DNA from: Eledone cirrhosa
Taxonomy: Eukaryota
NCBI GenBank assembly: GCA_964016885.1
Contig: OZ024756.1
Location: forward strand, 26,102,001-26,166,000
Direction: 5' to 3'
Length of the DNA stretch: 64,000 nt
Of this stretch, positions 1 through 64,000 are shown one piece after another. The position numbers were made by a program, and so were the translations under genes. Below the pieces are notes generated by a model. The model was not told the origin of the DNA, did no database searches, and saw nothing but the letters and a program-made list of their open reading frames with translations. How positions within the stretch are numbered: position 1 is the stretch's first letter; each line of letters opens with the position of its first letter.

Positions 1-189
1 AATCATACTGCATCGTCCCTCATGTGAGTTAATAAAGGATGTAATCAGGCCTTAGGTAGAGGCCTGTTCGAAAAATATATTGCAGTCTTCATTTCATGCA
101 GTAAAAACTGGTGATGGGCTGGCGACATGACCCGAGAGGCATGGGATAGATGCACAAAGATTGCATAAGAGGATTCAGAAGGGAGCAAA

Positions 190-260
190 TCTTGACAATT
201 GGAACCTGGAACATTACAACCCTTATAGGTAAGAAACAGGAACTATATGCATCACATGTC
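190..260 (+). mobile_element. RTE-type LINE 5' fragment (start of AP-endonuclease domain)
   Basis: Translates LTIGTWNITTLIGKKQELY, matching the 'IGTWNV.TL' opening motif of LINE APE domains; the similarity ends within a few codons. Confidence 0.6.
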
Positions 261-1514
261 CGTATGAACGCAGTCTTCTCTCTTGCACAACACTTTGGAT
301 ATATCATCATCATCATTATTTAACATCTGCTTTCCTGGCTAGCAAGGATTGGACTGGTCTACATAGACCAAATCAGTACTGAAGCAGAGCCACTGATGTC
401 CCAGACAAACTGAGGGGGTCTGCATCCCACTTACATATGGTCATTATCGTGTGCAGAGAAGAAGTTGTGTCTTTTGACACAAACTGATGGATCCTCCTAA
501 ACCCTTGTTTGGCAAGCTTTCTATGGCTGGATGCCCTTCCTAACACCATCTACGTGGGTGCTTTTATTGTGTAGATCACCAGCACTGGAGAGGGTGTCAT
601 GTACTTGACATAATTAAAGGATCCTCCCAACCCCTTTGTTTGGCAAACTTTCTCTGATTGGATGCCCTTCCTATCACCAACCACTATACAGCATATACTG
701 GGTGCATTTATTGTGTAGATCCCCGACACTAGAGAAACAGTTGTGTCTCAGACACAGCTAAAGGGTCCACTCAATCCTATTAGGCATGATTTCTACAGTG
801 AGGTGCCCTTCCCGTTGCCAGCCACCCATATGGAGTGTACCAGGTACATTTTCATTGCCCCATCAATAGAGAGGAGGGCAATAGGGGAGGGAGATAGGTA
901 TTAAGTTATATGTTTGTGAGGATGGGTCGGGGTGGCTGATTAGTGTATGGGGAGTGGGGATGTAGTGGTGTGTGATGTGTGTATGTGGGTGGGGGTGGGG
1001 GTTGCTTGATAGAGAGGGGGTAAAGGGTAGAGAGAGTAGCTACACACACATAAAATTAGAAGTTTGTTAATAAAGATGGCCTGTAACTGGTTATTACACT
1101 TTTCACAACCACAGGGTTTCTGTTACAGCCCGACAGTGTGGCACCTTGGACAAATGTCAACTATAGACTTGGGTTAACCTATGTTTTGTGAGTGGAATTT
1201 AGTAGACGGAAACTGCAGAAGCTCATTGCATATATATGTATATATGTGCATGTTTGTATGTGTGTGAGAGTGAGATGGCGTTTATGTCATGTAGCTAAGT
1301 GGTTCAACCAAAAGGGGTTGATGAAATAAGTACCAGACATGAAAAAATGAAGTATTGGTGTCTATATGATTGACTAACAACACTTGAAGGTGGTACTCCA
1401 GCATGGTCACTGTCTCATGAAAATATGAGGTTTGAGGGATGGTAAAAATTAGCTAATTATCTCTCATAATTAAGATTTAACCTAAGTATATTTAAATAAC
1501 AACAGCTTAACACA

Positions 1515-1752
1515 CAGTGTTGTTGTTGGTGTAGTGGTGATGGTGGTAGTGTTGTTGTTGGTATAATGGTGACGGTAGTGTTGTTGTTGGTGTAGTGGTG
1601 GTAGTGTTGATGTAATGGTGGTGGTGCAGTTGTGGTAGTGTAGTGGTGATGATGCAGTGGTTGTGGTGCAGTTGTAGTGGGTGCTGTTGATGGTGGTGGT
1701 GCTGGGTGTTCTTGTTGGTGTAGTGGTGTTAGTGTTGGTGGTGATAATGATG
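1515..1752. repeat. Degenerate (GTG/GTT/GTA)n trinucleotide tract
   Basis: Seen directly. Confidence 0.9.
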
Positions 1753-2164
1753 TGTATGTGTGGCGGGAGTTGACATTGACTTATTAAAAAAAACCCATCA
1801 ATGGTTCAAAGACTAACAACAACTAACAAACAAAAGACAGAAAAATCTACTGAAACTGTAAAGGTTAAAAAACTAGAAGGTCACCCATGTTGAAAGTTTT
1901 ATGTAATTATTGGCTTAAACCAGTCATTCAGTCCATACTGCACTGCACCTCACCTTCCGTAGGTATCTGTCTTAATGCTATGGAATTTTAGTCCCATCAT
2001 CATCCTCGGTTTATGTTCACTTTCTATGCTAGAAAGGCCTGGAAATAAGATATTGATACTGTTGGACAGTTTGTCAAAATCTGAGATTAAACTGGTCGGG
2101 GAACTATGTCTTATTGACTCACACATTCCATATTTAGTCATGGTCTCTATGGTTGGATGCCCTT

Positions 2165-2360
2165 CCTAATGCCAATCACTTTACAGAGTACACTGGGTGT
2201 ATTTTATCATGGCACCAGTACTATTATTTTACAGAGTGTAGTAGGTGTATTTTATGGCACCAGTAATACTATTTTTCAGAGTGCACTAGGTGTATTTTGT
2301 CATGGCACCAGCACTATCACTTTACAGAGTGTACTGGGTATATTTTATCATGACACTAAC
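2165..2360. repeat. ~46-bp tandem repeat (about 4 copies) derived from the SINE/RTE tail
   Basis: Repeated 'tttacagagtgtactgggtgtattttatcatggcaccagtacta'-like unit directly after the tail motif 'ggatgcccttcctaa'. Confidence 0.7.
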
Positions 2361-2980
2361 ATTAGAGAGATTGTCAAGTTATATACAAGACTGAAAGGTC
2401 CCCTCTATTCTATGTTAATTTAGTTCATTTGCCAGTCACTTTACACAGGGAACTGAGTGCATTCCATCAGGTTGTCTTATCTGCTGCAAGCTAAAAGGGG
2501 CCACTTCACTCTATGAGATCTGTGGTCTCACATTACATTTAGCATTGCCATGCTTGTACTGATGGGCAGATCTTTTCTAGTACTTATCTAGATATAACTC
2601 TGCTAATTCTCCTGTGAGCCAATGATTGCAGTCTGGGGATGAGTCTACACCAAGGAAACCAAGATAAGCACCACCTAATGAGCCTCTGGGATTGAGACAG
2701 ACTACACTTTAGATTAAGTACTGGAGTCAATGTAATTAACTTTCCCCTACCCCCAAACAAATTGCTGGTCTTGTGCCAATGTTAGAGATAATTATATATA
2801 AAACAGACAGTTTACATTGCAACAACCATTATAGTCAATTCATTTATTTCTGATCCAGCAGCGATGAAGATGGCGACCATGAGCTGAGCTGTTAATTACC
2901 GACGTCAACCTGTGCTAGCTAACCAGATAACGTATTTAGCAAGGTCAGTGAAGCTGCATTTAGAAGACTAAGCCTTTCAT

Positions 2981-3940
2981 GGTGGTGGTGTTGGTGTTGT
3001 TGTGGCTGGTAGTAGTGGTGATGTGGTGATGGTGGTGTTAGTGGAGGTGTTGTTGTTGGTGGTGGTGGTAGTAGTAGTAGTAGTGGTGTTAATGGAGGTG
3101 GTGATGGTGGTGTTAGTGGAGGTGTTGTTGTTGGTGGTGGTAGTAGTAGTAGTAGTAGTGGTGTTAATGGAGGTGGTGATGGTAGTGTTAGTGGAGGTGT
3201 TGTTGTTGGTGGTGGTAGTAGTAGTAGTGGTGTTAATGGAGGTGGTGATGGTGGTGTTAGTGGATGTGTTGTTGTTGTTGGTGGTAGTAGTAGTGGTGTT
3301 AATGGTAGTGTTAGTGGAGGTGTTGTTGGTAGTGGTGGTAGTAGTAGTGGTGTTAATGGTAGTGTTAGTGGAGGTGTTGTTGGTGGTGGTGGTAGTAGTA
3401 GTGGTGTTAATGGTAGTGTTAGTGGAGGTGTTGTTGTTGGTGGTGGTACTAGTAGTGGTGTTAATGGTAGTGTTAGTGGAGGTGTTGTTGGTGGTGGTGG
3501 TAGTAGTAGTGGTGTTAATGGTAGTGTTAGTGGAGGTGTTGTTGTTGGTGGTGGTAGTAGTAGTGGTGTTAATGGTAGTGTTAGTGGAGGTGTTGTTGGT
3601 GGTGGTGGTAGTAGTAGTGGTGTTAATGGTAGTGTTAGTGGATGTGTTGTTGGTGGTGGTGGTAGTAGTAGTGGTGTTAATGGTAGTGTTAGTGGAGGTG
3701 TTGTTGTTGGTGGTGGTAGTAGTAGTAGTGGTGTTAATGGAGGTGTTAATGGTAGTGTTAGTGGAGGTGTTGTTGTTGGTGGTGGTGGTAGTAGTAGTAG
3801 TGGTGTTAATGGAGGTGTTAATGGTAGTGTTAGTGGAGGTGTTGTTGTTGGTGGTGGTACTAGTAGTGGTGTTAATGGTAGTGTTAGTGGATGTGTTGTT
3901 GTTGTTGGTGGTAGTAGTATTAGCGGTGTTAGTGATAGTG
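2981..3940. repeat. Compound GTG/GTA/GTT microsatellite with a ~54-70 bp higher-order unit
   Basis: Recurring 'gtgttaatggtagtgttagtggaggtgttgttgttgg'; explains the Val-rich ORF 3002..3997. Confidence 0.95.
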
Positions 3941-4570
3941 GGTTACACAGAGAAATACAATGTTAATGTTAACACATTGGCCTCATATGGAAGGTAATTA
4001 CAACAAAAGGCCATGAACAACAACAACAAGCCACACAAAAGACACTATACACCACCTATATGTTATAACTGCATGGAGGGGGATTAGCTGAGGATCAATG
4101 GAAAGAATAAAGACAAGTTAAACCAACACAAAGCATATAATATATGATATAGGTTAGAGAAGAGGGAGTGGTGGCCATATACACACACACACATATATAT
4201 ATTACATTTATGTATTTGTTCTGCAACATTCTTGATGTGAAATTATGTGTTGAAACCGATATTGTTATATTTGGGGAGAGTCATGCTGTAAATATGGCTA
4301 ATAGAAAGAAACACATGCACCATATAATTTTAACTTTTTCTTTATCTTTATTGTTTCGTTGTTCATTTGTTTGTCAAAGTTCTTTCGTCACACATTTTGT
4401 GACTTCCTCAATGATTACCTGTTTTGTGCCTCCTCTTTTTCTGATCTTAAACTTCTACTCTATCTTGTCTTTTGTTTGTTTTGCAGTGCGTTTTTCATGT
4501 CTGTGATTGATTTGTGCCTGCATCTGTGTGTGTGTGTGTGTGTATGTTTGCATCTGCATTTGCATCATGT

Positions 4571-4908
4571 GGAGGCACATGGCTTAGTGGTTAGAGCATT
4601 GGCCTTGCAATCGAAAGGTTGTGAGTTCAATTCTCAGACCGGGTGAGGTGTTGTTTCCTTGAGCAAGACACTTTATTTCACATTGCTCCAGTTTACTCAG
4701 CTGTAGAAATGAGATGATAGGACCGGGGTCCCTATCATTCCACTGTAAAGTGGTCGTGGAGGTGCCACGGCAAAAAAGCACCCAGCACTCACTGTAAATG
4801 AGGTTGGTGTTAGGAAGGGCATCCAGCTGTAGAAATCAAGCCAGAATCAGTTCCCGTCCGACTCTTGCAAGCAGGGAAAAAGCGGACGTAAAATGAAATG
4901 ATGATGAT
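4571..4908 (+). mobile_element. tRNA-derived SINE (family A), full length, (ATG)n tail
   Basis: A-box TGGCTTAGTGG, B-box GAGTTCAATTC, body 'ttgagcaagacactttatttcacattgctcc', tail 'taggaagggcatccagc...ggacgtaaaatgatgat'. Near-identical copies at 7712 and 49471. Confidence 0.9.
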
Positions 4909-5679
4909 CTGTGTTTTGAGGTTTGTATTGTTTACTGTTTGTGTCTTTTATTCTTTTCTATTCTGTCTTCAGTTGTTAACTTGTGTGCTGTGACTAGTCC
5001 ACTCGTGTTTTCTGTTCAGGCTAGGACTATCTTCTACTATGTGGGTGACTTCAGTAATTTGTCTATGTGTGGATAGGATCTATGTTATCTATTGACCCGC
5101 CATGTTCTAGTTTGGATTGTTGGTATAGCACTGATGACCATATGATACATGTGCATATGTTTCAGTATCTATATGTGTGATGTGCAGTTATGTATGTGTG
5201 TGTGTGTGTATATGATACCATGGAAGCCAACATAAAACATACCTGTACATTATAGATATAGATATATATATCATCATCATCATTGTTGTTTAACATCTAT
5301 TTTTCCACACTTGCATGGGTTAGATGGCTTGCCTACGTAATGAGACAAGCCTGGCCAGTTGGCCATACCATATGTTGCTCAAATGGAATTGTATTTTGAC
5401 TGGTTTTTTTCACAGCTAAATGCCCTTCCCAACCCCAACGATGTTTACAGTATATTATCATTCTCATTATTTAACGTTCATTTTCCATGCTTGCATGAAC
5501 ATGAATGGTTTGTCACATTATGAGACAATTCAGGTCAGAAGACCATGTCTTGCTTATAGAGATTTGCATTTTGGATTGGTTTCTATGGCTGAATACACTT
5601 CCTAACACCAACCACATTACAGTATGGACTGGGTGCTTTTTGTCGTGTCACCACCATGACAACTTTATATATATATATA

Positions 5680-6006
5680 TAATCATCATCATCAACGTTT
5701 TACATTCGTTCTTCCACGCTAGCATGGGTTAGACGGGTTGTCCTGTTGTGGGCAGTGTCCGGTCGGCTGACCTTGTCTTGCTTGCTCATACGGGAACTGA
5801 TTCTGGCTTGATTTCTACAGCTGGATGCCCTTCCTAACACCAACCTCATTTACAGTGAGCGCTGGGTGCTTTTTTTCCATGCCACCTACACGTCCACTTT
5901 ACAGTGTGGGCTGGGTGCTTTTTTGCCGTGGTACCTCCACGACCACTTTGCAGTGGAATGATAGGGACCCTAGTCCTATCATCTCATTTCTACAGCTGAG
6001 TAAACT
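5680..6006 (-). mobile_element. SINE family A, 5'-truncated
   Basis: Reverse complement of the 3' two-thirds of 4571..4908. Confidence 0.85.
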
Positions 6007-6292
6007 GTATATATATTACTTCAAGATATACTTACACAGGAATAATAATAATGAAATTATTGTGTAAAGTGCTCAGGTGCACTACAACTCGTCAATATAG
6101 TACATAGAATAATACACAAATGTCAGGGAAGTATATGTGTGTATACAAGTGAAGTCATAAACTCGTCATCTACGTAAACCTCTTGTTGAGTCAAACAACG
6201 CCGTACACTTAAACTATTCATGATAAGAAGTTTTCACAACCTCTAATCGGATTACCTTTAACAATATCTTGTTATCTTATATATATATATAT

Positions 6293-6588
6293 CATCATCA
6301 TCGTTTAACGTCCCTGTTCCACGCTTGCATGGGTTTGGACGGGGGTTTTCCCACTTGAGGCAAGAGTGGTTGTTTTGCTCGCATAGGACTGTCTGGCGGG
6401 TTTTCTACAGTTGGATGCCCTTCCTAACACCAACCACATTTACAGTGTGGGGCTGGGAGGTTTTTACCGTGTTGCCTACACAGCCACATTACAGCGTGGA
6501 CTGTCTGGCGTGTTTTCTACAGCTGGATGCCCTTCCTAACACCAACCACATTTACAGTGTGGGACTGGGAGGTTTTTACCGTGTTGCC

Positions 6589-6590
<2 letters not shown>
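6293..6590 (-). mobile_element. SINE/RTE tail with an internal duplication
   Basis: 'ggatgcccttcctaacaccaaccacatttacagtgtggg' occurs twice; an inverted copy lies at 7430..7680. Confidence 0.75.
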
Positions 6591-6627
<37 letters not shown>

Positions 6628-6963
6628 CACCATAATCATCATCACCATTTAATGTTTATTTTCCATGCTTGAATGGATTGGATGAGTAATTCTCAGTACA
6701 GTATCTCTCCACTTGGTGCCTATATGTATATATATATATATATAGAGAGAGAGAGATATGTGTGTATATAGGTATAAAATATAAGGATCGATTGACTTTC
6801 GTCAAATCGGACCGAGGAAACAGTGTTTCCGTTGATCTTTCCAGTTGTTAGTACTATCTATCGGTCGCAACTCCAGGTAGAAGGAGCAATGTGAAATAAA
6901 GTGTCTTGCTCAAGGACATAACGCATCGCCCGTTCCAAGAATCGAACTCACAATCACAATAGG

Positions 6964-7000
<37 letters not shown>

Positions 7001-7003
<3 letters not shown>

Positions 7004-7294
7004 CGGCAAAGCATAAACGAACTAAGGAATAAATTAGAGATAAGAGGGATCAGATGTTGTTTACTCGAGAGAAGGCTACGTTGGTATGGACACGTGATGC
7101 GCATGAAAGTCGATAGCTGTATAACAAAGTGCAGGGCAATAAAGATAGACGGTAGTCACGGAATAGGCAGACCTAGAAAAACCTGGGACGAGCTGATAAA
7201 CTCCGACATCACACACTTACACCTCTCCAAGACAATGTCACTGGACCGAGACCTTTGGCGGTACTCAGTAACAGAGAAGACCCGCCTTACCTAA
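7001..7294 (+). mobile_element. RTE-clade LINE 3' coding fragment
   Basis: ERRLRWYGHVMRM...GRPRKTWDE...DRDLWR, the typical RTE C-terminus. Confidence 0.9.
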
Positions 7295-7711
7295 ATATAT
7301 AGTAAAACCTACTCCAGCCAGTAGGCATCTCTAACAAATACACCCCGTCCCACCACCCCCACCCGATCCACACCACCCCGTTCTATGTAAAGTTATGTTG
7401 GTGCCGCGCCATCGAGGCCGAAACAAATGAGATCGTGTAGGTGTCACGACAAAAAAACACACAGTCCACGCTGTAATGTGGCCGTGTAGGCAACACGGTA
7501 AAAACCTCCCAGACCCACACTGTAAATGTGGTTGGTGTTAGGAAGGGCATCCAACTGTAGAAAACCTGCCAGACAGTCCTATGCGAGCAAGACAATCACT
7601 CTTGCCTCAAGTGGGACTACCCCCGTCCAAACCCATGCAAGCGTGGAACACGGACGTTAAACGTTGATGATGATGATGATATATATATATATATACATAT
7701 GTATATATAAT

Positions 7712-8057
7712 GGAGGCACATGGCTTAGTGGTTAGAGCATTGGCCTTGCAATCGAAAGGTTGTGAGTTCAATTCTCAGACCGGGTGATGTGTTGTTTCCT
7801 TGAGCAAGACACTTTATTTCACATTGCTCCAGTTTACTCAGCTGTAGAAATGAGATGATAGGGACTGGGGTCCATATCATTCCACTGTAAAGTGGTCGTG
7901 GAGGTGCCACGGCAAAAAAGCACCCAGCACTCACTGTAAATGAGGTTGGTGTTAGGAAGCGCATCCAGCTGTAGAAATCAAGCCAGAATCAGTTCCCGTC
8001 CCACCCTTGCAAGCAGGGAAAAGTGGACGTAAAATGATGATGATGATGATGATGATG
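7712..8057 (+). mobile_element. tRNA-derived SINE (family A), full length
   Basis: Same A/B boxes and tail as 4571..4908; ends in (ATG)n about 35 bp from the WASP exon donor. Confidence 0.9.
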
Positions 8058-8092
8058 AATGCTATGGAATGTAGAAAGCCAATGTAACATAC

Positions 8093-8233
8093 CTGTACAT
8101 CATATATTCGGAAGTAATAAGATCGTCTGCTGTTGTCTTTGATAAAACAGACAGCGCCAGAATGTCTCTTGTTCCATTGTTGGAAGTTGGGTTTATCGGC
8201 CAGAAACAACTGGCCAAGTGCCGATGCCAAAGT
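8093..8233 (-). CDS. WASL: WASP/N-WASP coding exon 2 (WH1/EVH1 domain)
   Basis: TLASALGQLFLADKPNFQQWNKRHSGAVCFIKDNSRRSYYFRIYDVQ aligns by eye with human WAS [47 protein letters not shown]. Acceptor tttttcag, donor CAG|gtatgt, 141 bp, phase 0/0. Exon 3 not found in 1..8092, so presumably outside the window. Confidence 0.95.
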
Positions 8234-8249
8234 CTGAAAAACAATGAAT

Positions 8250-8485
8250 AATAATAATAATAATATCAATGATTTCTAGTATAGGCACAAAGCCAGTAAT
8301 TTGGGGGAGGAGAAAGTCGATTAAATTGACCCCAGTGCATTACTGGTGCTTTATTTTATGGACCCAGTAAGGATGAAAGGCAAAATTAACCTCGGCAGGA
8401 TTTGAACTCAGACCGTAAAGGGCCGTAACTCTATTCTGCAAAGCATAGCGACCAACCCTCTACCGATACTACCAATCCACCGCCC
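8250..8485 (-). mobile_element. tRNA-derived SINE (family B), (ATT)n tail
   Basis: Head ggcggtggattgg..., B-box GAGTTCAAATCC, body 'ttgcctttcatcc...ataaaataaag', tail 'ctttgtgccta...attattatt'. Confidence 0.85.
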
Positions 8486-9120
8486 TAATAATAACAATAA
8501 TAATAATAATAATGGTTTCTGATTTTGGCATAAGGCCAGCAATTTTGTGGAGTTTTAATTTTTTTTAGCTAAGGGTGGTTCTTCAGATTGAAAAGTTTCT
8601 TGATCCTTGGCGGCCCGGGGCACTTCGAGTGGGGGTTATCATACACAACACTCTCCACACCCCCAATTTTACTTTTCAAATTTAGCTTGGCGCAAGTAAT
8701 TGGAATTGAAAAGTTATACATACAAGTATTAAATAAAAAAATTCTAACCATCCTAAAAAGCCCAGCTGGGGGCACAAATAAATTGCTACGGCCGTCGCTG
8801 CCCCCCCCCTCCTCTCCATTAAATCCGGTAACTCTTGACCTAGAAGTCACTGTCTCTATCACCTTTAGGTCACCATTCAGACATAGTGATAGGGGGACAA
8901 AAATATATCTAAGAGTTATCTCCCTTTCTAATTCACGGGGATATGGGATGTCGCGCCTGGGAGTGAAAGCAGCCAATTGGCCGCATTGCTCGTCTTTCAA
9001 CAGTTCCTTTTGGAAATATCTCCTGGGAATGTCCTTCTTAGACTATCAGTAATACAACACACACACTTGAAATAAAGTCGTTCCAATACGCACACACGTA
9101 ATACGCTGACAAACTATAAT

Positions 9121-9300
9121 TGTTTCTACTTTAGGCACAAGGCCAGCAATTACCCAGTGCATTACTGGTACTTTATTTTATCGACCCCAAAAGGATGAAA
9201 GGCAAAGTCAACCTCGGCGGGATTTGAACTCAGATCGTAAAGGGACGTAACTATGCTGGAAAGCTTGGCGTCCGACCCTCTACCGATACTGCCAATACGG
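9121..9300 (-). mobile_element. SINE family B with 14-bp target-site duplication
   Basis: TGACAAACTATAAT at 9107-9120 and 9301-9314. Confidence 0.9.
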
Positions 9301-9352
9301 TGACAAACTATAATATGCATACATGTAATATGACAAACAACACATTCACATA

Positions 9353-9730
9353 CATCGGTCGCTTTCCGATAGGTTTGCAGTCGAGCCCCTAGCAGTGGAG
9401 AACTCTGGTGTCGTTGGCCCTAGAGCTACATCCCTACTTACCAACATAGGCGCTGAGCTGGCGAGCCGCAGGTGTGAGCCTCGCGAGATGGAATAGCTCT
9501 TCCAGCGCATCTCCCTTACCATCCTCCGGGTAAACGCCTTCTCTATTCTGTCCACCATGGCCGTCGGGCGGCCAGCGCACGGGACCCCATTTGCTCATAA
9601 TAGTAAGAGATGAGGAGGGCAAGAGAGATGGAGGCGATGACAGTGGGAGTTCGGCTCCTCTATGTTCGGACCTGGTGTCCGTGTATTAACTTGAATTACC
9701 ATCCTTATTCTATTTATGTTTTGTTAAAAA
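9353..9730 (+). mobile_element. 3' end of an RLE-type non-LTR retrotransposon (CRE-like), decayed
   Basis: RSLSDRFAVEPLAVENSGVVGPRATSLLTNIGAELASRRCEPREME*LFQRISLTILRVNAFSIL matches the C-terminal 'P.AVET.G..G......FQR.S..I.RGNA..I' restriction-like endonuclease region; one internal stop. Confidence 0.75.
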
Positions 9731-10465
9731 TAATTATTACCTACTCACATACATGTAATATAACATACACCCACGTAATATGACAAACAATACTCACATA
9801 CATGTAATATAACATACACACATGTTATATGATGACAAACAATAGACACATGTAATATGATGACAAACTACAACACATATGTTGCCCATTATACAAAGCA
9901 ATTGTGTAAAGAAGATAGGTGGAGGGGGGTCATCTCTGATTTAGATGAAATACTTCCTTGTTCTAATTTGACTGTCACAACACATTCTCGGAAAACACAC
10001 ACACACACATCCATACAAAAAAGACAGCCACAAACAAACACATCCATCCACACACACACACACACACACACAAGCACAAATATATCCACAGACAATCACA
10101 GCCATTAATGAATCAACTATTAATATTGCAAAAATCTATTAAGATCCCACGTATTGGGTTACAAATGGATTTGAAATAGAAAACATCAGAAACCTTCACT
10201 GAAAAAGATGACCCCAACAGGACCCCAACATGACATGCAACAAAAGTTATTTTAAAGAAATACCGCTGCCTCACATATAAACAATTGAGATTGTATAACA
10301 AGGAAGTCATCAACATTCAATTTTTTGTACTCAAATAGGAAAATCTATGTCAGGTTGTCTAAGATCTATCTTCAAAAGGGATATTTTTCATGAAGCAGGG
10401 TTAACCCTTACTCACTTATTACTAGAAGAATCTAGGAAACATAAATTGCCAACTGCTCAGTTTAA

Positions 10466-10715
10466 CCCTTTAGCATTTAAACCGGCTGTATCCAACCAGA
10501 ATTCTCTCACCTGTTTCTGTTCAAACCAGCTGTAACCAGCCACTGGTTACAGCTGGTTTGAACAGATGTTAAGGTATTGTTCTCAATACTGATGTTAAGG
10601 TATTGTTCTCAAAATAAAAAAAACCTCAAAATCTCATTGATTCGATATTATGTGAGATAAAGTGTTTACCATGAAAATATAAAATTAAATATAGAGTAAT
10701 GTAAATGCTAAAGGG
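10466..10715. mobile_element. TTAA-flanked MITE (piggyBac-like)
   Basis: TTAA|CCCTTTAGCATT...AATGCTAAAGGG|TTAA. Related copies at ~36352-36571, 39373-39569, 52030-52206 and a partial copy near 15210-15280. Confidence 0.85.
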
Positions 10716-11209
10716 TTAAATTAAATGCAAAAGAAAACAGTATGATATTTGACTTCCTCCATGAGTAGAACAATTAAAATAACGATTAAAAACTCAAAAG
10801 AAGTAAAAGAATTCCATGACAACATCATGTTTTAGCAACAGGGTTAGTTATAGACATGGATCATATTCAGGCACTGGAGTAGGGTGTGGAGCTACTTGGT
10901 TTTTCAAAAATAATAATAGATGTAGGAATTTCAGATTAAGGATTTCATATTTGATGCAAAGTGATGGGGAATTATATTCCTAAAGAAATGCCGTGGAAAA
11001 AAGGTTTCCTATTTACTTATAGTTTATCACACTTAGAACTGTTTTAATCAAGGAAAATATGTCAAGTTAGAGATATTGAGAGTACTTTCAGAATAGATAA
11101 CTATCTGTCTTTCAGAAAATGAGAAACACATAATGATTTGGATACCAGGCCATAAATGTATTAGGTGAAATAGGAAAGCAGATAAATTAACAAAGGAGGG
11201 AGAAATAAT

Positions 11210-11395
11210 TGTTTCTACATTTGGCACAAGGTCAGCAATTATTTCAGTGTATTACTGGTACTTTATTTTATCGACCCTGTAAGGATGAAAGGCAAAGTTA
11301 ACCTCGGCGGAATTTGAACTCAGAATGGCAAGGGCCGTAACTCTATGCGTCAAAGCATGGCGTCCAACCCTCTACCGATACTGCCAATCCAACAC
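11210..11395 (-). mobile_element. SINE family B with 19-bp target-site duplication
   Basis: CAAAGGAGGGAGAAATAAT at 11191-11209 and 11396-11414. Confidence 0.9.
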
Positions 11396-11439
11396 CAAAG
11401 GAGGGAGAAATAATAGATATAGATTATATTCCAAATCTC

Positions 11440-11765
11440 TTAGCTCTTAGTCCGGCTTGTTCCGTCAGGAACAGGAACATAAGTCAACCAATCATTTCCA
11501 ACACTGTCGGTCAGTGGAAGATAGTTGACATCTGTGCAAGGAGATGTTGACAGTTTGTAGGTCGCTTTGGAAAGATCACCGCCAGATCACCTTTGGTCGG
11601 CCTCTTTTCCGCTTGCCTTCGGAGGAAGTCCACGTCACTGCCATTTTGGATGGGCAGTGTTTTGTGAGGCACAGAATGTGACCCGCAAAACGGAACCAAT
11701 GCTCTGTGACAATCTCCTGTAGTGTACGCGATCCTGCACTCCGCAGGATCTCTTTGTTCCAAAGC
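11440..11765 (-). mobile_element. RTE-like LINE 3' fragment (second family), with stops
   Basis: A frame not in the ORF list reads EIVTEHWFRFAGHILCL...MAVTWTSSEGKRKRGRPKVIWR. Confidence 0.75.
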
Positions 11766-12196
11766 TATCGCAAGTCAAATCGTTTAACAAAAATATGATT
11801 AGTCTAAGGTGAGAAAATTCTAGAGATAAGCCCTCAAATTTCAATCCTCCATATCTCAGCCAGATCTGTCAACATTTAAAATGTACCAGACACTGATATA
11901 CTTGTCCTTGTTTTTAACTTTAAAATATTATTTATGTTCCTTTTGCCTCTCATTGGTTTTCCCTTTTCCTTTTTTATTCTCTCTCTGTCTATCTTGCTTT
12001 TGTTTCTTAACTGTAAGGAGTACTAGATACCTCCCCTAGTCTGTCATGGCTTACTAACTCCATAAGGACGTCTAAATTAATTGAATAAGTAAATTCATGG
12101 GCTAGTCGAGAACCAACATTGTCTCATACAATGTTACAATATGGTTTACACGAATCATTAGTTCTAAGAAAGGAGCTGGAAGTGAGGAATATATAT

Positions 12197-12458
12197 ATCA
12201 TCATCATTTTACGTCCGCTTTTCCCTGCTTGCAAGGGTGGGACGGATCTTATTAAGCACGGCATCTCTCCATTCATCACGGTCCTTTGTCATCTCCTCCG
12301 TGAGCTTCAGCGATCTGAGGTCTGCTCTCACCACCTCTGCCCATGTTTTTCGTGGTCTTTCTTCTACTGGGATTTCATGGCACTTCTTTACCCAGCAGTC
12401 TCCTCTCCCTCACACTACAGCCCATCCCTCTTATACACAGTTTCTCTCTCAACTCGTC

Positions 12459-12459
<1 letters not shown>
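12197..12459 (-). mobile_element. RTE LINE 3' end with (ATG)n tail
   Basis: DELREKLCIRGMGCSVRERRL...; ends in 'cttgcaagcagggaaaagcggacgtaaaatgatg', the same tail as SINE family A. Confidence 0.8.
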
Positions 12460-12500
<41 letters not shown>

Positions 12501-12874
12501 GTAATGAGTATGATTGAAGTTGCAGCTGCAAGTAGCAGATTCGCATCCGATTTTCAAAGCCTGTCACAAAGCACTCGATGATAGAGTAATTAATAAATTT
12601 ATCCTCAAAGTGCACACAAGAAGTTAGGTAATAGTGACACAATGTGATCAGATGCATGTTGCCACATTAATACTACAACAACGAAAAATACAGACAGGAT
12701 ATATAAATATATAAAATAAAGAAATAAAATTTATGGTTTCATTTCAGTCACCTTGGCTTGCAAGACAGAAACATTTACAACCTGGCCTGCCTCCAAAAAA
12801 TTTGCCAGCCACTGGATTAATTAAATAACTTTTACATTTGGAAATCACCCAGATATTGATATTATTATTATTAT

Positions 12875-13100
12875 CGGGGTGGTGGATTGGCAGAGTTGTT
12901 AGAGTGTCAGACAAATGCATAGCAGTATTTGTTCTGGCTCTCTATGTTATGAGTTCAAATGCCACCAAGGTCAACTTTGCTTTTCATCCTTCTGAAGAAG
13001 TTGATAAAATAAAGTAGCAGTCAAGTATTGGTGTCTGTATCATTGACTTTTCCCTTCTCCCCAAATTGCTGGCTTTGTGCTGAATTTAGCAACCATTATT
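12875..13100 (+). mobile_element. Diverged SINE family B
   Basis: ggtggtggattggcag...gagttcaaat...ttgcttttcatcc...aattgctggctttgtgc. Confidence 0.75.
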
Positions 13101-14569
13101 CTTATCATTTGAAGAATTTTTAGATGGACTGTACCTGTAATTCAAGTGTTCAGCCTTGTCACACTGATTCTACCAGAAAATTATGTTGTGTGTCTGTGGC
13201 ATACTCAGTCACTCACACAACAATACATGATGGATTGTATCAGTAATTTGAAGGTCCAACTTTGTCACATATTTTGTAATGTTGATAACATCATCATCAT
13301 CATCATCATCATTTTACGTTCGTTTTTCCTTGCTTGCAAGGGTGGGATGGATCCTTTTCAGCACAGCATCTCTCCATTGTGAGCTTCACTGATCTGAGGT
13401 CAGCTCTTACCACATCTGCCCATGATTTTGTGGTCTCTCTGCGTACAAATTATGTTATGTGTGCACATGTCTGTGGAACACTTAACCAGTTACACAATGT
13501 TCATTGTACATGTATCTGTGGAATACTCAACCATTTACACTGTAATAGCTGGAATTCAAACATCCAGCCTTGTCACACATTGTGTTATGCTAATTCTGAG
13601 AATTATGTCAAGGGTGCACATTTACACATTAATTCAGCAATTAATGTGGGGTTTCTGTACAATTTAATTTCAGTTAAAGTCTCACTCAAGCAATTAGTTC
13701 ACTATGAGTGGTGGTCAGTCTTTTCTTCAGCTTTGTCATTTGTTGAGAAGTTATGTCACAGAAAGTATTTCTTATAACAGACATGTTCAGTTTAAAGGTA
13801 GTAGTAGTGGTGGTGGGTTTTGTTGTGATAATGGTGGTAGTACACGTTGTCATAGTGATAGTGGTGCAGGTTGTTTAATCCTAGCCTTGAGCCAGTAGAT
13901 ATGATCAAAGGTATTTCAGCCATGATCACTGTCTCAAACAATGGTGTCGGAAGGACTCTTCAGTTGTTTCAAAGACATGATGACATGGGTGCTTATTGTC
14001 ATGTCACCAGCACGGCCACCTTGCATGATGGACTGGGTGCTTTTTGTCATGTCATCAGCATGATGACCTTACAGGATGAATTGGGCACTTTTTGTCAAGC
14101 CACCATATGACCTCCTTATAGGGTGGATTGGGTGCTTTTTCTCATGTTACCATCCTGACCACCTTACAGGATGGACTAGGTGCTTTTGTTATCGTGGCAC
14201 GGGATCAGCATACAGTGTAGACTTAGTGTTTTTTGTTATGGTAATAGCATCTTGGAAGATGAGATGTAGTGTGTGTCCAGCTTGGTGGATGGATTTCTAC
14301 TCGCCCCTTTCCTACACACTGAGTAGGGCCATTTCCCTGAAGGGATATGAGCCTTGTTTTCCTTACTACTTACTAGAACTTTGGTCTTTGCCATGTTGGT
14401 TATGCTTCCAGATCAGGAATCTTTTTGTAGATCTGACATGGACTCAGCTATGAGAGTTAGATCATCAGCATGCTTCCACTCTTTTACGTTCTAACATTTC
14501 TACAATCTTTCCTGATCTTCCTCTTATTGTGTCTAAATTAATAATCATGCATATATATACACATGTATG

Positions 14570-14850
14570 TCAGGTCACCAGTTGGTGCTACTGGTAACAT
14601 GTATCCCAGTACAACCTGTCTCATGGTCGGGTCGTTGGCGACTAAACTGGCAACTCCACCAAGGTTTCTTGGTGAGGAGCGTGACTTTGGACATCCTGCA
14701 GGACTAAAAACAAAACCTGTCAAAGGGCAAAGGAGCTCTTAAGAGTCAATGGCCATCCAAAATCACCGGGAGAGATGACCCTTTAGCCTTTGTCAAGGCA
14801 GAATTCTAGGAGAAGAAAAACTGATATAACACCTGCAACCCTGATGGTAT
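14570..14850 (+). mobile_element. Probable LINE (RTE) 5'UTR with an HDV-like ribozyme-shaped segment
   Basis: Non-coding and GC-richer than its flanks; nested pairings described in findings. The RTE assignment is from recall of similar 5'UTRs. Confidence 0.45.
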
Positions 14851-15165
14851 CCAATGATGTTGACTTGTTCTTCTTTTTGGTAAATATCATTTTGGTTAAG
14901 AGAGTGGGACTGGCTTTGTGCAGTGCTTTTGCTCACTATAAAAGCTTCACGGCACAGGCATTGCTTTATATCTGGAGATCTCTCTGCACTTGTCGTCACA
15001 TGGTACCATGGGCCCAGCACTATGTGTCAATAATTGTGTAGTGTTTGTACCAGAGTTTTCAAGTCACTGGCTGGACTAAAAAGTCACACTCGTTCAGCGC
15101 ATTGGTAGGGGTTCTCCTACATGGATATAAAGTAATGGCCGTACTCGAAAACGAGTTGGCAGCCA

Positions 15166-15204
<39 letters not shown>

Positions 15205-16460
15205 TATATTATGTGAGGTAAAGCCTTTACCATGAAAATATAATAGTATATATAGAGTAGTGTGAATGCTAAAGGGTTAATACTTACTTGATCAATCTCT
15301 CTTTGTCAAACTGCTAAGTTACAGAACATAAACAGTCATACAATGGATTCTTGCAGTTTCTGTCTACCAAATTTCACTCACAAGGCATTGGTCAACCTGA
15401 AGATGTATTGAATATACTTGACCCAAGATGCTCCACAGTGGGACTAAACCCCAAACTATGTGGTTGTGAAATGAACCTCTTAATTTTTTAATTTTTCATC
15501 CAGGTTCTTCTACTGAGAAGGTGTTATGTAATCTGCAGCAAAATGTAAGGTCTGCAATAGTGTCATGCTGTGGGTGTAGAGCTGTAAAGTTATGTTGGTA
15601 GCATCCAGCCCACACTCTAAAGTGGTCGTGTAGGTGTCACAATAGAAAGCACTCAGCACGCACTGTAAATGTGGTTGGCGTTATGAAGGGCATCCAGCCA
15701 TAGAAATCTATATGAGCAAGACACGGTCACCTGACCCAACTCCAATGGGACAACTTGTCTAACCCTTGCTAGTGTGGAAAATGGACGTTAAACGATGATG
15801 ATGATAAACATTTAAACCCTTTCATTACCATATTTCTAATAAACATTACTTATATGTTTCTAAATTATTATGAAAACAATCAAGAATTTGGAGAGATTTA
15901 GTAATATAATTAACTTTCTCATTGTTGAATTAGTGTTTGTGGCATATTAAAGGTTCTTAGATAAATATAAACAAACTGCCTTTAGCTTTCAAATAACATT
16001 GAAAATAATCAAGAATTTGCAGAGATTTAGTTATGTAATTAACTTTCTCTTTATTAAGTTGGTGTTTGGAACACAGGTTCTGGCATAAAAATATGATGGA
16101 ACGTTTTTAGATAAATACAAACACTTCAAATCAAACAGTTTACCATCATAGAACATTCTTCACTTAAATGTATTCAATGAATTCTAAATATCTTTTTAGA
16201 AAGTTTTTGGCAGGTAGTGTTTGTGTGACAGACAGAGAAAAATTGTAGTTGTTAGAATATATATTGAAGGAGTGGGGGTATGAGAACAGCTGCTTATCTA
16301 TAAAATAAGTTACGCCCCTTACATCGACTTCCGGTAACCACAGCAGCTACTATGTCTGCTCACAATATCTAGGTCTCTTAAGGGAATAGGCTGCGATCAT
16401 GATGGGCACTACTGGAATTTCTTCAACACACACACACACACGTGTATATATATATATGTG

Positions 16461-16492
<32 letters not shown>

Positions 16493-16979
16493 ATGAGATA
16501 TATGTATGGACTAGTAACTGTTGATGGATCGTCGTAGGTGTGCCATAGTGCCAACAGGCCACCTCATAATAACATATCTACATCTATATGCTTGTCTTTC
16601 TTATTGTTAGCCACGATTGAATAGACCTATGATCCAAAGAATTCCTACCACTACCACCCTGTCTTATTATTGATATCTAAGGACCACATCTAATTTTTGA
16701 GGAGGATTTAGACTATTTCTAGCGACCTCTTCTTTGGCTTATCGTCTGCCCATTTGCTTATGATCTATTGTAATGTTTGTGAGGGACCTAGTCTACATAG
16801 ACAGTAGACCATCGAAAGAACGGTATAACGTATGCTAGAAGGATAGTTCCGGGGTTAATATAATCTTAGGAAAAAACACAAGATTGTCACTGCTGGAATG
16901 TCTTTGATCATAAGTTGGCTTAACCAAGACTGACCAGGAGTTAAAGAAACAACACGCTGTTAGTTTGTTTTTCAAAAAG

Positions 16980-17036
16980 TTTATAGCAGTCGTCCGGCAT
17001 ACGAGAGATGCATAGTTCGATTCCCACGGACGTCGT
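16980..17036 (+). pseudogene. tRNA(Ala)-like relic or SINE head
   Basis: Anticodon-like arm TCGT-ccGGCat-ACGA followed by B-box GTTCGATTCCC; 5' half missing. Confidence 0.35.
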
Positions 17037-17352
17037 TGTTCGCCCATTTTTGCTCTCGCCACCAGACTTATTCGACTATTTTATAGCTCATATACATGCA
17101 CTGTAGCAGCTTTTCACACACACACACACACAAAGAAAATAGATGCTTAAATAATTTAGTTTTGTTTGCTGTTACAATATATCAATTTCTGTGTGTAACA
17201 ATTGGACTGTGGAAATGACGGTAAAAGACGCAGATATAAAATAAAATAAAATTGGGCAAGACGGGAAAAGTGTCACAATTTGTATAGTTGACGTTACTAG
17301 AGATGGCATCCGATAGGAGAATAGAAATTATATTGATACAATACAGAGAGAT

Positions 17353-17720
17353 GGGTTAGACTAATTAAAATATCTAGACAGATATATATATATCCTATGT
17401 ATGTAAATACACACACATATGCATATTCTCATACATGTAAACACATACATATACATGCGTGCGTGTGTTAATGGATGTTTCACATATAATCATATGTAGA
17501 AATAATCCGACTTTAACTGAACGACGGGTTAGCCTAATTAAAATATATCTAGACACATATATCCTATGTGTATTCAAATGCAAACACACACATATATATA
17601 TATATATATATTTATTCTCATACACGTAAACACATACACACACATTATACACATGCGTGTGTATGTTAATGGATGTTTCATGTATAATCATATGTAGACC
17701 CAGTCACACTTTAACTAAAC
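17353..17720. repeat. Imperfect direct duplication (2 x ~180 bp)
   Basis: 'gggttag(a/c)ctaattaaaata...atggatgtttca...aatcatatgtaga...actttaact' occurs twice. Confidence 0.75.
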
Positions 17721-18121
17721 TAGCACTCAATACACAAGAGCAGTACAAATGTACAAAGTCACATTTATATTTTCCTTCAAAAAGTTACGCGCGCACACAC
17801 AAATATATATAAGGAAATGTGAGAATCCCAAATGCAAAAAATAACTGTACTAACAACTGAGCAGTATAGATAATAGCAGGGAAAATCGAGTAAATTACCC
17901 ATAGATATGGAAAAAATGGACAGAATGCTTTGTTTCTGGCAACACACATTAACTATAATATAGTTGAATAAAATCTTGAAAGCATAAAAAGTGAACAGGC
18001 GATTTATATATATTTATATATAATATTCTTTATTAAGGCTATGTGAGGTGACTTGTTACAGGGAGTTTCACCTGTGTAGTCACAGGATCCTCAAACAAGT
18101 AGTACACGCCCGTCATCATAC

Positions 18122-18169
<48 letters not shown>

Positions 18170-18500
18170 GTGTATGTGTGTGTATATATATATATATATA
18201 TCTATATCTAATGCTAGTAAAAAAAAAAATATATATGCATTTAGAGTACCTTATCTTGTGACAGTGTGTCAATTGATTAAGAAAGAATTAAATGTCAAGG
18301 GATAAGAAGAGAGACTGGAAGCTAAGTGTGACGCCACCACCACCACAAGTGATGGGTGTGTTCTAGGAATTGTTGATGGTGGCGATGCATCATGTATCCA
18401 AACTGAGTGTACTGTTAAACGATAGAGAGAGACATTCAGAGAGAAAATAAAGTGTTGCTTGCAATAAACGAAGATTTACGACATTTTTTTGTTAACTTAC

Positions 18501-18611
18501 CACGCATCCTTTACCAAGGCAACTGAACAGCAAGTCGTTTTCTTGTTGGTTCAGTAATGAACAGCCGACATTTGTGGCTTTCTTAGATACATTGTTGTTG
18601 TTTTGACTCAT
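18501..18611 (-). CDS. WASL: WASP/N-WASP coding exon 1
   Basis: MSQNNNNVSKKATNVGCSLLNQQENDLLFSCLGKGCV resembles N-WASP NVGSLLLTPQENESLFTFLGKKCV. Donor GTG|gtaagt is phase 0 and joins 8233 in frame. Not in the ORF list (37 codons). Confidence 0.93.
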
Positions 18612-18800
18612 GATAAGTGTCAGTGTCAACAACTTACGTCGTCATTTCGTTCAGGGAAAAAATCCAGTCCAAAATAAAATAGCTATAATTTACAAAAATC
18701 ACATTCAAAGACGGAACCCACTGCAACTACGACGACAGGACCGAATAACTTCCGGCGAACCACTCCTCTCCATTATTAGGATCATCATCATCAACAACAC
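18612..18800 (-). promoter_or_regulatory. Probable WASP 5'UTR/promoter with an ETS site
   Basis: Locally CpG-rich unique sequence; CCGGAAGT on the minus strand at 18748-18755, about 140 bp upstream of the ATG. Confidence 0.45.
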
Positions 18801-19259
18801 GGTAAAGGAAAAAAAAAAAAACCAAACCGAATTACTGCATTCATGTGAATAATATTATTCCGCATTAGCTTTAAAAGATGTAAAAATAAAATGCAGAAAA
18901 AACAACAACAGAATATTAAAAAGAAATAATCCATGGAAATTTTCCAATTTATGACAGTATAAAAATATTATTTTATCGGATATTAAACTGTTGTAATTCC
19001 TAACATTTTTTGAAAAGGCAGCTGAGAAAAATAATTTAATCTAATATTTTATTTAATATTTGTAATCGGGAGCTATATTTAACTTGGCTAGCATTGGCAT
19101 TTTTTAAGTTAGTAGATTTAATTAATAATAATGTCTTTTGTTGTGTAGACGGATGTTCCGATTTAGTGAGAATAAATTTTCAGTGTAATTTTTCTTGTTT
19201 GTTTATAAGTATCGTAATTTGTCAATGAATAACATTGTTTCCAGCCTGTGGCATTCGAG

Positions 19260-19675
19260 ACATTTGGGGCAGGAGCTCGCACGGCCGAGAGCGAAGTTTT
19301 TGTCATTGCTGCCGACTTCTCTTACTGAACGAAATATCAGATACCATTGCTAGTGAGGGTGCTTATTTATTCCAGTAGCTTAGCATCGCTATCACCCATT
19401 GTGAGGAGCTGGATCGCTGACAATCACATTTTTGTCATTGTTGGCGATTCCTCTTAATGATGTATCAGGTGAGGTCCGTGAGGGTGCTTGGCTGTTCAAA
19501 CGAATTAGCCTCGCTATTACATGGTCTTACTGAAGTGTTAGGCTAGGCACATGAGGGTGCTTGGCTATTCCAGTGTCTTAGCATCATTATTAGGCGGTCT
19601 TACTGAAGTATCAGGTGATGCTAATGAGGGTGCTTGACTGTTCCATTGCTTTAGCCTCGCTATCACCCGTGTTTT
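19260..19675. repeat. Diverged ~73-bp repeat array (4 units)
   Basis: Conserved + strand blocks TCTTACTGAA, TGAGGGTGCTT and TTAGC(C/A)TCGCTAT recur four times. Confidence 0.8.
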
Positions 19676-20358
19676 GAATTGCCTGAAGCAGACCCATAAT
19701 CGACGACGTTCCAGCCATACCAATTCCAGTTTTTTGCATATCTAGGACAGCGGTTATCCAATATGTCAAAGCGCTGTAAAAAAATCCTCTGATCTTTCAT
19801 GTCTGTTATGGTGGGGGTAGGGTGGGACACACAACAAAGATGCACCCTACAAGTCATTGAGTGTATGTATTGGACCTGTAACACCCGAAAGAGTTGTAGG
19901 GGTGACATAGTGGCATACAACATGTCATGGACATTTAAAACTTGGTAGAGCCCATCTCTCTTCAAGTCTGAACACAGCTGATTTCTTCCTAGAGGAGAGA
20001 AAGAGAAAGAGAAAGAGAATGATAGAGAAGAAATGAAAAAGATAGAGGAAGAATTGACCCCAGTACTGGACTGGTACTTTTTTTATCGACTGCAAAAGGA
20101 TGATATCTAATGTTGACCTTGGTGGGATTTGAACTCAGAGCAGAGAGAGTTCGAATGAATGCTGCAAAGCATTCTATCTAAGGTTCCAATGACTACCAAT
20201 TCACTGCCTATCAACAGGTTGCTATGTGACTATAATTCACTTCTATCAGTAAATATATCCCTCAATTTTGATGTAAAGGTTCCCTAATTAACTCCCTTTG
20301 GCTACTATTTCTAGCAGAAAATGAATGTAATAGGGTGGTGGTGGTGGTGGTGGGATGG

Positions 20359-20398
<40 letters not shown>

Positions 20399-20574
20399 AG
20401 TAATCCAAGATGTGATGCAGCATTCCATCCACAGACACATTGTTTTGGAATTTACAGCCGTTACCGTTCCCTTTCCCCTTGAGATGAGCAACACGCATTT
20501 GGGGGCTTGACCCAGACTTCTTCGGCCACTCATACAAATGCATTCTCTCTCTCTTCCACAGGTTGTTGTAATAA

Positions 20575-20800
20575 TGTGCATGGATGTTGCCATTCATATC
20601 TACACATCGCCCTCTGTGGCACCAACTCCTTGGCCTATCCCATCCGAGGGCACATATTGTACCAGAACACCAACTCTATTGGTGAAATGTGTCCCCTCTA
20701 CTCCATGGCTTTGATTGTGCAATGGTGTCCTCTCCACAATCCCATTTCCACTCGGCTTGTATGCCGCTCTGAAGAAGCGTGCCATTAAGGCCAAGCACAC
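20575..20800 (-). mobile_element. Ty3/Gypsy integrase relic (frameshifted)
   Basis: RFFRAAYKPSGNGIVER/HCTIKAME*RGHISPIELVFWYNMCPR, an rve-type 'P.SNG.VER' motif carrying the catalytic Glu. Confidence 0.75.
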
Positions 20801-20947
20801 TTTTAATACCTTGCAGTGTGGAGACCAATTTTATCTTTCTAATCTGGTGATAACATCCTCCTCATTGCTGAAGGCTTTGACTGCATAGATTTTCATTGAT
20901 TCTTATTTTCATTGCTATATCATCTGTGATCTTGGAGAAAGTAAATA

Positions 20948-21124
20948 CAGTGAAATTCTGTTATAACGAAATTCACGGGGTATAGAAAAAAATTCGTTGT
21001 AATGAAAAATTCTTTATAACAAGATCGACCGAGACTCATTGAGTGTGTGGCCGTGGATTGAAAAAAATTTTGTTATACTGAAAAATTTGTTATAATGGTA
21101 TTCGTTATAACGAAATTTCACCTG
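20948..21124. mobile_element. TA-flanked MITE (Tc1/mariner-pogo type)
   Basis: TA|CAGTGAAATTCTGTTATAACGAA...TTCGTTATAACGAAATTTCACCTG|TA; second copy at 45907..46064. Confidence 0.85.
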
Positions 21125-21830
21125 TAATAAAAAAAAACAAAAAAAAACAGTACCGAAAATAGCTTGTCATAAGAAGCGAAGAGGCCTACCATTGTGTCTT
21201 CACATGTGTCTGAACTGAATCTCCCTGCGTGGATGTTCACCTGTTTCACGTCTGGCCAAAGAATATAGCAATGCCAATGCTCACACACTCAATCATAGCA
21301 ACCATGAACACACACACACACACACACACACACACATCACACATGGTTCCCCCTTCCGACAGAAGAGTGCATGGAAAAGCCCGGGAACTTCCCTTGTGAT
21401 ATCACTGGCCCCTCACTTCCGGCAAGATCTACTCTGCACTTCCAGCACCCTAGCCCCACAATGATGATGGTGACGATGATGATGATGATGATGATGATGA
21501 TGATAATGGCTTCCTGAGACACCTCTATCCTTTTGTCACCACTGTACTCTGGTGTGTCACTTATCTTTCCACCAGAGCAATCACTGAAGTTCAGTCATAT
21601 CACATGTGAATACCAGCAACTCTCATCTGTCTTTTACATCAGCTGATGTCTGTGATATAACTGCAGTCATTCTCTCAGTTGGGTGAGAAGGTGCCGAGAG
21701 AGAGAGAGAGAGGTGGAGGGAGACTGCTGAGTAAATCACATGCAAGTTAATGATTCAAAGCTTTCTCTCTCTGTCTATCCATCTCTCTCTCTCTCTCTAT
21801 TTCTTTCTCTCTCATCCCACTCTCTATTTC

Positions 21831-21904
<74 letters not shown>

Positions 21905-22019
21905 ATTAAAATTTATTTGTCTCTAATATTTAGACATCTCAATGAAAGGATAAAAGATATTAATAAATTATTAACTCAGAGAAGTAATTAAACATATTAA
22001 ACTGAAGCCAAAATCTTGA

Positions 22020-22170
22020 GAGATCCATTCCTTTTGCTGAGTCTTCCTCTTGACAAGAACCTCTTTGCATGTGTTGTGCCAGAATTTCTTGGTGTGTTGT
22101 CACTGTGTCTCAATGCCTGTCCCACTGTCTTCTATCGGCTCTTGTAGAGGCTGATACCTATCCAGCAGGA
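22020..22170 (-). mobile_element. RTE LINE linker fragment
   Basis: DRYQPLQE...FWHNTCKEVLVKRKTQQKEWIS resembles the RTE endonuclease-RT linker 'TC.EVLG.K....KEWIS'. Confidence 0.6.
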
Positions 22171-22174
22171 GGTC

Positions 22175-22494
22175 AAAACATGTAGGCATGATGGAGGCCC
22201 GGTTTGAAGAACCCTTCTTCAACCATCAGACAACCTTTAGACACTCTGATAAATGACTGTCCATGAAGCTAGCAAGCCACATATGGTCACTCAATGGATG
22301 CAGATGTGAATTACTCCATTCGGTGGAAAGTTCTGGTCAAATCCAGGCCATATGGAAATGGTGATTTATCCTGTAAGCTGTGTATTGACGAAAGATTGAA
22401 TATCTTGCAGAAATTATGTAATAGTATTTGCCTTAACAGAAGGACTGATTTTTTTAATCGTTGCCCCTCACACTATGAATTACCTGTTACGTAA
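22175..22494 (+). mobile_element. Penelope-like element GIY-YIG endonuclease C-terminal relic
   Basis: VGM...FNHQTTFRH...LASHIWSL/DVNYSIRWKVLVKSRPYGNGDLSCKLCIDERLNIL...LNRRTDFFNRCP; contains a stop and a frameshift. Confidence 0.85.
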
Positions 22495-23229
22495 CTACAA
22501 AGACCTGGCGTAAATCTAACCTGGAATGAACTAACTCAAACGAAAATCGTCTCCCTTGCATCAGTTTAATAAGGGTTGTCTCCCTTATCACAAAAAATAT
22601 CTCTGTCCATTACAATCCAGTCAGCTCATATACATTTCTGTTCTCAGCACAGTCATACACGGGTTGAAAATCCACCAGGTAAAATGAGCGTTCTCGAGTA
22701 TGGTTTGCTAATTTGTTGTGAAACTAACTCTATATCCATATATATATACATATATGATAATAATGGAGCTGCGCGTTGCAAATGGGATACATATAAAAAA
22801 GTAAGTCCTTCATCAGTGACCCTCCAACCGTCCCAGGCATTTCATCGCTTTAAGGGCCATATACCTCAGGTTGGTGCGAACAACGGCTAAAAAAGTCGTT
22901 GGGACACGTACATAAAGGGGACGTTAGGGTGAACAAACAAAATGGTTTAAGCAACAGAAAGTGAGAAGAAAGAGACAAGTCCCAGTTTTCTATGAATATA
23001 AACTCGGTGAAATCGTGAACAAGAGACAAAAGACCATCAAACCTGGTTGAAATGTGAGCAAGGAAATATATACATATATATATATACATACACACACACA
23101 CATAAATGTTTCCCTATTCCTTAGCTAACTCGACACAAGAGAGAGAGCCCTCTCCAAATTACAGTAATGTGTGTAACATTTCATTGGTTACATCATTTGA
23201 TGGCTGGAAGTATGAAAAGCTTCCCCTAC

Positions 23230-23332
23230 TAACATATATATATATACACACACACAGATACATGCACAAACATACACACATGTACACACTCACACAGCAA
23301 ACTCACACACACACAACCACTAAGAGAGTGTA

Positions 23333-23366
<34 letters not shown>

Positions 23367-23420
23367 CGCGAGAGAGTGTGTGTGTGTGCGAGAGAGATAG
23401 ATAGATAGATAGAGAGAGAG

Positions 23421-23506
<86 letters not shown>

Positions 23507-23872
23507 ACACACACATTCAAATACATAATACAGAGAGACAGATACACAGAAAGACTGAAAAGAGAGATATAAAGAGAGTTAGAGCAGTAGGGATGGGGAG
23601 AAGAAAGGTATAGACAAAGAGGGAGAGAGAGAGAGAGTGTGTGTGTGGAGGGATGGAAAGAGATACATAGAAGTGGGAGGCAGTCTAGTATTAAAATGTG
23701 TGGTGTCCTCCTCCGTCGCCCCCCCCCCCCCCCCCAGCTACTCCCCCACTTTCTCTCAAGTTTCTCTCTAGAACAGCTGCTTGTCATTTTTTGTTCCTGT
23801 TTCACCCTGTTGCTATTTCCAAATGACACTAAATTGGTGCCAAATGGAAAACACAAACATATATATATATAT

Positions 23873-23953
<81 letters not shown>

Positions 23954-24197
23954 CATACACATATATATATATGTACACACACACACATAAAATAAATATG
24001 TATATGTGTATTATAAAAATAGCAGAAAACCAGAGGAAGCAATTGTCTTGGAAAAAGCAACCACAAAACAACAGGTCTCCTACCACACACAAACACACAT
24101 GTGTATGTGTGCATATGTATGTATCTATCTATATACATATATAAAATATATATGTATATATATATACACACACACACATATATATATATATATGTGC

Positions 24198-24265
<68 letters not shown>

Positions 24266-24270
24266 GCAAA
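23230..24270. repeat. Microsatellite block: (AG)n, (AGAT)n, (GT)n, (TA)n
   Basis: Seen directly. Confidence 0.95.
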
Positions 24271-24394
24271 GTTTTATTTAAATTGTTGGGTTACAACGAG
24301 TAAATATTTATAACTGATATAAAAGCACTCAACAAGTATTTGGAGTATGTTTACGATATTAAATAAATGGAAACTATATTTATAAAACCATATT

Positions 24395-24460
24395 TATTTC
24401 ATTATATATATTTCAGGGATATCATATTAAAAATATGTTATGCCTTCTTCAGACAAAATA
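24395..24460 (-). ncRNA. Identical hammerhead motif on the opposite strand (left palindrome arm)
   Basis: Exact reverse complement of 24595..24660. Confidence 0.65.
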
Positions 24461-24594
24461 CAATATAAACAGTCTTATAAATTTGACATACCTTTCAACT
24501 TCAACTTCCATTTAAAAAACAAATCAACTTTTTAAATGGAAGTTGAAGTTGAAAGGTATGTCAAATCTATCTATTTATAAGACTGTTTATATTG

Positions 24595-24660
24595 TATTTT
24601 GTCTGAAGAAGGCATAACATATTTTTAATATGATATCCCTGAAATATATATAATGAAATA
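24595..24660 (+). ncRNA. Type I hammerhead ribozyme motif (Penelope-type)
   Basis: Stem I UAUUUUGU/AUGAAAUA, core CUGAAGA, stem II AGG..CAUAU/AUAUG..CCU, GAAA, palindromic stem III UAUAUA, cleavage triplet AUA. Confidence 0.65.
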
Positions 24661-24717
24661 AATATGGTTTTATAAATATAGTTTCCATTTATTTAATATC
24701 GTACATATATATATATA

Positions 24718-24764
<47 letters not shown>

Positions 24765-24858
24765 ATATATATTTTATATATTTATATATATACGTATATA
24801 GATAGATACATACATATGCACACATACACATGTGTGTTTGTGTGTGGTAGGAGACCAG

Positions 24859-24904
<46 letters not shown>

Positions 24905-25593
24905 CTGCCCTTTGTCTATTGAAATAAAAGGGAAAAGAGGAAGGAAGGAAGGAAGGGTTGTTTGAAGTTTTCTTGAACTATTCCAAGGAACACTTTCTAT
25001 GAAGCACTGTTGTTGTTGTTTTAATGTTTGTTTGGCACCATCCTTTAGCTGGGAAAGGGCACCAGTTTTCTTCCATTTTCGTGAAATAAAATAGTATAAC
25101 CCAGGACAGGGGATTGGCAGAATTGGTAGGGCATCAGATAAGATACCTTGGTGCATTTCCTCATCATCATTATAATCATCATCAACATCATCATCATCAT
25201 CATCATAATCATAATCACCATCATCATCATCATCATCATTTTAGGTCCTTTATCCATGCTGTCAGCAGTTTGACGGTTTGTTATATTTGGAATATTTGAC
25301 TTGTTAACCTTCAGCATGCTGTGGGTGATACATAGCCCCATATGAGTAATATCCCCTTAATAGATAGTGCAGTGTCAAGGGAAACAACTCATAAGAATTA
25401 TTAGTGTGCTAAAGGGTAAATGAGCAGGTTTTGCTCATATGTAAACAAAACACTTTATAGCAAGTAATAAATAGATTTTATTGTGATACCAGTACTACCA
25501 TTATACAGAGTGTACTGAAGGCATTATATTGTGGCACCATCACTTTACAGAGTGCACTGGGTGTATTTTATTGTGACACATGTATCTATATGT

Positions 25594-25625
<32 letters not shown>

Positions 25626-25859
25626 CCTGATCATCATCATCTATATATATATATATATATCCTCATCACCATCATCAATATATATATATAGTTTAAGATA
25701 ACAAAAGACAATCACAGGAATACAGCTACACAAAGTCTTATTAGTTTCATGCTTGTTACAAAAGGAAAATCAATGTTTCAATGTATCAAATGTTAGTCTG
25801 TCATCAGAAAAGAGCAACATTAAATGAAAGAGCAGTGGCTGAAAAGAAAAAATAGACTT

Positions 25860-25948
<89 letters not shown>

Positions 25949-26090
25949 GAGTCCAGAAATAGCCTTCGAAATGGCTTGAGCTCTGCCGTCGGGGTCATAC
26001 TTTTTCCTATTTCCCACTCTACTACCCTAAGTATTGAGTACTCTGGTGCGTTATGGTCCATCTGGTTCCTTACCACAATTCCTTCGTTTT
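25949..26090. mobile_element. (TA)n-inserted element, hairpin family copy 1
   Basis: Near-identical in reverse to 46385-46515; (TA)n on both sides. Confidence 0.75.
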
Positions 26091-26583
26091 ATATATATAT
26101 ATATATATAATATAAAATATACAAACATCATCATCATCGTTTAACGTCCACTTTCCATGGTTGGAAATATATATATATATATATATATACTTGGTAAACA
26201 CACTTGTTTGAGTACAGGAGTTGATGTCTCATTAGGCAGTGAAGTAACTCAGTAGGCGTTTTGGCATATATATATATAAAGATAGATATATTTATATATA
26301 TATATAAACATATATATATATATATAATGTTATGATGATATAATATTTGTGATGTAATCTATCTGTATATATAGTTAGTAATTTAGATATATGTAAAATA
26401 AAACAAAGCGTTGTTTGTTCTATTGCAGTTGGATATTATATAAAGTTTTTCACAAGACAATATATTCCAGATGGTGACCAGTTATCCCATTTTTGGCTCT
26501 GACTATGGATTAAGGAATATTATTAGTATTTCTAGGCGGCAAATTGGCAGAGTTGTTAGAACGTCGGATAGAATACTTTATGG

Positions 26584-29500
26584 CAGGGGTGTGCAACATA
26601 TTCCATTGGTAGGCCACTTTTGAACATTGGAATAACTATTAGGGTCATTAATATTTATTAAGCACTATTCCAAAGATTCGCCACAATTTCTTTCCATAAC
26701 ATGGAACCGGGAAATTATAACACACATAACCCTATCAGTGAAACCCTTTAGTATAGGATAACTGGGAAATTATAACACACATACCCCTATCAGTGAAACC
26801 CTTTATTATAGGTCAACTGGGAAATTATAACACACATAACCCTATCAGTGAAACCCTTTAGTATAGGTTAACTGGGAAATTATAACACACATAACCCTAT
26901 CAGTGAAACCCTTTATTATAGGTCAACTGGGAAATTATAACACACATAACCCTATCAGTGAAACCCTTTATTATAGGTTAACTGGGAAATTATAACACAC
27001 ATAACCCTACCAGTGAAACCCTTTATTATAGGTCAACTGGGAAATTATAACACACATAACCCTATCAGTGAAACCCTTTAGTATAGGACAACTGGGAAAT
27101 TATAACACACATAACCCTATCAGTGAAACCCTTTAGTATAGGTCAACTGGGAAATTATAACACACATAACCCTATCAGTGAAACCCTTTAGTATAGGTCA
27201 ACTGGGAAATTATAACACACATAACCCTATCAGTGAAACCCTTTAGTATAGGTCAACTGGGAAATTATAACACACATAACCCTATCAGTGAAACCCTTTA
27301 GTATAGGTCAACTGGGAAATTATAACACACATAACCCTATCAGTGAAACCCTTTATTATAGGTTAACTGGGAAATTATAACACACATAACCCTACCAGTG
27401 AAACCCTTTATTATAGGTCAACTGGGAAATTATAACACACATAACCCTATCAGTGAAACCCTTTAGTATAGGACAACTGGGAAATTATAACACACATAAC
27501 CCTATCAGTGAAACCCTTTAGTATAGGTCAACTGGGAAATTATAACACACATAACCCTATCAGTGAAACCCTTTAGTATAGGTCAACTGGGAAATTATAA
27601 CACACATAACCCTATCAGTGAAACCCTTTATTATAGGTCAACTGGGAAATTATAACACACATAACCCTATCAGTGAAACCCTTTAGTATAGGACAACTGG
27701 GAAATTATAACACACATAACCCTATCAGTGAAACCCTTTAGTATAGGACAACTGGGAAATTATAACACACATAACCCTATCAGTGAAACCCTTTAGTATA
27801 GGTCAACTGGGAAATTATAACACACATAACCCTATCAGTGAAACCCTTTAGTATAGGTCAACTGGGAAATTATAACACACATAACCCTATCAGTGAAACC
27901 CTTTAGTATAGGTCAACTGGGAAATTATAACACACATAACCCTATCAGTGAAACCCTTTAGTATAGGTTAACTGGGAAATTATAACACACATAACCCTAT
28001 CAGTGAAACCCTTTAGTATAGGTCAACTGGGAAATTATAACACACATAACCCTATCAGTGAAACCCTTTAGTATAGGTCAACTGGGAAATTATAACACAC
28101 ATAACCCTATCAGTGAAACCCTTTATTATAGGTCAACTGGGAAATTATAACACACATAACCCTATCAGTGAAACCCTTTAGTATAGGTCAACTGGGAAAT
28201 TATAACACACATAACCCTATCAGTGAAACCCTTTAGTATAGGACAACTGGGAAATTATAACACACATAACCCTATCAGTGAAACCCTTTAGTATAGGTTA
28301 ACTGGGAAATTATAACACACATAACCCTATCAGTGAAACCCTTTAGTATAGGTCAACTGGGAAATTATAACACACATAACCCTATCAGTGAAACCCTTTA
28401 GTATAGGTCAACTGGGAAATTATAACACACATAACCCTATCAGTGAAAGCCTTTAGTATAGGTCAACTGGGAAATTATAACACACATAACCCTATCAGTG
28501 AAGGCCTTTAGTATAGGTCAACTGGGAAATTATAACACACATAACCCTATCAGTGAAACCCTTTAGTATAGGTTAACTGGGAAATTATAACACACATAAC
28601 CCTATCAGTGAAACCCTTTAGTATAGGTTAACTGGGAAATTATAACACACATAACCCTATCAGTGAAACCCTTTAGTATAGGTTAACTGGGAAATTATAA
28701 CACACATAACCCTATCAGTGAAACCCTTTAGTATAGGTTAACTGGGAAATTATAACACACATAACCCTATCAGTGAAACCCTTTAGTATAGGTCAACTGG
28801 GGAATTATAACACACATAACCCTATCAGTGAAACCCTTTATTATAGGTCAACTGGGAAATTATAACACACATAACCCTATCAGTGAAACCCTTTAGTATA
28901 GGTCAACTGGGAAATTATAACACACATAACCCTATCAGTGAAACCCTTTAGTATAGGTCAACTGGGAAATTATAACACACATAACCCTATCAGTGAAACC
29001 CTTTAGTATAGGTCAACTGGGAAATTATAACACACATAACCCTATCAGTGAAACCCTTTAGTATAGGTTAACTGGGAAATTATAACACACATAACCCTAT
29101 CAGTGAAACCCTTTAGTATAGGTCAACTGGGAAATTATAACACACATAACCCTATCAGTGAAACCCTTTAGTATAGGTCAACTGGGAAATTATAACACAC
29201 ATAACCCTATCAGTGAAACCCTTTAGTATAGGTCAACTGGGAAATTATAACACACATAACCCTATCAGTGAAACCCTTTAGTATAGGTCAACTGGGAAAT
29301 TATAACACACATAACCCTATCAGTGAAACCCTTTATTATAGGTCAACTGGGAAATTATAACACACATAACCCTATCAGTGAAACCCTTTAGTATAGGTCA
29401 ACTGGGAAATTATAACACACATAACCCTATCAGTGAAACCCTTTAGTATAGGTCAACTGGGAAATTATAACACACATAACCCTATCAGTGAAACCCTTTA

Positions 29501-29613
29501 GTATAGGTCAACTAACAGAAAATTGCATTACGGTTATGAAAAAAATTCTAACTAAACCTACAAGGTAAAAATTAAAAACGGTCATCGCAGGCCACTCTGA
29601 CTGGTTTGGCGGG
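26584..29613 (+). mobile_element. Probable hAT-type non-autonomous element hosting the 55-bp array
   Basis: Begins CAGGGGTGTGCAAC...GGCCAC and ends ...CGCAGGCCAC...TTTGGCGGG, resembling hAT MITE subterminal motifs; right TIR not seen. Confidence 0.45.
26706..29513. repeat. 55-bp satellite array, ~51 copies
   Basis: Unit ACTGGGAAATTATAACACACATAACCCTATCAGTGAAACCCTTTAGTATAGGTCA; exact 55-bp register holds from 26761 to 29511. Confidence 0.98.
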
Positions 29614-30075
29614 AAGAAGAAGACAACAATGATGATGGTGGAGAAGAAGAAGAAGAAGAAGAAGATGACGAAGAAGAAGAAGAAGAAGAAGAAGAAGAAG
29701 AAGATAAAACGACGACTATGGACTATGAGGAAGAAGAAAAAGAAGAAGGAGGAGGAGGTGACTACATATTATCTCTCAGGGGAATTAGACTTATTAGAAA
29801 TTAGTAGTCAGACTCATGATTTACATAATTCTGTGATTAATTACATTTACATGTAATTAATCACACAGTTGCTTCTGACAGGACCTGCTGGAAGGAATGT
29901 TTGAGGGCTCTGCTCCCACGACCCTCCCAGGATTAAGTGGACAAAGAAGAAAAAGAGAAGTGTGATTAATTATACTTTATATATTATGATAGTCATTAGT
30001 GAAAGTAATTAATTTACTTTATATATTATGACAGTCAATAGAGAAAGTAATTAATTATATTTTATATATTATGAT

Positions 30076-30980
30076 TTAACTTTGGTGGGAGTCCCACAAC
30101 TTCATGTCTTCATCAAAGCTATCCTCCACTTTACTCTCAGAGCTATCTTCCACACTCTGGGAGCTATCTTCCACACTCTGGGAGCTATCTTCCACACTCT
30201 GGGAGCTATCTTCCACACTCTGGGAGCTATCTTCGACACTATCCTCAAAGCCATCTTCCACAATCTCAGAGCTATCCTCCACTCCATCCTCAGAGCTATC
30301 CTTAACTCCATCCTCAGAGCTTTCCTCCACTCCACCCTCAGGGCTTTCCTCCACTCCATCCTCAGAGCTTTCCTCCACTCCATCCTCAGAGCTATCCTTA
30401 ACTCCATCCTCAGAGCTTTCCTCCACACTATCCTCAGAGCTATCTTCCCCTATATCTTCGGAGCCATCTTCCACAATCTCAGGGCTATCCTCCACACTAT
30501 CTTCAGAGCTATCCTCCACTCCATCCTCAGAGCCTTCCTCCACTCCATCCTCAGAGCTATCCTTAACTCCATCCTGAGAGCTATCCTCTCCTTTGTCAGA
30601 GCTATCGTCCACTCTCATCTCAAAGCTACCTCCCACTCTCATCTCAAAGCTACCTCCCACTCTCCTCTTGGAGCTGTCCTCCACTCTACTCCCAAGGCTG
30701 TCCATTACTCTCACGTCACTGCTTTCCTGCACCACTCTCACATCACTCATGTCCTCCACTACCCTCACATCACTGTTATCCTTCTCCACCACTCTCACGT
30801 CTCCTATATCTCCAGAGTCCAATATGTTTTCATTCTTCAGAGAACCATTTCCAGCTTGTTTCAAATTTCCCTCTAGATTTTCAGTCAAGTCAGTCTTTAT
30901 TTTAGGGATTTCTAATATTTCAGAAATATTTAAAATCCATGGTGCTGCCTCGAACTCTTCAAGACTTATTTTTCCATCTC
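30076..30980 (-). CDS. Secreted EF-hand/acidic-repeat protein, last coding exon (end of EF-hand 2 plus D/E/S-rich tail)
   Basis: Acceptor tttcatcacttttag|GA. The phase-1 join rebuilds DADKN-R-DGKISLEEFEAAPW, a canonical 12-residue EF loop, in frame with ORF 30076..30888 to TAA. Confidence 0.9.
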
Positions 30981-31199
30981 CTAAAAGTGATGAAAGAATA
31001 AAATTAGTTTAAATAAAGTTTATGGCCTCAGTAGAAAGTGTTTTTAGTTAAAATCCAGGACAACACCATTATGTAGCAAAACAAGGCCTACATCAACAGC
31101 TGCCAAATTTTACAACTTGATGTTATACAACAGGTTTATATTTACAATAGAATACCTGCAATCAATATGTTATTAAGTTACAATACAAAACCATATGTA

Positions 31200-31380
31200 G
31201 TGTCTTTTATTATAAATATGGTAATGAAAAGGTTATAGACATAGGCAGTGTCTTTCATTAGAAATATGGTAGTGAAAGGATTAAAGCCATAGGCAGTGTC
31301 TTTCATTAGAAATATGGTAATGAAAGGGTTAATGATAGAGGCAGTGTCTTTCATTAGAAATATGATAATGAAAGGGTTAA
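31200..31380. repeat. ~46-bp tandem repeat (4x) of a TTAA-MITE terminus
   Basis: 'gtgtctttcattagaaatatggtaatgaaagggttaa'-like unit repeated; the same terminus occurs singly near 15815 and 45410. Confidence 0.7.
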
Positions 31381-31429
31381 GGACTTGTATTTTTCTTTTA
31401 GTTGATAAATGTTGCTAACTGTAACTTAC

Positions 31430-31640
31430 TGTTTTTATCAGCATCTTTAAAAGCTGCTTTAGCATTTTGTCTGGCGCCAGTTGTGTTGATGAGTTCCTGC
31501 AGGCTGATCAATTTATCATTATCCTGGCTGTCATAACGTGAAAAATTCTCTGGAAGAGGAACTGGCCGAAACTCTTCAGAGTTGTCTTTGGAGCTGATCA
31601 GCGGCTGTTTTAGGGATTCAAGATTCTTTATATTTTCAAC
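31430..31640 (-). CDS. Secreted EF-hand/acidic-repeat protein, middle coding exon (EF-hand 1, start of EF-hand 2)
   Basis: Acceptor tttttttcccctcag|, donor A|gtaagt, 211 bp; VENIKNLESLKQPLISSKDNSEEFRPVPLPENFSRYDSQDNDKLISLQELINTTGARQNAKAAFKDADKN. Confidence 0.92.
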
Positions 31641-32945
31641 CTGAGGGGAAAAAAAGACCAACATATGAATCAAGGGGATGTTTTTTTAATTTATTTTCTT
31701 TATAAGTTAAGGTTAGGGTTAGGTTTAAGAGGAACAATGACAACAATACCTACAACAAATTGGTATAGGAAATCTTCCCTCTCCCCCTCCCAGTTTCCAC
31801 CCAATACAGTCTCTAATTAATAAAGAACGTTAGATGGAGGGAACAATAGTACCCTTTGTAGGGTGTCTGTGACTGGTGGAAGCTAAAGAAAGATGGAAGG
31901 ATGGATTCTTGAACTGCAGACTTGGCCTTTGCAAAATGGTGGAATCTGCTAATGGCACCCAAGGACCAGATAGAAGTGCTAAACTGGGTGACAGATTGAG
32001 TCTACCACTCAAAGACCACGTGGTGGTGTTAAACTAGGTGACAGATTAAGTCTACCACCCAAGGACCAGGTGGTGGTTGTAAACTGGATAACAGATTAAA
32101 TTTACCATCCAAGGACTAGGTGAGAGATTAAGTCTCCCACCTGAGTAGCTACAGTGGAGTTTGAACTCAGAAGATAAAGAGCCAGAAGTAATACCACAAG
32201 TCATCTAGTTTGTTGCTCTAACAACACCACCAGTCTACTGCCTTCCACTCCTACTTTATTTAACAACACCAAAACTTGACATCAGTGAGAAACATTGCAA
32301 AAAATACTGCAAGGAATATTGTGCTACATTAAGGCCAATTAGGTTGCAGACCTGAGAGAAGGACATAACTGATTCTTAAAGGATCACAGTTTTATACAAA
32401 TTTATATAATTCAATTAAATACATAATAATTTCCTGCAATCAATAAAGACATTACTAAACAACTTTGCCAAAAAGGAGGCTTGTCAGCTTGCCAAACTGT
32501 AAGTTGAAATTATTTTATTTGGAAGAATGTAGCGCATAACTGGAAGAAGTGGGTACACATTATAGAGCTACCCAAGGGCACTAAATCCCCGGGTGTACAC
32601 TATAGGGTTACCCAAAGGCACTAAATACCCAAGTCCACATTATAGAGCTAGTCTGGAGCACTAAATACCCAGGTCAACATTATAGAGTTAGTCTAAATAT
32701 CCAGGCAGCAGCTATGCCTACACTCAAATGACTCTGCCATTTCACCACTTAAAGAAACAAAGTTACCTATAAGTGTAAACATTCAGTTGACTTATGAAAC
32801 ATTGGGGGGGGGGGGGGGGGGTGAAATTTGAAAATATAGTCTCCACAATACAGATAACTATAAATAATAGTCGTATAAATTGAGTAAATTACTCTGGGAG
32901 ACGGAAAAAAAGGCAAATAGAAATACCTATCTTTAAGTTACTTAC

Positions 32946-33065
32946 CTTCAAAAATTCCATTTTATTATTTCTGTTGTGTGCTGGAAGCTGAAGAGATCGC
33001 TGCCAAGATAGACTTATCCATAACAGACAACAGAAACACAGCAGAACAGAATGATGCCTTACCAT
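32946..33065 (-). CDS. Secreted EF-hand/acidic-repeat protein, first coding exon (signal peptide)
   Basis: MVRHHSVLLCFCCLLWISLSWQRSLQLPAHNRNNKMEFLK has a basic n-region plus hydrophobic core. Donor AAG|gtaagt, phase 0. An acceptor (ttaatttcag) 6 nt before the ATG implies an upstream non-coding exon. Confidence 0.85.
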
Positions 33066-33329
33066 TTTCAACTGAAATTAACAGAACATGATCAGAATTT
33101 CTTTCATATAATTCTGAAAATAGAGACAATCCATGCCAATGTGGAGAGCAGACATGAAATAATGATAATGTTGTATGTACTATTGTCTGTGAAGTAGAAA
33201 TAATGTTGTTGTATGTACTATGGTGTGTACTACATGTAAAACCTACATTCTTAGCTAAACTCCCCAAGATCCCATTACATCTCTTGTGTACACATAGTTT
33301 GCATTTGGGACAGAGGATGCAATTTCTAC

Positions 33330-33862
33330 CTTTCCTACATACTGAGTAAGGCTATTTTCCTGAGGAGATCAGGGTTCTGTTTTCTCTTCTACTTACTAGG
33401 AACTTGGTCTTTGTCAGGTTCACTTTAAAACCCCTTGTTTCTAGGCCCTGCTTCCATGTTTGGAATTTCTTCTATAGTTCTACCATAGACTCCACTATGA
33501 GTGTAAGATCATCTGTGTACAGGAGTTTTCATGGGCAGCCAGTCTTAAACTCTTTTGTTATAGTCTGCAGTACAATAGTAAATAGGAGAGGGCTAAGAAC
33601 AGAGCTCTGGTGGAAGCCAACCTTTACGCTAAATTTCTTGCTATAGTGGCTTGCACAGCCTTCACAAGCCATTCATCTTCTCCTAGTTTTCTAAGAGCCC
33701 ACCAGATCATGGCACAGGACACTCTGTCAAAAGCTTTTTCCAGATCAACAAATGTCAGGTGGAGTGGCTTACTTTTAGCCAAGAAGAGAGCATCTGTGGT
33801 TCTTTTGCTTGGTACAAATCCAAATTGCATCTCATCTAGATTTACCTGGTCCCTAATCAACA
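33330..33862 (-). mobile_element. RTE LINE reverse-transcriptase fragment
   Basis: LDEMQFGFVPSKRTTDALF...FVDLEKAFDRVS..IWWALRKLG. Confidence 0.92.
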
Positions 33863-34700
33863 TGTACACAGAATTATATTAGAACATATGTATACACAGG
33901 GTTATATTAGTACATATAAATTGTGTACACAGAATTATATTAGTACATATAAATTGTGTACACAGAATTATATTAATACATATAAAATGTGTACACAGAA
34001 TTATATTAATACATATAAAATGTGTACACAGAATTATATTAATACATATAAATTGTGTACACAGAATTATATTAGTACATATAAATTGTGTACACAGAAT
34101 TATATTAATACATATAAAATGTGTACACAGAATTATATTAATACATATAAAATGTGTACACAGAATTATATTAGTACATATAAATTGTGTACACAGAATT
34201 ATATTAATACATATAAAATGTGTACACAGAATTATATTAATACATATAAAATGTGTACACAGAATTATATTAATACATATAAATTGTGTACACAGAATTA
34301 TATTAATACTTATAAAATGTGTACACAGAATTATATTAATACATATAAATTGTGTACACAGAATTATATTAATACATATAAAATGTGTACACAGTTATAT
34401 TAGTACATATAAATTGTGTACACAGAATTATATTAATACATATAAAATGTGTACACAGAATTATATTAGTACATATAAAATGTGTACACAGTTATATTAG
34501 TACATATAAATTGTGTACACAGAATTATATTAATACATATAAAATGTGTACACAGAATTATATTAGTACATATAAAATGTGTACACAGAATTATATTAGT
34601 ACATATAAAATGTGTACACAGTTATATTAGTATATATAAAATGTGTACACAGTTATATTAGTACATATAAAATGTGTACACAGTTATATTAGTACATATG
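33862..34700. repeat. 33-bp minisatellite (~25 copies, with 31-bp variants)
   Basis: Unit TGTGTACACAGAATTATATTA(A/G)TACATATAAA(A/T). Confidence 0.97.
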
Positions 34701-35218
34701 AATCTGAATACGCTCCCATAATTTTGGCATATATTTGGTATTTCGTTAAATTATAAATTAACAACATACGTGTTGCCAATTCAATGACTGAACCTGTAAG
34801 TGGTCACTAAAGATGTTAGAAATAACAGTTAAATTTCCCTCATGTTACACCTGAATGTCCTATGAAATGGATATATTGCATAATATGGTCTGCAAGGGAA
34901 AAAAGGTATATAGGGCTGGATGAAATATAAGGTGGGAAAGTCATGGTTGGGATGTCTTTGAATTATAGGTTAGTTGAATCAGGACTGGCTGACCTGGGGC
35001 TAAACAACAATATTTACTACTTTCATATCAGCACCACCACAACCACAACCACCATCACCATCACAACCACAACCACCATCACCATCACCATCACCATCAC
35101 CATCACCATCACCATCACCATTGTTGCATAAAACAATATTTTGGAATGAAGCCTGGTGTTTGTTTTAAGAGAAAATTTCTTTAACTTTTGGATTTTTGGA
35201 AACAGACTGACCCCCCCC

Positions 35219-35295
<77 letters not shown>

Positions 35296-35374
35296 AGACA
35301 CGCACATTTTCTGGCACTGTCTCACTCTGCATCACTCTAAAACTGACTTTTAGCATCTTTTCAAGGAATGTTGG

Positions 35375-35390
35375 TATGTACATGTGTATG

Positions 35391-35442
<52 letters not shown>

Positions 35443-35454
35443 CATGTGTATGTA

Positions 35455-35533
<79 letters not shown>

Positions 35534-35596
35534 GTATATGTGTATGTATGTATATATATATGTATATATATATATATATATGTATATCTGTATGTA

Positions 35597-35649
<53 letters not shown>

Positions 35650-35670
35650 GTGTATGTATGTATATATATA

Positions 35671-35721
<51 letters not shown>

Positions 35722-35730
35722 ATGTGTATG

Positions 35731-35807
<77 letters not shown>

Positions 35808-35834
35808 GTGTATGTATGTATGTATATATATATG

Positions 35835-35887
<53 letters not shown>

Positions 35888-35894
35888 GTGTATG

Positions 35895-35962
<68 letters not shown>

Positions 35963-35982
35963 TATATATATATATATATATA
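35375..35982. repeat. Long interrupted (TA)n tract
   Basis: Seen directly. Confidence 0.98.
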
Positions 35983-36175
35983 TGAAGAATTTGGGACCCC
36001 GACGGCTGAGCTCCTGCTGTTTCAATAGCTAGATCCGAAAGTGTCTAGCTGTTGAAACGACAGGTGTTCAGCCATCGGGGTCCTGAATTCTTCATATTAC
36101 TCACTCTACTACCCCAAGTATTGAGTACTCTGGTGAGTAATGGTCTAACTGGTTTTTACCGCATCCATTCTGATT
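35981..36175. mobile_element. (TA)n-inserted element, hairpin family copy 2 (diverged)
   Basis: ~52-bp inverted arms at 35981-36096, then 'cactctactacccc aagtattgagtactctggtg', shared with copies 1 and 3. Confidence 0.75.
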
Positions 36176-36188
36176 TATATATATATAT

Positions 36189-36266
<78 letters not shown>

Positions 36267-36618
36267 CAGCTGGCTTAGTACTTAGGGTGGGCCCACAATC
36301 ATAAAGTCATGAGTTCAAAATACATATAGACCATTCGTAGTGTACACTTAACCCTTTAGCATTAACATTACTCTATATATACTATTATATTTTCATGGTA
36401 AAGGCTTTACCTCGCATAATTATCTCGCATAATATCGAATCTATGAGATTTTGAAAGTATTTATTTTGAGAACAATACCTTAACATCAGTTTGAGCAACC
36501 AGTTACAGCCAGTTTCAACAGAAAGAGGTAGAGAATTCTGGCCGGTTTTGGCCGGTTTGAACACTAAAGGGTTAATGCAATATATATACAGTATAAAAAT
36601 AGTGTATACATAGTACAT

Positions 36619-37052
36619 CATCATCACCATTGTTTTGATGCCTGCTTTTCCATGCTTGCACGGGTTGAACAGGTTTTTTACAGCGCGCCATCTCTCCACT
36701 TGTCGCATTCCTTTGTCACCTGTCACCTCCTCTGCCAGGTCTTTCTTGGTTGTCCTCTATTGCAGCTTCCTTCCACTGGGATTTCCTGGCATTTCTTTAC
36801 CTATCGGTCATTGTCCATATCAACCACAGTCTTCTTTCTCTCCTGTACACCATCTAGGATTCCCCTTAAATCCAGCTTCTCTCTTCACTCATCCAAGCTC
36901 TGCCTTTCTCTCACATTTACATTGCACATCCAATGAAATATGGTTGCTTCATTTCTCTTCAGTCTATGCATGTCTTCTGCAGTCCCAGCCCATGTCTCAC
37001 TACCATGCACCATCATGCACTGCACACAGGGGTCATACAACCTTCCTTTTGT
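36619..37052 (-). mobile_element. RTE LINE 3' fragment
   Basis: KGRLYDPCVQCMMVHGSETWA...RLKRNEATIFHWMCNV; ends in an (ATG)n tail. Confidence 0.85.
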
Positions 37053-37064
37053 AAATGATATATA

Positions 37065-38136
37065 TCTATATATATAAAGTTGGAGTTCCTGTCTGTTTGT
37101 TTGTTTGTTCACGAACTCCTCCTATGGTTTTGGAGATAGACCCCCATAAACATATATATTCTGAAACTACATTGCCCAGGGTACTTGGATAAGTATATTT
37201 CATTTTAAAGGGTTCCCTGGGGGCACAAACCCCCACTGAAAATCTTTTCCCTTCGATTTATATGAAATTTAAACCATAAGTAAATGACAAGATATGATGC
37301 CTATTCACAAAATTTCAGCAAATTTCAATAATATTAAGACACCCTAATGGAGGTTAAACTCCCTACAGTGAAAATTTTGGAAGCCTATAACTTGAGTATT
37401 GGAACCTCTATTATCACAGGTTTTTTCTATTAATTAAACATAAATCAACAAAAAAAGCAACTCCCTTTTATAGTAAAATTTGGCCAATTTAGACATTTTT
37501 TCAGACATCCCTTATGCCATGGAAAAGAAAATCCAGTTATGCAAATAATCCATATGCAAAAAGGATGAGGCTTCGTCGTCAATCTGAAAGCTGTGATGCA
37601 AGGGAAGAACGACTTTCTAGGCAAAGACAGAGGCAAACAGAGTCTCGGCAAAATGAAAGTGGTTATGCAAGGGAGGGATGACTTTCTAGTCAAAGACAGA
37701 GGTAAACAGAGTCTCGGCAAAATGAAAGTGGTTATGCAAGGGAAGAACGACTTTCTAGGCAAAGACAGAGGCAAACAGAGTCTCGGCAAAATGAAAGTGG
37801 TTATGCAAGGGAAGAACGACTTTCTAGGCATAGACAGAGGCAAACAGAGTCTCGGCAAAATGAAAGTGGTTATGCAAGGGAGGGATGACTTTCTAGGCAA
37901 AGACAGAGGCAAACAGAGTCTCGGCAAAATGAAACTTTTGGTGAGCATCAAGAAAGACAGGAACAAGATAGTTTTCGCCATATAGTTGCAAGAAGAAATG
38001 ACTCTGAAGAAAAAAGACAACAGAATTTGATTGCTGATAGTTTTCTCCATAAATTACATCACTGATTTAAAATCAATCATCATTTTCTTACAAAAAAAAT
38101 GTGTGAAATGCAGCAAGGCGTGGGTAATTCGGCTAG
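37065..38136 (+). mobile_element. Non-autonomous Helitron retaining the N-terminus of its Rep/helicase ORF
   Basis: A|TCTATATATATAAAG...CTGTCTGTTTG at the 5' end and ...GCGTGGGTAATTCGGCTAG|T at the 3' end, no TSD. Internal frame MPWKRKSS...RMRLRRQSE followed by 'AREERLSRQRQRQTESRQNE' repeats. Confidence 0.8.
37597..37933 (+). repeat. 69-bp (23-codon) repeat x5 inside the Helitron
   Basis: 'atgcaaggg' recurs at 69-bp intervals from 37597. Confidence 0.95.
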
Positions 38137-38647
38137 TATATATATATATATAATAATGAGATTATTGTGTACGGTGCTCAGGTGCACTACAACTCATCAA
38201 AGGTGCATGTATAGTACATAGAATAATGTACAAATATATAGTGTAAAATGAGTTGTGACAACACTGGTTCCAAGGTGTATCGGTCTTTTCCTTGGAAAAC
38301 AATTGTATCATGGAGAGGAGAGATTGACATGGTTGGGTGACTGCTGGTCTTCCATAAAACACCCTTCACCAGGCATAAACCTTGTAGAACTATGGTTAGT
38401 CAAGGGTGAAAGGAGCTTCTCTCTCCTAACTTCTCTCACACTCATTTCTTTCCCAATGAAGGACTTACACTGGCACACACACTACACACACTACACACAC
38501 ACACACACACATATATATATAAACACACACACACTTCTCTCACCATTTCATACTTGTGTGAACCTAATAACTTTTTATAAATGTTCTCTGTGTTTTATAT
38601 GTATATATATGTATATATACATATATTTGCATATATATATATATATA

Positions 38648-38905
38648 TCATCATCATTTTACGTCCGTTTTTCCCTGCTTACAAGGGTGGGACGGGAACT
38701 GATTCTGGCTTGATTTCTAAAGCTGGATGCCCTTCCTAACACCAACCTCATTTACAGTGAGTGCTGGGTGCTTTTTTTGCCATGGCGCCTACACGTCCAC
38801 TTTGCAGTGGAATAATAGGGACCCCAGTCCCTATCATCTCATTTCTACAGCTGAGTAAACTGGAGCAATGTGAAATAAAGTGTCTTGTTCAAGGAAACAA
38901 CAAGA
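38648..38905 (-). mobile_element. SINE family A, 5'-truncated
   Basis: Matches the reverse complement of the 7712..8057 body and tail. Confidence 0.85.
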
Positions 38906-39338
38906 CACTTATATATATATATGTATGTAAAAGGTAAACAGAAATAACAACACAATCGGTACAGTATATGGAAGGGATATATTAGATTAACGCTAAAGAA
39001 TATGTGAACATGGTCGAGGACATAGGAACCTTGCTAGTCATGGTGCCATGATAAAATGCACTCAGAACACTCTGTAAAATGGTCGGCATTTTAAAGAGTT
39101 TATAGAATTAGAAACCATGCATGAAAATATGAGTGAGGTGTGGTTCTCTAAATAAGAACTGACTTGGACCACAATAACCAGTCAAACCCATGCCAGCATA
39201 GAAAATGAGCATAAAATATTAGTGATGATATGTGTATATATTATTATATATAGGCATCAATGTGCGTCTGTGTGTATAAATAACATTGCTTTTATATGTA
39301 TGTATGTGTAAATGTGTGTATATGTGTGTATCTATATA

Positions 39339-39617
39339 CAGGGTATCTCCCAAAAATGTACACCCACTTTAACCTTTTAGTGTTCAAACCGGCCAAAATT
39401 CTCTACCTTTTTCTGTTGAAACTGGCTGTAACTGGTCACTCATACTGATGTTAAGGTATTGTTCTCAAAATAAATATTTTCAAAATCTCACAGATTCGAT
39501 ATTATGTGAGATAAAGCATTTACCATGAAAATATAATAGTATATATAAAATAATGTGAATGCTAAAGGGTTAACATAATTATAATCAAAGTGTATATACA
39601 ATTTTTGGGACCTCCTG
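39339..39617. mobile_element. Mariner-type MITE with a nested TTAA MITE
   Basis: Outer TA|CAGGGTATCTCCCAAAAATGTACACCCACTTT...AAAGTGTATATACAATTTTTGGGACCTCCTG|TA; inner TTAA|CCTTTTAG...CTAAAGGG|TTAA. Confidence 0.8.
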
Positions 39618-40024
39618 TATATATATATATGTCATCATCCAGCCGTAAAAAACCTGCCAGAAACAGTTCTCTATGAGTGAAACATGGTCATCTGACCAAT
39701 CTTGCCTCAAGTGGGACAAACTCGTCCAACCCATGCTTGCGTGAAAGATGGACATTAAACGATGATGATATATATATATATAGGTATATATCAGACCATC
39801 CTTATAATAGGACCACCAAATTCCACACTGTAAATGTAATTAGGAAGGGCATTCAGCAGTCGTAAAACCCAGCCAAAACACGATCCCACTATGAACAATG
39901 TATAGCATGGTCAACTGGCCAGACTATTCTCATAACAGGACCACTCAGCTCCCACACTGTAAACATGGTTGGTGTTAGGAAGGGCATCCAGCAGTGTAAA
40001 AACCCAGCCAAAACAAGGTCCCAC

Positions 40025-41012
40025 TATGAGCAATGTACAGCACATTCAACTGCCCAGACTATCCTCATAACAGGACCACCCAGCTCCCAAGATACGGTTC
40101 TGCTATGAACAAGGTACTGTGGTCAACTGGCAAGACTTTCCTCATAACAAGACCACCCAGCTCCCAAAATACGGTTCTGCTATGAACAAGGTACTGTGGT
40201 CAACTGGCCAGACTATCCTCATAACAGGACCACCCAGCTCCCAAAATACGGTACTGCTATGAACAAGGTACTGTGGTCAACTGGCAAGACTTTCCTCATA
40301 ACAAGACCACCCAGCTCCCAAAATACGGTTCTGCTATGATCAAGGTACTGTGGTCAACTGGCCAGACTATCCTCATAACAGGACCACCCAGCTCCCAAAA
40401 TACGGTACTGCTATGAACAAGGTACTGTGGTCAACTGGCAAGACTTTCCTCATAACAAGACCACCCAGCTCCCAAAATACGGTTCTGCTATGAACAAGGT
40501 ACTGTGGTCAACTGGCAAGACTTTCCTCATAACAAGACCACCCAGCTCCCAAGATACGGTTCTGCTATGAACAAGGTACTGTGGTCAACTGGCAAGACTT
40601 TCCTCATAACAAGACCACCCAGCTCCCAAGATATGGTACTGCTATGAACAAGGTACTGTAGTCAACTGGCCAGACTATCCTCATAACAGGACCACCCAGC
40701 TCCCAAAATACGGTACTGCTATGAACAAGGTACTGTGGTCAACTGGCAAGACTTTCCTCATAACAAGACCACCCAGCTCCCAAGATACGGTTCTGCTATG
40801 AACAAGGTACTGTGGTCAACTGGCCAGACTATCCTCATAACAAGACCACCCAGCTCCCAAGATACGGTTCTGCTATGAACAAGGTACTGTGGTCAACTGG
40901 CCAGACTATCCTCATAACAGGACCACCCAGCTCCCAAGATATGGTTCTGCTATGAACAAGGTACTGTGGTCAACTAGCCAGACCCTGCTCATAAGGGGAC
41001 CACCCAGTTCCA
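40025..41012. repeat. 77-bp minisatellite (~12 copies) inside a SINE/RTE tail
   Basis: 'cagctcccaa' at 40081, 40158, 40235 and onward; flanked on both sides by 'aaacatggttggtgttaggaagggcatccagc'. Confidence 0.93.
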
Positions 41013-41209
41013 CACTATAAACATGGTTGGTGTTAGGAAGGGCATCCAGCTGTTAAAAAAAAATACCCAGTCAAAATACAGTTCTGTTTGAGCAAGGTAT
41101 GTCACGGCCAACTGGCCAGACTTGTCTCATAACGTGGACGACCCGTCTAACCCATGCCAACATGAGAAAATAGACATTAAATGGTGATGATGATGATGAT
41201 GATGATATT

Positions 41210-41827
41210 TATATACGTATGTATGTATATATGGATATAGATGCATGGGAGCTTAAATGATGATGGAATATTACAACACATTCAACCAATAAATGTGTGT
41301 ATATATGTATATACATATATACATATATATGTATATATATATATATATATAAATACACATATATATACACACACACACACACATGTATATGTATGTGTGT
41401 GTGTGTGTGTGTATATAGACATGAAAGTGTGTGTCTGCATGCATACATTGGTATGAATAGTTAAAAGTTTAAAGCTAAAATCCTCTTACCGTCTTTGAGT
41501 AGCAGAAACAACTGACTTATATAACATGACTCCAAGAAATAAGCATATATGTATGTATATAAATATATAAATACACATCTGTTTATGTGTGGGTGTATAT
41601 ATATATATATATATGTGTATATATATATATATATAGCCGTCTCTATGTTAGTGAACAAATGTTGTAATTTGTTGAAAACATTTTATAATTCAAAATGTAA
41701 AAACAAATTACAATAAAATGTAAATAGCAAATATTTATATATATATATATACATACATATATAGAGAGAGGGAGTGTGAAAGTAGGATAGCCAAGTGTGT
41801 ATATGTGGAGGGGGTGAACAATATGTA

Positions 41828-41867
<40 letters not shown>

Positions 41868-41906
41868 TACATATTGTTCACCCCCTCCACATATTCACAT
41901 ATGTGG

Positions 41907-41941
<35 letters not shown>

Positions 41942-42077
41942 ACATTTTCAACAAAAGCCCCCTTCCCCCTTACTTTGGAAACATCTTTATTGAAACTACT
42001 ATTGCTTCCAGCCTTTACATATATATGTATGCACACTCACACACATATATATATATATGTGTATATATATATGTATG

Positions 42078-42111
<34 letters not shown>

Positions 42112-42200
42112 CATGTATATACATACAGTCAATCACAAAAACCATGTGTATGCTTGTGTATACATTTACATACATAAACATACATAAACTCAAACATGTG

Positions 42201-42265
<65 letters not shown>

Positions 42266-42317
42266 ACATATGCATTCTGCTGGCATACATATATGTATGT
42301 ATATATATATATATATA

Positions 42318-42383
<66 letters not shown>

Positions 42384-42570
42384 CATATATGTATGCCAGC
42401 AGAATGCATATGTTATTATATATATATATATATATACATACATGTACACATGTTTGAGTTTATGTATGTTTATGTATGTAAATGTATACACAAGCGTGTA
42501 TACATATATATGTATGAAAAATGGTGTGCTGCGTTGTTGCGGATGTGATACATATGAATATATATATATA

Positions 42571-42646
<76 letters not shown>

Positions 42647-42648
42647 CA

Positions 42649-42679
<31 letters not shown>

Positions 42680-42692
42680 GTGTATATATATG

Positions 42693-42730
<38 letters not shown>

Positions 42731-43258
42731 TATATTTGCAGATTACCTGGTGTGGCCCAGGTTTAGAAGCAGTTAAAAATGCATAAGAGCCCACACAGCC
42801 TATGATTTTCAAATAATTTTGAAAATAATTCTTTCTACTTTTGGTACAAGGCCAGCAATTACCCAGTGTATTACTGGTACTTTATTTTATCGACCCCATA
42901 AGGATGAAAGGCAAAGTTAACCTCGGCGGGATTTTGAAAATAATGAAGAATTTGTAGTGACTTAATATTATATTTAACTTTCACATTATCAAGTTGGAAC
43001 ATAACTTAACAAAGATTATATATATATACACTCATGCACATATATATATGTATATGTGTGTGTGTGTGCATGTATATATATATCTATATATGTGCATATA
43101 TATATATATATATATATATGCACATATATACAGTATATATACATGCACACACATAAATATATATATGTGCATATACATATATATATATATATGTGCACAT
43201 ATATACAGTATATATACATGCACACACACACACATACATATATATATGTGCGTGAGTG

Positions 43259-43291
<33 letters not shown>

Positions 43292-43383
43292 TTGTATGTG
43301 TGTATATAACTATATATATGCTTCTATGTATATATATACAGATATATATATATAGGTATATATACATATACACACACATACTC

Positions 43384-43419
<36 letters not shown>

Positions 43420-44025
43420 TTGTATGTGTGTATATAACTATATATATGCTTCTATGTATAAATATACAGATATATATAGGTATATATACATACACACACA
43501 CACTCATATATATATATATGTGTGTTTGTATGTGTGTATATAACTATATATATGCTTCTATGTATAAATATACAGATATATATAGGTATATATACATACA
43601 CACACACACTCATATATATATATATGTGTGTATATAACTATATATATGCTTCTATGTATAAATATACAGATATATATAGGTATATATTCATACACACACA
43701 CACTCATATATATATATGTGTTTGTATGTGTGTATATAACTATATATATGCTTCTATGTATAAATATACAGATATATATAGGTATATATACATACACACA
43801 CACACTCATATATATATATATATATATGTGTGTATATAACTATATATATGCTTCTATGTATAAATATACAGATATATATAGGTATATATACATACACACA
43901 CACTCATATATATATATATATGTGTGTTTGTATGTGTGTATATAACTATATATATGCTTCTATGTATAAATATACAGATATATATAGGTATATACACACA
44001 CACACACTCATATATATATATATAA
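41210..44025. repeat. Complex TA/CA region with two palindromes and a ~100-bp compound repeat (43290-44020)
   Basis: Seen directly. Confidence 0.9.
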
Positions 44026-44489
44026 TGTAGTGTCAAGTTGAAAGAATGGAAGCAGTTTTGGTAGGTTTGTTTGGTTTGGAGAGAGTAAGGAACCAAACTT
44101 CTGACTCACGGGAGACAGAGGAAAGAAGAAGAAAAAAGAAAAGAGAGGAAGGGGTGAGAGAAAGGGTTGTGGTGGCAGTGGACAGAAGTATAGTGGGTGG
44201 GTAGATGGGTTGGGAACGAGAGGGTCTTTAAAGAACAACATCAAATAAGTAGAAGTAATGATATAAAACACTATTACTACTACCACCACCACCACCACTA
44301 CAACTATCACCACCACCACTACTACTAATACTACTACTACTACAAACAATAATAGATAAGGGTGGTAATGAAATGAAGACAGACAGGAAGGAAGAAGGAA
44401 AGAAAGGAAAGAAGGAAAGGAAATGCAATTGTCTTGGGACAAAATGGAAACTAAGTTATTTTAATGGAATAGAATTTATAGACATTATG

Positions 44490-44895
44490 GAGGTGGTGGT
44501 GGTGGTGGTGGCGGCAGTGGCTGGACTTGTGGTGAGGGAGGGGGATGTGTGTGTGGTGGTAATTATAGTAGTAGTGGTAGAAGAAACAGTAGTTGTAGTA
44601 GTAGTAGTAATAGTAGTAGCAGCAGTAGTAGTAGTAGTAGTAGTAGTAGAAGTAATAATAGTAGTAGTAGTAGTAATAGTGGTAGTAGTAGAAGTAATAA
44701 TAGTAGTAATAATAGTAATAGTAGCAGTGGTAGAAGAAACAGTAGTTGTAGTAGTAGTAGTAATAGTAGTAGCAGTAGAAGTAATAATAGTAGTAGTAGT
44801 AGTAGTAGTAGTAATAATAGTAATAGTAGTAGTAGAAGCATCACCCGCAGTAGTAATAGTGGTAGCAGCAATAGTAGTAGTGGTGGTGATAGAAG
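44490..44895. repeat. (GTA)n/(GTG)n compound microsatellite
   Basis: Seen directly. Confidence 0.95.
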
Positions 44896-45231
44896 TGTGG
44901 AAGAAGAAATAGTCAAGCATGGAAGTAAAAAGCGTTGGATATGAGTTACGGCCCTTTACGAACTGAGTTCAGATCCCACCAAAGTAAATTTTGCCTTACA
45001 GGGTGGATAAAATGAAATACCAGTAATGCACTGGTGTCAATTTAATCGACTTTCCCCTTCTCTCAAATTGTTGGCCTTGTGCCTAAATCAGAAACCAATA
45101 TTTAATGGGACACCTTTTATGGGTTAACCTTCAGGTCATAGTCTGAGATACACTTCTGTTTCCCCCTTATGTGTATAGATAGCTGGGAACCACCACTCAG
45201 TTGTCTTTTCTTGACTCCTGCTAAATTACTG

Positions 45232-45400
45232 GTACCGAGACTTCTGGTGTCCTCGGCTCTAGGGCTACCTCCCTACTTACCAACATAGGCACTGAGCTGG
45301 CCAGCTGCAGGTGTGAGCCTCGCGAGTAGGAATGGCTCTTCCATCCTCTGGGGAAACGCCTTCTCCATTCTGTCCGCTGGGGCTGTGAGAAGGCCATTAA
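45232..45400 (+). mobile_element. Second CRE-like RLE retrotransposon 3' fragment
   Basis: ETSGVLGSRATSLLTNIGTELASCRCEPRE*EWLF/ILWGNAFSIL; clearly homologous to 9395-9555. Confidence 0.75.
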
Positions 45401-45906
45401 TATGATTACTTAACCCTTTCATTACCATATTTCTAACTTAACAAGCGCCACATTTGTTTGGTTCCTCCATCTCTCTCTTTCTTTCTTTATTTCTTTTTTT
45501 TTACAACATACATATACACACACTTAACTATAGAAATCATTCATGCTTGACATGGTTTACATATAATGAATAACATACAATGGGCTTCCCTACAGCTTCT
45601 GTCAACTAAATTTCACTTACAATGGTTAGCCCAAAATTAAAATAAAAGACAACTAACTCAAGGTTAGTCTATTTAACAAAACAAAAAACCCCCAAAAATT
45701 CAAAATCAATAACACAAAATAAGTTGTGCTATAAATAATTTATTGTTTATTATTGATTAAATAACAGAATCTCTCCTCCACACAAAAGCATCCATAGTTA
45801 ACAACAACAACAAAATGAACATTTATATAAAATGTGAGATCTTTCTTTCTCCAAATATTTACGTTGAGTCAAGTGTATCCAAGCAGCTTCTAAAGAAACT
45901 TTGCTA

Positions 45907-46064
45907 CAGTGAAATTCCGTTATAACGAAATTCACGAGGTATAAAAAAAAATTTGTAACAAAGAATTCTTTATAATGAGATCAACCTAACACATTGAGCA
46001 TGTGACTAGGGATTGAAAAAAATTTCGTTATACTGAAAAATTCCTTATAACAGAATTTTACCTG
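45907..46064. mobile_element. TA-flanked MITE, same family as 20948..21124
   Basis: TA|CAGTGAAATTCCGTTATAACGAAATTCAC...; right end diverged. Confidence 0.8.
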
Positions 46065-46238
46065 CATATTGACACGCTCCATCGTCACCTTTTCAAAAAA
46101 AGTATATTGTACACAAAACACCAGCATCAACAGTTTTCCAAGAGAAGGCAACATGAACGAACCTGTTATTTTTCTCTAAAAAAATTATTTTCCATTTCTG
46201 TCTTGCCCATCTCCTCAATCTTTCTATTTCTCATTCTT

Positions 46239-46274
46239 TCTTCTGATGAAGGACTAGCGCCCGAAACGTTAAGA
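46239..46274 (+). ncRNA. Minimal type I hammerhead ribozyme motif (Penelope pLTR type)
   Basis: UCUU-CUGAUGA-A-GG(ACUAGCGC)CC-GAAA-CG-UU-AAGA: intact core, 4-bp stem I, palindromic AACGUU stem III. Confidence 0.7.
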
Positions 46275-46384
46275 CTCTTTGTTTACTATATCAAGTGTAA
46301 AACTAATAATATATTTCTTCATTGTACTGCGTCGTTTGCTTTGTTATTTCTGTTTGCCTTTTGCATATATATATATATATATAA

Positions 46385-46576
46385 CAAAGGAATTGTGGTA
46401 AGGAACCAGATGGACCATAACGCACCAGAGTACTCAATACTTAGAGTAGTAGAGTGGGAAATAGGAAAAAGTATGACTCCGATGGCAGAGCTCTAGCTGT
46501 TTCGACGGGTATTACAGTCCAGAAATAGCCGTCGAAACGGCTAGAGCTCTGCCGTCGGGGTCATACTTTTTCCTAT
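46385..46576. mobile_element. (TA)n-inserted element, hairpin family copy 3
   Basis: Body followed by ~52-bp inverted arms at 46461-46576; (TA)n on both sides. Confidence 0.8.
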
Positions 46577-47574
46577 ATATATATATATATATATGTACAA
46601 GCTCACTGAAAAGTCCTTGTGCAAATTTTAATGTTGTAATGTCTGTTATATATCATGATTGTTTTTTTTTTTTCTCAAAGAAAAGGGAGAGAATCATTAT
46701 TTTATGGTTAAATGTCTGTTTTCTTCTTTCATTAGCATATTTCTAATGAAGTCTAATCATGGTCTATGATTTCCAAATAATCAAGAATTTGGAAGGATTT
46801 AACAACATAACATAACAAAGGTTTTTTCATAAAATCATGGCGGAAGTTTTGTATACAAATCTAAACGTTTAACAATATACAGCTTTGTATTATAAAACCA
46901 GGAGCAGTTCCAGTTGGTTTGGTATCAAAAGAGTTAAGGATCAAACAATGCCCTTTCATTAAAATATTTATTTTGTATAATACATGATCTAGTTACGGAC
47001 TATAGGAGTTATTTTTCAGCATGACCAATAAAGTGTTTGTCCCAGAATACACACACAAATGCTAACCATAAGGTTAGAACTAAAGACACAAGGTCCATGT
47101 ATCAAGTTATTTCCATCCATCCAATGCATGATTTGGAAGTACACCGCAATAATATTTATAGCAGATATTAAATTAGTGGGAAAATTCACTATAAGTAACA
47201 GTTTATTGTTCCCCAGTATGGGGAGAGTGATATTTATTTTATTGTAGCAGATGGTTTGTTATGGATGAATTGACATTGATATATATATGGATTGGTATAG
47301 ATATACTGTCATAGATGGACAGTTATAGAACTGGTATTTTAATAGAGACATTTTAAATACTATGCTAAACCTTTCATCTAATTACAGAGTTGAGATTCAA
47401 ACAACACCAACAACAATATTAGCAGGAAGATATCTTGGGTAAATTATAGATAAAGGTCTTTGACAAATTTATCCAGGCATTTGGTTTCTAAAAAAACAAA
47501 AAAATACACATTTTATAAATAATAACAACAGCAGCAAAAATAATTGTTTCTACTTTCAATTTTTTTTCTTTCTA

Positions 47575-48285
47575 ATAATAATAATAATAATAATGAAATT
47601 ATTGTGTACAGTGCTCAGGTGCACTACAACTCATCAAAGGTGCATGTATAGTACATAGAATAATAAAGTGTCAGGAAAATGAACAGTGTATGAGTCATGA
47701 TATAACAACAATAACAATAATGAAATATTGTGTACAGTGCCCAGGTGCACCACAACTCATCAAAAAAGTGCATGTATAGTACATAGGGCAATGCACAAAC
47801 ACCAGTAAAATGAACAGTGCACAAGTCATGATATTGGCACAAGGCCAGCAACCTGAAGGGAAGGGGAAAGACAATTAAATCGACCCCAGTACTTGACTGG
47901 TACTTTATTTTATCAACCTTCAGAAGGATGAAAGGCAAAGCTAACCTTGGCATGATTTGAACTCAGAATATAAATGGCTGTAACTATATGCTGCAAATCA
48001 TGTTGTCTGATGCTTTACTGATACTGCCAGTTCACTACCCTAATAATAATTGTTTCTACTGTTGGCACAAGGCCAGCAATTTTGGGGGAGGGGAAAGTTG
48101 ATTAAATCAACCCCCAGTGCATTACTGGTGCTTTATTTTATCGACCCTGTAAGGATGAAAGGCAAAGCTAACCTCAGCAGGATTTGAACTCAGAACATAA
48201 AGGGCCGTAACTCTGTGCTGCAAAGCATGATGTCTGATGCTGTACTGATACTGCTAATCCACTATGCCTAGTAATAATAATAATT
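47575..48285 (-). mobile_element. Cluster of two CR1-type 3' tails and two family B SINEs
   Basis: 'aatgaaattattgtgtacagtgctcaggtgcactacaactc'-type tail twice, then two 'ggcacaaggccagcaa...gatttgaactcag' copies. Confidence 0.8.
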
Positions 48286-49470
48286 ATGAATTCAATACCA
48301 AATTTATGTACCCCCCCCCCCCCCCCCCAACTTATATTCTCCCCAGTCTCCATCTACACATTGTATAACCCAAACTTATTTGATCATGGAACCCTTATGT
48401 GAATTTACCAAAAATTCAGAGTACCCACACCTATATTTTATGGAGAATCCCTTCAACCACCAACCTAATTTTAATAAGACACTATATGAAACAAACACTG
48501 TTATCGGGAGATAATTTATTCATTAAATATATATATATATAGGTAATTTATTCATTATATATATATCCATCATCATCATTATTTAATGTCTGTTTTCTGC
48601 CTTAGAAAGAATTGACTGGGTCATCACAAATCAAGCCCCCACTTAATTGAAGCCACTGACCTCTCAGCCAAGCAATGAACCACAACTCATACATTCTCCT
48701 ACTTACAGAGTGTATTTTATTGTGGCATCAGCACTAGGAAGGTTGTCATGTCTTTGATATAACTGAAGAATCATCTTGATTTTTTTGTTTAACAATTTTT
48801 TTTTATGACTAGATATACTTCAGAGTGTACTGGGGGTATTTTTCATGGCACCAACATAAAGGAGGTTGTCGTGCCCTTGACACAACTGAGGAGTTCTCTT
48901 AACCCTTAACTTGGTAAATTTTCTATTGCTAGATGCCCTTCCTAATGTCAACCACTTTACAGAGTGTACCGGATGCTTTTTCACCAATGCTAGAGTGGTT
49001 GTCATGTCAGGGACATGATTGTAGGGTCCTCACGACCCTTTGTTTGGTAAGTTTTCTACAGCTGGATGTCCCTCCCTCCTCCCCCATGGCAGTTGCCCCC
49101 TTCCCCACCCACCCACTACACACAATAACATGGTAAAAACACATCAAACATGTTTATAAACACAACAGTTATATATTACAACATTCACATCACATGTAGT
49201 ACGGAGGAAATTGAAAAAAAAAACATGCAGTAGAAACAAACCCCACCTCCTCCTCCTCCTCACCCCACCCTCCACCCCACCACCACCACCACCACCACCA
49301 CCATCACCATTATCAACAACATCAACATACCAATTTCAATCAGACATGATTTAAATGAGTTAAGGAATAAAATAATTTGTAAGACATGCAGTTACTATAA
49401 TGTAAGGAATATATTATATATACATATGTGTGTCTGTTTGTATATATAATATATATTATATATATATATA

Positions 49471-49776
49471 ATCATCATCATCATCATTTTACGTCCACTT
49501 TTCCCTGCTTGCAAGGGTGGGACGGGAACTGATTCTGGCTTGATTTCTACAGCTGGATGCCCTTCCTAACACCAACCTCATTTACAGTGAGTGCTGGGTG
49601 CTTTTTTGCCGTGGCACCTCCACGACCACTTTGCAGACCCTATCATCTCATTTCTACAGCTGAATAAACTGGAGCAATGTGAAATAAAGTGTCTTGCTCA
49701 AGGAAACAACACATCACCCGGTCTGAGAATTGAACTCACAACCTTTCGATTGCAAGGCCAATGCTCTAACCACTAA

Positions 49777-49781
<5 letters not shown>
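49471..49781 (-). mobile_element. SINE family A, nearly full length
   Basis: Reverse complement of 7712..8057 with a small internal deletion. Confidence 0.9.
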
Positions 49782-49841
<60 letters not shown>

Positions 49842-49842
49842 A

Positions 49843-49851
<9 letters not shown>

Positions 49852-49886
<35 letters not shown>

Positions 49887-50520
49887 AAATATTGTGTAGT
49901 GCTCAGGTGCACTACAACTCATCAAAAAGTGTATGTATAGTACATAGGGTAATGTACAAACGTCAGGAAAATGAACAGTGCATGAGTCATTATATACACA
50001 TATAATAATAATAATAATGAAATTATTGTGTACAGTGCTCAGGTGCACTACAACTCATCAAAGGTGCATGTATAGTACATAGAATAATGTACAAATGTCA
50101 GGAAAATGAACAGTGTATGAGTCATGATATAATAACAATAACAATAATGAAATATTGTGTACAGTGCCCAGGTGCACCACAACTCATCAAAAAAGTGCAT
50201 GTACAGTACATAGGGCAATGCACAAACATCAGTAAAATGAAAAGTGCACGAGTCATGATACACACATGTGTGCATGTGTATGGAAGGGGTACATCAGGTG
50301 TAGTTTTGGCGTATTTCAGGAAGCATGAGTGTCTTAAAGGATGCAGTGTCTTGGCAGCTAACAATTGACGCAGGCAGTTTGTTCCATGCTTCAGCAACTC
50401 TGAGCGTGAAAAAATGTCTACGAAAGTCATGGGAGCTGTGCTGTTTTCTGATCTTGTAGGCATGTCCACGTGTGTTAGACACATGGAGATCAAAGAGGCG
50501 CTCAGGGTTGCAATTGGCGA
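49852..50520 (-). mobile_element. CR1/L2-type LINE 3' end with three tandem 3' tails
   Basis: NTRGHAYKIRKQHSSHDFRRHFFTLRVAEAWNKLPASIVS..TASFK, the CR1/L2 C-terminal signature; tails end in (ATT)n. Confidence 0.88.
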
Positions 50521-50588
50521 GATATATATATATATATAATATATCTCTATATATATATAATATATATTATATATATGCAAGTGTGTGT

Positions 50589-50636
<48 letters not shown>

Positions 50637-50679
50637 TAGTGCCAAAAAATGGCCATTAAATGGTGATTATGATGGTATG

Positions 50680-50735
<56 letters not shown>

Positions 50736-51031
50736 ATAGATTATAGGTGTAGAGAATGTAATGGGGGATAGCAAGAGAGAGAGAAGGAAGAGGATAAGAG
50801 GATGTTACACAGAAAGCAGTTAGGCCTGATTATAAGCCAGGGTGAGGTCTGTGCATGTCTGATGGAGGGGAGGAAGATGAAAAGGTCAGCAGCAGTAGCA
50901 GTAAATTATTATTATTATTATTATAATAATGATAGTGATGTTAGAGAGTGATTCAATATAAACATGGTTAAATGATAGCAAAGTATGGGAGTCATGCAGC
51001 AGTAGCAGAGAGAGAGATGAAGAGATAAGAG

Positions 51032-51111
<80 letters not shown>

Positions 51112-51179
51112 CACACACATATATATAAAGAGATGCATGGATGAGTGAGATAAACAGAGAGGCATGAGGAGATAAAAGC

Positions 51180-51210
<31 letters not shown>

Positions 51211-51386
51211 AATAAAATGAGAGGTATGGGTGAGAGATATAGAGAGGCATGAGAGAGATATAGAGAGGCATGAGAGAGAGAGAGAGAGAGAGAGAGTGAG
51301 AAAGGGATGATATATAAATATATATAAATATAAAAAAATAAACAATAAAAAGCTTGTTTGTCGTTGGTCAAAGCTAATTCACTCAC

Positions 51387-51408
51387 CAGTTAAGTCTAGA
51401 ACAACAAC
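51387..51408 (-). other. Candidate 22-nt micro-exon (alternative IDH3G C-terminus, or 5'UTR exon of the EF-hand gene)
   Basis: cccacttctcttcctacag|GTTGTTGTTCTAGACTTAACTG|gtgagt: strong acceptor and donor in unique sequence. Confidence 0.45.
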
Positions 51409-53155
51409 CTGTAGGAAGAGAAGTGGGTGGGTAGTAGCTTGATGAAGTTTGTAAGCACAGTGACACACAGACAGAGGGACAGTAGAGGAGGTGGGGAGGG
51501 TGGGGCCACAGTAGATGTTATAACCTTTATATACTTTTACTGGTTTCAGTCATTTGACTGTGGCGATGCTGGGGCACCGTCTCAAAGAGAATTAGTCGTT
51601 CATATGTATCTTCTCAGTTTTATATTTGAGAAAAAAGATATGATGGCCATGATCGTAAACCCAGAAGTCTCAAACACGTGGCCTGCAAACTATGGCCTGT
51701 GGCAGAACAATTTTCGTGACTAAGGAAATTTTGAAATGGAAAATTTGTCCCCCTACATTTTGTTTTAATTCACATATCCCACTTATTATTATATGTGTAT
51801 TCATTTTGATGTAAAAATAAATAGCAGCCTATTGTAGATTAGCATTATAACTGATAAAAACCTCATAATGTCCACTAGTCAGTGAAGACAAACAGATTTA
51901 TATAGAGAATAATTGGTAACTCAGAGACGCCATCTGCATGGAAAAACAACTATAGTTAAATTTTCTATTCAGATGTTGTTGATCCACTGTTGGATAAAAA
52001 AACTCAACATACCATTGCCAGATTATTTAACCCTTGTCTGGCTAAAATTCTCTCACCTCTTTCTGTTCAAACCAGCCGTAACTGGCCACTCATACTGATG
52101 TTAAGGTATTGTTCTCAAAATCTCATAGATATGATATTATGTGAGATAATAAGTCTTTACCGCAAAAATACAATAGTATATATAGAGTAATGTACATGCT
52201 AAAGGGTTAAGCTTGTTGTAGCCATACCTGTCCACATGGGCCAGTTATGTGGGGTCCCCATGTAGTAAGGTCATCAGCACTTGAACAGTTGTGTGTTGGG
52301 GAAGGGGTGTCCATGTAGTTGGGATGGGTGTGGAACAGGGATCGGGGAATAACATATTTACACCAACATAAATGTGAAGTTGTGGCAATTATGGACAATG
52401 CCAAACTGTGGGACAGTGAACTCAATATCATAAAATGAAATAAAATAAAACAAAAGTGTGTAGAAATTACATTAGCAGCAATTGTAGAATGTGATACACA
52501 GTGAGAATGACTAGCAAGGGTTAATGTGAAAGCCAGCTACAAAATGCCAGGAATATAATACATGTTTTCAATCATTTTAATATCATTTTTATTGTTTAAC
52601 CCTTTTGTGATAGTAATTTGAATGAAATACACTCTATTTCAATTAATTATAAAGAATTTTAAGGGATTTATCAAAATTATTAATTATTTCATTACTAAGA
52701 TAGTAACTTAACATATGGTTCTTATATAAAATTGTTTGAAGATTTAAATTTAAATAGGAACCCTTTAAAATGGGTGGTTTAATTTAAATAGGAACCCTTT
52801 AAAATGGGTGGTTTAATTAGAACCACAGCTAGTTTTGACTGGGTTGGTATCAAAAAAAGGTTAAGTTAGGAAAGGAAGGGTAGTGCCCATGACCCTTTCA
52901 GGACCTCCAAGATTGGTAGGGGGAAAGGAAGGAGGAGTATCCTTAAATTGGAGGCCTGACTTAGACACTTGCAACAGAGTGGATTCCACTAAAAGTATCC
53001 AAGACCTGGGTGGTGGTATTATGTTTACCACCCCAGAACCTGGTGGTGATGTTAAACTGGGTGACAGATTATGCTTACCACCCAAGGACCGGGTCATCAT
53101 CATCATCATCATCTTCATTTAACGTCCATCTTCCACTCTAGTATGGGTTAGACAG

Positions 53156-55600
53156 GGTGTTGGTGTTAAACCAGGTGACAGATTAAGTCTACCACTCCAG
53201 AGCTGGGTAGCAGTATTATGTCTACCACCCCAGAACTGGGTGTTGGTGTTAAACCTAGTGATAGATTAAATCTACTATCTCAGAGTTGGGTAGCAGTATT
53301 ATGTCTACCACCCCAGAACTAGGCGTTGGTGTTAAACCTAGTGATAGATTAGGTCTACCACTCCAGAGCTGGGTAGCAGTATTATGTCTACCACCCTAGA
53401 ACTGGGTGTTGGTGTTAAACCTAGTGATAGATTAGGTCTACCACTCCAGAGCTGGGTAGCAGTATTATGTCTACCACCCTAGAACTAGGCGTTGGTGTTA
53501 AACCTAGTGATAGATTAAATCTACTATCTCAGAGCTGGGTAGCAGTATTATGTCTACCACCCTAGAACTAGGCGTTGGTGTTAAACCTAGTGATAGATTA
53601 AATCTACTATCTCAGAGCTGGGTAGCAGTATTATGTCTACCACCCTAGAACTAGGTGTTGGTGTTAAACCTAGTGATAGATTAAATCTACTATCTCAGAG
53701 CTGGGTAGCAGTATTATGTCTACCACCCCAGAACTGGGTGTTGGTGTTAAACCTAGTGATAGATTAAATCTACTATCTCAGAGCTGGGTAGCAGTATTAT
53801 GTCTACCACCCCAGAACTGGGTGTTGGTGTTAAACCTAGTGATAGATTAAATCTACTATCTCAGAGCTGGGTAGCAGTATTATGTCTACCACCCCAGAAC
53901 TGGGTGTTGGTGTTAAACCTAGTGATAGATTAAATCTACTATCTCAGAGCTGGGTAGCAGTATTATGTCTACCACCCCAGAACTGGGCGTTGGTGTTAAA
54001 CCTAGTGATAGATTAAATCTACTATCTCAGAGCTGGGTAGCAGTATTATGTCTACCACCCCAGAACTGGGTGTTGGTGTTAAACCTAGTGATAGATTAAA
54101 TCTACTATCTCAGAGCTGGGTAGCAGTATTATGTCTACCACCCCAGAACTGGGTGTTGGTGTTAAACCTAGTGATAGATTAAATCTACTATCTCAGAGCT
54201 GGGTAGCAGTATTATGTCTACCACCCCAGAACTGGGCGTTGGTGTTAAACCTAGTGATAGATTAAATCTACTATCTCAGAGCTGGGTAGCAGTATTATGT
54301 CTACCACCCCAGAACTGGGTGTTGGTGTTAAACCTAGTGATAGATTAAATCTACTATCTCAGAGCTGGGTAGCAGTATTATGTCTACCACCCCAGAACTG
54401 GGTGTTGGTGTTAAACCTAGTGATAGATTAAATCTACTATCTCAGAGCTGGGTAGCAGTATTATGTCTACCACCCCAGAACTGGGTGTTGGTGTTAAACC
54501 TAGTGATAGATTAAATCTACTATCTCAGAGCTGGGTAGCAGTATTATGTCTACCACCCCAGAACTGGGCGTTGGTGTTAAACCTAGTGATAGATTAAATC
54601 TACTATCTCAGAGCTGGGTAGCAGTATTATGTCTACCACCCCAGAACTGGGTGTTGGTGTTAAACCTAGTGATAGATTAAATCTACTATCTCAGAGCTGG
54701 GTAGCAGTATTATGTCTACCACCCCAGAACTGGGTGTTGGTGTTAAACCTAGTGATAGATTAAATCTACTATCTCAGAGCTGGGTAGCAGTATTATGTCT
54801 ACCACCCCAGAACTGGGCGTTGGTGTTAAACCTAGTGATAGATTAAATCTACTATCTCAGAGCTGGGTAGCAGTATTATGTCTACCACCCCAGAACTGGG
54901 TGTTGGTGTTAAACCTAGTGATAGATTAAATCTACTATCTCAGAGCTGGGTAGCAGTATTATGTCTACCACCCCAGAACTGGGTGTTGGTGTTAAACCTA
55001 GTGATAGATTAAATCTACTATCTCAGAGCTGGGTAGCAGTATTATGTCTACCACCCCAGAACTGGGCGTTGGTGTTAAACCTAGTGATAGATTAAATCTA
55101 CTATCTCAGAGCTGGGTAGCAGTATTATGTCTACCACCCCAGAACTGGGTGTTGGTGTTAAACCTAGTGATAGATTAAATCTACTATCTCAGAGCTGGGT
55201 AGCAGTATTATGTCTACCACCCCAGAACTGGGTGTTGGTGTTAAACCTAGTGATAGATTAAATCTACTATCTCAGAGCTGGGTAGCAGTATTATGTCTAC
55301 CACCCCAGAACTAGGTGTTGGTGTTAAACCTAGTGATAGATTAGGTCTACCACTCCAGAGCTGGGTAGCAGTATTATGTCTACCACCCTAGAACTAGGCG
55401 TTGGTGTTAAACCTAGTGATAGATTAAATCTACTATCTCAGAGCTGGGTAGCAGTATTATGTCTACCACCCCAGAACTAGGTGTTGGTGTTAAACCTAGT
55501 GATAGATTAGGTCTACCACTCCAGAGCTGGGTAGCAGTATTATGTCTACCACCCTAGAACTAGGCGTTGGTGTTAAACCTAGTGATAGATTAAATCTACT
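53156..55600. repeat. 83-bp minisatellite (~29 copies)
   Basis: Unit GGGTGTTGGTGTTAAACCTAGTGATAGATTAAATCTACTATCTCAGAGCTGGGTAGCAGTATTATGTCTACCACCCCAGAACT; 54151 to 54981 is 10 x 83. Confidence 0.98.
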
Positions 55601-56738
55601 ACCCAAGTAGGCCTCAGTAAGATGTACATTCAGAACTGAAAGGGCTAGGACAAATAATGGTTTCTGATTTAGGCACAAGGCCAACAGTTTTAGGGGAGGG
55701 GAAGTCGATTAAATCAATCTCAGTCCATTACTGGTGCTTTATTTTATCAATCTCGTAAGGATGAAAGGCAAAGCTAACCTCAGTGGGATTTGAACTCAGA
55801 ACATAAAGGGCCGTAACTCTGTGCTGCAAAACATGTTGTCCAACGCTTTACCAATACTGCCAAGCTAAGACAAATAATACAAAATATTTTGTCTGATGCT
55901 TTAAAAATTTCATGGTTCCACCACCACTCTGGTCTGGTACTATATTTTACTGACCCCAAAAAGGATGAAAGGCAAGGTTGACTTTGATAGGATTTGAACT
56001 CAGAGTGCAAAGTGTTTGAACAAATACTATATGGCAGTTTGTTCTGTGCTCTAATCACTTTGCCAATATGTTTATTCACGTGACTAAAACAAGCTCACAC
56101 ATGGACAAAAAAAAAAGAAAAAAAGCCATGAATTAAAAACATGTTTTCAATCAGTGAAGCTAGGACATGCTAAAGGGTGTGAGGGAGTCAACAGCAGCAG
56201 AAGAAAGTCAATGAATGGAGAACTTACTAGAATGTTGAGGTTAAAAAGAAAGAGAAGGAAGCAAAACTAGAAAAACCTCATTCAAAACAATATTGTACAT
56301 ATTCAATTAATCAACATATTGTACATATTAAATCCTTATTGAAGATATTGATCTAAAATAGTGAACACAAACAAAACAGCTTCAAACCAAGCCTAGAGTG
56401 AGAAACTCTGTGGAAACCTGTCAGATGAATATTGTACCTGTAGTTCAAAGGTCCAGCTTTGGTCTTGCACTGTACCATGCTGATTCTGTCTGAGAAGTAC
56501 ATTAAGGGTGTATGTGACTGTGGAATACTCAGCCTCGTATACATTCATTTAAAAAGTAAGCTGTTCTGTTAATTGTAAAACTGGAAGACTCATCATCCAA
56601 TATTATCTCTCCTCCCCTTACAAGATAATAAGTTGTGATTTGAAGGAAATTTGGCTGCTGTTTCTAGTAGATTGAGAGACTCCATTGCTGGCTTGTTTAG
56701 TTAAGTCTAAAGGTAACTGTTCCATAAGTTATGGCCAC

Positions 56739-56831
56739 TTACCAACTGTTGGCTTTTGGTCGGAGATCTTCAATGATAGCATCAATGACATCTGTAGTAG
56801 ACGAAGTGCCACCAACATCAGGTGTGTGAAT
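56739..56831 (-). CDS. IDH3G: IDH3 gamma, C-terminal coding exon
   Basis: Acceptor ttcattttag|; IHTPDVGGTSSTTDVIDAIIEDLRPKANSW* (human MHTPDIGGQGTT). The stop overlaps a TG|GTAAGT donor. Confidence 0.92.
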   Translation of the reverse strand: MHTPDVGGTSSTTDVIDAIIEDLRPKANSW

Positions 56832-56899
56832 CTAAAATGAAGGCGACATTGTTGTTAATTAATGTTTTGATTTCATCAGTCTGGTATTTCTCTACCAAC

Positions 56900-59733
56900 A
56901 ATCTGTGACTATATCTCACCAGTATTCCAGTACCATCAATATGTGACTATATCCCACCATCCCAGTATTCCAGTACCATCAATATGTGACTATATCCCAC
57001 CATCCCAGTATTCCAGTACCAACAATATGTGACTATATCCCACCATCCCAGTATTCCAGTACCAACAATATGTGACTATATCCCACCATCCCAGTATTCC
57101 AGTACCAACAATGTGTGACTATATCCCACCATCCCAGTATTCCAGTACCAACAATGTGTGACTATATCCCACCATCCCAGTATTCCAGTACCAACAATAT
57201 GTGACTATATCCCACCATCCCAGTATTCCAGTACCATCAATATGTGACTATATCCCACCATCCCAGTATTCCAGTACCAACAATATGTGACTATATCCCA
57301 CCATCCCAGTATTCCAGTACCAACAATATGTGACTATATCCCACCATCCCAGTATTCCAGTACCAACAATATGTGACTATATCCCACCATCCCAGTACCA
57401 ACAATGTGTGACTATATCCCACCATCCCAGTATTCCAGTACCAACAATATGTGACTATATCCCACCATCCCAGTACCAACAATGTGTGACTATATCCCAC
57501 CATCCCAGTATTCCAGTACCAACAATATGTGACTATATCCCACCATCCCAGTATTCCAGTACCATCAATATGTGACTATATCCCACCATCCCAGTATTCC
57601 AGTACCAACAATGTGTGACTATATCCCACCATCCCAGTATTCCAGTACCAACAATGTGTGACTATATCCCACCATCCCAGTACCAACAATGTGTGACTAT
57701 ATCCCACCATCCCAGTATTCCAGTACCATCAATATGTGACTATATCCCACCATCCCAGTATTCCAGTACCAACAATATGAGACTATATCCCACCATCCCA
57801 GTATTCCAGTACCAACAATGTGTGACTATATCCCACCATCCCAGTATTCCAGTACCATCAATATGTGACTATATCCCACCATCCCAGTATTCCAGTACCA
57901 TCAATATGTGACTATATCCCACCATCCCAGTATTCCAGTACCATCAATATGTGACTATATCTCCCCATCCCAGTACCATCAATATGTGACTATATCTCCC
58001 CATCCCAGTATTCCAGTACCAACAATATGTGACTATATCCCACCATCCCAGTATTCCAGTACCAACAATGTGTGACTATATCCCACCATCCCAGTATTCC
58101 AGTACCAACAATGTGTGACTATATCCCACCATCCCAGTATTCCAGTACCAACAATGTGTGACTATATCCCACCATCCCACCATCCCAGTATTCCAGTACC
58201 AACAATATGAGACTATATCCCACCATCCCAGTATTCCAGTACCAACAATGTGTGACTATATCCCACCATCCCAGTATTCCAGTACCAACAATGTGTGACT
58301 ATATCCCACCATCCCAGTATTCCAGTACCAACAATGTGTGACTATATCCCACCATCCCAGTATTCCAGTACCAACAATGTGACTATATCCCACCATACCA
58401 GTATCACAGTACCAACAATATGTGACTATATCCCACCATCCCAGTATTCCAGTACCAACAATGTGTGACTATATCCCACCATCCCAGTATTCCAGTACCA
58501 ACAATGTGTGACTATATCTCCCCATCCCAGTATTCCAGTACCAACAATATGAGACTATATCCCACCATCCCAGTATTCCAGTACCAACAATGTGTGACTA
58601 TATCCCACCATCCCAGTATTCCAGTACCAACAATGTGTGACTATATCCCACCATCCCAGTATTCCAGTACCATCAATGTGTGACTATATCTCCCCATCCC
58701 AGTATTCCAGTACCAACAATATGTGACTATATCCCACCATCCCAGTATTCCAGTACCAACAATGTGTGACTATATCCCACCATCCCAGTATTCCAGTACC
58801 AACAATGTGTGACTATATCCCACCATCCCAGTATTCCAGTACCAACAATGTGTGACTATATCTCCCCATCCCAGTATTCCAGTACCAACAATATGTGACT
58901 ATATCCCACCATCCCAGTATTCCAGTACCAACAATGTGTGACTATATCCCACCATCCCAGTATTCCAGTACCAACAATGTGTGACTATATCCCACCATCC
59001 CAGTATTCCAGTACCAACAATATGTGACTATATCCCACCATCCCAGTACTCCAGTACCAACAATATGTGACTATATCCCACCATCCCAGTATTCCAGTAC
59101 CAACAATGTGTGACTATATCCCACCATCCCAGTATTCCAGTACCAACAATATGTGACTATATCCCACCATCCCAGTACTCCAGTACCAACAATATGTGAC
59201 TATATCCCACCATCCCAGTATTCCAGTACCAACAATGTGTGACTATATCCCACCATCCCAGTATTCCAGTACCAACAATGTGTGACTATATCCCACCATC
59301 CCAGTATTCCAGTACCAACAATATGTGACTATATCCCACCATCCCAGTATTCCAGTACCAACAATGTGTGACTATATCCCACCATCCCAGTATTCCAGTA
59401 CCAACAATGTGTGACTATATCCCACCATCCCAGTATTCCAGTACCAACAATGTGTGACTATATCCCACCATCCCAGTATTCCAGTACCAACAATGTGTGA
59501 CTATATCCCACCATCCCAGTATTCCAGTACCAACAATGTGTGACTATATCTCCCCATCCCAGTATACCAGTACCAACAATATGTGACTATATCCCACCAT
59601 CCCAGTACCATCAATATGTGACTATATCTCCCCATCCCAGTATTCCAGTACCAACAATGTGTGACTATATCTCCCCATCCCAGTATTCCAGTACCAACAA
59701 TGTGTGACTATATCCCACCATCCCAGTGCCAAC
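56900..59733. repeat. 43-bp minisatellite (~65 copies, with 35-bp variants) in the IDH3G intron
   Basis: Unit ATATGTGACTATATCCCACCATCCCAGTATTCCAGTACCAACA. Confidence 0.98.
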
Positions 59734-59734
59734 A

Positions 59735-60405
59735 ATAATAATAATAATAATAATTGTTTCTTATATAGGCACAAGTCCAGCAATTTTGGCGGAGGGGAAA
59801 GTCGATTAAATCGACCCCAGTGCGTGACTGGTATTTTATTTTATCGACCCCGTAAGGATGAAAGGTAAAGTTAACCTCGGCGGGATTTGAACTCAGATCA
59901 TAAAGGGCCGTAACTCTATCTGCTGCAAAGCATGGCGTTCGGCCCGCTACCGAAACTGCCAATCCACCGCCCTAACAATAATAATAATAATTGTTTCTAG
60001 TTTTGGCACAAGGCCAGCAATTACCCAGTGCATTACTGGTACTTTATTTTATCGACCCCGTAAGGATGAAAAGCAAAGTTAACATCGACGGGATTTGAAC
60101 TCTGATCGTAAAGGGACGAAACTCTTGGCGACAAAGCATGGCGTCCGACCCTCTACTGATACTGCCAATAATGAAATTATTGTGTACAGGGCTTAGGTGC
60201 ACTACAACTCAGCAAAGGGGCATGCATAGCACATAGAATAATTGTTTCTACTTTTGGCACAAGGCCAGCAATCATCCCAGTGTATTACTGGTACTTTATT
60301 TTATCGACCTCGTAAGGATGAAAGGCAAAGTTAACCTTGGCAAGATTTGAACTCAGACCATAAAGGGCCGTAACTCTTTGCTGCAAAGCATGGCGTCCGA
60401 CCCTC
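59735..60405 (-). mobile_element. Three head-to-tail family B SINEs
   Basis: Three 'attgtttct...ggcacaag...gatttgaactc...caaagcatggcgt' copies. Confidence 0.88.
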
Positions 60406-60407
60406 AA

Positions 60408-60790
60408 GAAAGTGAACAATGTATGTCATGATACACATACACACACGTGTGTGTATGGAGAAGGAATATCAGGTGTAGTGTTGGCGAATTTCGGGAAGCA
60501 TGGAAGTTTTGATAGATGCAGTGTCCTGACAGCTAACAACTGATGCAGGTAGTTTATTCCATGCTTCAGCAACTCTGAGCATGACAGAATGTTTCCCAAT
60601 GTCATGGTAGCTGTACTGTTTTCTGATTTTGTAAGCATGTCCACAGGTGTTAGACATATGGAATTCAAAAAGGTGCTCAGGATGGTTGTTGGAAAGGTGG
60701 TTAATAATCTTGTGGGTGTCTACAAAGTCAGTTGCCAGACGGAGCTTTAATGTATCTATACCTTAATGGTAGATGCCTGATGGAGGGTAT
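60408..60790 (-). mobile_element. CR1/L2-type LINE 3' fragment
   Basis: NTCGHAYKIRKQ...LRVAEAWNKLPASVVS; same family as 50294..50482. Its tail appears displaced to ~60168-60240 by a SINE insertion. Confidence 0.85.
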
Positions 60791-60826
60791 TCCAAATCAA
60801 TAACCAATCAGATAAACAATACTTAC

Positions 60827-60887
60827 TTTCTTATTAGTCAACACATTCATTACTGACTCTCGAATCATCGTTGCATATTGGTAGCAG
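60827..60887 (-). CDS. IDH3G: IDH3 gamma exon (61 bp)
   Basis: ccatttcag|...|gtaagt; (G)CYQYATMIRESVMNVLTNKK; phase 2/0 fits both neighbours. Confidence 0.92.
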
Positions 60888-61802
60888 CTGAAATGGTAAG
60901 CCAGAAAGACATTCACTATAGTTTGAAAATAATTTTGAAAATTATCAAGAATTTGGAGTGATTTAGTAAAATAACTATGTTTCTTGTTATTAAGCTGGTG
61001 TTTGAAACATAACTTAACAAAGGTTCTTACATGAAATTATGGTAGAAGGTTTTGAAATAAATATAGACACTGTAAAACAAACAGCTTTGTATTGTAGAAC
61101 CTGAGGTGGTTTGAAATAAAAATAGTTAAGAAATTATGGTGGAAGGATTTTAGATAAATATAAACACTTTAAAACTACCAGCTTTGTATCGTAGAAACAG
61201 AGGTGGTTTTATATAAAAATAGTTAAGTATACAGACTGTATAACTACTGTATAACCAAGCTATCATATCCAAGTGTAACCATCCTGCAGTATTTGTTAGG
61301 GTTCTTTATGTTCTGAGTCCAAATTCCACCGAGGTCAACTTTACCTTTCATCTTTAGAGGGTTGATAAAATAGAAGTACCAGTCAATAATCAACTTTCCC
61401 CTGCCACACAACTGCTGACATTGTGTCAATGTGAGAAAGAATTGTTTTATTTTTCTGAAATATATTATCTAATTTGTCCTAATTTTTTGAAAGAGTGTGC
61501 TGTGTAACTTGAGGGGGATTTGGCTGCTTTTTCTAATAGGCCGAATGACCAGCACAATTGCAAACTATAAAACAAAACCTTATAGATGACTGTCGAATAT
61601 AGAGAGATGTAGAGACTAGAATTAGTCAACTAAATATATACTAGTGGACAAATTATTGTGAAAATAAAGTAAAGTAAAGACTTTAATTTTCAATGTGGGG
61701 CATAGTGCTGTTTTGTACTTTTCAAGAATGTCATGGTAATGTGGTTTCATATGGCACAGCATATTTAAAATTAAAGAGATTCAGATAGATAGGTATACTT
61801 AC

Positions 61803-61897
61803 CCCAGATAATCTAACATGTCACAGCTGGCCAGTAACATACCGGTGGGGTTGGCAATGTTTTTGCCCTGGATAGAGCGGCCTGAGTTACGGGTACC
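61803..61897 (-). CDS. IDH3G: IDH3 gamma exon (95 bp)
   Basis: [31 protein letters not shown](G). 'TRN.G.SI..KNIANPT..LLASC.MLD.L' fits gamma (human [31 protein letters not shown]) better than beta. Confidence 0.96.
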
Positions 61898-62669
61898 CTG
61901 TAATATGACAAAAACAAAGGGTATAAACATACATACACACACAGACAGAGTGTATATATATAAATATACACACAGAAGACCTGCCCTCCCATATGTAAGA
62001 GCTGAGGTATACATCTAGTATGCACCACCTTTCTGTAATCACCCCACTCTTATATCTACCTCCCCAATTCTTCATGCATCCCCCAAGTCATCAATCCATA
62101 CCATAAAGTGGTCACCCTGGAGCCATGACAATAAGCGCCCAATTAATGTTGTAAAGTGGTTGTGTAGGTGTCATGACAAAAAGCACCCAGTACACACTGT
62201 AAATGTGGTTGGTGTTAAGAAGGGCATCCAGGTGTAGAAACCATTAGAAACCACGCTGAAATCAGTTCTGTGTGAGCAAAACACGGTCCTCCGACCTGGA
62301 TGTCTCACAACGAGACAGAACATCCTTCCATCCTAACGTGGAAAATAAACGTTAAATGATGATGATACTGATGATATATATATATATAGTTGAAAAAGGA
62401 GAGAAAATTCCATACAAATAAAAAATTATAGGTAAAAAGTAAAAGTGAAAGTGAAAAAGCCCAGGGGTATATCTAAATATTATTTTTTTAATCTGAAAGA
62501 ATGAATATTTTTATAATTGTCACATTAAATGGATTTAAATTTTGTCAAATATTACTGGTTTCAATTGGTTTGTCAATCTTATCAAATATTAAAAAAGTTT
62601 ATTATATATATATTTCAATCTGTATTACACAAAAATTTGGTTGGTTGTTCAATATATAGCATGACTAAC

Positions 62670-62816
62670 CGCTTCAAAAATGGCATAGAAGTCTCCAATA
62701 TTTCTACCAGGTACCACACCAGCTCCTCCAACCATTCCAGTTGCCACGTTGCTTAGAATGTTCCCATACAAGTTTGGTAATACTAAGACATCAAACTGCT
62801 GTGGATAGGAAACCAT
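62670..62816 (-). CDS. IDH3G: IDH3 gamma exon (147 bp)
   Basis: [49 protein letters not shown]; tttccag acceptor, gttagt donor. Confidence 0.96.
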
Positions 62817-63189
62817 CTGGAAATAGATATAGATAGATAGATTAGTGTAATCTGTTATTGGTTTATTACACACTCACAAGCCCATCAAGGGAAGGGGGAG
62901 AGGGGACACTGATCCCCTTATTTTTCTATGGTACACCTTCAGACTGCTTGAAAAACAAGAACGGGGTGAATAAAAGCTGCTTTGGCCAGATAGGGGCTAC
63001 AGGACTAGCTTAGTCCCTACCTACCAATGTGGACAAACAATCCAGATAATGGAGTTTCACTGCTTTGTCTGATCTCTGCTGCCACCCAAGCTGAAAAGAT
63101 CTTGCAGATTTCAATTCAATAAAAATACAAAGAGGTGCTATGTAGAGAGGTGGAAAGCTGTTTATATGACTACAGTGCTTCAAAGATAC

Positions 63190-63340
63190 AAGAAGGAAAT
63201 GGCATTTTGATTAGTTTAGTCTGTGTGACTGGGTTTAAGCCAATGATATTGATTCTTGAATTTTTGTCTGGTATAGTCTGTTTGCTCTTTATGTGAAGAT
63301 GCGTTTGTGAATGCAGCTTCACATTCGCATAATTCAAGTC
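63190..63340 (-). mobile_element. Possible hAT transposase C-terminal relic
   Basis: Frameshifted 'ECEAAF.../LHIKSKQ' resembles the hAT dimerisation motif 'CE..FS.L..IK.K.R'. Confidence 0.3.
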
Positions 63341-63536
63341 TAATTTTCCCATAAATAAAAAAATTAAAAACAACGTGTTATTCACACAAAGTTAATATTT
63401 AATAATATCTTTTCAAGAGGTGTTAAAACGCATAAAAAGCGAACAGACTACTTATTTTAATTGATTTCTATTCAAAGGAAGAAGAGGAAGAGAAGAAGAA
63501 AGCAGAAGAATAAGAAGAGGAGGCAATGATCCTTAC

Positions 63537-63639
63537 CTGCATACAAGCATTATCAACAATCATATTATTGAACTCAATTTGAGGGTAGTCTTTGGAGACA
63601 TTTTCACAACATTCCAGAAATAATCCATCACCAAGTTTC
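63537..63639 (-). CDS. IDH3G: IDH3 gamma exon (103 bp); upstream exons lie beyond the window
   Basis: (M)[34 protein letters not shown]; tttttgtag acceptor, CAG|gtaagg donor. Confidence 0.96.
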
Positions 63640-64000
63640 CTACAAAAAAAAGAAAATTTATCACCTTCAGTCTTCTTGTATCCACACTAAAAGATGGCAG
63701 TAAGTCACGCTGTGGATATTTTAAGGTGTGATAATGTTATAGCTACTTCAGTCTGTAATGTGGTTGGTGTTAGGAAGGAAATCCAACTATAGGAACCATG
63801 CCAAATATGGAATGTATGAGCAAGGAGTGGATTTACGACCGCTATAGTCTTGGATCGTGACAACACTGTTAATCCATACCAGCATAGAAAATAGACATAA
63901 AATGATGATGATAATTGTAATTGCTGGTGCCACGATAAAATGCACCCAGTACCTTTTGGAAAGTGGTAATGTTGGTATCATGAAAAAAAAGCACCCAGTC

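What the first reader, a model, noticed from the sequence alone, without database searches (positions are those of the whole stretch)
30076..33071. Unannotated secreted EF-hand + acidic Ser/Asp/Glu-repeat protein: candidate biomineral matrix phosphoprotein
Seen: three exons with canonical, phase-compatible splice sites (33065-32946, 31640-31430, 30980-30076) give ~411 aa. It has a signal-peptide-like N-terminus, an EF-hand pair (loop 2, DKNRDGKISLEE, exists only after splicing; loop 1, DSQDNDKLISLQE, is one residue long) and ~170 aa of VEDSSEDG / VEDSSQS repeats. Known: small secreted two-EF-hand proteins and acidic low-complexity proteins are recurrent mollusc shell-matrix components, and DSS/SSE-rich phosphoproteins (vertebrate DSPP, DMP1) control mineral nucleation. 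Inference: a lineage-specific fusion of both modules. In a cephalopod-like genome it could act in statolith, shell-remnant or eggcase mineralisation, or in secretory Ca2+ buffering. The ORF track shows it only as three unrelated pieces.
Basis: partly seen in the sequence, partly recalled or inferred. Interest (0 to 1): 0.82.

Follow-up and report, generated by a model that had tools for sequence, protein, structure and literature searches.

The report
Octopus secreted calcium-binding acidic-tail protein
This is a real, spliced octopus gene whose protein joins a small EF-hand domain from a family shared across molluscs and worms to a long acidic, serine-rich tail; it is likely secreted and phosphorylated and may help shape a mineral such as the balance-organ stone, but that role is untested and close counterparts are already listed in databases.

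Summary
The gene is real. The three exons give an open 411-aa frame, and a contig from an RNA-like run crosses both predicted junctions with no mismatch. It is not unannotated: O. bimaculoides, O. vulgaris and O. sinensis orthologues are in NCBI as 'dentin sialophosphoprotein(-like)', a name that reflects composition only (no RGD, no DSS-DSS runs, a folded EF-hand pair). The 68-aa EF-hand core belongs to an unnamed family of leader-bearing proteins in nemerteans, an annelid, a brachiopod, abalone and bivalves; 12 of 14 non-Octopus members already have an acidic flank. So it is not a lineage-specific fusion. What is octopod-specific among the proteins seen is the regular E-D-S-S-E tail, rich in Fam20C-type S-x-E sites. 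By eye, peptides of the limpet shell protein EFCB1 carry the family signature. Best reading: a secreted Ca2+-binding phosphoprotein that tunes a calcium mineral, most plausibly the statolith (0.4). A mucus/granule or luminal Ca2+ buffer is nearly as likely. No tissue data could be obtained. Interest 0.42.

The parts
33066..33073 (-). Splice acceptor (AG at 33073-33072) and 6 nt of 5' UTR; a further non-coding exon lies upstream of 34000, not located
   Evidence: record 20 ends at 33072 with 30 letters left over
32946..33065 (-). Coding exon 1, residues 1-40: predicted signal peptide (about 1-20, inferred cleavage after Ser20) and basic linker
   Evidence: 16 of 24 identical to O. bimaculoides in residues 1-24
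31641..32945 (-). Intron, GT-AG, phase 0
31430..31640 (-). Coding exon 2, residues 41-110: family motif F-x-P-V-P-x-P-x-x-F-x-x-Y-D, EF-hand 1, short linker, start of EF loop 2
31494..31532 (-). EF-hand loop 1 (residues 77-89), 13 residues, non-canonical
   Evidence: 13-residue form in 10 of 16 relatives tabulated, 12-residue form in 6 of 16
30981..31429 (-). Intron, GT-AG, phase 1, splits EF loop 2; holds a 48-nt repeat that is highly repeated in the genome
30955..30980 (-). Second part of canonical EF loop 2 (residues 111-119; residues 108-110 lie at 31439-31431)
   Evidence: Pfam EF-hand_1 above cut-off in orthologues
30076..30980 (-). Coding exon 3, residues 111-411 and stop: end of EF-hand 2, A-P-W motif, spacer and acidic tail in one open frame
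30079..30936 (-). Acidic, predicted disordered tail (residues 126-411): 54% S+D+E, net charge -74, 21 S-x-E
   Evidence: low pLDDT over most of the orthologue's tail
30113..30688 (-). 24-nt (8-residue) tandem repeat with E-D-S-S-E/Q core; 21-nt variant at 30133-30282
29877..30075 (-). 3' UTR, at least this far
   Evidence: record 18 of run X3 spans 29877-30169

Best explanation
The locus is a spliced octopod gene for a 411-residue protein with a hydrophobic leader, an EF-hand pair and a 286-residue acidic Ser-rich tail, which is likely secreted, likely phosphorylated at its S-x-E sites and would then act as a Ca2+-binding polyanion that likely tunes a calcium carbonate deposit, most plausibly the statolith. 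Shown: gene structure, splicing, composition, orthologues, family membership of the core. Predicted: EF-hand pair fold; disorder of most of the tail. Inferred: export through the secretory pathway; Golgi phosphorylation by a Fam20C-type kinase (up to 27 of 72 serines); tight Ca2+ binding at canonical EF loop 2 and perhaps at the 13-residue loop 1; many weak Ca2+ sites on the tail that hold back or steer nucleation and crystal growth, as fish Starmaker does in otoliths. The statolith is chosen because it is the clear CaCO3 biomineral of a shell-less octopod; that choice is inference only.
For: Splicing and frame. Core conserved at 53 of 67 residues against O. bimaculoides, tail at 57 of 130 aligned residues, yet tail composition kept (49-54% S+D+E). 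S-x-E in the tail: 21 against 10.4 +/- 2.7 in shuffles (0 of 2000 reached it); O. bimaculoides 18 (2 of 2000); O. vulgaris 15 (25 of 2000). Different 8-residue units in this species and in Octopus both keep E-D-S-S-E. Leader in 16 of 19 family proteins, no other hydrophobic segment, no KDEL/HDEL end. AlphaFold2 model of the orthologue: pLDDT 85-95 over residues 71-120, EF-hand pair fold (best Z 8.4, rmsd 2.1 over 57 residues). Limpet shell-matrix protein EFCB1/B3A0Q5 peptides match 12 of 15 conserved core columns by eye. Molluscan Fam20C exists and affects nacre (PMC5824888); 16 of 46 Lottia shell phosphosites fit S-x-E-like motifs (PMC4094399). Starmaker precedent (PMC4260845).
Against: No tissue, protein-level or mineral assay evidence. 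The family occurs in shell-less nemerteans and Owenia, so the core is not a mineral marker. The Lingula member XP_013404774 is absent from a Lingula shell proteome supplement whose two EF-hand proteins are others. The closest non-Octopus hit P0030 has a Glu-rich tail with no S-x-E enrichment (3 against 3.4 shuffled), although any cephalopod would have statoliths if that is what it is. The shuffle test overstates significance because tandem copies are not independent. EFCB1 is only about 0.05% of the Lottia shell proteome and the match was not scored. EF-hand plus acidic tail also describes luminal Ca2+ buffers.
Confidence: 0.4

Rival explanations
1. General secretory Ca2+-binding protein of mucus, gland or dense-core granules: the EF pair and acidic tail would bind Ca2+ to condense granule contents or cross-link a secreted gel, with no mineral role.
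For: Family is shared with mucus-rich, shell-less nemerteans and a tube worm; acidic flanks in 12 of 14 non-Octopus members; the P0030 cluster was assembled in 33 contigs over 10 member sequences of public runs, more than one would expect of a gene confined to a tiny organ (weak: the samples are not known).
Against: Does not by itself explain the octopod S-x-E repeat. The name and accession of the O. sinensis orthologue were not found in the supplements of the O. vulgaris skin-mucus and ink proteomes (weak, since acidic repeats yield few tryptic peptides and databases differ).
Confidence: 0.28
2. Luminal ER/sarcoplasmic-reticulum Ca2+ buffer or store (working like calsequestrin or histidine-rich Ca-binding protein; both recalled): it would enter the secretory pathway but be retained.
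For: Leader, EF-hands, high-capacity acidic tail; a conserved C-terminal W-x-S-H-x-S in all four octopod proteins could be a sorting signal; two relatives end in E-E-E-L and K-E-S-L.
Against: No KDEL/HDEL in any of 19 proteins; fast tail turnover suits an extracellular protein; EFCB1 is found in shell matrix.
Confidence: 0.12
3. Phosphate/calcium store or anti-calcification agent in eggs, egg capsule, spermatophore, blood or kidney (working like phosvitin, casein or osteopontin; recalled).
For: Dense S-S-E clusters (18 [DE]-S-S) resemble phosphoserine cluster sequences that sequester amorphous calcium salts.
Against: No expression data; no homology to those proteins was found in the searches.
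Confidence: 0.12
4. The core is the functional part and the tail is a tolerated minisatellite expansion with no special role.
For: Genome is very rich in tandem repeats (110 rows); repeat units differ between octopod lineages; two relatives have almost no tail (P0130, P0138).
Against: Tail of 248-286 residues is kept open, acidic and S-x-E-rich in four octopod species, with conserved spacer and C-terminal motif.
Confidence: 0.08

Closest known systems
Octopus 'dentin sialophosphoprotein(-like)' models XP_014771710.1 (O. bimaculoides), CAI9737196.1 (O. vulgaris), XP_036366803.1 (O. sinensis)
   Same: Orthologues: same leader, EF pair (67-69% identity over exon 2), spacer, acidic 8-residue repeats and C-terminal motif.
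   Different: Repeat unit is V-E-D-S-S-E-D-G here and Q-M/L-E-D-S-S/F-E-S there; tail 286 against 248-252 residues. The names are database labels; no study of these proteins was found.
Unnamed lophotrochozoan leader + EF-hand-pair family (Lineus XP_064632684, Tubulanus XP_074645780, Owenia CAH1791922 and CAH1790718, Lingula XP_013404774, Haliotis XP_046578364 and XP_067684800, Mytilus CAC5413487, Mercenaria XP_045165624)
   Same: 68-residue core from F-x-P-V-P-x-P to E-F-x-x-A-P-W with a short inter-EF linker; leader; mostly acidic flanks. A profile built without cephalopod-like rows scores the window protein 92.6 bits against at most 44.7 for other EF-hand hits held.
   Different: Their flanks are D/E-rich but irregular and Ser-poor (0-3 S-x-E in the C-tail against 15-21 in octopods).
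Lottia gigantea shell-matrix protein EFCB1 (B3A0Q5)
   Same: Four contiguous peptides show P-x-P-x-x-F-x-x-Y-D, two EF loops, an E-L-x-x-x-I-G linker and E-F-x-x-G-P-aromatic, followed by acidic sequence (by eye).
   Different: Linker three residues longer, first F and P of the motif missing, canonical loop 1, Cys-containing extra region; no long S-x-E repeat seen in the peptides. Not scored.
Fish Starmaker / Starmaker-like and vertebrate SIBLINGs (DSPP, DMP1)
   Same: Acidic, disordered, Ser-rich, predicted phosphorylated, secreted; Starmaker controls otolith size, shape and polymorph (PMC4260845).
   Different: Analogy only: no RGD, no DSS-DSS runs, and a folded EF-hand pair that those proteins lack (lack recalled).
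SPARC/BM-40 extracellular calcium-binding domain
   Same: Secreted EF-hand pair whose first loop has a one-residue insertion and still binds Ca2+ (PMC7763218); four relatives have a Pro in that part of the loop.
   Different: No follistatin domain, no Cys in the mature octopod protein, no His-Pro in the octopod loop.

Membership tests
SIBLING / DSPP | Signal peptide and many S-x-E phosphorylation motifs | tested here: met
   Hydropathy; 21 S-x-E in the tail. SignalP not run.
SIBLING / DSPP | RGD integrin motif (feature recalled) | tested here: not met
   Absent in window protein, P0003, P0001, P0030
SIBLING / DSPP | Long D-S-S triplet runs of phosphophoryn (recalled) | tested here: not met
   0 D-S-S-D-S-S in 4 of 4 proteins tested
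SIBLING / DSPP | All coding introns phase 0; no folded domain (recalled) | tested here: not met
   Second coding intron is phase 1; EF-hand pair predicted
EF-hand pair proteins | Canonical 12-residue loop between helices | tested here: met
   Loop 2 fits the pattern; Pfam PF00036 33-35 bits, cut-off 25.4, in orthologues; the single window exons alone stay below cut-off
EF-hand pair proteins | Paired helix-loop-helix fold | tested here: met
   Model of orthologue P0003, residues 67-129 match EF-hand pairs
EF-hand pair proteins | Ca2+ binding at loop 1 | not testable with these tools
   13-residue loop with Lys in place of the usual Gly
Lophotrochozoan leader + EF-pair (APW) family defined here | Core profile match well above generic EF-hand proteins | tested here: met
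   92.6 bits with a profile lacking octopod and P0030 rows; non-members at most 44.7 among 163 stored proteins
Lottia EFCB1-type shell EF-hand proteins | Sequence homology to EFCB1 | tested here: inconclusive
   12 of 15 conserved columns by eye, about ten of them generic EF-hand positions; no score
Shell / statolith matrix proteins | Occluded in the mineral and expressed in the mineralising epithelium | not testable with these tools
   No tissue record for run X3; no statolith proteome found
SPARC/BM-40 family | Follistatin-like domain and disulfides | tested here: not met
   No Cys after the leader; no such Pfam hit
SPARC/BM-40 family | EC-domain fold | tested here: inconclusive
   Top 50 rows are other EF-hand pairs; an unlisted family is not excluded

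The most novel reading that the evidence does not exclude
Octopods took an ancient lophotrochozoan secreted EF-hand protein, the same family that limpets put into their shell, and grew on it a DSPP/Starmaker-like phosphoserine repeat to make the main polymorph-controlling matrix protein of the statolith: a cephalopod Starmaker, convergent with fish otolith proteins, and a first molecular handle on whether statoliths and shells share a toolkit.
Probability: 0.2. Interest if true: 0.72.

Novelty: new variant of a known kind. Interest (0 to 1): 0.42.

Why it matters
Cephalopod statoliths are aragonite with a small protein fraction, and very few studies have characterised those proteins (PMC6597576). 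A review proposes statoliths as a stepping-stone to spiralian skeletons (PMC10658180). A named, conserved, single candidate with a Starmaker-like tail and a core related to a limpet shell protein makes both questions testable by in situ hybridisation, statolith proteomics and knock-out. Even without a mineral role, the work outlines an unnamed secreted EF-hand family across five lophotrochozoan groups and shows that the database name 'dentin sialophosphoprotein-like' is misleading. Without tissue data it remains one of many acidic low-complexity candidates.

Tried and rejected
No whole genome is held for this window, so paralogues and synteny could not be examined; within the window the core profile hits only this gene. 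No RNA holder was listed by record; X3 is of unrecorded kind and is read as RNA from its spliced contig. A processed retrocopy was considered and judged unlikely: 0 mismatches over 684 nt, an extra 5' piece, and no spliced joint among the rows listed for the three DNA-like runs (tables were cut: 168 joints and 81,575 pieces not shown). Word-indexed searches for shorter relatives (0 of 4 candidates) and with the family alignment (4 of 8000 candidates, all already known) added nothing. ESM Atlas gave only generic EF-hand clusters. PDB sequence searches gave calmodulin-type hits only; Foldseek had no match at E <= 0.001; SPARC was not among the listed fold matches. The 71-column tree is mostly unresolved (2 of 15 inner branches starred) and does not place P0030 beside the octopod proteins, so its orthology rests only on the best single-stretch score (76.9 bits) and a shared linker with P0003 (48 against 23.3 +/- 4.9, 1 of 300 shuffles; not distinctive with the window's own linker). 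The upstream exon could not be located by tblastn with the N-terminal extensions of P0001/P0002. The Pfam Yae1_N hit on exon 3 (below cut-off) was rejected as a low-complexity match. Literature: no paper holds the six accessions or the six motifs in a relevant context (4 papers, all unrelated); 'octopus' with 'dentin sialophosphoprotein' gave 8 unrelated papers; EFCB1 with shell/Lottia gave 1 paper. The Argonaut eggcase preprint's main text has no 'EF-hand' or 'dentin'; its supplements could not be seen and may bear on the eggcase question. The octopus brain atlas removed statocysts and its readable supplements do not name the gene (one file unreadable). The O. bimaculoides genome paper was not held. 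Earlier scan findings: none. No complex prediction was run.
Full report
Observation. The minus-strand exons 33065-32946, 31640-31430 and 30980-30076 have GT-AG borders, phases 0 and 1, and join to 1236 nt, 411 residues and a stop. Residues 6-19 are hydrophobic (11-residue Kyte-Doolittle maximum 3.03), no later 19-residue window exceeds 0.75, and the C-terminus is not KDEL-like. EF loop 2 (residues 108-119) is cut by the second intron and fits a PROSITE-like pattern; loop 1 (77-89) has 13 residues. The 286 residues after the A-P-W motif are 54% Ser+Asp+Glu with net charge -74, built on a 24-nt repeat of 24.9 copies at 30113-30688.

Transcription. No run was on record as RNA, but 1 of the 4 runs laid, X3, holds a 714-nt contig that lies on 30635-30979, 31429-31638 and 32944-33072 without a mismatch; these 684 letters equal the predicted spliced sequence. 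It reaches residue 225, the start of the repeats. Other X3 contigs cover 30397-30564 and 29877-30169, the latter across the stop codon into the 3' UTR; no single contig spans the repeat, as expected for unitigs. Since the second half of EF loop 2 and the tail lie in one exon and one frame, the tail needs no further splice. X1, X2 and X4 contigs run across exon-intron borders and behave as DNA. The last 30 letters of the spliced contig lie outside 29500-34000 and the laid part stops at an AG (33073-33072), so there is a non-coding 5' exon further up, behind a LINE remnant (RVT_1 fragment at 33627-33878, below cut-off). All four runs come from one study, the kind and tissue of X3 are not on record, and the tables were cut.

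Orthologues. Exon 2 finds 3 of 68 candidates, all Octopus: O. vulgaris CAI9737196.1, O. sinensis XP_036366803.1 and O. bimaculoides XP_014771710.1 with three more accessions of the same sequence, named 'dentin sialophosphoprotein(-like)'. Against O. bimaculoides the identity is 16 of 24 in the leader, 11 of 36 in the linker, 53 of 67 in the core, 22 of 43 in the spacer and 57 of 130 in the repeats. The window is thus an octopod more distant than those species are from each other (89% between O. bimaculoides and O. vulgaris); this is inference. The repeat unit differs, but both lineages keep an 8-residue period around E-D-S-S-E and a terminal W-x-S-H-x-S. The gene is therefore annotated elsewhere, under a name that reflects composition: there is no RGD and no D-S-S-D-S-S in 4 of 4 proteins tested.

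The family. A search of 1.84 billion representatives with the O. bimaculoides core gave 1573 hits at E <= 0.001, mostly multi-EF proteins; 14 of the 150 listed, besides the query, matched the whole core in one or two stretches and were taken further. Named ones come from Lineus, Tubulanus, Owenia (two), Lingula, Haliotis (two species), Mytilus and Mercenaria; five are unnamed. They share a 68-residue core with 7 invariant and 8 nearly invariant columns. A profile built without the octopod and P0030 rows scores the window protein 92.6 bits and P0030 86.1, against at most 44.7 for the other stored hits. A hydrophobic leader is present in 16 of 19 proteins; the three exceptions are the O. vulgaris model with an N-terminal extension, the O. 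sinensis model with another first exon, and a Haliotis model shorter at its N-terminus. In 12 of 14 non-Octopus members tabulated, a flank has at least 25% Asp+Glu (P0142 dropped when the script stopped); the Tubulanus protein has a 117-residue tail of 45% Asp+Glu. So leader, EF pair and acidic flank are an old architecture, not a lineage-specific fusion. What is special to the octopods is the regular Ser-rich tail: S-x-E 21, 18 and 15 in the window, O. bimaculoides and O. vulgaris (0, 2 and 25 of 2000 shuffles reached these), against 3 and 1 in P0030 and Tubulanus, which are not enriched. Tandem copies are not independent, so these counts overstate significance. P0030 (421 aa, unnamed, 10 member sequences on 33 contigs of 2-3 kb) may be the orthologue in another cephalopod, but the tree does not show it.

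Structure. AlphaFold2 on the O. bimaculoides orthologue with 18 sequences gives pLDDT 85-95 over residues 71-120, a leader helix at 5-20 and a mostly low-confidence tail (mean 57, pTM 0.30; a helix at 245-278 has pLDDT about 52-66). Residues 67-129 match ordinary EF-hand pairs (best Z 8.4, rmsd 2.1, 57 residues; the next rows are tied within 1 Z); a shared fold shows no function. Loop 1 has 13 residues in 10 of 16 relatives and 12 in 6 of 16. SPARC's first EF loop also has a one-residue insertion and binds Ca2+ (PMC7763218, passages), so the long loop need not be dead, but the octopod loop lacks SPARC's His-Pro and the usual Gly, and its binding is open.

Link to minerals. In the peptide table of the Lottia shell proteome (PMC4094399: passages, first part of section 9, searches of supplements 2 and 3), four peptides of EFCB1/B3A0Q5 that are contiguous by their flanking residues show, by eye, 12 of the 15 conserved core columns, including the Pro before EF1 and the G-P-aromatic end; the first Phe and Pro are missing, one Phe is Tyr, and the linker is three residues longer. 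About ten of these columns are generic EF-hand positions and the match was not scored, so this is a lead. EFCB1 is about 0.05% of that proteome. Against a general shell role, the Lingula member is absent from a Lingula shell proteome whose two EF-hand proteins are others (PMC13425148: passages and supplement searches), and nemerteans and Owenia make no shell (recalled). Fam20C acts in pearl-oyster nacre (PMC5824888, passages), and 16 of 46 Lottia phosphosites fit S-x-E-like motifs, although that paper notes that the kinase rule is unproven in invertebrates. Starmaker, an acidic disordered protein, controls otolith size, shape and polymorph, more strongly when phosphorylated (PMC4260845, passages). 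Cephalopod statoliths are aragonite with little-studied matrix proteins (PMC6597576, passages); statoliths have been proposed as a stepping-stone to skeletons (PMC10658180, passages). The skin-mucus and ink proteomes of O. vulgaris do not name the orthologue (PMC10138644, PMC10142993: passages and supplement searches). The Argonaut eggcase preprint (passages), the octopus brain atlas (PMC9712504: passages and readable supplements) and the Perna shell proteome (PMC6641155, passages; it lists one unnamed signal-peptide EF-hand protein) gave nothing decisive.

Mechanism. Shown: gene, splicing, composition, orthology, family. Predicted: EF-pair fold and tail disorder. Inferred: secretion; phosphorylation of up to 27 of 72 serines under the S-x-E/pS rule; tight Ca2+ binding at loop 2 and many weak sites on the tail; and, from these, delay or steering of CaCO3 nucleation and growth. 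I put 0.4 on a mineral-tuning role, with the statolith the most plausible site in a shell-less octopod, 0.28 on a mucus or granule Ca2+ role, 0.12 on a luminal buffer, 0.12 on a storage or anti-calcification role and 0.08 on a functionless tail. An eggcase-specific role is unlikely because benthic Octopus species have the gene.

Verdict. It works like a SIBLING or Starmaker by composition but is not a member of that family; it is a member of an unnamed lophotrochozoan secreted EF-hand family that probably includes limpet EFCB1, with an octopod phosphoserine-type tail. No study of it was found in the held library, which lacks most subscription papers. New variant of a known kind; interest 0.42.

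Noticed in passing
P0002 (O. sinensis XP_036366803.1), residues 1-about 125: This database model lacks the leader exon and has an unrelated N-terminus that looks like LINE-derived sequence (recalled resemblance); from the equivalent of exon 2 on it is nearly identical to the O. vulgaris protein, so it is probably mis-modelled and hides the signal peptide.
   Followed up: partly
window 33280-33880, minus strand: Decayed LINE fragment (RVT_1 E 2e-4 and PHD-like Cys motif, both below cut-off) in the 5' UTR intron, very highly repeated in the DNA runs.
   Followed up: partly
window 30079-30096, minus strand: The C-terminal W-x-S-H-x-S is kept in all four octopod proteins although the repeats before it have turned over; unexplained.
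   Followed up: no
window 26705-29513, 53155-55601, 56893-59727, 40046-41011, 33863-34699: Long, homogeneous minisatellite arrays (55, 83, 43, 77 and 33 nt units; 93-98% matches); the 55-nt array begins about 560 nt below the stop codon.
   Followed up: no
whole window: No other convincing protein-coding exon was seen among open frames of 95 residues or more; the window is mostly repeats and transposon remnants, and holds no paralogue of the core.
   Followed up: partly
P0089 (Lingula XP_013404774.1): Named 'calcineurin subunit B type 2' in NCBI but has a leader, one EF pair and the family core; the name is probably wrong.
   Followed up: partly
P0022 and P0106 (Lineus, Tubulanus): Both nemertean members share a His-rich N-terminal segment after the leader and a short conserved block before the core, suggesting metal binding or adhesion in that lineage.
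   Followed up: no
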